Below, piece by piece: positions 1 through 64,000 of a stretch of DNA of 64,000 nt. Numbering within the stretch: the first letter of the stretch is position 1; each line of letters begins with the position of its first letter. Under the pieces are notes generated by a model. That model was not told the DNA's origin. It saw only the letters and a list, made by a program, of their open reading frames with translations, and did no database searches. The stretch is from Paragordius varius. Taxonomy: Eukaryota > Animalia > Nematomorpha. The position numbers and the translations under genes are program-made. The DNA lies in assembly GCA_964247055.1 (NCBI GenBank), contig OZ176054.1:1364001-1428000 (forward strand). The letters are read 5' to 3'.

Positions 1-2794
1 CCAAAACCCAATTTTATGTAACATACGAGTGGAAAATAAAATATTAGCCAATTAAAAATAGGCCAATCTTAGTTCTTTACCGCAAAATGAAACATCTTAC
101 AAATTATATGGTTATATTTACAGAGAGTACTATACCATGTTTAAAATTTGATATTTAATAAACTATGCGACACCTTTTCTACCACTTCCTTGTAAGATTC
201 TAAAAAATAATTTCTTTTTTTATTTAGTTTACTACAGTACCTATCCGCAAGAGGAGGGCGGTGGTAATTTTGAGCTTGCAAAAACAAGTAGATTATAATT
301 ATATTGTGATATTTTTTGTTTGGGAATTGTTTTAATATTAAACAATTAAATTTAAATAAATCTTGAATTTTAGAGTATATTTTTAACCTTTATTTAATAG
401 TAAAAAAGAAATCGGTTAGCATAACTTCATCTCAGTTCGGTTCCGCTAAATCTTGTTGGAACTCATGTAATATATAAAATTACTATATAAATACTTTTTA
501 CAATTTATTATAAAAATGTCAATATTTTAGCATCCAGTTATCCTTTTGAAACTCGAGGAAGCCGCCAACAAATAATAATTTAAACGATGTATTGATCAAA
601 ATCGACCGGAACAAGCCAGAAGACATAAGTGATTTCGCTACATACAATAGCATCTCTAAAACTAGTAAAGGCACCTAATCGCTAGATCTAATTTTCGGAC
701 CGACTGTTTTTCACAAAAGACAATCAGTTAGAGATTAATGCAAACAATTATGAATAAAATAAATAATTGATTCCCTTTCAAAATTAGGTGTCCAAAACAT
801 TTATCCTTTTTGGAGTTATCATAAATACAAACTTAATAAAATATAATAAAACTTCCAACTACTAAACTGATTATCAATGAACTAAAATGTTCGTTTTCTT
901 TGTATTTACAAAATAAAATGCAACAATCCTGATAAAATTAAATATTTAGATATGGGAATTAAGAATTTTTAAGTGTTTTTGGCTTTGGAGCTTATGAGAA
1001 GAGTACACTTTGGTGCTAATTGCTCCATGAAAATCAACATTAAAACTATCAAAAATATATATACTCTTAAAATTTATTTCATGCATTAAATCATGTGACT
1101 GAAAGCGACAAGACATTCAAGGAGAGTAACATTAATTTACATTATTATATGCTATAAATATATTTAAAAATCTGTTTCCTTTTCGTAATTATTAATCTTT
1201 TTTTGTTTTGTAAAGTTTTCTTTTGTATGCTAAATATGTAATTTAAATAGTAATATAATTCATAATTCATCAAAAATCATTGTTTAAATATTATCTTTTT
1301 TTCTCTAGGCTTTGGTGCCTTATTATTTTATTTTTACTAGCGTAGCCATAATTTCTTTATATTTTTCTTTTATGATTGCTATAAAAAGCGAAATATTAAT
1401 ATTTATAATTTATCCAAATTGACAACATTTATAAAACTAATTTTTAATTTTATTTATTATCCTAGATATTTATTTTTTTTGTAAAGAGGGTAAGTGAGAG
1501 GGAAGGCAATGGCAAACCACCCTCGTTTATTACTTCCAAAAAATAGTTTTACTATATGCAATTAACGCGACTTTTCAAAGTTGGGTGCTGGAACGTACGT
1601 TCATTAACAGAAACCAAACAGGTTATAATTCAAAGGGAAATGGAAAGATTGAACTTAGATATACTGGGTCTAACGGAAACCAATCAAAAAGGTAGCGCGA
1701 AAGCACAAAACAAAAATTATACATTGTTAAGATCGGGGAGAGATGACCAGAAATCAGAAGGCGTTGCAGTATCAAATAAACAAAATAAATAAAAGTCTCA
1801 TTAGTTATACACCATAACCCAGAATCATAAGTATTAGGGTGGATGCTAAGTTACTGAAATTTACATACATAGTAGTCTGTGCTCCTACGTCAAAGAAGAC
1901 ATAGAGGATTTTGATGCAAAGTTGTAAATAGTTTTTGATGAAACGAAGAAAGGAGATATGATTATCATAGGAGGGCATTGGAACAGCAAAGTTGGTAGAG
2001 GTAGAGTAGATCAAATAATTGGCACATATGGAATGGGAGAACGCGAGGCTGGGGAGGCACTGATCAATTTTTGCCAAGAAAATGAGATGATGATAAATAT
2101 CACATGGTTTCCACAACACAATAAGAGGTTATACACATGGACCTCTCCATGTGGTAATATAAGAACCAAATAGATTACATAATATGTCCTCAAAAATGGA
2201 AAAGCTCTATACTCGATACCAAAACAAGCAAAAGCAGCGATTGCTCTAGCGATCATGAGCTTTTAGTAACCATAATCAAACTTAAAATAATTAAAAATAA
2301 GGTTAAACAGACATAGAGATATGACACTCGGAACATTCCAAATAGTTTTAGAACAGAAACGAAAGATAGATTAGAAAGATTGGACAACGAATGTAGCTCA
2401 GAACAATTATGGGGAACGATAAAAAATGTTATTAATGAAGTGGCAAAAGAAAAAGTGCAGAGAGTAAAGAGGAAAGATAATGGGCCTGCTGAATAAAAAC
2501 AAGCACCTACTGGGTAGTAGGTGCTTGATAGTATGTACCAGTTTTTGAAAAAACATTGAATAAAAATAGGTACTTACTATTATGTACGTACTTAAGTCTT
2601 TAGTATGTGTAAAATGTTTATTTTCATTTTGTTTTTTTTTGTTAGTTGTCGATTTCATTCATAAATGCGTTTGACAAATTCATAATGAAAATTAGAAAGT
2701 CTCACTTTTGGAAAATAAATATCGATTATCTACCCATATTTTTAAATAATGCAATTATTAATACGCATTTATTCATAAATACACAAAAAATAAA

Positions 2795-3760
2795 TCAAAA
2801 TAATGGTGGAACAATTGAATCTTGTTTCATTTTGCCAGCCCTGAGTATTTGGGTTAGATCAATATTTGCTTCACAATCCTCCACATATTCAATATCAAAA
2901 TATGGATTACTATCAAAATCTGTTAAGGGTTCGTTAATATATTTGGATACATTATGTAATATGGAACATGTTAATATAAGTTTTGGTATTACTAGACTTA
3001 TACGAATTTTGTTACCAAGTATAGGAAATCGGGTGTTCATCTGACCGTAAACACGCTCGATAATACTTCTTTCAGAACAATGTAATTTATTGAATTTTTT
3101 CTCGTTATCGATCATCGTATTTTTGAAGGGGATTAGGAGCTAGGGTGATAGTGGATATTTATTATCACCTAACAAACAAAAATCATTTTGTTTGCACATT
3201 ATGACTGAACAATCGTGTTTCGCCATATCCTTGAATCATGTATAGATCCTGGCCATTGTGCATCCACGGATGTAATTTCTTCATTGGCATTACCTGTAAA
3301 TTGTACATTGAGGGTACATCGACCCTTTCTATTTATATAGGCCTCAACATTTTCTTTATCTCTTAATATTTCAAAGTGTGAACAATCAATGCAACCAATA
3401 GCAGTTGGCATTTTATATTTGGATAGCCATAATTTATTCGCCATATTAAGCTCTTCAAATGACTTGGGATATTTTACCCATTGATGAGATTATGATACTA
3501 TTTCGTCCATAACTTTAGGTATAGTTTTGCATATTGTGGAACTATGAACATTAAAATCATGTCCTACACCCGCTTGATATCCCGGATCTCCAAGAAATCT
3601 TAACACAAAATCCAGATTTATGATATTATTAATACCTTCATATGCATCCTGGGAGTTAGTTTCCCGCCTCTCTTTTCATAGTTATCATGTAGAAAAGTAT
3701 TAGTTAAATAATTAATTGACGCCTCCTCAAAACGTAATAATTTATTATTCAATATTTTGG
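2795..3760 (-). pseudogene. Harbinger/HARBI1-like DDE transposase, disrupted
   Basis: Segments LRFLGDPGYQAGVGHDFNVHSSTICK, AIGCIDCSHFEI, YINRKGRCTLNVQ, WPGSIHDSRIW and ERSIIERVYGQMNTRFPIL...CSILHN match DDE_Tnp_4-type motifs. Contains an in-frame TAA and frameshifts. Confidence 0.87.
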
Positions 3761-4309
3761 GATGTGAGTTCTTGTTTTATTGGGTTTCCTAAAAATATTT
3801 ATAATCAAATATGTAATTATTAGTGACAAATTTACTTGTTATATAATAAATTCATAGGTTAAATTTATAATTCACAAAATATATACCAATAATAATACAA
3901 TATCATATTTACTCGATCATTATGGATGATACAAATCCTCCAAATAAAAGAGTCTAAATTAAAGATATGTTTAATTTTTAACCAAAATATGAAAAGGTCA
4001 TTTTATCTTAGTCATAACTCGAATTTGAATAAATCGGTGGTTTTTTATATAGAAAATAGCTTCATTCAAAACGATTCACATAAATATTTATATAAAATTT
4101 TAATGTTTATAAAATAAAATTAAGGTCATTATTTTACATAAAAATGAAAGGATCGAAGAAAATGATATAATTATGGACATTCTTGAAAAAAACCAATATT
4201 TTTTAACAAAACTAATAATCTCTGCAAATTGAACTCACAAAGCTTAAAATAGAGAAGGAAAAAAATTAATAATAAAACAAATAATAGTTAATTATATTAA
4301 TATTATTTA

Positions 4310-4312
<3 letters not shown>

Positions 4313-4358
<46 letters not shown>
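4313..4358. repeat. (TA)n microsatellite inside the Harbinger element
   Basis: Pure TA run seen directly. Confidence 0.95.
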
Positions 4359-4361
<3 letters not shown>

Positions 4362-7300
4362 TCATGTAATTTAAAAAAACATTTATCTTAGAAATTTTAT
4401 AAAAATAAAACCGATATTATTTCAAGTGAAAAATAATAGATTAAAATGTTGCCATTTACCAGCTCAAAAAAAACCAGTAAGTACTAGGTAAAATTTGTAA
4501 AAAGACCATTTTTATTCAATGATATTTGTCAGTAAATACTGGTAAACATAGTATGTACTGGATAGTAAAAACAATATATTTTTTTATTTAATACATAGCT
4601 AGTATTTACTGGAAAAAACCTAGTTTTTAGTATATACTAGCTTTTATTTAGCAGGCCCAATAAATGGATATCAGAAAAGAGTTTAGAGATAGCAGAAAAG
4701 CGGAGAAAAGCTAAATTAAGAGGTGATAATAAAATGGTTAAATTATATAACAAAGAATTTCAACGACAAATAAGGAAGGATTATGAAGATTTTTTAATTT
4801 CTGGAAAAGGAATTAAATAACAAAAAAGGATTAATGCAACCAATGTTCCAGAAACTGAGGCAAATGACTCATAAACCTTTTATATCATCCCAAAAGATTA
4901 AAAAAGAGAATGGCACCATATTGTGCAAACAAACAGAAGTACGAGTAAGATGGAAGGAATACACCCAAAAACTCTATCAGGCTCCTCAAGCAAAAGAGTT
5001 GCAATTAAAAGAAGAAGAACGTGATCTAGATATACTAAGAGATTAGGTTGAATTAGCCTTAAAACAAATTCCTAACAACAAAGCGATGGGATTAGACAAC
5101 ATCCCAATAGAGTTCATAAAAGCTATTCCTGTAGAAACGTTACACAAGTTATGTCAAAAGGTGTGGGAAACATGTGAGTGGCAAACTACTGGATATCTGT
5201 ATATCTCCCAATATACAAAAAAGTAGATGTACTCCAGGGCGAAAACTACCGGAATATATCTCTTATTAGCCACGCTAGTAAGGTCTTACTAAAAATAATA
5301 CAAAACAGGATGCACAGTATCATACAGTCAGAAATACCAGAAAATCAAGCCGGATTTATGAAGGGAAAAAGCACAAGAGACCATATCTTAAACATGAGAA
5401 GGAAAATGGAAACATCCAGAGAATTCCAGAAAGAATTAAATATGTGTTTTATTGATTAGAGACTAGCCTTCGATTCGATTAACTATGACTCGTGGGAAAC
5501 ATTAAAGTTAGTAGGAATATCATCTCACTTAATAAGATTGATTAGCTCTCTCTATGTAAAACAAAGAGCGATTATAAGAACATCAGCGGGGGACACAAAG
5601 AAATACCTATCGTGAAAGGAGTCAGGCAACGGTAATGCTTATCCCCTTATCTGTTCAATATGTGCACAGAAATGATAATGAGGAGTTAGATGGTAAAAAT
5701 ATTGGAGTAAGAATAGGAGGGAGAATCACTAATTTAAGGTTTGCAGACGATACCACTCTTTTAGCTGAAAGTGTAAATGATTTGAAGGAATAGATTGAAG
5801 AGATTCGAAAGGAAAGTTTTTGAGTTATGGTCTCTTAACCCTAACAAAACCAAAATATTGTGTACTGGAGAAAAGCCTACAATTATTATAGAAGGGGTAG
5901 AAATAGAAATAGTTAAACAGTTAACGTTTTTGGCCGCAATAATTTCAGAGGACGGGTCTTCAACTCCTGAATCAGAAAGAGAATAGGATTGGGTAGAGAA
6001 GCGATGACCAAATTATTAAAGATTTGAACCAAAAAAGATTACTCTATTGTTTCGTTCTCCCGGTCACCACATATGGATGTGAGAGCTGGACTCTCAGAAA
6101 AAGGGACAAAGAAATGCTCATGGCTTTCGAAAGGAGCTGCTGGCGTAGGATGCTAGGATACACATGGAAGGATAAAATTAAGAATGGAAAACTAACAACA
6201 GAAATAAAACCCAAAACAAAAATCCTGGAGATAATTTTAAAAAGAAAGTTAACATATTTTGATCATATCATGCGATCGAATTCTGCTAGAGAAAGTACAA
6301 TGTTTGGGAAGGTGGAAGGACAAAGTAAAAGAGGCCGACCACCGATGAGGTGGTTGGATACGATAAAAGAAGAGACTAAAATGACATGGAACGGTCTCAA
6401 TATAAAAGATAGAAGAAAATGGAATGAAATGGTGTAAACTATATCCAAAAAGTCGTTTAGTACTTAGGAAAAACCAACCAACATTAAAAGCTGTGCTATT
6501 ATTATATTAAATTTTAGTGATTGTTTTTGGGATCCGGTCCTAAAATTCTGGGTATGATTAATATGTAGATTAAAAATGTATAATCATTAAAAAATTTAAT
6601 ATTGAAACATATTTTATGGCATTTCAAAGCATGGTGCGAATCTAGTAACACTCTCAAATATTAAAAACCTATCAATAATCTAGTAATTGAACATTTCCCT
6701 CAGATTTCAAATTTGATACTATTTGCTTTAAATACAATTTAAAATAACCTGAAAAAAACTAAAGTTTAATCTAAAATATAAGGTAATATGTATTATAAAT
6801 TAAAAACAGAGTTTCTGAAATTATTGTCCGCGTTTTCAACATACCATATTACCATCAAATGCGCTTCAACAATTATTAAAAATATTTCCTAAAATTCAAA
6901 AATTTAATTATATAATGGCTAAAATAATTTTACTGTTGAGATATGGATTTTATACAACCTTACATTTTATGAAAAAAATTTGTGTATAATGCGTTAAAAA
7001 GATTTTTAAATTCGACTTATACCCCAATAATCAAATAAATCGCTCTGGGCTATAAAACTACCTCAAAAGTTCATGGTTTTATAAAACTTATAAAATAAAA
7101 AATGGCCAATGCTCTCGTTTGTTTATCCCAATTTTCTCAAACTCAACACTATGTCTTTTTTTATTTCATAGCGTGTAGCAGGCACAATAATATATAAAGG
7201 AGTTAACTGGTAAATCATTATATAGTTAGGGTTATTTTATATAGCTATATATTGAAAACTGTTAAAATCGATTCGAACGAAAATAATTCAAAAATTAACC

Positions 7301-7405
7301 ATATAATTAAAAATATATGGCGCCCTCTACATTTATAATTATATTCATTAACATATCATATATATTAAATTAAAAAATATAAGCTTTCTAATTATATATT
7401 AGAGA

Positions 7406-9716
7406 TTAGTTGTTCCTTGGAATAAATTCGATCTCAAGTTCTTGATCTGACATGATAATTGGCTTCATTATTGGTTTTACATTCTGACTTGATTGTAGTT
7501 TATATTTTTTAAGGATCTAAAATTTATAAAATTATATAATATTTCAAATTCAAGCCGTTGTAAATAAATTAATGCTGAAGGAAAAATTATAAAATATTTT
7601 AGGATAAATAGTTTGTACTACCACACTGTGTGCTAATTTGAACAAAAAGCTCTTTTACTAAAAAAGTCCTCTTTTTTAAAAGTTATATATATTTTACTTA
7701 TTAAGAAAACACATTAATTATTAAAATATATGATTTATCCATCAAAAAGGTACTATAAAATATTTGATAAATATATAATATTGGGCTATAAAATTTCGTA
7801 TTTGTCTTTTACCATATTTAAAATATCTCACGATTGGGCTAGCTTCTCATAGTTTCACTCATTTTGTTAAAAATGGCAATTTAGAAAATCTAATCATAGG
7901 GATATTATACTTAAAAAATATCTTAAGATGTTATTATGACACTTAAAGTCCGCTTGGCTTGAATAACATAAACTTGTCTTTAACAATTCTCTGTACTAGA
8001 TGCAAAAGCATTGTCTAGCAATCATATGATTTTAATCAAAAAATCTAGCATACAAGACCGGTAGCAAACTATATATTTTTACTTCTTATGTAGAGATTGA
8101 TTGATAGGATTGGATATTAAACTCATCTGCTACCTTATATATTTTAAATTAATACTTACTTTGGCCAACGTAATGTAAATTTCTTGCTCTGCTAATCTTC
8201 GACCAGGACATTGGCGGGCCCCATGACCCCATGCCAAATTGGCTACAAAGGGAGCCATATCAGAATTTGGCAATTTGGATTCGTCTTTTTGACAAGCATT
8301 AGTTGGGGATTGTTGACTGACTTCTTCGCCATATTCACTCTTAAGCTTCCGACCAGCCCGAATCCAACGTTCAGGCTCAAATTTTTCAATGTTGGTAAAT
8401 ATAGAGGGGTCTCTGCCCATAGGCCATAAACAGCCCTGGACATGAGTCTATAAAGAATAAAATATATATTTTATTGAAATACGTTTATGGAGAGGGCACA
8501 TATTCGAATGCATATTGATGAATTTTTCATTTATTTTATATTACGTTAATATATATATACACTGTGTGCAAAAAAGAGGCCATTTTGATTTAACGAAAAA
8601 AATTTTCATGAGATAGCTCATGACCAGCGTATTCATTTGCCGCAAAAATTTTTATTTGTTGACAACCTAGTTTTTAAAATATTAAGAAAAAATTGAAATC
8701 GAGCAAAAAGTTAAAATTAAGAATAATTAAAAAAATAAAGAAATTTTAAATATTATGGTTTATTATCATGAGATATTTTTAATATATAAATAGCTTCAAA
8801 TCATATAGTTTTGGGTTTCTGTAAAATTTCAGGTCAAAAGATGGCGCTTTTCTTTTATCACACTTAAAAGACAAAATAAATTAAATGAAACTATATAAAA
8901 TATTTTTTTAATTATTTACTACCTAAACTACTATTAAAATCTTAACATATTATACTCAGGAAATTATACTATATCAAAATAAAACCAGAAATATTGTTCT
9001 TTTATTTTTCTGTCATCTGGTTTATGAGTGTATAAAAAATTTATACTGTTTTATTTTGGAATCTCACATGATTAGAAATTATTAAATATATATTATATGC
9101 AAAATATGAATTAGTGGAATATCAACCAACAATCCGTACAAATCCCAATACAAATATTAATTTGTCATAAAACAGACTTGTTACAGGAAATTGTAAGGAT
9201 TTTTTGGTTGATATTCCATTATTTTTAAATCCTATTTTGCATATAATATATATTTAATAATTCCTAATCATATGAGAATCCAAAATAAAACAGTATAAAC
9301 TTTTTATACACCCAAACCAGATGACATAAAAAAGCAAAAATAAAAAACAATATTTTTGGTTTTATTTTGATAGTTTATTTTAGTGAATAAAATATGAATG
9401 TTAAGATTTTAATAGTGAGTTTAGGTAGTAAATAATTAACAAATATTATTTTAATATAGTTTTATTAAATTTATTTTGTCTTTTAAGTGTGATAAAATAA
9501 AAACCCATTTTTTGACCTGAAATAGAAACCCAAACTATATGAATTGAGGCTATTTATACTTAATTATCCTAAATTTTCACTTTTTGCCCGATTTCGATTT
9601 TCTCTCAATATTTCAAAAACTAGGTTGTCAACAAATAAAAATTTTTGCGGCAAATGATTACGCTGGTCATAAGCTATCTCGAAAAAAAACTTTCGTTAAA
9701 AATTTTTTTGCACACA

Positions 9717-9753
<37 letters not shown>

Positions 9754-12700
9754 AAAATAGCATACAAAAATAATTGTCAGTAATGAGTGAAGATTAATAG
9801 ACCTAAATAGAGGGACTCATTTTTTAAAAATTACCAAGACTTTCATGATATAAATAAGTAAAACTTGAACCGGTTCGGTTATTTTTAATAGTTCCGGAAC
9901 TCACTTTTAAAAATTATCACAGGTAAATCGGTTTCCAATTTTTAATAATTATAATTAGTTTAAGTTAAGCCCAAATATATATCCAAAAATCTTCCATTCC
10001 ATCGTTTTTCTAAACTATAAGGATTAATATTTTTAATATAATACTTAAATAATGATTATATTAAATGGGCAGAACAAAATATTATAAAAAATATATAATG
10101 AATATGATATATACTGTGTCAAAATTCTGTCCACATTTTGGAATTTTTATTATGTGAAGAAGAGTTTTAATCTGAAACATATGAGGTATTCAAAGCTATA
10201 TAAAAGGAAAAAGTTTCAAAAACTGAATGCTTAGCTCATAACAAAACTCAAATACTTAAATAGGAGAAAAATAAAAGTTACATTTGAAACTACACAAAGG
10301 TTTTGTGTGCAGCAACGACAGCTATTTAGGCCATATCTGTATATTAAATAATAAAGGGGTATTTATTGTTTTGTTCCATGTTGATATTTCGTTTTTATTA
10401 GCTACATTTTTATAAGTAATTAAATATAAAATCTCAGCAGATATATGGAAGAAAGACCCTTTTAGCCATAATATGGATAGACTATAATTTAATTATGCTA
10501 GTAACAATTTTTATATTTTACTTAAATGTGTATTCATATGTTATTACCGTATACCATTTACAGTTCAGATTCACCCTTGAACAATTCAAATTCACCCTTG
10601 AACACTTCAAATTTACCTTTGAACAATTCCACCCTAAAAATAAATTATGTATTTTCGAACTAATATAACTAATTATTTATATGAAATATATGTTTATGAT
10701 ATAGTTTATTATTTTTTCAGTATTATTATAATTAAAACAAAATTATTATTTTTAAAAAATATATAAAAATATTGGTAATTTTTAAACTTAAAAAACATTT
10801 TTATTTGAGGGTGAATTTGAATTGTTCAAAGGTGAATTTGAATTGTTCAAGGGTGAATTTGAATTGTTCGAGGGTGAATTTGTATTGTTCAAGGGTGAAT
10901 TTGAACTGTAAATGGTATATTAAATAAGAGAATACGTTAGAGAAAAGTACCCAAAGGATATACCATATTTTAAACTGATATTAAAGAAAAGTACACATAT
11001 CCTGTGTTCACCAAAAATTAGCGAATTTTCTATAATAATATGAACACTTGTTTGTAAGTGTAGGGCAGAAAATGGCAAACTCTATTCAGTTATAAAGCAT
11101 ATATGTGACCTCATGTAAGAGAGGATGGCTTTGTAGACCTAAGACACCACACTGAATAAATGGTGATTATCACAAAAAACATAAATGTTTTTCTACGCAC
11201 AATGGGAGGGCCCAAGAAATATGAATTAACGTCAAATCGTAAACCGTATGACTTTGGTTTATCCATGAAAATTATTTTGGATAGAATTGGGACCGGTGAG
11301 TAATAAGCTTTCCACTTCCCACACCGTTTCGTCACATTATGTCCAAATCGCTTCGGTAGTAAACCATGCTCCGCGCCTTGTGAGGCCAGAGCGGTATTAT
11401 GCATTATAAACTTTTAAAGTCATGTAATGCACAACATTATCTCTAATAAATTTAAGACGTGCATTAATCGAAAAATATCCGAAATAAACCAGATGGCTAA
11501 AATATTTTGCTATAAGACAAAGGCTGCCTTTAGCACACCAAAACCAGTGAACATCTTAAATCCTTCGATGGGGATATATTTATCCATTAAACTTTCTTTC
11601 CTACCCTGGCGCCATCCGATTATACTCTGGCATCAATGAGATACACACTCGCAGTTTAATATTTTCAACAACGTTATAAACAGCTTGACGAATAATTTGC
11701 CGCAAATATCAATCATATTCTAGCACGGTATTCATACCTGAAAAATGAGCGAAATGTGTAGAAGCCGATGAATGTTTAATAAAGACGTCAGCAAATGTAT
11801 AGAACCGTTAATTTGACACAGAAATCTATTTTGTTTGACATTAAACGACATACAACAGATTCGCGTATTTCATCTTTTAGTAATCTATATTTTGTGGCTA
11901 TAAAAAATCGGACGCTGAAATTCATCGTTAGCTGTTGAAACCATATATGCTTCATTGATTGAAATATGAGGCTCTGATAGACTGCACAACTAGCAAGACG
12001 ATAAAGTGAAAAGTTATTAAATAATGACCCAATACAAACTCGACGGTAATGGGCAGAATCATTACGCGTATCACACAATCAGTAACGCCTAAAATAGGAA
12101 AAACCAACTCATAAATTCACCGGAATAAAAAGTAAAAAATTGCCAAGGGACTTGCAAAATCTTTAAAATCGTGCCTCAATTAACCATAGAAAATCATTTT
12201 GCATCAAATTTTGACGAATGATGAGCAGCTTTTTTTTCTAAATCAAGAGGGCAAAGTGGCTACCATGTCAAACCCGTCCATAAACACCAAGGTTGAATTG
12301 CTTGAGTAAGAAGATCATGCTCTAGGTCTGGTGGGGAAAGGTATATATTATGTAAAAATCTCTAAAACTGTTACAAGAATATGGACAACAAATGATTACT
12401 TAAAACCATGGATTGATAAACGAGGGATTGATTTTGCTATATGACAATGCATTGTCTCACACAGTAAAATCAATGAAATAAAATTTCTTTCGCTGCGTAT
12501 TCACTTGATCTAGCGCCATCTGACTATTACCTTTTCGCATCAAGGTGGCACACGCAGAGTAACACAACATTAATTTTGAAGCCGTTGTGAAATGTTGACC
12601 AATTATTGCATCTAAAACAAGCAGTGTTTCTGGCTTTTTATTTACATATAAAAAATGGCTGAAATCTGTAGCAGCGGATGAACCTTCATAATTACGTAAT

Positions 12701-15700
12701 TTACCAAAACTAGACCTGGTAAAATATTTTAAAATTTCAAAATACTAATAATTATGAACAGCCGTTTGCTTTCGTTACATGAATATATTTTTTTATGACG
12801 TTCATTTTTTCCGGATTCTAAGCAACATAACAAAAAATATTTACTTTGATTTCCACAACTAATTTAACAAAATCAAATATTACATACCATATAAGGTAAT
12901 ACATATCCACCAATCTCCACATCTTTCACCATCAATCTACTCGTGGCATAAGCGATTGGGAATAATCTAAAGGAATAATAATTCATCTAAGAAAGGAAAC
13001 TTTTATAAAGAAGTACAAATTAGGAGCCATTATTACAAGTTTAACAATTGTATCTCATATAAATAAACTTTCAATCAGGATATCATAATCTAACTATACC
13101 GAAACGTTTCTTTTAAACAAGCCTTGAGATAAACGAATTGAGCTAAGACATCGGGATTGAAAGTTGGATTTTCCTCTGGTATTATGTTCATAATCTCTTT
13201 ATATAATATTTGTTGTTTTTCTTGGTTCCGTGCCAAACAATACAATAACCAAAGCATGGTATTAGTGGTCTGTAAAGTTTATACAAAACATAAATTGATA
13301 TTTGTTAGTAACCATAAAAGATAATTATGAGAATTAAAACCAAATCATCACATACCGTTTCAATAGATCCCATCATCATGTCAATGATTGTAAAGTTTAT
13401 TTCGTCTTGAGAAAGATGTGGTTGTTTCATAAGATGAGCCAAAAGCGATGTATTCATTCTAGCTTCTGGTGTTTCCAAAAACTAAATAATAAAATATTAA
13501 TTATTCATTAAGAAGGCAAATTAAAATACAGTATAATTAAAATAATTAACTCCAAATCTATAAATGGGAAATTTCAGTATCATCTTGATAAAATTGTATA
13601 AACATACTTTTTGTACAAAGTAATGACCCATGGCAACCATGTTATCAGCGTACGCTGAATGTGTCTTCCAAGACGGAGTTGGGATTAATTTGTATATGGG
13701 TGCACCAAAAATCATAGGATGCATTGTTCTAAAATAACCGACTGTGCTCTCTACAAAAAGATTCGCTTGTGGACGAGGTGGGGTATCCAAACATCCTATA
13801 CGATCTTCATAGATGAATGTGCACAGGGCTATTATCAAAAAAACAAGCATATATTTTTATTTTTTCAACTCGTGATATAAATATGTTGGTTATTTTTACA
13901 TTCAAGACTCCATTTGCAAATCTCAAGGTCCAGTCCTTCAGCAATCCCCTTTTTATTTCTAATATATTGAATTCGCTCAATCAGACTATCAGCCACATCG
14001 GACATCCAGGGTATATATGTTTCAACATCCTTGATTCTTGTCATTTTTCTCCCCAAAATAACGCGATTAGCTCGCCATTCCTCCCCTTGTCTAAATAAAA
14101 AAGTTGTCATAAATATCTTGACTTTCAAGTAATAAGTTTAAATTCATTATAAATGGGGAAGATACAAAAAATAGTATATATGGTGTATTGAAGGGCAACT
14201 ATGCAGATTATATTTGAAAAATGCAACTGAGATGCGCGGCCAAAATTTGAAGGTGGCTGATATTAATGTGGTGAATATGATTTGAAAAGTATTGAGTTTT
14301 TGTTTAAAATGATTGAGATAATATAGAATATTTAACTATTGTAAAAATATGGTCATAAGGGTATTTAAGAACGGAGATTTTGTAAAATTAGTTTATTTTA
14401 TAACATTTACTCGGTATTCATAAAGTAAGTTTTAATGATATTGTTAATTCGATACAAATATTTTTTATTCAAATATTCAGTTGTTTTCCAATATCATTTT
14501 TATATTAACGTATTCATTATATATAAATCATTGTATCTAATAATTTATTGTTCAGTGTAAATAGATTCCAACACTGTATAAAAACTACTGTATACAAACT
14601 CGCCTTTAAAAATCTAGCCAAATTAAATATAAAATTAATTTTATGTTAAAAATCGAATTTTTGTTTCACTTTAATAAATTAATTGAAACAAATCCATATT
14701 AAGTTTAATGTATTTATTATGAGTTTGTCTTAAATAGGGCTTCTCAAGTACAAATTCTTATATTCGTGAGGATATAATTAAAAAGTATTTGGATATATGA
14801 TATTTAAACGTGGATACCAATTTACAGGTAATAATTAAAATGATTATTTATATAATAAATTTAGGGTTTAATATTTCCAGCTTTATAAATTAAGATAACC
14901 TTTTACTCAATTATAAATATGGATCCATTTTTAAATATTAAACAAAATTAATCTTCAATAACCTGGTTAGCTTAAAAACACACTACTTGCTATATATTTA
15001 TGAATATATTTATATGTGTACAGCTCCCAATTTAGCCACATGTAACAATAAAGACCAGAAGTCATCCATAAAAGACGATATAATATTCCAAAATTTATAT
15101 TAATACAATACAAGAAAATACATTAGATTGCCGAAATTTTTCATTTGTAAATTTTATCCTAACATATATATTTATATCCATTAATATAAACTTACGAATT
15201 GGTCATCCCTAAGGCTAAATTTCTCTGACGTCTATAATGTAGCATGGGTTCCAATTGTTTTCGATAGGGGGTCGGGCCTTCAACTTTTAAAATTTTTTCG
15301 TAAATACGAGCGCTGGTTATATACACCGATTCATTTGGACCTATACGCTCTTTATATATTGGCCCATATTCTTTTGTTCGGTCGACTTGAGCCTTAAATG
15401 AAAAAATATAATACTAAATCACGTAAGGAATCAGCAGGAGTAAAATGCATAAACGTAAGATCTTTAATCGCATATACATGTCAATATACGGATAACTTTA
15501 TCGTATATACTAGAATCAGAAATTACAAACAGCCTACAAATTAAAGTGATGATTAAATGGACTTCCAATAATATATAAAGCTAGGAACGTGTTGGCGTAT
15601 TATAATAAACATAATTTATTCACGGTAAAATTGACCTAAGCCGCTTTTATATGGAATTATGTAGATAGATTATAAATATTGATTAAAAAAACATCCAAGA

Positions 15701-16387
15701 TGTGATTATTATGCAAGCGTTTAATACTTTATAAATGGACAAATGTAATTTTTAATTAAAAAGGGACTTAATATTTATATAAACTACAAGATTAAACTAT
15801 AACTGCTTTAATAATCAGTATGCTTAAAATTTTTGATTTCAATTTAGTGTCGACTTATTAGAAAAAAGTTGAGTTTCATTGGAGAAAAGAGTTTGAAAAA
15901 GCATTGACTTTAAATGGATTAGTTTCAAAAATATATAAAAAGTTTATAGGGATTTTTATAATCAAAATATATTTATTTTAATATATTTATTTTTAAGTAG
16001 TTGATCCGTTTATATTTTCTTTAGGTTGTAACAACAATAAATATATTAGGCTTTTACAGAATACATTTTTTTAGCGAATTTGTTAATACTTTCATGAAAA
16101 TATCATACCAAAAACAATTGATTCAAATTATATTTCGAGTTTTTCGAGGTGTATTCCATCAAAGTCCCAATAAAAGGCAGACCTTTGGGTCCAGGAATCT
16201 CATCATAACTTTTAACTGTTTCTTTAGCATTGATTGTGTAATTAAAAATGTTTTCTTCGATTGGTTGTTTAGCAAGAGGTGTGCTTCTTAAATCGATCGT
16301 TGAGCTTTCAGTTGTTGCTCCTTTAAAGGGACATTGTTGTTGATTTTGACCATTTTTTATAGCCAGAGACCAGAAATGCTTTTTCAT
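7406..16387 (-). CDS. Cytochrome P450, mitochondrial clan, CYP10-like (~553 aa, 9 exons)
   Basis: Exons 16387-16109, 15392-15196, 14090-13900, 13828-13608, 13481-13356, 13269-13100, 12966-12888, 8447-8160, 7516-7406. All introns are GT-AG and phase-compatible; total 1662 nt. Motifs: SYDEIPGPKGLPFIGT, GEEWRANR (WxxxR), I-helix DMMMGSIETTTNT, K-helix ACLKETFR, EPERW, heme loop AWGHGARQCPGRRLAEQE. The WGHGAR-x-C-x-GRR-x-AEQE loop and THVQ segment resemble molluscan CYP10 as I recall it (not verified). An additional upstream exon cannot be excluded. Confidence 0.93.
8560..9719. mobile_element. Foldback-type non-autonomous element (Tc1/mariner-like ends), ~0.55-kb inverted arms, in CYP intron 7
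   Basis: Starts TA|CACTGTGTGCAAAAAA and ends TTTTGCACACAGTA|TA in TA-rich context. The left arm (~8560-9140) aligns with the reverse complement of the right arm (~9195-9719) throughout, e.g. CATTTGCCGCAAAAATTTTTATTTGTTGACAACCTAG and GTCATCTGGTTT...TATACTGTTTTATTTTGGA. No ORF. Confidence 0.87.
9719..9750. repeat. (TA)n microsatellite flanking the foldback element
   Basis: Pure TA run. Confidence 0.9.
10552..10917. mobile_element. MITE with TA target site and subterminal 21-bp tandem repeats (copy 1, complete)
   Basis: TA|TACCATTTACAGTTC...GAACTGTAAATGGTA|TA. The 21-mer TTCAAATTCACCCTTGAACAA occurs ~3x at the left end and ~4x inverted at the right end. Confidence 0.85.
11150..11790 (+). mobile_element. 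Decayed mariner transposase relic, 3' half
   Basis: LAPSDY at 11606-11623, plus remnants resembling FGxKxML, ALIEKYP and the GIHxLPERWxKCV terminus. Boundaries approximate. Confidence 0.65.
11790..12720 (+). mobile_element. Decayed mariner transposase relic
   Basis: N-terminal KKSDAEIHR-like segment, (H/Y)DNA remnant at ~12440 and YSLDLAPSDYYLF at 12498-12536 (D,D34D-type mariner motif). Many indels and stops. Confidence 0.75.
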
Positions 16388-18099
16388 TACATATTTAAAT
16401 TACATAATATAAATTTTGTTTTAGTAAATAAGCATATATTGAATTTTCTCATGCTAATTATGTGTGAGAATGACTACCAATACAATACATTACAATACAA
16501 TGCAAAAAGCCTTGGCAAGTTAAAAATTAGAATTCAAACAAATATATATATAAAGTACCTTTTTAGGAATCATAGTGAGTTTGGATGATACCATCATTAT
16601 TTATCCTTTGGAAAATATCTCAATAATAATCTATTTAAATAAAATTTTGGCTTCAGGCAAACAAATTTTTCCACAATGTGTCCATTATACGCATAGGAAT
16701 TATCATCAATATGAAACATTGTCACACGCAGAGATAACAAAAGAAGGATTAAAAAAACCAAAGCAGCTTTTAAGTTGATGGTAAATTCATATTTATGATG
16801 GATACCAAAACACAATTGTTATCTTTTTTATGTTATATTTATTTTTTTATAATATTATATGTATAAAACAAAAAACAATAAAATTATTAAAACAATAGAG
16901 TTAGTTGTGCGTAAAACCTTCCAGTAACGATATCATAAAAATTTGTTTTAAATTTTTAAATAAATTTCAAATAATTGTAAATGGTCCTAAGATAGAAGCG
17001 TTAAGTTATTTAAACAAAACTAATAAATATATAGGTTAAAATAGTTTAGTCAAATTAAATATAAATATATGCAAATTATCCATCATTTTATTGTAATTTC
17101 AGCTTTACCTTTCAAAAATTAATTTGAATGTTAAATAAATTGGCTTTTAAATAAAATTAAAAACCGTAGAAAATTTGCTTATAAACAATTTTTAGAATCC
17201 GTGTTTATATTAACACTTTGTTTACAAATTAGAAAAATCGCTCCACTACATATGGTAAACGGCAGTGGTGCCCAGTCCTGGCTTCACGGACAAATGTCGA
17301 TTAAAATAAACAATGGGCCTTATATATATATTTTAACAAAGCCACATATTGATAATTCAAACATGAACCTTCATTACACAAATACCAAATATCCATTTTT
17401 GTGATTTAGCTACTCCGTATTCAGATAAAATTTTGGATTAAAAACTGGACACGTAGGATTTTTCAACCAAGCAAATATCTAGTATTACATTAGCAGCAAA
17501 ATTCATTACTCATTTAAAAAAATTTTGACACACAATTCCCGAATAAAATATTAGAAGATTTAAGAAATCGACACATATTCTCTAATCATATTTGTCAATG
17601 GCTTTAAAAATTTTAGCAGAGTTGGTAGTAGTCGATGGTGTATATAAATAAGAAATTAATAGGCAAAATTATTCTATTAACGCATTTAAAAAATTTGTTT
17701 TCATAAATAATTCTGAGTTCAATGTTTTTATTGTTTTCAACTGTTTAAATAATAAAATATACTATTTTGTAATGTTCAAATTTTGCGGGTCACTCAAAAC
17801 GGAGAGCCACGCTATATAGCTTAGATTTATGCAACCATTTGCATTATAAAAGAAATAATCAAATTTAAACTGTAAGAGGAATGAATAAACAGAAACACTG
17901 GAAAAAAACATGCACATTCAACGGCATCCCTTGAAAACGACCGCTTATTAATAGAATAATTATATTAGTTTCTGTGCAAAAAAGTTTTTTATCTTGATAA
18001 CCGCTAAGTTTAGGCATTCCTGATAATATTAAATTAATAAAAAATATTTTTTTATTTGAACTACTAGCGTGATATTTACTTGGGGGAAAATGGATTTAA

Positions 18100-21000
18100 A
18101 AAAAAATTATTTTTGTGGATTTTTTTTTAAAAAAAGGGATTTTACGGGGGGAGCGGGTAAAAAGAGGGCCTAAATCAAAAAAGTGAGTCGTCTATGTTCG
18201 GCGCTATTAAAAACAAGTAGAAAAACATATTTGAAATCGAATGATCCAACACGTTCTCAGGAAAATTGTTTCAACCTGTTTTTTACATGGGGTAGGCCCG
18301 AACTGGGGGCCTAATTCCAAAAAAGGGCGAAGCTATTGTCGGGACATTCATTAATGATTATATTTTTTCGATGTTTGGATTTGAATGGGTTACGGGTTTC
18401 CGGAAACAGATCACAAAGTTACATGGGGAATCAGTTTTTAGCGGGTAGCTTCTTACCCAGCAGCTATCATCAAAGAAACGCCCTAAAGTTTTTGCCTTTT
18501 AACAGGGAATACGTGGAATCTATATTAAATTTTTACGCTCTCATACCTAGGGCAAAAAATAGATTTATTGTGGACTTTGTTTTTTAAAAAATGGCTTTTT
18601 ACGGAGGGAGCGGGTAAAAAGAGGGCCTAAATTAAAAAAGTAGAGGGCTATGTTCGGCGCAATCGAAAATAAGTAAACAAAAATCATATTCGAAATTGAA
18701 TGATCCAACACGTTCTCCGGAAAATTGGCTCAGCCTGTTTTTTACACGGTAGGCCCGAACTGGGGGCCTAATTTAAAAAAGGACGAAGATATTGTCGGAG
18801 CATTCATTAATGATTATATTTTTTCGATGTTTATATTTGATTGGGTTCACCGGTTTTCCGGAAACAGATCACAAAGTTACATGAGGAATCAGTTTTTAGC
18901 GGGTAGCTTCTTACCCAGCAGCTATCAGTGAAAAAACGCCTGACTAAAATTTTTGCCTTTTAACAGGGAATAAGTGGAATCCATCTCATACCTAGGGCGA
19001 AAAATAGATTTAAAAAATTATTTTTGTGGACTTTGTTTTTTGAAAAAGGTGGCATTTTACGGGGGGAGAGGGTAAAAAGAGGGCCTAAATTAAAAAAGCG
19101 AGACGACTATGTTCGGCGAAATCGAAAATAAGTAAACAAAAATCATATTTGAAATTGAATGGTTCAACACGTTCTCCGGAAAATTGTCTCAAAGACACGG
19201 TTTTTGTAAACTTCTGTTTTCAAAAAACCGTTTTTCACATGGGGTAGGCCGAACTGGGCGCCTATTTCAAAAAAAGGCCAAGCTATTGTCGGGGCATTCA
19301 TTATTGATTATATTTTTTCTGTTTAGATTTGAATGGGTCTTTTTCGGGTACCATATCACAAAGCCGGTATTTTTCACTTTTATAAAATATAGATTGTCCT
19401 ATCCCACCCTTCGAGATATATCACAGAGCGAACGATTGGAATAAAACTAAAAAATATTAAAACATTACAAAAAAACAGGATAAAATTTCTGTTCCTAGAA
19501 GTTTAGAGTTAGTATCGCTTAGTGTAAATATTATGATTTGTTGTGTGGCAAATAAGACATTGATATTTTATTGCTATTTATAAACAATATTATAAATTAC
19601 TAGGTGCTAAAATTTCGAGGATAGTTCAACTCCTAAGATTTAACGTATACGATGACCAAATTTACAAAAATTTGGAAAAACAAAAGTGTAGGAGTTGAAA
19701 CGAAAAAAAAATCAATTGTTGCGTTCTTCCGATTACCATATATGGGTGAGATAATTGGAATCTTAATATATGAGCAATAAATTTTTGACTTTCCTGTGTG
19801 CTCACAGCTGAAATCAAGGGATAAAAATAAATTGTTTGTAGTCCCTTATTAAAGGAAAAAATTATATTATAAAAATACGAGAAATGTATTTAAGAAACTC
19901 GTATGGCTTCTTAATTTTTTTGAAACTTATCTCCAAAACTACGCCATTTTTGTATGGCGTCTCAGTTTTAAACCGTTAGACTTCTACCCATAGACCCATA
20001 TGGAAAAATCGCTGAGTTAAATTCTTTGCCTTTATACGGCAAATATTTGGAATAATCTTTGATACCATTGCCTTATGCTATTCGCGAAACACCTCAATAC
20101 TAAATTATCGTTATATGATGGGGAATTTTAGGGGCTTAAAGACCCCAAATACGGCTAATAAAAACACCCGACCTTAATTTATATCTAGTTACGGTTAATA
20201 TTTCCAGCTAATGAGCTCGTATTCATTTTTCTGTAAATTAGTTTAAAAACAATGCAATTCTTATATAGTGACGCAGTTTTTGCCGGGTAGCTCCCTACCC
20301 ACAGCTGGTAAAAGGTTGAACAAATTTTGCCTTAATTGAGGGGTATCTGGAATTATCATTGGTTCCATATGTTCATATCATAGGATTTCTGAAATTTGGC
20401 TTTAAAGGCATGCTGTATCGATATGGTGAGGTTTTACGCGGGTAGCCCCCAACCAGAATTGAAACAAAAAAATACTCGATTAAAATTTTTGCCTCTATTC
20501 GGGTGATGTGGAATCATGATTGATTCCATATGCTATCGTGGAATTTTCGAAAAATTGCCTCGAAACCAAAAAGCATTCTATGATGGCGCATTTTTTAGGG
20601 AGGGCCTAATTAACAGCTAATTTAAAAAAACCGCTCGACTTAATTGTCTTTTTACGATTCAGGCCCTTAGTAAACTTATGTGGCATGATAAATTCTGAAA
20701 ATTTACTCCTAAACAATGCAATTTCGATATAGTGATGCAGCTTTAGGCGGGTAGCTCCCTACCCAGAGGCTAAAAAAAGCGCTTGATTAAAATTTTTTTA
20801 CGGAGAATACCTGGAATCATGATTGATTCCATATGCTCCATAGTTTTTGGAAACATTGCCTAACTAAAATTCTATGGTGGCGCATCTTAGAGGAAGTGGG
20901 CATAATTAACGGCTAATTCTAATAAACCGTACGACCCAAGTTTTTGCCTTTATGGGTAATATTTTAATTACCTAGAACTCATATGGCCTGATTGGTTTTC

Positions 21001-21505
21001 TGAAACCTAACCCCAAAGACACGCTATTTTGATATGAGGGGTCAGTTTTTAGCGGGTATCTCCTTACCCAATAGCCAACATAAAAAAACGCAGGACTAAA
21101 ATTTTTACTTTTTAACAGGGAAAACCTGGATTCCTCGTTGATTTTTACGGTCACATACCTTGGGCGAAAAATAGATTCAAAATTTTTTGTGGACAGTTTC
21201 TTTGAAAAAAATGACATTTTACGGGGAAGCGGGTAAACAGAGAACCTAAATTAAAAAAAGTCAGCCGACTATGTTCGGCGCAATCGAAAAAAATTTAAAT
21301 AAAAATAATATTTGACGAATGGTCTAACATGTTTTCCGGAAAATTGTCTCAAAGACACTATTTTTGTGGACTTCTGTTTTATAAAAAAAGTTTGAAGCTA
21401 TTGTCGGGGCATTCATTAATGATTATTGTTTCGACATTTGGATTTAAATGGGTATACTGTTTTCCGGAAACAGATCACAAAGCCAGCATTTTCTATTTTT
21501 ATAAA
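18100..21505. repeat. Satellite-like array: ~150-bp diverged monomers organised as ~458-bp higher-order units, in two blocks
   Basis: The ACGGGGGGAGCGGGTAAAAAGAGGGCCTAAAT motif recurs at 18144, 18601, 19059 (period 457-458) and 21221. GCGGGTAGC-like motifs recur at ~18441, 18899, 20283, 20438, 20747 and 21051. Both blocks end in a similar CACAAAGCC...TTTTATAAA-ATATA sequence (~19340-19385 and ~21475-21505). Confidence 0.85.
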
Positions 21506-22064
21506 TATATGGATTCCATAATATGATGTGAACAAACTTTAATTATTAGACACTTAGTATATTCTATATAATTATACATTACCCTAATCAATGTTTTGCC
21601 AAAAAGATTATGATTAATGATATGTAAAAATAACTAGCATTCACCAAAGTTTTAGCATAATTCGCGCTAATTTTGCATTTTCAACACGAAGGAATTATCA
21701 GAAAATTAAATTTAGCTTTCTTAAATGACTTGTAGGCACAAACGACCATTATACAATATTTATTTCTCAGAATAAATATTTGTTACCACATGTGTGCGCT
21801 ATTTCATGAGGGCACTAAAATATTCATTACAGTTATAACAATATATTATTGTTTATTTTATTATTATATTTACGATAAAATTGATATAATTCAGACAAAT
21901 TTTATATAAAATATATGGCAACTATTCTACAATTCTCTATTGATATTATAATTATTTATAATTAGAAATGAATAAACAATTATCAAGTTGCATTATATTA
22001 TTTAAACCGGTATTTACTTCAGATACTTTCATGTGCTAAGTGTGAATTCTGAAATAACTCAAAA

Positions 22065-25000
22065 TTATAATTCGCTTTTAAAACGTTTCGTTTTTATTGT
22101 GGTTGCAGTGTTGGGGATAGGATCACTTATTTTGCTTGAATAGATACTTTGATTTTTTTGTATTTCCGCCGCCTTCTTACATCGAGAATCAGATGGAATT
22201 TTCAAATCACGATCCCTATCACATTTTCCATGTATAGATGGATTAATGTAATTTTGCGCTTTGCTTTGATAGTGAGATATGCTGTCTATATACAAAAAAT
22301 AGATAAATTTACCAATAGGTGGATGACCTATTTTAAGTATCGGGTAAAAATAATATATTTAAAAAGGACCATAATATAATACCATATTTTTATTATTTGA
22401 TTAAACTTTATTTTGCACCTAATATATTATATAAAATTGATTTTGATATATATATATATATATATATTTTGAAAATAAAATGGCCTTGTCATGCATAGAC
22501 CAGGGCTATTCAGGTCAAAAAAACTAGAAACAGATCAATATTTCATAATTTGCATAAACGAAATTATTATTTTAATAATAACCGGCAGTTTCACATTGAA
22601 CCCATACAAAAAATAAATTATATGCAATTTTAATATATAAAAAATTTTAGCCATCAAGACTGTAAACCTTGCGTTTTCGCAGCCCATAATTAAGCAAAAT
22701 GTCAAATCTCAAATTTTAAAAATTTGTATGTGTCCAAACAAAAAATATTATTTTTAGATATTGTTATTGCTTAATAAAGAGCATTTACAATATTTATCAT
22801 TCTATGCTAGTATAATTTAATAATTTTTGTTTGATGTTTACAATACAGAATTTATATCGAATGCCTAAACTTATATTATTTTGTCCTGGGATTTAGGGAA
22901 CAAAAATTTGAGATTTGGAATAAAATCCGGGGTGGTATTTAAAATATCTAAATTTTAATCCTTATTGGTTCCTAAAAAGAAAAAATGAATTAGTTTTTAA
23001 CGTTAGGACTAAAACCATGGTGTTTGTTTTAAATCAGAAGCACGTTAATTTCTAATTATGGGAACTAGGTCTCAGGGGTTATTAAGCCGTCGCTGGCTGC
23101 TTTTGAGTTTTTTTTTCTTTAAAGAAAAAATAAAACATTTATTTGTTTAAAAAAGGGGGCGTCAATCCTGTGCATAATAAAAAGAATGATTGAATATATA
23201 ATTTTGTACCCTATACAAACATAACTTATATGCCTGAATAAATATCACACGACAGCTCAAAGCCCTTCAGTTTTTGCCAATGTTGGCTTGTATAAATGAT
23301 TTATAAAAAAACACATATCCAAACCTACCTCTATCATTGTAATACAGATGTTGTATATCATTTGAGTGAGAAGTGTTTGGACTATCATTGAATTTCGTTT
23401 GAATCATTGTGTCCTGAATAAGTAAAGCTTGGTGTCTTTTAACTGTGATGGCAAGGACAGAAGCACCGACAATCGTGAGAATTAGTGTGAGAAAAAGTCC
23501 AGTGGCTAACCCACTCTTGGAAATACATTTCAGTTCTGGAATGTCTGGAAGATCAATTGCTTCCCCAGAATCGTATTCATTGTAATATGTGTGGTGTGAT
23601 GTTTGGTTTTTGTAGGGATGAGTTTTATTTAATATAGCAATTGTACTACTGTCTGGTATATGGGTAATGTATTGAGTTATCTTTTTATAAATTCTTGGTG
23701 GTGCAGTATGAGTTTTGTTTGTGGCATTCGCATGTGTATTTTCAAGCACCTCTATTGTATCATGGGCAAAATCTTCCATTGACATTTGAAGGTTGTCAGT
23801 ATCCTCTAAAATTAACGTATATATTTATGCTAGTCTTCAATTGCATATAAAAACCGTTTTATATAGAAAGAAAATAAAATTTATATATATATATATATAT
23901 ATATATAATAATATTTGTTCAATCTAAGGTCTTATATAAAATGGTTTATTTTTTTCATATTGGCAATTCGATTACAATAAATTAAAGTATTTGTTTTAAA
24001 GCATTTGATAAGTGAGCAAGGAATATATTTTTCTGTAATATACTGGTATATTTTCAGTTAAAAATTTGATGAAAATTTTATTTTGATAAATACCCCATTC
24101 ATCTCTTGTTTCGTAACCGTCCATCAATTGATCAATGTTAAAAGGCACGTTTGATGGTTCAATAATTTTCATGAGCTTACTCTCAACCTCTTCTACCAAG
24201 GAATCTCTGTTAGCATTTCCGTTTTCATCCAATTTCTTTTGAGACGGAGTTAAAATACTTCGCCGGAATCTTCGCACTTCATTACGATTATGGGATAAGG
24301 ATTCGTTTTGGCAATCAACCTAAAAAATGATGGTATTTGTTATAATATCAGTAATAATTAAATCGCCGCCCTAAAAGTGCGTGCTTTTATGGCTCCCTAT
24401 TTCATTTAATTTTTGATAAACTTATTTAATAAAGTAATATGTGCATGTGTTAAATAGCTATGCAAATTTCGTCGGTTATTATATGGTTCACGGCTCTTGA
24501 CGGAAAGGAAATAATTTGGCCCTTCTAAATTTTTGGTGAATACCACTCGTGTAGTACGGATATGATAATTAATATGACATACATTTCAAAAATATTTATT
24601 TGCTAAAGAAAATAATATAATTAAGTTGTAGTATATAAACTTAAAATACATAATTATCACTAAATTATTAATGAATTGAGCCAAAAGTAAGAACCATACA
24701 AAATACAAAACCAATATTGATGACAATTTATAGAGAAAAAAATACTTTTTCACAAGGTCCCATACATATTTTCACGTCACATTTGAAACGCATGTAGATA
24801 GATGAGGGGAACTTGAAAGCACTAAACGTTGCAAATATACTTCCATCCTCAGGGTTCGCTTGGAAGTTTTGGAAAAGTTTGAGATCAGTGGAACAGCCCC
24901 GTTCATCGACCAATTGATATTCCCATTCCTCAGTTATCGTTTTCGCTACGCAATTCCTTGCCATCATTCCAAACGTGAAATCAGATGGAACTCTTTCACC

Positions 25001-28000
25001 GTTTCCACCCCGTTTATCGGTAGCAGCTAATTATATGTATATATACTATAAAAACATTTATGTTTACCATAATCCAGGCTAATTTTAAGTTGAATTTTTG
25101 TCCCTAAATCTGTAGTCGTTATCGGTTGACCATTACTGTCTAGTACTGCCATTTTACAGGGCGGAGGAGTACCATTCGCCTTTAACACTTGATTCGGCAC
25201 TATCATACTAAATAATTGAAATCAATAGCATATTATTTTCATCTAATGAAAATGTTTGAGTAAATTAGCATTATAAAATTACAACTATATTAAATAAATA
25301 AATTAAACGCTTATAAGTTTATTCGAGAATTTAAAACTAATCTGTGGCCTTTTACCTTGGACAGACATAATATGCAATTGTGTTTGTGGGTGTTTGAAAA
25401 ATGTCTATAATGATATAGCTAACGCTTTCTGCTTTCTTAGGTCGTTTAAAAAATTGGCATTATCTTTCAGCCTGGTAAGGTATCTGAGAGACAATTTTAC
25501 TGTGACCGCTTTTTAAAATACTTATTTACGTGTCATTGATGCCGAATTTGGAAAAAGAATTTTTATAAATTGTATCATATATAAATCTAAATTTAAAAAA
25601 ATGGTTCTCAAAAAATATAAACAACCACTGGTAAAAAAATATTATTAAAAACTTTTTATTCGTGGTTTTTTAAATACACATTAATTTGAAAAATGATTGA
25701 GGTAGTAGTAATATGATAGGCTAGAATTCTTTCATTTGGCATCGTTTTGCAACATCGCTTGATTAAAGCCATTCGCCCATATTAGAATTAGATATGGTTT
25801 AAAGAAATTTTATACTTTAAGAGTTTAAAATGGAAAACCATTTAAATTGTTATCGTTTCTTACCATTAAAGTTGTGATAAACAGTTATGTTTAGAAAATA
25901 TTATTCGTTGGTTTATAAATTGAAATTCAAAGTATGTATATTTAAAACCAGTGATACCGAATAAAAATGACCTTTAAGCCATAAATTGAAGTCAATAAAG
26001 CAAATATCATATCCTAACATATTGTAAAACATATGATAGGAGCCTCCGCGAAGATTTACCGATAAAAATTATATCAATATAATACCTAACGTTCAATTCA
26101 TTGGATATGACTCTTTCGCTTTCGTGGTAATAGCAATAAATTTTGTATGCTTTTGCATCAAATGTGAGCAATGTTAAATGTGGTTGGACAACAATGATTG
26201 TGCTGTATTCGCCTTTGTCCTATCAAACAACGAAAAATATTTTTGAGCTATTGTTTAAAAAATTATAAAAATCTTGTTTAACATCCTTGGAATTACACAA
26301 TCGAAACACCTCTTAATATAATGCTATAATGTTACCATATTAATGTCGAAGGCACAATCCCCATATTTGACGTAAAAATTAGTTTGGAAATTAAGCCGAT
26401 CATTATTCATTATAGCCTTGCGGCACTGCTTGACATTAAAATTTCCCCGAACATATACAACTCCATTGAATGGTCTTTGAGTATTAGTAATATTATTATA
26501 ATTGTTGTTTGATTGTTGATTTTCGGAATTGTGAAAATTAAAGGAATTTGGTCGGGTCGAAGAGATTGTCGATTGAAAATTATCCGCAGATTTCACATTA
26601 AAGTTGAACCCAATATCGATACCATCGGCCTTGCAATTAACTAATATATATGTATATGTAATAAATAATGATTTCAAGGATATAAAATAAACAATTTATA
26701 TAATTAGGAGGCAGCTATATTTAACAGGGGTTTTATTTCGCCTATTATGCTTTTCCGATAAAACAACTGGGTTTGCAAAATCATTTAAGTGAAGACCATG
26801 TACCCTAATTATCACACAAAATGGGTAAATGCTATTTTAAGGTTGAATTTATATCTAAAACATATTCCAGCAAAAAATCTTTTCCTCAGTTGGGACCCCA
26901 AATCAATTTAATAAACGTTTCCAGATTCAACGGTTTGAAACTTAAAGGTTGTCCCCCAGTGCCCCAGTTTTACTATTTTTAGACAAAAATTTAAATTGGC
27001 GCTAATTCACTCACGTGTTAATGTTCCTTTGTGAAATTGTTACATAAAATTTAATTGAGAAATGGGTTAAGCAAAATTAAAAATATATATACATTCATCT
27101 ATGATTCTTATCATCAATTTTATATGATAATATACTTTGAATGAATTCGTTATTTATATCAATCGATCGGGATTTTCCTATCAAGTTTTTCTGATTAGCT
27201 TTCATCCTTTCATTCCATTCATTCTGTTCTTTGGGTTGGGATTCATCAAAATATTTTTTTTGTAATCGATTGATGTTAATGTTAAATTTGGCGTATTCTC
27301 TTGATGGATCGTAATTGTGTAAATTTTGTAAGTTATATTCATATTTTTTTGGCATTTTACGGGCTAAGCCATTTGGCATACTGGGTGGCGTCCAGTCAGA
27401 AGCATTTGGATTAATATTGGTAAAATATGAACTCAATTTTTCATTTGAACTCATATTGGTTTCGTTGTGGATTGTGCTTCTCATGGATGGCTGTTCGATT
27501 ATGTTCTCAAAATGATTATCTAATATTAATTATAACATCGAATTAATTTATAAAAAAATGAAAATAAATTAAAAATAGTTTATGTTGGAATGATGTAAAT
27601 TTTATAGATTTAACATTTCCATAAAAAATGTGTGAAAAAAATCTAAACGTTAAAATTTGCGGCAAGTATATTATATTTTGGGCTATAACAATAAATTTTT
27701 AATTAATTTATACTACATTTAAAAACTGTATTTAAAAACTTTTATTTCTCCATTGTTCACAAATCTATCGGTTGAATACTTTTTAAAAATTATGAGTGCA
27801 TTCAAAATCATAGTAACTGGTACTCAAATTCCTTTTGAAAAATTTAAGCAGTAAATTATGAATTATATTTACAAAAATATACCTTGGCAAAAATATGCTC
27901 CTATAGAATTGACGCATTTCCCGGGTTTACATAATTCAGGATTTTCTCCACATTCGTTTATGTCTAATCAAAAATTATAATATATAAGAACAAAAATTTT

Positions 28001-31000
28001 TTTGGAAAACAATATTAGAAAAAATAAAAGTACCGCCTAATTCTTATAATTCAGTCAAGATTTTAATTTTTAATAATACAGAATTGCTTGTCAATGCATT
28101 ATGAAGTGTAGAACAAAACAAAAGTAATGCGATCGATCTATAAAATATCCGTATTTATAATAATATCTAATAAACAAATTAAATAAATATCTGTAATAAA
28201 AATCTTCACATAAAAGCCTTCGACTCCCATGAAATGTATAATGTATTGCAAAATATTTAAGCCATCACACCATTTACCAATTTGCTTGCTAAGATGTTTT
28301 ATTTTTTTGCTTTTATATCCGGTTTTAAACCGGTTTCGTTATTTTCCTATTTATCAATTCTTTTCTGATAATTGAAAGGCTATTAGCAATATTTTTAATG
28401 TTTTATATTGTTTAAAAACCGCTGATATATTACATTAAATCATAATTTAAACCCTTGACTTTTTCGTAATGATCATAATTTTTTTATACAAAATTGTTTA
28501 TTATTAAGAAGATGTTATTCTGCATAAACCTTATATCGTGTAACATTTATAACAGCAAACTAAATAATGAGTGGTATTAAGACATTAAATGTAGAGTATA
28601 CCTTGGCAATCAGTGCCATTCCTCACAAATCCGGGATTGCAAACGCATTTATAACGATTTTCCTCTTGATTAAATAAACAACGAGCATTGAGATTGCAAT
28701 TGAGAGCCGCATCCCATTCATGTGACTCGATTTCGTTCGACGGTTGGCATTCATTTATATCTGGATATGAATGGAATATTAAAAGCTGAAATATTTAATG
28801 TAAACATTTTGGAAAAACTGGATTTTTCGATTCAATTTTTTGATCGTCAGAATACCGATTATTAATATTTGGCGTACATTTTCATAAAACTATTTTTTTG
28901 GATTTGTTAATCATTTTCTCTATCTTAATATGTAGCCATTCAAAGCATTGGGGTACAATATGGGAGGCATAGGCTGCCATGTCAGCTAAACACTTGCAAA
29001 AAACTGAGAAAATTGAAGGGAGAAATAAATAGTTTCAAATTGGCCATAAGTTAATTGCAATTAATAAAACTGGGAGCAGCTAAAATTTATAAATGCAGTC
29101 AAAGGATTAATCAGGATACTTTTACCTTCTTTACATGGTTTTAAAGAAATATAATATGTCAATAATTTCATAGGGAAGGAACGGGATAATAAAGTTTAAA
29201 ATTTAACAAATATTCTTAATCAATAAACTACAATTATACTTTTGCATCGAACGTATGGATTGCCAGATTTATTTTGTGGGCATTTGCAAATGTAGGATCC
29301 TTGCGTGTTTTGACATAATGCATCAATACCACATTTAAAATGCAACGGGTTTTGACATTCATCAAAATCTAAAATCGGAGGCATAAATTCTTAGCTGTTT
29401 TCATTACAAAAAAATTCATTGTAAAAATTTTTCTATAGAAACCTTGACAATCAGATCCGTTCCCCACATATCCATCTTTACACTGACATTTATAAGACCC
29501 GGGAGTGTTGAGACAAACGGCATTAGGTCCACAAATTTTATCATCATTTTTATTTTTGTAAAGACGATTGATGCCAAAGTCATTGGATTCGCATTCGTTA
29601 ATATCTAATTGATTGAATAAATATTTTTTGGTGTGTTCATATATAATAATAAAATTAATAAAAATACGCATTTACTTTAAATTACCATTTAAATCAATTT
29701 TAGTTTAATAGTCCATAACTATGTCAATCATAATCAAACTTATTTAAAATAGGATCATCTTAAAGGAATAAGTCATTTAAATAAGAAAACTCATCGGAGC
29801 ATGCATGAGTCTCACCACCAATTTGATGGCGAAGTTAAATTTCAACAAAATCGCATATAATATATCTGGTTATAATGAGACAAAAAACATCCATTTGGAT
29901 ATGTAATGTATATAATTTATATCATTTTAATTTTAAATTTAAAAAGTAAAACGTAATTACTTGTGCTAATTATTAATGCAATAAAAATAAATTTAGTATT
30001 GGAATACTTCATGATCTTTTGGGTAGTTTAATATCCTGGAGCGATTTAAATACCTTAAAAGTATTTGATGCATTTGGCCGAATTTAAAAATATACTTTTT
30101 TAGCCTTTTAGGCGCATAATACAAAAAATAATATTTAAAAATGTAAAATTCTCATCTCAAACTTTTTCGCCGCCCTTTTTTACTTTAAATTTTTTTAAAC
30201 CGCTAAAAAATATCCAAATAAATGTATATTATGGTTTAAAATGTAGAAAATTAACTTTAGTAAGAATCCAGTATTCAATACAGTAAAAACTTAGTTTTTA
30301 TTGATTTAAAATCAGCTGTTTAGTTCAATCGGGTTTTAGAGCTATCCCAATTTTGAACTCTAAAAGAGGGGTGTTAAACACGCGAACCCTCGACAAATAA
30401 TGTGCGGCCCGCGAAAAACTTGGTAATCTATAGTAATATCAAAAAATCTCAGAATTGCTATTTTACCAAGAAATTCTTAGAATAAGTCTATTTAATTGAC
30501 AACAAACTAGAAGATTGCTATAATGCATTTGCATTTTATAGTCTTATGTTTAAAAATAAAATATTTAATGCCTATGTATAAATCGAATGCGGCCCGCGAA
30601 GCCATTTGTGTTGGACACCCCTGCTCTAGAAGTCAAAAGTAAAAATATAAGCTTTTTTATCTAATACAGAAAAACAATATTTAATATAAATTTTAACTGA
30701 AATAACTTTCAAACATTGTTTATTTACAAATTTGATCTCTGGAATATAAAAGTACCATTCGTTTTGTGAAACAGAATAGAAAAAATCCAGGCCTAAAAAT
30801 AATTGTAAAAATAGTTATTGATAGGTCCAATACCCTAATATCTAAAATAGCGTCATTCTGGGTAATCCCAGATAGCTAGTGTACGTAATCCATATATACA
30901 TGATTTATTTAAACAGTATGCGGAATATTTTGAATAAGTCATCTCTTTTTAACCTAAAATTTAAACCGCAAAAAAGCCGCCATCGTGCTTAAAAAATTAA

Positions 31001-34000
31001 ATATTAAATTAGCTAATAAATAATCATAAATACATTATTATATATCAAATAATCACTCCTTTCCGAATAACAAAAAGGATTAATTTAAAAAAGATGCGAA
31101 AGACTCGCCTTCGACCCGTATGATGATATATGCATGCATTGGTCAAAGAAATATTATCCCATTACACTTTTATAGCTACCCAAAAAAAATTAATGTAGGA
31201 TATTCAACCATAACCAAAATGTGAGATATAGTTATGAACCTGTGCAAACACCATTTAACATTTGATAACCGGATTGACAGCGACATTCATAGGAGCCGAT
31301 TTTATTGATACAAGTTGACAGATTTGGGCATTTATTAAGAGCAGGATCCGCGCATTCATCTAAATCTGTTGTTAAATATTATTCATGTTAAAAATTTATT
31401 ACAAAAATGTGTTTTATCCCTTATAGTTTACACATTTTACCATTGCAAAATTCTCCTGAACCAATGAATCCTTTATTGCATCGACATTCATGGCCACCAA
31501 TCTTGTTTACACAATAAGCATTTTGATGACACATTTGTTTGGATTGATTTTGACATTCATCGATATCTATAAACCAATAATAAGTCTTAATTACACCATA
31601 TCATAATCTATAATATAAATAAAAGTTTAGATTCTCTTTGATTGTCTTTTATTAAAATCTGGATTGGAATGTCCAACACAAATGGCTTTGCTGGCTGCGT
31701 TGATTTAAAAAATCCGGCGGGCCTCATTTGATATATAAGTATGGGCATTTATAAATAATTTATTAGATTTGAACGTCAAACTCCAAAATGCAAACGCAAA
31801 ACAACAATTTTTTTCTATTTGCCAATTAGATGAGCTTATTTAGAAAAATGTCAAATAAATATCAATTTCGCTAAGATTTAGTGAGCATATATTGCAAATT
31901 ATGAATTTCCAAATTTTTCACTGGCCCACATAAAGTCTCCGAGTGCCACTGTGGCACCCCTGATTTAAATTGTATATAGTATTAGAACTACTCGCCAGAG
32001 CTATTGATGGTAAAAAATTTCGCGGGGTAAGCCCACAATCCTACAACCTATATAATCATGATGATAAACTTAGTTAATCTTTTTGAAAAAAACTGATTTT
32101 AGACAGTATGAAATGGCTAAAACTTTACATATCAATGAGGTAATAATACATAATTCTAAGCTTGTGTTTCAATAAGAAAAGCATCTAGAATGCAAAAATC
32201 AATATATAAATTTGAATTTTAGAGTTTTGAAATGAGAAAAATTTATATAATCTGTTTTGTCCAAAAGCTGTATAGGCACAACCATTTTAAATTTTATAAA
32301 TTGTGATACCGCGTTGGGTATCTGAGATGAGGTTTGTCGTGGAAAAATTGCGATTTTGAAGTTTTTCTGAACTCTATACTCTCATACTTTTTTGACTAGA
32401 TTATGCGATATATACAGTATACAGCTAATAAATTTAAATCAAAAAATATTAAAACGCTAAAATGTTTATTTAAAAATATAACCGTGACAAACGCCGTTTA
32501 AAAGTTCAAAACCCTTATAGCACTGACAAGTGTAGCTCCCGATACTATTCAAGCATTGCGCATATTTGAATGTGTTGCATATGTTTGCATCGGTGCATTC
32601 ATCGACATCTGTATACATAACACCCATTAAATTGATTGTATTGCCTGTTTAAAGGATAACTTTATTGAATAAATGCTTAATTATCTTGGGTTTTCATATA
32701 TATTTCATCAAAATAAATAAGTGTTTTATCAATATTTTAATAAAAACTTAAACATAACCTTCCTTCTTAATTTTAATTTTGCGGTTAAAAATTAAATATA
32801 AATGGATCGAGGGGGTAATTAATATATATAGTTATTGTTCTTCCCATTTTTTTCTAAATTTTTATATTTTAATTTTGTTACCTTAAATATATTATAAAAA
32901 AAATTTAAACCTATTTAATAGCGAGCGGCTATAAATAAATTCAACAATATTAATATCATATAGATATGAATTCTTAAAATTTTATAATCTTACTGATATA
33001 TTTGTAAAAAAAATTATCGAATTTTTAATTTTTCGAGAGCATTTTTTTAAATTAATAAAATTTATGTTACCATTAATTCTTATTCTATATAAAAAATACA
33101 TAATGCAATCATAAATTAATGTAGTGTACCTTTGCAAGATAAATATCCGTCGCCGGAAAACCCGTTTTCACATTCACAGTAATATGAACCAGGCACATTG
33201 TAGCATTTTGCGTTGCTGGCACAGGCCTTACTAGCTCTAACAGCTACTCTTTCTCCCTCATCTATAAGGCTGTTTGTGTTTACCAAATAATTAACATTTC
33301 TTCGCCTATGAGATTTCGTAGAATTTTGAACGAAATCCCCAATATCGGTGTAATCTTGACGAGTCGAATTAAATATATTTAAAATGTTAGCATGTCTTTT
33401 CCGTTGATAGGTTGCCAACAAAGATTGACTTAATTGTTTTTGTAAATGTGAAGTGGTTGGGAAAAACATGTTTCTCCCACGTAGCAACGCTGAATAGTAG
33501 GGGTGAGAGAAATCGCCAAATCCAGCGCCTTCCATATCAAAATGTGGAGCAGTTTCTTGCGGGTTCAAACATTCATCAATATCTATTAATTATTTGGGAA
33601 TACAATGTATTGTTGCATCATTATAGGTAACATAAAAATTATCATCGACAATATAATTTGATATTCCGATTAATGTTGGGTCTAATCGGTTAAATAAGCA
33701 TAATGTGACTATAATTTAGACAGCTTTAATAACCGCCATTTTTTTAACTTCCCGTATTAAAACTATTGAATATTATAAATTGAGGAATAAAATATTTATT
33801 TTTTATCTAAAAATTGCGATAAGAATGCCTGAGACCAAATATAAATGCTATTTTTGACCACTCGAAATTCTCCCTAATTATAACAATGACAAAATATTTT
33901 TAATCATTTTTTTACAATTCTTATGGGCAAAAACAGTAAAAGAGTACATGATATCCAAATCAAAAACAAATTTTAAATTCAATATTGTGATGATGTAGCG

Positions 34001-37000
34001 TTTAATTTTGTCAAAAATGTGTTTCCTATATATCGACAGTTCAAATAATAAATTGTAAACAAAAAAAAGCTTATTCACAATCTCATTTTTAAATAAAAAT
34101 TTTTGGTGAGTTATTAGTGAAAACTTTTAATTGTATTGATTTATACATTTTTAGTTTAATTTGTATAAATTTTTTTGTCCTGATCAATATAAAAAAAGCA
34201 AAATGGGTAATAAGAGTAAGTTCATACGTTTGCTTACTCTAACAAGCTATCCCATTTCGTTATCTATCGGTGAGCTCATTGAATAGTTTATGTTTACATA
34301 TTTAAAAAAAGTAGAAAAGTGAACAGTATGCAAAAACATATTATGAGTCATTACCAAATAGCATTAAACATTAATAATCAGTCTTATTTGCAATAAAATT
34401 CTGTATTGCAAAAAAAACATAACCCTTTGCTGTAAAATAGTATATATCAGGGATGGCCACACTTTTTTTGTCGCGAGCTTTTTTTTGGCTTTTTTGTTAA
34501 AAAAGAGTTCGCGGTCACCCAGAAATATTTATCAAAAAAACTCAATCAACACTTTAAATGATGTATATACCTGCTTTACAGATTAGAGTGACTTGTTTAA
34601 ACCATTTTAAAATTGTAATTTTATCTATCAACCAAAAATAATTTTAATTAAAAGACAACGGGTTATTAACTACCTTAATTTTTTAACCAACATAAAACAC
34701 TTCAAAATATTTATTTATTAAATTTCTATTATATGAAATTTTACATATCTTCAGCCCTGCGCATAACGGTATTTCTCGATAAGCTTATGCTTTTAATAGC
34801 TGTCATAATATAATTTTTGTTATCAAAATTTTTAAATAAAATATCACAAGCGCTAATAAAGGCTTCTTTAAATATTTCACCATCTTGGAATGGCTTATTG
34901 TTCCGAATGAGTATTTCCGCTACCTTAATGAAGCAATCGTAGCATTTTTATAGCCTTTGTTGTATTTAAGTATGCTATTTTGTGAGGCGGATAATTGTTC
35001 TTTTAATTCCTTTACTTTAATGTTGCGTTCTTGAATTTGTAAGGGGTAGTTTTTGGAGTAATGTGGATGCAGAGATCTATAATGTCTTTCAATATTTGAC
35101 TTTTTGGGCAAAGCAACAGTACTATTGCATATTAGACAGGTGCATGTTTCATTTATCATAATAAAAAAGTATTCATGCTCCCAATCTTTCTTGTATCTGT
35201 ACAACTTTTTTTGGCTCATTCTAAAATATAAGTTTTAAAAACCTACTTTTGGTGTATCAAATCAAATCTAACTTCACGATTATGCTTCTGATTTATGAAT
35301 AAGCTTTGCTCAAAGTTTTGATATATTCAAGGGAAATGACTGATTTTAAGTTTTAATGCAAATGCTCCAAAACATATGAAATATAATTAATAAAATAATT
35401 TTTTTACACCCTTTTCTTGGACGTTTTTTTTTAATTTAAACCGTATTTTTTTGTATTTTAAATTTAAACTCGCTCAGAAGTAGCCAACTATCCGAAAAAA
35501 ATCAATAAAATTTTTTAAAAAAAAAATATTTTCAGGCGGTCACTTTTTGAGTTGTCGCGGTCATGAAAGTGACCGCGGTCACCTCGTTGGCCACCCCTGG
35601 TATATATCATCATTTAACAAATCTGGCAATGCATTTTCACTCATAATACAAAATCGACACTCAATTAATTTATGATAATAACTAACCTTGGCATTCAAAA
35701 CCATTTCCTCTGAATCCTGGCAGGCAGGTGCAATAAAAACTTCCTAGTGTGTTTGTGCAAAATGCCATGTTATGACATGGACTGTTTTTGCATTCGTTTA
35801 CATCTGCGTACATTTTTATGATAATATTAATTAATCTTTTTCATAAAATAAAAAATGGACTACATACATCTACACATATATGTTTAATAGAGCAAAAGTT
35901 AATTATATAAATGGTTAAAAATAATTTGCAAAAGCTTAATCCTTTAAACTTAATGTGAACGTTAGTAACCTATATAATAAAGGCTACAAAATTTAAATTA
36001 TTTTTTTATTAACTCTTTGTAAAACTATTCAAGCGCGAAAGTAATATCAACTGTTAAAAAAAATAGTAGAAAGGTTAAATTTGCTTCCTTGTGCATTTCA
36101 AAGTACCATTTTATGTTAATATAACTGGATTAAATAAATTACATAATTTTTAATTAATTTTTTTAAATAAAATTTTCTAAATTTTTATTTTTTTTCAATA
36201 AATAAACCTGGTATATTGCAACTCTTGCCACCCCAATCACAATCGCAATAGCATTGAGAGCCTTTAAGGCAGGTTCCGTGAACACAAGCCGGATAACAAT
36301 CATCTATTTCAAATTAATTTTATAAATTTTATTTTTTCACCATTCCATATTGCAGTAAACTCTATATAGTTTATTGTACCAAAAAATGCATAAAGTACTT
36401 TATTGAAAAAAAGTCCTTGTGAAATTGTTGCTACTATAATTCACAACACAAACACCTTTTAAAACTTTTTATCGAATATAGATGAGGGTATCATATATAT
36501 GCATATAAATGTAAAATTGTGTTCATTAAGGTGAACAATGGGAGGCAATTCATTGTTTCCGAATTCGTTGTAAAAAAGGCCTTTTAAAATGTATAGGATA
36601 CGATGTGAAAAGGTGTGAATTCTAATAAGTACTAAATAACTCTCTGTTAATTTTTTTGTTCTGAATTAACAATAATGGTAGTACATTTGAGTGAAAAAGC
36701 AAATGAACACGTAAAATTAAGCTAGTTATATACAGTATGGGTAAGTAAACATTGCTTGTTTTTCATTATTTATTACTTGATCCTAATCAAAAAGCGAAAA
36801 AATAACTATAAGCCAATATACTGCCCTTTGCTGAATATGCCATCTTACAACAATTCATAATAAAAAACTAAAATTAATTCATAATAAAAAACTAGAAATG
36901 TATAATATTCCACTGTAATGTCCGAAATATATTAATTTTTTTAGTAAAGCAAACTGATTACTATCCCAATTTTATTATTAAGTCTATATATTTTACCTTT

Positions 37001-37384
37001 ACATTCAAGTTTGTGCCTGTCCTCATCAAAAGCATTATAACAATGCGGCACGCCATCACAAATGGCAGAAATATTGTACAAAGTCAAACTTTCTATATTT
37101 GGGTTCGATTGACAAGCAAACATACCCAGCTCACGGTCCAAAATAAATGAATGTGTACCATTCAATAAACTGGCGGACACTAACTAAGCCCCATAAAAAA
37201 TATTTAAAACTAAAATTTTTTTTACACTTAAAGTAATTTTATTTATAAAATTAAATGCAATTAATAAATATGCAAAAATATTTACCATAAATGTCATAAT
37301 CCAACAAAGCATGATGGCTAGTATGAGAATACAATTATGATTAGTAAATTTTTGAGATTCAGAATACAATCGTCTATTGATCAT
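22065..37384 (-). CDS. dpy: Dumpy/FBN-1-like apical extracellular matrix protein: signal peptide, LDLa-like module, ~10 EGF/cbEGF modules, ZP domain, furin site, TM segment, cytoplasmic tail (~1,342 aa)
   Basis: Exons 37384-37286, 37183-36997, 36303-36208, 35803-35687, 33582-33130, 32608-32483, 31566-31441, 31365-31240, 29604-29443, 29368-29240, 28760-28602, 27963-27883, 27519-27136 (donor uncertain), 26640-26336, 26219-26086, 25207-25068, 25026-24746, 24319-24094, 23805-23329, 22285-22065. All are GT-AG and phase-compatible (4029 nt). EGF exons are symmetric phase 1 with D-[IVLF]-[DN]-E-C starts. The N-terminus ([21 protein letters not shown]...LECKDDC..CVHGTCL...DVNECK.SPC...[22 protein letters not shown]) resembles the Drosophila Dumpy N-terminus as I recall it. 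ZP-C signature LVDERGC...FSAFKFP...[17 protein letters not shown] furin site, [22 protein letters not shown]. Confidence 0.88.
30366..30623. mobile_element. hAT (Buster/Charlie-like) MITE, 258 bp, intronic
   Basis: Ends GAGGGGTGTTAAAC and GTTGGACACCCCTG. 8-bp TSD CTCTAAAA/CTCTAGAA with central TA. Subterminal TGCGGCCCGCGAA occurs twice. Confidence 0.8.
34448..35599 (-). mobile_element. hAT (Buster/SPIN/GTF2IRD2-like) internal-deletion derivative, 1152 bp, intronic
   Basis: TIRs CAGGGATGGCCAC and GTTGGCCACCCCTG with perfect 8-bp TSD GTATATAT (34440-34447 and 35600-35607). ORF 34920-35219 encodes a BED-type zinc finger ([28 protein letters not shown]). It continues after a frameshift as [13 protein letters not shown]...LSRNTVMRR; the catalytic region is absent. 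Confidence 0.92.
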
Positions 37385-38789
37385 TTTAAGGAATATAAAT
37401 ATATATAAGCTGATATTTCAAAAAGCTAGTTGTAAACGATATGGATTTTTAAAGAAATTTATCATTACACATTAGGATAACTGTTTCTATGAACAAAAAT
37501 TAATTTAAAATAGAATATCTTTTAGTAAAAACAGGTATTCATAGTAAAAAGGACTTGGAAACTGTTGTATATATGGATAAATGGTGAATAAGCTGTTGAA
37601 AAAAAACTTTTTTTAATCCTTACAAAACGATTCTATGAATATTTAAAGTATTTGAATAGGTAATAAAATTGAATGATTAAAAATTTGAACATAACAACAG
37701 ATTAATAATAATAATATAGTAATCCACTATCCTTTTACCTTTACCACTTTTTTGTTAATTCCTCTCTTTGCATATGACAGAATATACCAAATTTAATATT
37801 AATAGTAACTATTTTTATAATAAAAAAACTAAAAAAATCTTCTACAAAAATTTAATTTTCTTTTAAAATCGTAAAACTTTTAACGAGTTTCGCAATTAAT
37901 TTTTATTTATAAAATAACTTTAAAATCGAATAATTACCTCTATAATATTTCCCGAATGACTAATCTAGATTCGAATTATTCTCAAATTTAGAATGAATAA
38001 AACGGACATTCGGACATTTCTGCCGTATAATTTGCAGTATAAATAATTATTTTTTTTAGAAAATTAAATAAAATTAAAAATATAATAATTTATTGTTTAA
38101 AATCTGTTGTGTTTATGCTAGCTAGACAACTTTCACTTTTTGCATATCCATTTCAATTTTTTATTTTCTCATACATGGATATATATTACAAAGAATTTTT
38201 AAAGTATGCGGTGGATATTTTGTATATACATATATGAGCTATGACAATGTTGAGCAGATAGCATATGTGTCTTTGATATATATAAAATATACTTTTTTTA
38301 TACCTGAGTTGGTGGTCTCTTGTAAAATTCATTAAAATGTTTACATAATATTAAAATATATATATATGTATGTAGTTATTATATGAACAATTTAATTAAA
38401 TTAAAATTATATTTAAAAGGTTCCAATACCAAAAGAGAGACAATACATAATTAAAAATCTAATTACCATATTTGTTTAATTTATGGTACAAAGTTTGGAA
38501 GCGTAATGTCTTGCTTCATTATTTTTCTTATTTTACTTTTTGATATGTACTTTTTCTTTACCTGTAATTTAATTTATTTAATGAAAGAAGGTAAATGTTC
38601 TTGAATTGCCATAAATATTATAAATATATATACAGGTTGTCTCATTAAAGAAGATAATGTAATTAAATTAATTATTAATCAATTAAATGACATTAATCAT
38701 AATTTTGTGATTGAAAAAGAAAGCGTTAACTTTTGAACACTATAAAAGGATTAAATGTATACAAGGATTCGTTGTAGGATACTAAATTA

Positions 38790-38954
38790 CGGTAGCGTAT
38801 GGCATAAAATAATGTTAGTCCATAAAAGAATAAAAAAATGTTTTTTTAAAAAAACCCTAGTTGTATTAACACATATCCATATTCCCTTGTTTTTTTAAAA
38901 AAAACATTTTTTATTCTTCTATGGACTAACATTATTTTATGTCATGCGCTACTG
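38790..38954. mobile_element. 165-bp palindromic MITE with TA target site
   Basis: TA|CGGTAGCGTATGGCATAAAATAATGTTAGTCCATA... and ...TATGGACTAACATTATTTTATGTCATGCGCTACTG|TA. Inverted arms of ~65-70 bp around a short spacer. Confidence 0.75.
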
Positions 38955-40889
38955 TATTTGTAAAAATAATTGTCATAGAGGGAAAGATTAATTGTATGGA
39001 GAGATTTGGCACAATTCAATAAATATTTGAATATGGCATTACGGAATACGAAATAATCAATTGCCATTAACTTTGGATTTTATATAAGGCACATGTCGGC
39101 AAAAGAAATCTTTGAACAATATCTAATAAAGCCAATGCTATATATAATACATAGAGGAAATAATATTTTATAGACTGGAAGCAAAATGAAACTAACCATT
39201 GTTTGCGATTAGATCTATCAGTGAAATTAGGATATTTAGGCACTTTAAAATAGATAGATGCTAATAAAATCTTTTAAACATCCAACATACGACCGACCGA
39301 AGTACTTTTTAACCTTAACTTAATCATAGAAACGCATGATCGTAATACTTTTGCCATTCAATAAAAGTAAAAAAACGCATAGTTTAAGTTAAGATTAATT
39401 TTTTCATTTACCATAAAATTTTACAATATTTTTAAACTTAATTTATTAGAGATAGACACTAATTTTAACAGGGATGGGGCTTAGTACAAGGGATAGTCAA
39501 AAGAATGACCCATATGATCGGTGCATTCATAATTTTAATGGCCCATTGCCTCAAAGATACGATTCACATAAATTTAAAACATGAATAGACTAATCATCCT
39601 CTAATCAAAATTTTTGAAGTAAAAAATTTTTTAGCTTCATCGAATTTGTGATAAAATGAGCTTTTTAGTATCTTAAAGTGTACATTGTTTCCATCATGTT
39701 TCGAATTAATTAAATATACGCATCACAGAGTTAGTTTGTTTCAAACAAATCTCTTTATTTGATGTCATATAGCTCGAGATTGGCTTTTTCGTGTACATTG
39801 TAATAAAAAAGTTCATTTTATAGGGTTAAAAATGTAAGAGTTGTCAAATTCTCATCTTAAATATAAAAATATTGTTACTTTTGTAAATATAGTTTATGAT
39901 ATATTTTAGTAAATTTCTTTTTAAAAAAGGTATATCGATTAAAAGTTTTACAATTTTCGGATGAGCAATCACAAAAGTAGAATCGTAAGTTTTGAAACCA
40001 TAATCAATATAAGAATCCCGATTTTAACAACATGTGTACACTAAATTACGTTTAATATAGAAATGTTATCTTAAAAGTAGGTTTTCAAATATAACACCAT
40101 TTTTATATTAATTTTCGGTTTTTTTTATCATATAGTTTTGCACGTATATAAATATTTATTATAAATCTGTCGCCCAGAAAGGGACTTGATAAGGCGAATA
40201 AATGGAATCAAAATAAATGTAACCCTTAGTTAGCAACGTAATGCTAAAAGAGTTGACAAGCTGTTTTAAGGATATTAGAGGAGAAATTAAAATTTAACAC
40301 GTATCTAAAGATTTACTAAAGTAATCCTAATCTCTTAAAGCGTGCCGTATTCATGTATGCCAAATTTTGATATCCCTTATCCATCCAAAATATAAATCGA
40401 ATGAGTGATGATTTGAACCAGGCTCAGGATTGCGAGATGGGGATATGGATAGCAGACCTGGCCAGATTTTTCTCTTACAAGATATGAGACTGTGTGACGA
40501 ATATTTAAATAAATTACCTTCCTTAAGAAAGGCAACATGCAATTAATAACAATAGGCTAAAAATAATAGATAATAACCATGATAATAATTATAATATCAT
40601 CCGGGATGTAATCTGCAAAATGTAAATTGAGCCGAGTCGAGCTGTAGTAGCCCCCCTAAATTTAACTAAAATATTAGCAACTCAATACGTAATACAAAAC
40701 ATAAAAAAATAAATTACGGAGATACACTGAGCTGTTAAAACAAAAGTTATACGCCCTTAAATAAAATCAATTTTCAATGTGGAACGTAATATTAAAACTT
40801 TATAAATCTATACCAAAAAAAGTAAATAAACGATATTATTGGATTATATTGTCACAAAAATTTATTGGATAGGAATTATTTTAATCAAA

Positions 40890-43800
40890 TCAAAAATTGA
40901 GTTTACCAATCAAATTATGCATGCAAAGTTTATATAATTTGGAATTTTTCTCTTGTAATTTGACATTTTCGTCGAATTGTTCAATGATTTTCAAATGATC
41001 ACTTTTATTAATATTAATATCAACGGCATTCTTCATTTCTACTTTATTCAAAGAATCATGATTTGGCATTTGATATAAAATCTTATTTATTTCCTCCACT
41101 TGATTTTTTGATTTTACAAAAAATGTGTCACTATTTAAACTTTTGTCTTCTGGTGAAGTATTATTTTGAGCATTATTCGTTTTGTAATTATCAAAAACGG
41201 ACTTTTTTATCCAAAATGACAAATCCTGTCTGTTTAATCGTTTAAATTGTTTAGTGTTTGTTGAAGATATATTACGGTTACCCATAGTAATATCTTGAGA
41301 AATATTAGAATTTAGGTCCGAATTCTGGGGTTTTTGATTGTTTGTATTGTAAAGTTTGGCGGATTCATCGAAACTCGGTAAGTTATAAAAAGATGATTTA
41401 TGCTTTTTAGATTTCGGATTTATCCGATTTTTGGATGATAGATTTGCACTAAGCGTATTATTGTCATTGGAAATTAATAATTTTTCCTCACTAGCAATTT
41501 GCTCTTTTTTCGGTTTAATGTTTGCTGTGATGGTAAATCCTAACAAATGATCTAAAATATATGCATGTAAAAATATAATATAACATATTAATTATATTTA
41601 TATGTATTTAATTAAATTTGGAAAAAAATGCAAAAACCACTTTTAACCAAATATACATATCTAAAATAAATTAGAATGTTTTATGAGTGACAGGAAAATT
41701 GCCAACTAAATAAAAGCGTAAAAAGGCGGCACTTGCATTAATCTAAACAAGAATGATTAATTACGTTAAATGAGCCTAAATATTAAAATATGAGTTTCTG
41801 ACGCGCTTGACTTGTTTCATAGTTAAGAATATTTTATACGTCCAGAAAATATACATAAGTTTATTTAATCTTGTAAAATAAAGGAAATTTTGTAAACTAA
41901 ACCAAAAAATCATGATATATAATAAAATAAATTACCATAGGGTGTATGGAAAGATTTAAGGCAAAATCCTGTTTTGTAATCCCAAATTTTGATATGAGCA
42001 TCACTGCTCCCTGATACTAAAGTGTGGGCACCATAGAGATCATTGTAAGGTAAATTTTGTAATCCAATTATACACCCTCTAAAATTGGACATAAATTAAA
42101 TGTTAATTTTTAAATTTTAAATAACAAATTCACCCTTGAACAATTCAAATTCACCCTAAAAATAAATTATGTGTTTTCGAACTAATATAACACATTATTA
42201 ATATAAAATATATCTTTATGGCATAATTTATTATTTTTTCAGTATTATTTTAATTTAAAACAAAATTTTATTTTTTAAAAATATATTGAAATATAGGTAA
42301 TTTTTTATCTTGTAAAACATGTCATTTTTTGAGGGTGAACTTGAATTGAGGGTGAATTTGAATTGTTTACGGGTGAATTTAAACTGTAAATGGAATATTA
42401 TGTACTTGTGTCCTTTAAGCACGATTGGATGTTCATTTTCGTTGGCATCTTGGAATGGTTGGGTTGATCCCTAAATAATTAATCAAACATCAATTTTAAA
42501 AAAGGAAAAAATTTAGAAAATTTGTCTTAAACATATTTTAAAGAATGAATTAAAAGTATATAATTGCAAAAATTATGAACATTAGACAACAAAATTACCA
42601 AAACATTAATGTGATGTAGGTGAATGTCCCCATTGCGCGACCCAATAAAAATGGTGGATTCGTGCGGATCGCAAATAATTTTGCTGGGTTTGTAACTCAA
42701 AGCGAGGGAACATAGCAATTTTTCTTTTTGGCTCAAATCATATATCTATGGCAATAAAGTTAAATTATATCAAGTGTTTAGCTTTGGTAAATAATACAAA
42801 TCGTTAGATTTTTAGAACTAAAACTAAATGTAATCTTATCGATTAGTCTCCAGTGTTCTGATGATTGTAAATAATTCAAATAGTATCCATGTAAATTTTT
42901 AGCTATAATATAATGGTGTATTTTGATAAAATGATGCTTAAAATGTAATTTAACAGGTTTATGCATCAAATTTAAACCTATTAAATTTCCCAGGATATAA
43001 ACCAGATTAATTTTTAAATAATCCAGAAAAACGTGTCTGAAAAGAGAAAGATGATACGATTGTTATAGAATTAATCCAATAATAAAATATTACCATTCTT
43101 ATCTAAATTTTAAACTATATATCAGACTTTTATAAAATAAATAATATATGAAATTATTTATCAATGCATTAATAATAAATTCATATAAGAACCGCGATTA
43201 AGGCCAAATAAAAAAAACTAGCTTATTCATCATTTTCTATTTAGAAATCAATTGGTTAGGCCAGTTAAAATTTACAAATATAATTTATAAAATTTACATA
43301 TAGCTTTTGATCCTGAGAAATTGAGTACAGACGACTTTCCCAATCGTTCGAAGTGGGGCAAATAACATGAATATCAATGACAGGCATTGTGTTATGATTG
43401 GAACTAAAGAGCGGTTCTTGATTTATGGTTTGATCTAAAGTTAAATCAATCAATCTAATTTTTATTGAAAAAAAATACGATGCAAAGTGCCAGATATGAG
43501 TAAAATTATCTTGACCCGATGTGATTAAATAGGTAAGATTGGGTGTAAATTTTATCACATTAATTTCTTGATAATGATAATCCAGGTCACAAAGCATTTG
43601 TCCGCTATTCAACTTCCAAATCTGAAAACGGGATTTAAAAGCTAAAACTAAATATAAACCATCAGGAGACAAACAGGTTAGGGTTACTGGATTTTCTGTT
43701 TCAAATTTACAATTTATTTGCTAAAATAAAATAATCACTTTTTACTTACATAGTCTTGTAAACTATTGTAAAATGTTATCATTGGTTTATCGCTCCAAGA

Positions 43801-44013
43801 TGTGATTATAAAAACGTCTTGGAATACATCAAAGTTATTATAATGCGAGGTGCCTTTTTTTAATTTATTGGTATCGGAGGCAAAAAATGGAATTTTTAAT
43901 GCATGTTTTAAAGTTTGACTAGTAAAATCCCATATTTGAATAAAGGGGGAAAAACGTTTTTGGGAAAATCCGTTTAAAATTAATTTTAGGTCCGTAGTTT
44001 GCGAATCGAACAT
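40890..44013 (-). CDS. WDR18: WD40-repeat protein WDR18/Ipi3 (Rix1 complex subunit), ~560-567 aa
   Basis: Exons 44013-43750, 43720-43298 (possibly split by a 24-nt intron at 43455-43478), 42745-42599, 42470-42406, 42078-41936, 41551-40890. Motifs LSPDGLYLV, HYQEINVIKFT..YLITSGQD, HNTMPVIDIH, LYSISQDQ, LKGHK, LVSGSSDAHIKIWD and the C-terminal coiled coil ENVKLQEKNSKLYK follow the WDR18 pattern. The start codon is uncertain by a few codons. Confidence 0.87.
42127..42395. mobile_element. Second copy of the 21-bp-repeat MITE, left end truncated, in a WDR18 intron
   Basis: AAATTCACCCTTGAACAATTCAAATTCACCCTAAAAATAAATTATG... and ...GGGTGAATTTAAACTGTAAATGG match 10552-10917. Confidence 0.8.
43721..43749 (-). 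other. 29-nt spliceosomal intron (WDR18 intron 1)
   Basis: GTAAGTAAAAAGTGATTATTTTATTTTAG. The unspliced frame hits TGA after 4 codons; splicing joins ..SLQDY to QINCKFETENPVTLTCLSPDGLYL in frame. Confidence 0.8.
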
Positions 44014-44088
44014 GCTGAACACAAGTATATTTCACACACTCATGAATTCATATTGGTGAAGATAACCAAAAATTAATATTTTTATTCC
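44014..44088. promoter_or_regulatory. Putative bidirectional promoter / overlapping 5' leader region between WDR18 and CNOT3
   Basis: Only 75 bp separate the divergent ATGs (44013 minus, 44089 plus). No specific motif was identified. Confidence 0.55.
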
Positions 44089-47000
44089 ATGGCTGATAAA
44101 CGTAAATTGCAAGGTAAAAAATTTATATAATAGCAGCGGAAATCGACAGATGCCTTAAAAAAGTCAGTGAAGGTGTCGAACTATTTGAAGATATTTGGCA
44201 AAAGGTATCGTTTCTATTATAGCCATATAAACTAACTGGAAATATTTATGGATAATATTTAAAATCTGTGTATTTTTAAGGTAAACTCAGCAACAAACGC
44301 GAACCAAAAGGATAAATATGAAACTGATTTAAAGAAGGAAATTAAAAAGTTACAAAGGCTTCGGGATCAAATCAAAACTTGGACTGCTAGCAATGATATT
44401 AAAGATAAAAGGCAACTTCAAGAAAATAGAAAATTAATTGAAACACAAATGGAACGATTTAAAGTAATTTAATGTATTTTATATTGATAAAATAATTTTT
44501 AGTTTTTTTAACGTTATATTACACATTGTCCCAAGTTTTTGTATTTAATTTTGTAAAAAATAATTTATTTTATATGATAATTTTTTTCAAATAAAATTTT
44601 ATAATATGACAGTATAATTATAAATTATGCCCAAAAGTTAAACGATGGAATATTTACGCTGATTTTAGATGATATCTAAAAATATGTCCTTTTTAACTGA
44701 AATATTTTTTAATTAAAAAATTCAAATCATTCAAAAATAGTATCTTTCTTTGCCATAAAAATGTAAAAAAATATGCAAAAATCCAAAAAACCGGTATAAA
44801 TGCCTAAATATAAATAAAAGGTTTTTTTTAAAAATCATTGGTATATCTTATTAATATAAATACATTTTATACTAATAATATCGTGTATGTTAGCCAATGA
44901 CAATTTTAAAAACAGCAATTTGGCAGGTTAGAGATGTTGTTATATAAAAATTAGTTATAAGTTTATTTGCATGCATAAAAATAAATAATTATAACAAAAA
45001 TACAAAAATGTTTTAACGAACAACAAAAGATTTGATTACGTTAATATCCGGTGTCACATTTTACCTTTTAGTATTTAACTATAAATAATGATTTCTTTAA
45101 TTTATTAGGAATATTTAATTTAATTTAATTTTATGTTTTTTATGGCCGGTAGAGTTTTTAGTGGTTAGGCAAATTTAAGCTATCGTAAAATAAAACAATC
45201 TACCATCAAAAATATAGAGAAGGGACTATAATTTAAATAGTTTTTATCTAAAATTTATTTTTTATATTTCAAATTAATACTGTTTAATTTCTATACTCAA
45301 ACTTAGTATATTTTATTATAAAATCAAACCCAAATTTTTAGTTTGTAATATAGATACGGTATAGTTATTAAAATATTAAACTAAAAAAAATTTAAATGAC
45401 TAATTGGGTTAAAGCGACAGGTTAAAATATTAAAGCACGAAACATTTATTAAAATTTTTTATTTTTTCCCAATCTTTAGATTTATTATCAATGTATATGC
45501 AGTATATCTTTCTTATGATATATATAGTAGCAAATACATTTTTCACTAACCAAATTTTATTATTTAGATAAATTAATGTTAATTTTCAATATTCACTTTG
45601 TTCCTAATAATTAATATTATACTGAAATAATTAACACAAAATTAATAAAAAAGTGTTTAATCTTGTTTTTGGTTCATTATAAGGGCTATAAAGCCATAAG
45701 CTAAGTTTGTGGTAAGATAATCAACTTGAATCAATAACTTATTATTTAGGCAGAAAAATAGATTATAATTTTAGGTGCTGTTTATTATCATAAGCTCATT
45801 TTTCTTTAAACCATATCTCAAGTAAACCAATTTCCATAATAGTAGTGATTGGTAAAATTTAATAATTTATCGCATTTTACACTCATATGCCTAGATCATT
45901 GAAAGAGAAACCAAAACTAAAGCTTACAGTAAAGAAGGTCTTCAACAAACCACGGTGACATCCACGGCGACAAGTATTCAACCCGCTGGACAACATTCCA
46001 AAATTTCACCCAAAAACTCTCAAACTAATTTTGCTTTTTCCGCAATCAGTGGGTCCACTATTGGCGGAGAAAATAACAACACAATTAATTATCCAACAAG
46101 CTTGGAATTATTAATGGATTCTGCCCTTGATAAGAGTGTGGCGATTCCATCATTATCTGACCTGCCCATTTTACCAAATGCAACAGCATCCATTCAACAA
46201 AACACTCAAATGACTGATTCTTCAAATAATTTGGTCAATACTGCATCCACAGAGCTCTCTACAAACACAACGATGAGTAGTTTAGTTAGCGTTCCCCTAG
46301 CAAATCAAAGTGCAGGCAAATTTAGTAGTCGATTTACAAAGTTGTTTAGGAAGGGAAGTGGTTTCCTAACAGGCAATCACAATGTCACCAAGAATAGCAC
46401 TCAGCCAACATTACAAAATATTAGCATTACCGACTCTACTAAATCTTCCGTTATTAACTATAACCAAAAACAAGTTGACACGTTTTTAGGACACAAAACT
46501 GAAGATGAATCATTAACTACCAACCATGCAAAAAATATCAGCAATAGCAATATAAATAATAAACGCCCTTCACTAAGTAACTCTACCATTGCAAATACAG
46601 AGGATGGCCTTTCCCTAAATGGCCGTAAAAAGGAAGAACTTAAGATTTGGCTTAAGGTTTTGTTTTATATTTTATTTTTCATGCTATTTTAATGATTTTT
46701 ATTTGAAATTATACTCAAGAGTGTATTTTTTATGTAGGCATCGATTGAAAAATTAAGTGATCAGATACAAACCTTTTCGGACGAGATTGATGAATCTCAA
46801 AATCAAAACAGCAAAAAGAAAAAACAGGAAAAGGAGGTAAAATTAAAAATTGCAGCTATTGAAATTATACGGACAAAACCTAAAAATATAAGGATAAATA
46901 TTTTTTTCTAAAAGACAACCATACTTTTTAACTCTTTATTTTTTTAGATAAAAGTCATTGTTTTTAATTGCTTAGTATTTAATAGATAGTAAATTGGTAA

Positions 47001-50000
47001 CACCTACAATATATAATACAATTGTAATTAAATGATTTTTATAAGATAAATTAAGGTTTAAAAGTGTGGTTGTCTTTTTAGTAAAAATATTTTGTCTTTA
47101 TTTTTTTTATTTTGTATCATTTCAAATTTTAATAATATAGAAACAGGATAAACTTGACCTGCTAAAAACGTTGATTGAAAAACACAACTATCATATAAGG
47201 CGATTGGAAAACATTTATCAACTCTTGGATAGGGAATTGCTTGACACTGAACATGTAATAATAATAAAAATAATTAGCCACTTTTTATTGAAATAATATT
47301 TATGTAAAACGCAATTTTTATCTATAGGTTGAAGCTATCAAAGATGATATTGAGTTTTACACTGAATGTTGCAGAGATGAGGATTTCAAAGAAAATGAAT
47401 ACATTTACGAAGACCTTAATTTGGATGAATTGAGTAAAACAATTGCTAAATTTAGTTCTTTTAATTTTTCGACTATTTTAATATCTTGGTTTTACTTTTA
47501 ACTAATGGCTGTCTGTAAAACAATTTCCTATAAAAGCCTTTTTGATTCGGGTTTTAAGTATTAAATTGAAAATGATGCGTAGCTTTTTTTCCAAAAACGC
47601 ATTTTTTATACCATTAGCTTTTTTGCTATGTTTTATTTTACAAATACATGCTTAATACGAATATTTAAATTTGTGATCCTTTTATTATTATGCATTTTAA
47701 AAAATTGCGCTATGCGACACAAAAAGCATTAAATAATAAATGCTGATAATATTTCCGTATAATAATTTTCATGTTTCAAATATTCCTTTCCTGCTTTATC
47801 ATTATAAACTAATTATATTTATTCTCAAAAGATTGCAGTTTGACAATTTTAGAATTTTATAATATTTTATAGATGATGAATATTCCCTAAACACTTCCTC
47901 CATAGCTAGCAATAATAGTCCAGCCTCAACGAGTGTGGCTCCAGTCAGTCCGCTCTTTAAGACTTGCACGGATTATAAACCAAATACTCAGAATACGGCG
48001 GCCAGCAATAATAGTAAAAGCCAATCTACAACGGATAAAAAGGTGTTGGATAGCAATCAAAAGCAAATTTTTATGGTATTTTTATTGTGCAATTTTTAGT
48101 TTAGAACAAACAGAAAGAAGGAATTTTCAATCAAAAACTTTATTTTTTATTAGCCTTGAATTTTTAATATATAACCTAAATAACTACATTGATGTGTTTA
48201 AATGTGAGAATTTTACATGTCTATAAATATTTTGCAATTCAGAACCATATAAAAAATATTATTTCCTTTACAAAATAAAAATTTTGCTATTTTTTTAGTT
48301 TTTACTGACAGATTTGTTGTTATTTTCTTATACCATATTATTATTTCTTTGAAATATTAGGAAGAAACTAGATCTTTGAATCAAATGACTAGAATGGAAA
48401 AAGACAAACAGCAGAAAAAGGATGATAATCGAGCTGAAACCGTTTCCCTCAATGAAGATGTACAAATTTTATCATTGATCTAATTTAGATGATTTGACCC
48501 CTCTTCCCATTTACCCGCATCAGACCTTTTTAATCTCTAATTTTGATTTCTTTGATCTTGTTTAATTTTAATTTTGCATAAAGGAAAGATTTTTTTATTT
48601 TTGGCTTATTATGAGGGCCTTAAAATACCCTTAAACTAATGGGTATATGGGAAGACCACTTTCAATTATTTAAATGGTTATAACTCAAAAACTGAAATCT
48701 CATTTAAGAATCGGATTTTAATCGGCTTATTTTTAAGCCCGGGGTCTATTGTAACTCATTTTTTTTGCTGTTCATGTTTATAACCGCAAGAGTTCATATA
48801 AAAATTTAGAAAATTTAATAACTAATATCCCCACTAATTATTATGTATATTTTGTAGATGGGTCAATCATCCACCTCGTTGCGCAGTGGTGGAAGTGCCC
48901 GAGGCCATAATAATAATAATAATACTACAAATAATTGGAATAATTTGAGTGCTTCATCCTCATCAACATCAATGGCTTCTGCAAATAAATATTCTTCTTT
49001 CAATAAAAACAACCAATCATCATCAACATCCTTTAAAGCTGGCAATTCATTATTTACCAACTTTGAAACACAAAACAATAGCAATAAATCTTTAACGCTT
49101 AAAGCAGTCAACAAAACACCAAAAGATAAGGAGAAAAAACTTAAAGAAACTCATGTCCCTTCTGCCACATCCTTAATTTCCACTTTATCTTCAACGCTAA
49201 AAATTGCAAGTGTGCCGACCAAATCAAATAATAATAATAATAATATCAACATTCCAACAACCTCAATTGATTCATTCAATGTGTCATCAAATAATATTAC
49301 ACAAGGGAAAGAAGACACCACTACAAGTAAAAGGCAAGAGAGTGCAAAACTAGCCAAATCAAACATAGCTAATCGATTCAATGCAAATAATCATGGGTCA
49401 GGAGACGAAAAAATGGCCGACGTGGCAAAAAACAAACCAACAATTGTGTCTGAAAGTAATAATATTTCCTCACTTATTTCGCTTGCTCGAAGTCAACATA
49501 ATAAAAGACAAGTACAAGCCAACATTCCTTCTTCGTCAACCATCATGCAATCTGGAGATTATGATCACAAATTGGAAGGTGCTAAGATTGAACGCATAGC
49601 AAACAGTGAAAATAATTTCATAACTCCTAAAAAATTTGGAACTGCTACCGCAACATCTGAAAACAAATTTGAATTGTCTGACTTGTTTGAATCTTTCAAG
49701 GAATCATTGCAGCAAAAGCAGAATGTACCCATGACTAATGGCAATAGCTTTATTATAAGCTCTACCGCCTCTCCTACCAACTCATCCAACCCACTTTATC
49801 AAGATTTGAGACCACAAAGTAGTTTGCCAAATAAAACCTCCATAAACGATCACAAGTATTTTAAATACATATATTAATTTTCCCATTTATATATAAAACT
49901 GGGTGTTATTGGTTATGATTGTATTAATGACCGTGAATGTTTCCGCTTTTTTAAATAATTGTTAAATTCTAATATACTGATATTTAAATTATTGGTAAAG

Positions 50001-52261
50001 CATTTTCGTACTGTAGCAATTGTAAATTTTAATTTTTTTATATTATTTGTAAATTCTTATCACTATATTAAGTCTAATTGAACAATTTTGAAAAATGTTT
50101 TTGAATTGCTTGGTTTCAACATATATCTTTACATTTCTGGTCGAGATTTATTTAGTTCACTAACGCTAATTGAATTTATTTTCCATTTTTATTAGATTTT
50201 TAGCTGAATTAATGCATCGAATGGAGCCAGCGAAATCTATTAATGATTCAAGTTTGTTACCTTATATTATACAATTTACTTAAAATATGACAAATTTTTT
50301 TTGTCCAAACATTATAATATACCATTCTACAGTTCAAATTAACCCTCGAACAATTCAGATTCACCCTAAAATAAATTTAGTGTTTTGTAAGATGAAAATT
50401 AATATAATACTAAAAAAATAAACTATGCCATTAAGATATATTTCATATTAATGATGAGTTATATTAAACCGAAAACACTTTGAATTGTAAATGCTATATC
50501 ACAATCACAGGTAACATTCAAGACAAAACTGCCTCACGATTATTTCGCCAAAATAATGAAGCATTTATTCCAGCTTTTTTGGGGGCTTGTCCGCTCGGTT
50601 CTTTGGATTATTATAATGAATACTATAGCAACTATAATAATAAAAATGGAAGCAATCCAATAAATTTTATGCACCTCGAAAATAACTCAAACAATGGATT
50701 TGATCCTCTCTATTATGCCAACAACCACCATCCATCTAACAATATCAATAGCGCTCAACAAATGGTATTTAAGAATCGGATTAGAAATGGATTTATACGC
50801 GATAAACTTGCTAGTTTAGATCGGGCTTATACCATGGCATCAGGGAATGCAAACTACTCAGCCTTTGGTGCAATAAATCCCTATTCCCTTAGTAAAGAAT
50901 CTGATATTAATAATACTTGTCAACCAAATAAGTCGTCTAGTATGATTGGTGGCGATTTTTTATCTTCCCAAGAAAATTATGGGAAAGGAAATGGAAACCA
51001 GGAACCGGAAGATACAAGACCTGCAAAATTACTGTTTAACTCTGATCGAAATAAGTAAACCCTTTACTATATTGAAAATTTAAATGAGTTTGTATACTAT
51101 GGTCTAAATTTCTTTGTATAGAACAATTTCCATCGTAATAAATATTAATTATGTATAAAATGAATTTTGTTAACAAATAATAATTATAGCATACCTTATC
51201 GATTAAACGGGAAAATAGATTTGGTAGTTATGAGAATTCGATATAATAGTTAACATTGCAAGGAGTGGTGAAAATTGTATTAGCTTACAATTAAATTATA
51301 ATATGCATACTTGAAACTATCATGCTACTTGTGGGACTTATATATATATGGATATATATATAATTTTTAAGATTTCGCCTAAATCGAATTCCATACAATA
51401 CACCTCCCCATTACAATACTTTTCAACATTCATTTGGTACCTTGTTTGCAGAGTCTCCCGAATTTTATTCAAAGCTCTCAACTGAAACTCTTTTTTTCCT
51501 CTTTTACTATTTTGAGGTTTTTTTGCATCCATTATAATATAAATATTTTATTAATAAATTAGAGTAAAAATTGATATTATACCGATAAAAATTAAAATTA
51601 AAGGCAAATATTTTTAAAAAAAAAATATTGTTGACTTTTATAGGAAAATTTTTCTTTAATCTTGTTATGTTACTTATAAATTCAATTTTGTAAATTAATA
51701 GGTAATAAATTTAATTTGTTTTAATAAAATTTATTTTATTTTTTGCTTGTATAGGGCACTAAAGCACAATATTTAGCAGCAAAAACGTTAAAAAAGCTTG
51801 CTTGGAGGTTTCATACAAAATACTTGATGTGGTTCCAAAGACACGAAGAGCCAAAAACCATAACTGACGAATATGAACAGGTTTATTATATTGATTATCT
51901 AGAAAAAAATTCTTCCGTAATATTACTCAACCCGAAATTACGAGAAAATTTTTTGATTGCCCATATTTAACTATTTTAAATAATTTTTAATTAATTTATT
52001 CATAAAATAATTAATGTAATCACACAATACTTTTTATAAAATCCCAATTTAAGTTAAAACAGACTTTAATATAGACAAAAATCATTTTATTGTGGATTAA
52101 TTCGTTGTTTATATCATTAGTTATATACTAGTATAATTGATAAATATTTTATATTGTAACAACAGGGAACATACATTTACTTTGATTATGAAAAATGGTG
52201 TCAACGCCGCAAAGAAAATTTTACGTTTGAATACAAATATTTGGAGGACAAAGAGTTGTAG
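44089..52261 (+). CDS. CNOT3: CCR4-NOT subunit 3 (Not3/Not5 family), ~1,200 aa, 15 exons
   Basis: Exons 44089-44113, 44137-44204, 44281-44463, 45895-46656, 46738-46836, 47141-47254, 47328-47433, 47873-48042 (or 48075), 48361-48459, 48858-49855, 50196-50251, 50511-51054, 51372-51516, 51755-51880, 52166-52261. N-terminus [31 protein letters not shown]...[17 protein letters not shown]...[17 protein letters not shown]-box [53 protein letters not shown]...[11 protein letters not shown]...[13 protein letters not shown]. Exon boundaries in the low-complexity middle are less certain. Confidence 0.96.
44114..44136 (+). other. 20/23-nt spliceosomal intron (CNOT3 intron 1) with NAGNAG acceptor
   Basis: GTAAAAAATTTATATAATAGCAG lies between MADKRKLQ and EIDRCLKK. 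The unspliced frame hits TAA. Confidence 0.85.
50320..50400. mobile_element. Third, truncated copy of the 21-bp-repeat MITE, in a CNOT3 intron
   Basis: TACCATTCTACAGTTCAAATTAACCCTCGAACAATTCAGATTCACCCTAAAATAAAT matches the left end of 10552-10917. Confidence 0.65.
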
Positions 52262-53639
52262 AAATTCTTATCACAATGCGCTCGTTTCAGATGCAAATAG
52301 CCAATATCTTATATTCTTTTAAAAATTTTTTATATGACGATATGCATTATTTTTGAATAAAATATGCTAAATTATATATTGCTCTTTATATTTGTTATAG
52401 TATATCTAATTTAATTAAAGCGTTTAGAATATTAATGTAATTGTAAAAAGAAGAAATATTCATATTAATCTCTACCGCCTTTTTGTAAGCAACGTTTTAT
52501 TTAATTCGAAGCTCAAACTGTAAAACATTGACTTTTCCTCACTTAAAACTAAAGATTAGGTGGATGCAAATTCTTTATACGCATTTTCTCTTTGGAAAAA
52601 ATGGCTCATTAGTCGCATCGACCCTTTTTCAAATTTAATTATTATTAAAATAAATTTATTTAATATTTGATTTTTTGGATAATAAATTTTTTATTTATTA
52701 GTAATAACCTCCAGTTAAAAATAATTTTTAATTTATATTTCTGGCTAATTGAAAGGGTTTGCAAAATCTGTACTATCTTTCAACATTATTACTAAAAAAT
52801 ATTAAGCCAGTTATATAAAAATCGAAACAGTGCATTATGAACAGCTTGAGCTAATATGATTGTACCCGCTGTTTATTTAAATGATCTCACTTTGAGGGTG
52901 GTCACTCTAATATATTGAATATTTAAAATTATTGAACTATGTACACTATTCATTCTTTTGACTTTTCGACCATTAACGGTAATCAATCTATAATAAATAT
53001 AATTATACCTAAATTTATTAAAATTATTTTAGAAAAGGAATTAAACGGGTCTTTTTGCATTAAATTTAACCGATATATATTTAACTGCTTCTTGGCTAAT
53101 TTGTCTTAAAGTATTAGGAATTGGTATCAAAATTTTTCCGGTAACCAAATTATTCGAATGCCAATATTTAATTAAAATCAGATACAATCCATTAAAATTT
53201 GCTTTAATAATCGAAAATTTATCGTAGAAACCTAAATTAGGGTTCGATTTATGAGGACATTTTCTTTAGTATAACTGTTTTTATCTATTTAAAGGCTTGA
53301 AGGGATCAATTTTAGACGCCATCTCTTGTCTCTACGCTTTCTACATTTGCTTTACCCTTTATAACTATCTAGGGATTCGGCACGCACATGTTCGTAACAA
53401 GATATATTTTGTTCTATTCTTCTTATTTCATTTCTACGGCCAATAATGATTAGAAAAATGCACTTTTACATGCCTAATAATTTCAAAAACTTATTAATGT
53501 TGCTATATCATAGTTAATTGCTAAAGTAATATGGAGTGTTTTTTCGAAACATTCAATAAATGTTGTGATGTTCTATATTTTTACTTGGATATCGGATAAA
53601 TTGACATGTCTCTACATATCATGTATAGTCATTAGTAAT

Positions 53640-54700
53640 TACCGTTTAACTAAAGACGTCAGTAAAAAGTATGCAGAGATTAGTTTAATACAGATGTAAT
53701 TTCGTTTATCTGACATTAAATTGCAACCCACAATTTAAGTCCGAAGGTAACGGCTCATTTTCATTATTTATCAGCCATGTCGATTTTTTATTCGAACATT
53801 TGCAGCAACTTATTACATCGGGTAAAAAAAAGACTCTTGAAAGTCATCTGCTGGTATGAAATGGTGAACATGCTCTATCGATTAAAGCACGTGAAACATG
53901 GTTTCGAAAATTTAAAATCAATGTAAAGAATGGGCGCTCTGGTTGACCACACAATTGTCAATACGGTTAAATGTAAAGTTCATTGGATGATGACATAACA
54001 CAAATTCAACGGAAATTGGCAAACAACAATTAGTCAATGCCTACAGGCAATGGAAAGACCAATAAACTTGTATACCCAATCATTAACACCGAGACTAAAT
54101 TGGTTCGGCAAGAAAACCATGGTTAATGTATATTGGACTCAGTATTTATGAACTTTAGGCTATCGCCAACAAATGATTAATTTAAACCAGTGATCTTTGA
54201 ACCGTGGCCCTAACAGTGCTTTTATGGCCCCGAATAATTTATTAAATATTCTGAGGTACTTATTTCGAGTATAAATATTAGCAATTTCGCGGCCCCTGAG
54301 GAAGATAAATATTTTTTGTGGCCCTTTAATTTTTTTGGATATCTTTGATAAACCATGCATTAATCGAAGAACGACAGGAATGGGCCAGAAGACATATCAA
54401 CTAGATTTTTCTACATGAGAATGCCATACACAGCAAAACTATAAAGACATCATAAAATCGCTTCGATGGGAACTTCTCCTGGACCCGCCGTAATCTGTTG
54501 TGGCGGCTCACGCTTGTACAACAATACTTCAATAATTAAAAACGTTGGAAAAAGGCTTAGCGAATAGTCAGCAAAAGACAATGCTGGTACGGCATTCATG
54601 AATTACCTGAGAGATGGGCGAAATGTATATAAGCCGATGAACAATATATTAAATAAAATAAATAATTTCAAAATTATATTTTATTATCAGCAACCGGTAA
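53640..54700 (+). mobile_element. Decayed mariner element
   Basis: Remnants GEHALSIKARETWFRKFK, FGKKTMVNVYW, NLNHALIEERQEWARRH and GIHELPERWAKCI. The 5' AACTAAAGACGTCAG segment is shared with the other mariner relics. Boundaries approximate. Confidence 0.75.
54188..54354. mobile_element. Short hAT-like MITE nested in the mariner relic
   Basis: Begins CAGTG, contains repeated (G/T)GGCCC motifs like the 30366 MITE, and interrupts the mariner frame NLN|HALIEE. The right TIR and TSD are degenerate. Confidence 0.5.
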
Positions 54701-57340
54701 AAATAATGACTGCAGCTGGTAATGTTACATATAAAGTATTTTTATTAACACTTGGATACCACACATTCGTTTTAGTCCTTCGATTTAAATTGGGATAAAA
54801 ATCCCAGGCCTGTTTAAAATTAAATTCTTTAAAAAATATGGAAGGAATCGAAACTATGGCAAAATTTTGCACTTATATAACATTAATAAACCGAAATACA
54901 TAAAAATATTCAAAAATACTTGATATTACTTATTTTAAGCTAAAACCTAAATATAAAAATTTTGACAACGTGACATGTGTGCAATGATAAAATTGAAAAA
55001 TAATACAATATTAACCGCTTTTTTATCTCTCTATATGTTAGATGTAATTTAAATAAAAAATTAGCTTTAATTTTACCCTTAAAATTAAATGAGACGATAT
55101 TTTGCAAAAATTTTGTAAAATAAAATGGCGTCGAAGCTTGACATGGAACATTTTTTTCAAAACAAAATTTTATTTAGATATTTTGGCATATTTATATAAT
55201 TTTTATTAGGATAGTAGCATAAATTTAAATTGGGACCGTTTCCTTCAGTAGTTTTTTACAAATCATAACTCAAATTTAGTCTGGGGTATTTAGATACCCC
55301 AATTTGAATTGAAGTGTTAAGCTTCATTATGTCAACGCGCGGAAGGCACATCATATTTTGGTTTAATTATTGAGCGAAGGATTGGCGCTGTTCATATAAT
55401 CTATTATTCAAAATTTTATACTTTAACTAGGGATAGACATAATTTTGTTTTAGTTTAAAACTAAATTATTAATTTTATTTTCTTACTTTTGCTGTTTTCA
55501 TTAGTGCAACGTGAGCTTCATCGCCATACTAGTCAATTTTTATTCAGCGTTTAATATCATGGGACTTAAATGGTTTGAAATATTTTATCATAGTTACCCA
55601 TTTAATGTCATTTACATTGTTTTATGTTACAGTATGTAATTATATATTGCTAGTTTTTCATTTATTGCCAAATAGCATGCGCAGAGAATTATTATTGGCT
55701 TATAATAGTAAAAAGTGAAAAAAAGAACTATATGCCAATAATACTATCCTTTGAAAAATCAGTAATGTATATTTACTTATACTGTATTTTGAGGCTTCCC
55801 ATATTTCTCATTTTTTACGTTTCCTCTTGACATCCATTATACTAAACTGGGGTCGTAATTATATACAGCATTTATATGTAACGCATAATATTGAAGGAGT
55901 TGATATCATTTACAAAATAAAAGATTACAGTTGAGTGCCCACCCATTTTAATGCTGTTAATATCGATATAAAATCACCATATTCATAATAATCCATAAAT
56001 TAAATATTTTATTAATCATTTGTACAAAAGTTTTTTTAAATTTTATAATTGGACGAAAAATGTGTCCTGCTCAAAGTTAATGAGTCCCTGATTAGGCTTG
56101 TTTTAAATTTTATAAATATAAAACTTAAGAGTAGATCTATCTATACAATGGTGTTAAATGAGCTACCATAGAGCTATTTTTAGGGATAAAATTACTTTAA
56201 ATCCGACTGCATTTTATATGTATACACCGGCCCTTAAATGTGTTGAATATAGCTGTCAATAACATACCATTTTTTAGAGTTTCTCTATGGTTTTGTTTAA
56301 AGTACAACTTGTTTGATAAACCACTTATTTCTCAAACTAAACGTGTTTGATAAAAACAACTTTTATTATCTGTATAAAAGTTAATAAATAAAAACTCTGG
56401 CAATTACAAGTCCACTGAGACTTCTATAAAATCTGATAAACCAGTTAAAAAGTACCATTGTATATGTTCCCAATAACACAACATGGTTAGTATGTCAACT
56501 ATATACATTCAATATTAATAATTGTATTTAAGTTTTTTTAACAAGATGCGCACATGTGAAATCGATAAATAACAATACAATACGAGAATTTTTATGGTGG
56601 ACAGATATATTAATGGACATAACATTGTGATAAGAAAAAACAAGATTTATATTTTCATTTTTTTGAAAAAAAGTTATCTCACGTATATAAAAGATGAAGA
56701 TTCATTTGTGTGATTGTTTTTAAAGATTTTCTTTCTCCATTGACTTTTGCTATACACTTCCAAATCTTATGTGTTATGTGTATGGATATGATAAACTTTT
56801 TTTAGCTAGCTCAGTACAGCAAAAACAATTACAACATATTAAAAATCGTTTCGTTTTTATCCATCTATTCTTAATGGAAAAGAGAATGTACAATACGTTT
56901 ATCTATCTATCTATCTAACTATCTAATAGTATCCTCTTAAAATTCATAACGTGTGTTGTGTGCTATTAAAAATATAAACTAAAATTAATAATTTACACGA
57001 GAAGGAAGAACAAACAACAGAACAGAACACAACAATATTGAAATTAAATTATCTATTTATATAACATCTCTCTCTCTAAAAAATATTATATTTTGTACAA
57101 AACTCCCCCAACTAACAACTACTGCAAAGAATAACGCCTCTTCCTTTCTTTCCTCTCAATTGGGATGAAAATTCATATTATAAAAGCGACCATTTGAAAA
57201 TTCGGGACAATATATATATACATATATATTTTTTACATGCGTGCGAAAATTCAAAAATGAAATTGATTATCAATCACAATTAAAATCATTGAAAGTTGTA
57301 GCATATATGGTTAAATGTCAAATCTCTATGGTTTTATCCA

Positions 57341-59024
57341 ATGCTGAAGAATGTATCTTTATCGTCTACCCCAATTTATCATGACAAAAACTGTACAACG
57401 CAATTATTACCATCATTATTTTGTTCTCAGACAATAGGGACTTTGACAAAAAGGTATGTATATGTGAGAATTAATAAATTTTTTTGGTATGGCTTTTTTA
57501 TAAATAATTAATTATATATATATTAAATGTAGGTCTCAAAAAACTAATATTCAAGATTCAATAATCTTAAATTTTGGACAAAACTCATTTCTGTTGTTTA
57601 AACGGTTGAAAAGATACATTAATCTGACAATCATTTTATTCTTGCTTATATTACTGACAATGCAAAACGAATACAAATTTATCTCGCCGGTCAATGCTGG
57701 AGCTGATGCAATAAAAAGTTTAAATCGAAGTCCTCGCGATCTAGGTCACCCATCTTTAATTTTTAACCCAAAAAATATTTTGCCAATCGAATCGAAAAGG
57801 AGAAAAAAGTATGACATTTTGACAAACCGACAATCTTACCATCCCACACATACAATAGACAAATGGGTCAAACAATCAGATTACATAATTGTCGCAAAAT
57901 TTACCCCTTACCAAAACCATGATGCAATTAATGTCCAAAATATCCGAAAAAATGAGCCTAATACTTATCACCAATTCGAGATGTTTTTAAAAGCAAATCG
58001 TTCCCGACACACAACAACACTTTATCAATGTTTGCCTCTTAAAATCATTAAAATGCCATCATCAACATCATTTAATCATCAAAAACATATAAATCACCCA
58101 ATTAAAATAATGAACAATTTGTGGGTAAAATCTAAATTTCGTTTGAATATTATAGCAAGTGGTCCTGATAAAACTTTAAACAAGTCACTCTCCATAGATC
58201 CTCATTTACGCTATATACTCTTTTTGAAATCAACTACCTTAAAAACAACTCACCCTAAACGAACCATAAATCGTAAAAATTATTCGACAGATCACTCGGC
58301 AATCTCGAATATCACATTTAATTTTAACCATATTTTTACATTAAATGTCCAACCGTTAATATATAGTCGTCAAATTAAACAACGGATTCGTTCAATATTC
58401 ATCTCACAACGATTTTGCGGTAAAAATATTTTTTTACTGATTTTTTAAAATAAACCAACCCATTTTTAAATACTAAAAGCGAAGGTTTTTTACTATTTTT
58501 AGCTTTAATCATAGTTGTTATAAGCCCACTTAAACTATATCTTTTAATAACTTTAAGTCGAAATTTAATATTTGTCATGTCACAATTAACATTAATATAA
58601 TTAATTATATAAGCCTCGAGCATTTGATAGTTTTTGGAAAAAACTAATTTTTGCCGAAATTCTTTCATATGAAGGAAGGCTCACTCGAAAGAAAGAAAAT
58701 TGTTTGATGTAGGTAGTTAGTTTGTTGTTTTTTTTATACCGTTATAGTTTCTAATGTTCGTTCTTCATAATTTAAATTGTATTTATAATACATTTTCGAA
58801 TTTTAGTAAAATAAACCAATAAATTACTGATGCTATATATATATATATATATATATAGATTACGTTTTTAGAAAATATAAAAATAAAATAAATTCAAAAA
58901 GCTTGTACCAAGTATTTAAATTACAGAAACATATGTGTTGAGGAGTCAACATGCATCTATAAATTGGAATAACACACATTATTTTTTTATGAAACCACTA
59001 AATTAAAAATCGTTTTTATATATG

Positions 59025-59074
<50 letters not shown>

Positions 59075-62000
59075 TTCTCTAATATATTCTGATCGCAAAT
59101 ATTAATGTATTCCTATATATAAATTTTAACAATCCATTTCTTCTATTTTAATTTTTTGAAATTAACTAAAAGCCCCCACGCTAATTAAGTTCGTATATCA
59201 AAACAGTTGTGGCTATAAATATTAAAATCTATAATATTATTTAAATTTAAAAGATGAATTACAAGGTTAAAATCCTAATTAAAACTATATTTATTTCGAA
59301 AAAGAAAACACATTTTCCCAAACGTTTTATCAACATTATCAGGTCCGCCTTTATAACCGCAAAAATATTCATTCAATCATTCGAATTGAATTGGCCCCAC
59401 ACCTTATATATGCCATTGTAAATAGATAAATTTAGTCAAAATTATTTGAAAAATTAAATTAAAAAGTGTAATACATAAGTTATGACGTGGGTGAATTGAT
59501 CACAATAATTTATTAGCCGAAAATCTGTCATAATCGTCGCTTTTTTATGTAAAAGGAACTGCCATCTGCAAACATGCATTTTTAAATAATTTAAAGCAAA
59601 AAAAATAGTAGGGTTTAATTGTCTTTTAAAATATCATAATATGCGCAATTTTATTATAAACATTTATAAATAAATTTGATTCTTAGCTGCATAGGATCAA
59701 TTTTACAAATTGGTTTCTTTGGATTAATTGTTTTAGTGCCAAAAAAATCACATTTTTATCGAACATTTTTTTGAATAAAATTAAATATGGAAAACGCGCC
59801 AATTAACTTTTATTTTATCATAAAGATAATACTTAACGCAAATTATTATAAACCTTTTTCTACTAGGTAATTTAATCATTTACAATAATTTCAAGCAAAG
59901 ATGTTAAAATAAAAAAACTTGCTATTATGCGGTAAAGATTTCAATTTTTATTTTAACCATCCTACATTTGAAAAATATATAAAGTTTACCCAATATTTGA
60001 TTGGTTGGTTTCTCCTAGTCGAATTTGACTTTATGGATAAAGTGTGCACTGTTGATTCCATTTGTTCCTATCTTTTACCAATATATTCAAATCATGTCAT
60101 ATTAGTCTGCTGTTTTATCATATCTAACCATCTCATATGTGGCCAGCTTCGATTTCCTTGCCCTTCTACCTTTCCAAACATTATGTCTTTCTCTATGGAT
60201 TTGATATGTTAATATTTATGTTTCCATAAATCATCTCCAAGATACTTGAATTACGGGGTATTGTGTGTTTAGCTTTCAATTACTAATTCTGTCTCTGCAG
60301 GTATATCCAAGCATCTTACGCCAACGGCTCTTTTCAAAGCCATAAGAGATTTTTTGTTTCTATTTTAAGACAACTCCTTCACCCATATGTGGTGACAGGA
60401 AGAACGAAACAATTACCTTGTTTTAAAACTATTATTTTTCCATATTTTTATTAGTTTTGTCTTCGTCTCCTTACCCAATCATTTTTTCTGATGTCAGGTG
60501 TATAAATTTATCCTCGAACGTTTTAACACAAAACATGTGAGTTAACTACTTCTATTTTTCCCCTTCCATTACAATTACAGGCTTGTCAAAATGCTTAATA
60601 TTTAGTTTTAGGGTTGTGCATTGTCCTCGAATCTCATGTGTTAGTTTAAATCTTTTACATTTTTAGTTATATGTGCGTCTGAATATTTTTACCATATATA
60701 TTTCTCCTTTTCATTCTTATGTAATGTTTAATAGATAAAAGGATAAAAACCCCTGTTTGACCCCTTTAGTCGAAATTTTTTCTGTGTCACCCGCTGTTGA
60801 TCAGATAATTGATGTTTGTTCTGGTTATAAGGAACCATCAATATTAACAAGTGCGACGATACCCTTAATTGTTTCAAATATATCGTGCTTAAAAAATGAT
60901 CCAGCCAGCAAATTTTCAATAATTTGCACCAAAGCTGAATTATGTTATAATTTTCACAAAACAATAGAATAATTTATTATCTCGGTTTGTTATACCCAAA
61001 TTCGTTACAAATATTTTTGTACTATTTGGCCTTTATTTGGAAAGGAAATTAATCAGTTAATTATCTAATATAAATTTATTGGCTTCCACACATTTCCCCT
61101 GTTTCTCATGAATTTTGTGAATTCACATTCGTCAAACCTTTTTTTCGACGAAAGTGCTTCTCTACAAGGGTGCGCCTCATTAATGGAAGATGTATTAATC
61201 AAACGGCGCCAGGTCAGGAGAGTAGCGGATGCGTTAAGACGGTGCATCTTTATGCCGGAAAATAACTTTGCCATGTTTTTGGCTCATTCCGGACTTCTCG
61301 ATAATGCATGGAAATTAGTATTTGATGGTGACAGCGTTGTGTATAAACCGTTTCACCGGGCTTTGGAGGTTTTTAATGCACAATAGCTGTATGGTCTTGC
61401 CAAACAGAAAGATTGGTCATCTTGCCACAGCGATTTAGCTCTGTGGATAGAAAATGTGGAAGACATGCTATTTTCCGCATTAAATTAACAAAATAGGCCA
61501 ATTCTCATCACCCGTCTGAGCAAAACTGATTTTTTTCGTGACGTATGTAGAATTTTACAAGACACTTAACGATTTTCGATTTAATGATTATTCGAATTGT
61601 GGGACTCATTTACCGAGTTTATTATTTTTTCCATTACCCGTACACATTTACTGATTGTTTATTGTGATACAAGTAATTCTGCCAGTTGCCGTTGATTGTG
61701 ATTTTTGTCATCAATAATAATTCTTGCATTTGATTGCCTTGTCTGGTCTATCAGATAGCCCACTCTCTTTCAGATTTAAATCAAAACTTATGTTAACCAA
61801 ATGTTTCTGCCACCAAACGACGACTTTTAACAGCCTTTTTTTTCCGAAAGAATTATCAAAGCAATCCGTGCCGCAAATGTTTGCTATCAGACATAACATT
61901 GCTTAATGATAAAAATAAGACCCTAATATGTGGAAGACTTAATTGTGTTAATTTGTAGTTTAATGTCCTATGAATGAAATGGCCTAAGTTTAAAATTATC

Positions 62001-63819
62001 GTCTGCGTACTTTTCGTTGACGTTTTCTTTTAGTTACGTAATGCCTTATGGCTACATAAGTAATTATATGATGATTAAGATAAAAATTAAAATCTTTTAC
62101 CGCTTAATAGCATTTTTTATCCAAATTTGACATCAAAGTGCAATTTAATTTTTAATGAGTCTTTAAATGACCTTTCAAAATTTTTTTATCGATATTAATT
62201 TGCTTTAATAAATTAACTTTAGGATACTATTTAAATATAAAATTTAGTAGGCGCGTTTTCATCTACTTGATTTTCTTCCAAATAGGTGATAAAAATGCGA
62301 TTTTTAGATTTTGGCTAATGCAGAAAAAAATTTCTTTTCAAGTATTCTGAAGCTTTCAATTATTAACTGATATCCGATTTATGCCCGTTTTGCTGAACGA
62401 TGTTATAAATCAAAAATGTACCTAGATTATTTCTTTACTGTAATATAATATCAATAATAAATTTGAATTTATCCACAATTCAAGACTCGGAATATTTTAA
62501 GAATATGATTTCAATAAATTTAAATAATTTAAATGTTATATATGTCATTTCATTTTGAACCGCTTCAACTGGGAAAAACAGAACCGATAATTATAAATTA
62601 CGCGTTTTGCATTAGATTAATATTGGCCGGTGTTTAATTTCAAAATAGGGAATGTGCAATTTTTGGTTCAACACTGATTTAACTAATGTACCCGATATAA
62701 GTTATTATTGCAAATAATTTTTTAATAAACTATGTAAAAAACTGCTTTTAAGAATATTACAAAATTAATTCAAACATTGATAACGATCGTTAATATTTAA
62801 ACTTTTAATTTAATAAGGATGCCCTTTCCCCGATTTAAAATGTTTACGTTAAAAATTTTTTATAAAAAATTAAGCTTGACCATTCTTATAATTTTCAATA
62901 TCATTAACATAAATTCAATTAATTTACATTTTTAATTTTTTTGTAAGATGTATAACAATTAAAGTACTTAAACAAGCGACCATGTGTTGCTATCAATTCC
63001 TCTTAATTATTAACAAATATTTTTGATTCTTATGAGCAGCCAGATCAAATCGAATTTCCACTTATTAAATCAATACTTAATGGATTTAATTGAGATTGAT
63101 TAAAACCGTTTTTTTAAACAAAATTTATCCTTTAAGGAACACTTTAAATGCTATAAATTATAATAATCAATTATGTGGCTAATAAGTTATCAAATTAATT
63201 AACAATAATCAAATTTTTTGCAATTGTGATCGATCGATTCCTCACTAAAACAAAGAAAAGAAAGTCTGAGTTATTTAACACATTAGGCAATAAAACAAAA
63301 CTCCAGATAATTTAATATTTGGAAAGATAGCAGAAACGTTTTTGACATCCTGTAATTTCAAATATTTTTTATATATCTATTTTAACTAGGTCCAACCAAT
63401 ATTGCCAAACCGCTCTTAAAATTAACTGGTAAGAAGTATACCAAAATTTATAATGAAATACCCGTAACCACCATTCAATTTAAGTGTCACTTGGACCTAG
63501 AATACTCGATACCAGACAATAAAGTTCCCATTAATATCTCTATGAAAGACAGCAAATTTAGGCGACAGCTAAAACGTATCGCTAAAGTCCGTGATATTAA
63601 ATGGTTTTTGAATCACAAACAAATACCGTTCTTTGATCAAATCACATACGCCGTTTGGAATAAATCTTCAAAATCGATTTCAGTAAAACACCATCAACAG
63701 TCCTCATCAATCCCTAACACTCAACTTTCAACCCAAAAATTAGATGTGGGTAAAGGGATTCAATATCACAGCAAATCCATGCAAAATAATCACAAACCTA
63801 TTGTTCGCCTCTATTACCA
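57341..63819 (+). CDS. Vein/neuregulin-like protein, 5' part (hydrophobic anchor, NRG2/Vein-type N-terminal domain, start of Ig domain); continues beyond the window
   Basis: Exons 57341-57453, 57533-58419 and 63390-63819 are phase-compatible GT-AG. Hydrophobic INLTIILFLLILLTM; domain with SDYIIVAKF..CLPLKIIK..LRYILFLK..KQRIRSIF..C; Ig-like IQFKC...IKWFLN. The EGF module is not within the window, so the family call is inferred. Confidence 0.68.
59026..59066. repeat. (TA)n microsatellite
   Basis: Pure TA run. Confidence 0.95.
60001..60950 (-). mobile_element. Second, 5'-truncated and more decayed RTE copy, in the vein-like intron
   Basis: The reverse strand gives STAGDTEKISTKGVKQG (RT), an RTE C-terminal region similar to 6024-6437, and the same 3' tail GGAGAAACCAACCAA. 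Confidence 0.85.
61040..62040 (-). mobile_element. Decayed mariner element
   Basis: The reverse strand reads YSPDLAPFD*YIF (~61190-61224), has HALxEK..W.K.HGKVI remnants and a mariner-like N-terminus near 61750-61880. Boundaries approximate. Confidence 0.75.
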
Positions 63820-64000
63820 GTAAAACCTCATTTTTTTCTATTAATCACTCATTCATTTTACAAATATGGATAATATATCCTACGTCACTTGATGATTATT
63901 TTGTGGCATTAATTGGAAAAATAAATTAAATTTAAATAATGCATCACACCTTATTTATTCCAATTGGGTATAGTTCCACCTAGTGCTAAAAGATCCACTT

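Follow-up and report, generated by a model that had tools for sequence, protein, structure and literature searches.

Tiny introns occur in ciliates, with lengths of about 25 nt in Paramecium and 15-16 nt in Stentor, and also in chlorarachniophyte nucleomorphs and microsporidia. In Paramecium, obligatory tiny introns, whose retention brings a stop or a frame shift, have been linked to the surveillance of unspliced mRNA. Before 2026, animals were believed to lack introns shorter than about 30 nt. They have since been published for myxobolid myxozoans (Henneguya, Thelohanellus and Myxobolus) and Dicyema japonicum in a comparison of 51 metazoan genomes that never mentions Nematomorpha, predicts more such lineages, and touches on tiny introns outside animals (Mol Biol Evol 2026, PMC13644364). 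The median intron in the myxobolid and Dicyema genomes, which are compact and contain few transposons, measures 22-27 bp, and the splice signals of the short introns are reduced to GTa...AG with no polypyrimidine tract (PMC13644364). In the literature searched, animal introns this short appear only in myxobolid myxozoans and Dicyema.

Here we describe an intron of this size in the hairworm Paragordius varius. It occupies positions 44114-44136 of the window, by which we mean the whole 64,000-nt stretch of DNA analysed (contig OZ176054.1, positions 1,364,001 to 1,428,000, forward strand), and separates the first two coding exons of a CNOT3 gene. We consider it very likely that this is a canonical U2-type spliceosomal intron and that it is a shrunken orthologue of the CNOT3 intron that comes first in the coding region of other animals. 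The indirect evidence supports a real, obligatory and canonical 23-nt GT-AG intron, with its splicing inferred from the genomic sequence. A sequence-only reading of this DNA had presented the locus as a candidate for an undescribed system, which is too strong, as introns below 30 nt are already on record in myxobolids and Dicyema (PMC13644364). Given that 2026 publication, the novelty here lies in the lineage and in the presence of long introns alongside, rather than in the kind of intron.

The CNOT3 gene is on the forward strand and combines an N-terminal Not3 domain (PF04065, exons 2-7) with a C-terminal NOT2_3_5 box (PF04153, last two exons). Exon 1 (44089-44113) encodes MADKRKLQ and contributes the G that opens codon 9. 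Its ATG (44089-44091) is the first past an in-frame stop at 44074-44076, and its residues are identical to the first eight of two vertebrate-type database proteins (P0122 and P0125). Exon 2 (44137-44205) supplies the last two bases of codon 9 (G|CG, Ala) and then 22 residues, 21 of which are identical to residues 10-31 of human CNOT3, and it matches Pfam Not3 positions 7-31. The 75-nt intron 2 (44206-44280, GTATCG...TTAAG) is flanked by exons collinear with the Not3 profile, the second of which, exon 3 (44281-44463), has 61 codons and covers positions 31-90 (E 2e-28). Beyond the 1431-nt intron 3 (44464-45894), exon 4 (45895-46656) begins with 16 residues and continues into a long lineage-specific low-complexity insert; a word search found no relative of this exon in the protein collection. 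Intron 4 (46657-46737, 81 nt) leads to exon 5 (46738-46836; Not3 positions 127-169), and the 304-nt intron 5 (46837-47140) consists mostly of a very high-copy repeat (about 46858-47063) whose word depth is roughly a thousandfold that of its flanks. Exon 6 (47141-47254; Not3 positions 163-197), intron 6 (47255-47327, 73 nt) and exon 7 (47328-47432, with an approximate 3′ end; Not3 positions 199-231) follow. Farther downstream lie a NOT-box exon (51755-51880; Pfam NOT2_3_5_C positions 58-101, E 1.6e-13) and the last coding exon (52160-52258), which carries the end of the box (positions 101-126) and then a stop.

These matches were obtained with the exons searched singly, never as a joined spliced model. 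The best PDB matches of the gene are CNOT3 and Not5, and judged by its domains it is a CNOT3 / Not3-Not5 orthologue. The same gene had been described in the sequence-only reading as carrying 73-81-nt and >1-kb introns as well, in agreement with the lengths given above. A Not3 profile search of the 110.6-Mb assembly matched this locus alone, indicating that CNOT3 is single-copy; hence there is no intron-free copy to serve as a fallback.

Intron 1 itself runs from GT to CAG, lies in phase 1 and has a G+C content of 17%. Its boundaries are AAG|GTAAAA ... TAGCAG|, so that both the GT and AG ends are present, and the end of the exon fits the U1 pairing register. The length of 23 nt is not a multiple of three and a TAA lies in frame at 44128-44130; unspliced, the frame reads GGT AAA AAA TTT ATA TAA and stops after five codons. 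The acceptor is a tandem TAG|CAG (44131-44136), of which the TAG, ending at 44133, would yield an alternative 20-nt form (44114-44133). The CNOT3 frame is preserved whether 23 or 20 nt are removed. On rereading, the sequence agrees with the initial description of MADKRKLQ and EIDRCLKK split by 23 nt, or by 20 nt via the TAG, with a TAA if unspliced. Once 23 nt are removed, the conserved Glu becomes CNOT3 residue 10, the same as in human CNOT3. The intron has no polypyrimidine tract, its last 12 nt being without a pyrimidine run, and it contains no clear branch motif. An ATAAT 6 nt upstream of the CAG acceptor is a candidate branch site, and the branch point probably lies among the A's found 6-11 nt upstream of the acceptor. 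A U12-type (minor) intron was considered and rejected, because the 5′ end is GTAAAAAA, not of the RTATCCTT type, and there is no TCCTTAAC-like branch site.

Other animals have a CNOT3 intron at the corresponding codon. In two loci (L012 and L013), MAATRKLQ G|GT leads into introns of 225 nt and 1041 nt, respectively, that close with AG|GT GAA, and in Ladona fulva (L011) an acceptor, tag|GA GAA, falls at the matching codon. The codon preceding EIDR is interrupted in phase 1 in both L012 and L013, and the L011 acceptor lies at the same point. Among 46 N-terminal proteins returned by word search, 42 have unrelated residues directly before [G/A]EIDRxLKK. All but two of these 42 end in G or A there, as expected from read-through of an acceptor at the CNOT3 boundary. 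By this comparison, the hairworm 23-nt intron shares both position and phase with the CNOT3 intron of other animals.

Could the 23 nt have arisen through misassembly, or be a private insertion that creates a null allele? We give this next to no weight, as its unusual size is all that speaks for it. Contigs from four runs of three studies span the intron with the same sequence, one record (X6 record 30) covers 44111-44261 with zero differences, and two haplotypes at the CNOT3 5′ end in the deep run both contain the intron. No length variant at 44114-44136 is present among the indel rows listed or in the contigs spanning the site. A longer intron collapsed during assembly, a concern in the sequence-only reading, has left no sign in the contigs of the four runs, which agree. 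The single-copy state of CNOT3 and the recurrence of such introns in five other genes also argue against an artefact. It is likewise highly improbable that exon 1 goes unused, with the MADKRKLQ block a relic and the gene relying on another upstream first exon or a downstream start. The 75 nt between the divergent ATGs of CNOT3 and its neighbor leave scant room for a promoter and a 5′ UTR, which would suit such an arrangement, but all eight residues of exon 1 are canonical, its ATG is intact, and its boundary, AAG|GTAAAA, falls where the conserved intron lies. Exon 2, moreover, lacks an ATG, is conserved and carries only synonymous variants (44162 and 44165, both at third-codon positions), which argues that it is translated from upstream. 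The next Met in frame comes as late as the end of exon 3, and a start there would delete the conserved N-terminal region.

Somewhat less improbable, though still unlikely, is that the intron is real but uses the upstream TAG as its main or a substantial acceptor (20 nt, 44114-44133), giving a protein with an extra Ala or both forms. Both AGs keep the frame, and the TAG is the first AG past the donor. A common variant inside the 23 nt, 44134 C>A, retains the AG but changes CAG to AAG, leaving the second haplotype with a weaker downstream acceptor. However, the 20-nt form would shift the conserved Glu by one place, to residue 11; human CNOT3 has it at residue 10, and in other animals the split codon directly precedes this Glu. 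The 20-nt form would also turn the 44134 variant into an Ala to Glu change in a highly conserved N-terminus whose neighboring two variants are synonymous. Finally, its 3′-most A's would lie only ~3 nt from the TAG, which may be too close, given that five of the six TAAT-containing mini-introns have a spacing of 5-11 nt. As acceptor, CAG (23 nt) appears to fit better than TAG (20 nt).

The CNOT3 intron has counterparts elsewhere in the Paragordius varius genome, where we found seven further obligatory GT-AG introns of 23-36 nt in five other genes, in line with the mini-intron class that the sequence-only reading had envisaged for this animal. BiP contains two (23 nt at G000:C4:12482291-12482313 and 28 nt at 12482546-12482573), a CCT subunit two (28 and 36 nt, inside the domain), and a proteasome β-subunit (27 nt, inside the domain), an HSP110-like gene (30 nt) and a WD40-repeat gene (29 nt) one each. 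In every one, removal restores a frame collinear with conserved residues, and retention shifts the frame or brings stops. Including CNOT3, the set numbers eight: six measure 23-29 nt and fall in five genes, and the other two measure 30 nt and 36 nt. Several of the donors are a full GTAAGT or GTAAAA. TAAT is present in six of the eight mini-introns, an enrichment that is not significant against shuffles (P = 0.086).

The WD40-repeat gene, named WDR18 in the sequence-only reading, is the divergent neighbor of CNOT3, with its ATG at 44013, 75 nt from that of CNOT3; its downstream exon has WD40-type matches only under Pfam cut-offs. Its 29-nt GT-AG intron (43721-43749, reverse strand) was one of two neighboring cases put forward alongside CNOT3, and it holds as obligatory, because retention causes a frame shift and a TGA. 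The other, of 24 nt (43455-43478, reverse strand), is indistinguishable from coding sequence since it is in frame and stop-free.

The spacing of profile matches to HSP70, actin, CCT and proteasome domains served as a census that fits intra-domain introns and misses tiny 5′ exons, and yields examples rather than a length distribution. By this measure, most introns within the CCT, HSP70 and actin domains span 60-700 nt. Within the window, GT...AG pairs bridging two open frames show no excess, whatever their length, relative to control dinucleotide pairs, a census that is uninformative because AT-rich noise dominates. RPB1, taken as a natural cDNA comparison, is intron-free in the region compared, which falls within one 1415-codon open frame.

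In the proposed mechanism, the CNOT3 pre-mRNA would be cut at G|GTAAAA (44113|44114) and joined past the CAG at 44136, whereby MADKRKLQ meets (Ala)EIDRCLKK. The intron belongs to a 23-36 nt class that shares genes with introns of ~70-80 nt and of kilobase length. The U1 snRNA (124.3 bits) keeps ACTTACCTG and the U2 snRNA (177.7 bits) keeps GTGTAGTA, so the motifs that bind the 5′ splice site and the branch site are canonical. Reduced snRNAs had been suggested as something to look for in this animal, a notion at odds with the U1 and U2 binding motifs, which are unchanged. For this reason, it is presumably the ordinary spliceosome that removes the mini-introns. A search of sequencing runs with sequence words from the locus matched DNA runs only; five runs under the same species label, marked 'RNA?', contain almost none of these words. 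Word searches of the protein collection with CNOT3 exons 3 and 4 and BiP exon C gave nothing above 88% identity, implying that neither Paragordius varius nor a close relative is represented in it.

In the same assembly, the mitochondrial contig (15,693 bp) contains hairpins with arms of up to 208 nt and 100% complementarity, several of them inside open frames of 218-343 codons. Long perfect inverted repeats within mitochondrial protein-coding genes are described for Nematomorpha (PMC6649704, PMC10380579), and the palindromes of this contig mark the animal as a hairworm. The G+C content of the window is about 28%, compared with 26.9% for Gordionus.

If the CNOT3 intron is spliced as proposed, introns of 20-30 nt would be removable by an ordinary metazoan spliceosome. 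The 23-, 75- and 1431-nt introns of one pre-mRNA would then offer a natural system for studying how one spliceosome measures such distances. There would be practical consequences as well. By default, STAR treats gaps shorter than 21 nt as deletions, and gene finders of the AUGUSTUS type set a minimum intron length above mini-intron size. With such minimum lengths, first exons like the 8-codon exon of CNOT3 would be lost or mis-joined, and standard pipelines whose minimum lies near or above 20-30 nt would mis-annotate hairworm genes. STAR and BRAKER were the tools of the Gordionus genome paper, in which BUSCO completeness is given as 71.6% and introns go unmentioned. Part of the reported universal-gene loss and low BUSCO scores in Nematomorpha could be an artefact, and with mini-introns in mind one should look again at claims that hairworms have lost genes on a large scale.

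Compared with known systems, the hairworm introns resemble those of ciliates, nucleomorphs and microsporidia in that they fall in the same size range and are obligatory through a stop or a frame shift. Those lineages, however, are not animals, tiny introns are the norm throughout their genomes, and the spliceosome is reduced in some of them. Parasitic flatworms have small 5′ introns beside large 3′ introns, which agrees with the layout in CNOT3, BiP and the WD40-repeat gene. The small intron class of flatworms peaks above 30 nt, whereas lengths of 23-30 nt are common in the hairworm, and its proteasome and CCT mini-introns lie inside the domain, not solely at the 5′ end. The TAG|CAG acceptor of CNOT3 is a NAGNAG tandem, in which the choice of AG makes a one-codon difference. 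Such tandems are known from introns of ordinary length, but the CNOT3 intron measures just 20 or 23 nt in all, and the choice of acceptor may therefore be set by the distance to the branch point.

The closest likeness is to the myxobolids and Dicyema. Like theirs, the hairworm mini-introns are GT-AG introns of ~20-30 nt with no room for a polypyrimidine tract, sit at positions conserved in animals and belong to a parasitic lineage; the branch-binding region of the U2 snRNA is likewise kept in both. There are nevertheless clear differences. The genome-wide median below 30 nt that characterizes myxobolids and Dicyema does not extend to the hairworm, in which the other introns of CNOT3 itself measure 75, 1431, 81, 304 and 73 nt. 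Several hairworm donors are a full GTAAGT or GTAAAA instead of the reduced GTa, and the mini-introns lie beside ~70-80 nt and kilobase introns of the same gene in a repeat-rich genome. We think it likely that hairworms represent a third independent animal lineage with introns below 30 nt, and the first in which these share genes with ordinary and kilobase introns in a repeat-rich genome with canonical U1 and U2.

The CNOT3 (Not3/Not5) gene runs on the forward strand from 44089 to about 52258, as delineated by reading frames and Pfam matches, and the sequence-only reading had placed and described it correctly. Its ATG at 44089 is the first past an in-frame stop (44074-44076). Exon 1 encodes MADKRKLQ plus a single base, G (44113), and is followed by intron 1 (44114-44136), which is 23 nt long, has a 5′ GT and a 3′ TAGCAG and, if retained, is read for five codons before reaching a TAA. 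Exon 2 lies in another frame, reading (CG) plus 22 residues as far as the GTATCG donor at 44206, where the 75-nt intron 2 (44206-44280) begins. Exon 3 (44281-44463) is separated by the 1431-nt intron 3 from exon 4 (45895-46656), which contains a long low-complexity insert, and introns 4, 5 and 6 measure 81, 304 and 73 nt. Of the Pfam domains, Not3 (N-terminal) falls on exons 2-7 and NOT2_3_5 (C-terminal box) on the last two exons. Very long Asn/Ser/Thr-rich low-complexity inserts (45895-46656 and 48858-49874), for which the protein collection yielded no relative, separate the conserved domains.

Over its eight residues, exon 1 is identical to the N termini of P0122 and P0125, two vertebrate-type proteins returned by the protein word search. 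Exon 2 aligns end to end with human CNOT3 (residues 10-31, 21 of 22 identities) from two ribosome complexes of known structure (8bhf and 9c3h), and also with yeast Not5 (residues 8-29). The CNOT3 feature is real and very probably a spliced 23-nt intron; that the intron is spliced in one of two forms, the 23-nt one or a 20-nt one ending at the upstream TAG (44114-44133), is more probable still. The sequencing-run word search yielded no run recorded as RNA that contains the stretch, and runs marked ‘RNA?’ that share the species label contain almost none of its words. Protein-collection word searches, made with individual exons rather than a joined, spliced model, returned no protein of this species or a close relative.

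With exon 3 as query, the word search gave 120 short N-terminal proteins, and 46 of these carry the motif EIDRxLKK. Four of these have a true N terminus (for example MADKRKLQG), whereas in the other 42 unrelated residues immediately precede the motif. In 40 of the 42 the residue before Glu is G or A, as expected when a genomic open frame reads through ...AG| into an exon starting with the last two bases of a Gly/Ala codon. Three of the contigs were examined. A marine metagenome scaffold (L012) encodes MAATRKLQ G|GTATCT followed by 225 nt ending in ...CCTAG|GT GAA, and a Logan contig (L013) has the same exon 1 followed by 1041 nt ending in ...TTCAG|GT GAA. The dragonfly Ladona fulva (L011) has the acceptor ...TATAG|GA GAA, with no CNOT3 exon 1 found within 10 kb. 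By this comparison, the most informative result of the analysis, the hairworm 23 nt share codon and phase (phase 1) with an ordinary intron found in other animals and are that intron in shrunken form. A further protein, P0213, has about 21 unrelated residues between MAARKLQ and EIDRTLKK; it is apparently a genomic open frame from another organism that continues across a short intron at this conserved position, the intron being in frame and without stops.

An apparent 23-nt intron could also be produced by assembly collapse or represent a private null allele. We compared contigs of four public DNA runs from three studies with positions 42000-47900; the runs agree, and among the insertion/deletion differences listed none falls within 44114-44136, so that the genomic sequence proposed for the intron is upheld. 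One contig of run X6 spans 44111-44261 with zero differences. In the deep run X1 a second haplotype, about as deep as the first, carries C>A at 44134, within the 23 nt and with the AG retained, and differs also at 44162 and 44165, the third codon positions of Lys and Val, where both changes are synonymous in the exon 2 frame. This is the pattern expected of a non-coding spacer flanked by two translated exons, and collapse or a null allele is thus very unlikely. An intron-free copy of CNOT3 is absent, because a Not3 profile search of the 110.6-Mb assembly matches this locus only. Runs X3 and X6, from other studies and labelled as two other organisms, contain the CNOT3 locus at very low depth; the sole listed X6 contig over it is identical, and X3 has part of the variant alleles in common, as expected if hairworm DNA were present inside another organism's samples, for instance those of a host.

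The intron ends in a tandem acceptor, TAG|CAG, and both sites may see some use, but three lines of evidence favour CAG (23 nt) over TAG (20 nt). With CAG splicing Glu is residue 10, exactly as in human CNOT3, whereas with TAG splicing it becomes residue 11. Where other animals split the codon likewise supports CAG, and the common variant at 44134 is silent under the 23-nt form but changes Ala to Glu under the 20-nt form. Moreover, TAG would lie just 3 nt from the branch A if this is within the ATAAT found 6 nt upstream of CAG.

The CNOT3 intron has counterparts elsewhere. The adjacent WD40-repeat gene, head-to-head with CNOT3, contains a 29-nt intron (43721-43749, minus strand), and profile searches of the same genome for conserved genes revealed six more obligatory GT-AG mini-introns in four genes. 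In BiP, a 23-nt mini-intron (L005:992-1014), whose removal joins TG|T and restores the TYS-C-VGV motif, is accompanied by a 28-nt one (L005:1247-1274) adjoining a 69-nt intron. The other four are a 27-nt intron carrying two in-frame TAA in a proteasome beta subunit, a 30-nt intron in an HSP110-like gene, and introns of 28 and 36 nt in a CCT subunit. The CNOT3 intron is thus one of the two shortest in a sample of eight. All eight have donors of GTAA, GTAT or GTTT and acceptors of TAG or CAG, their G+C is 9-22%, and all three with lengths divisible by 3 contain stops. These genes also commonly have introns of about 70-80 nt, as well as others measuring hundreds to thousands of bases; therefore, mini-introns are a distinct class, not a genome-wide rule. 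Regarding the two neighbouring cases proposed earlier, the 29-nt intron proved obligatory, whereas the 24-nt GT...AG candidate of the WD40 gene (43455-43478, minus strand) is in frame and stop-free and may equally be coding (eight codons).

The sequence-only reading had also proposed inspecting the spliceosomal snRNAs for reductions. The U2 (177.7 bits) and U1 (124.3 bits) genes are each present in many copies, the best U2 retaining the branch-site-binding GTGTAGTA and the best U1 retaining ACTTACCTG at its 5′ end, and nothing in these snRNAs suggests that the spliceosome is reduced or altered, in line with the conclusion for myxozoans (PMC13644364). TAAT is found in six of the eight mini-introns, 5-11 nt upstream of the acceptor in five and 3 nt upstream in the other, but relative to shuffles this falls short of significance (P = 0.086) and no branch motif is definable.

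The ATGs of the WD40 gene (44013, minus strand) and CNOT3 (44089, plus strand) are just 75 nt apart, so the pair must have either a very compact common bidirectional promoter or overlapping or extremely short 5′ UTRs. At 42125-42390 and 46858-47063, every run shows a word depth about a thousand times that of the flanks, together with numerous opposite-strand joints. This pattern indicates a short repeat of very high copy number and inverted structure; one of its copies occupies most of CNOT3 intron 5 and another lies in an intron of the WD40 gene. An intronless RPB1 fragment (G000:C2:11083391-11084938) that is frame-shifted and contains a stop is a retrocopy, uninformative on splicing because the parent gene (G000:C3:5270889-5273771) is one 1415-codon open frame over that region. 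The mitochondrial contig (G000:C44; 15,693 bp) contains perfect inverted repeats with arms up to 208 nt, several inside long open frames; such ‘coding palindromes’ have been described for Nematomorpha (PMC6649704, PMC10380579) and here independently support a hairworm source. At about 6750-7450, immediately upstream of COX1, the same contig carries tandemly repeated 72-nt units, each of them a hairpin. G+C in the window is about 28%, close to the 26.9% of Gordionus montsenyensis, and the 110.6-Mb assembly is smaller than the published hairworm genomes (200-300 Mb; comparative preprint on Nematomorpha).

In animals, introns under 30 bp had been considered absent until they were described in myxobolid myxozoans, with medians of 22-27 bp; among 51 metazoan genomes compared, Dicyema japonicum alone has them outside the myxobolids (PMC13644364). 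The ‘undescribed system’ of the sequence-only reading is hence of a kind already published. That paper does not mention Nematomorpha, the word ‘intron’ is absent from the Gordionus genome paper and the comparative preprint, and among the titles and abstracts listed by literature searches, whose reach excluded the Current Biology article that presented the first hairworm genomes, none concerns hairworm introns. Thus, the kind of intron is known, whereas the hairworm lineage and the context appear new, and the 23-nt intron is of clear interest for splicing biology and hairworm genome annotation. Unlike the systems described in PMC13644364, the hairworm mini-introns are mixed with long, repeat-filled introns and have full-strength donors.
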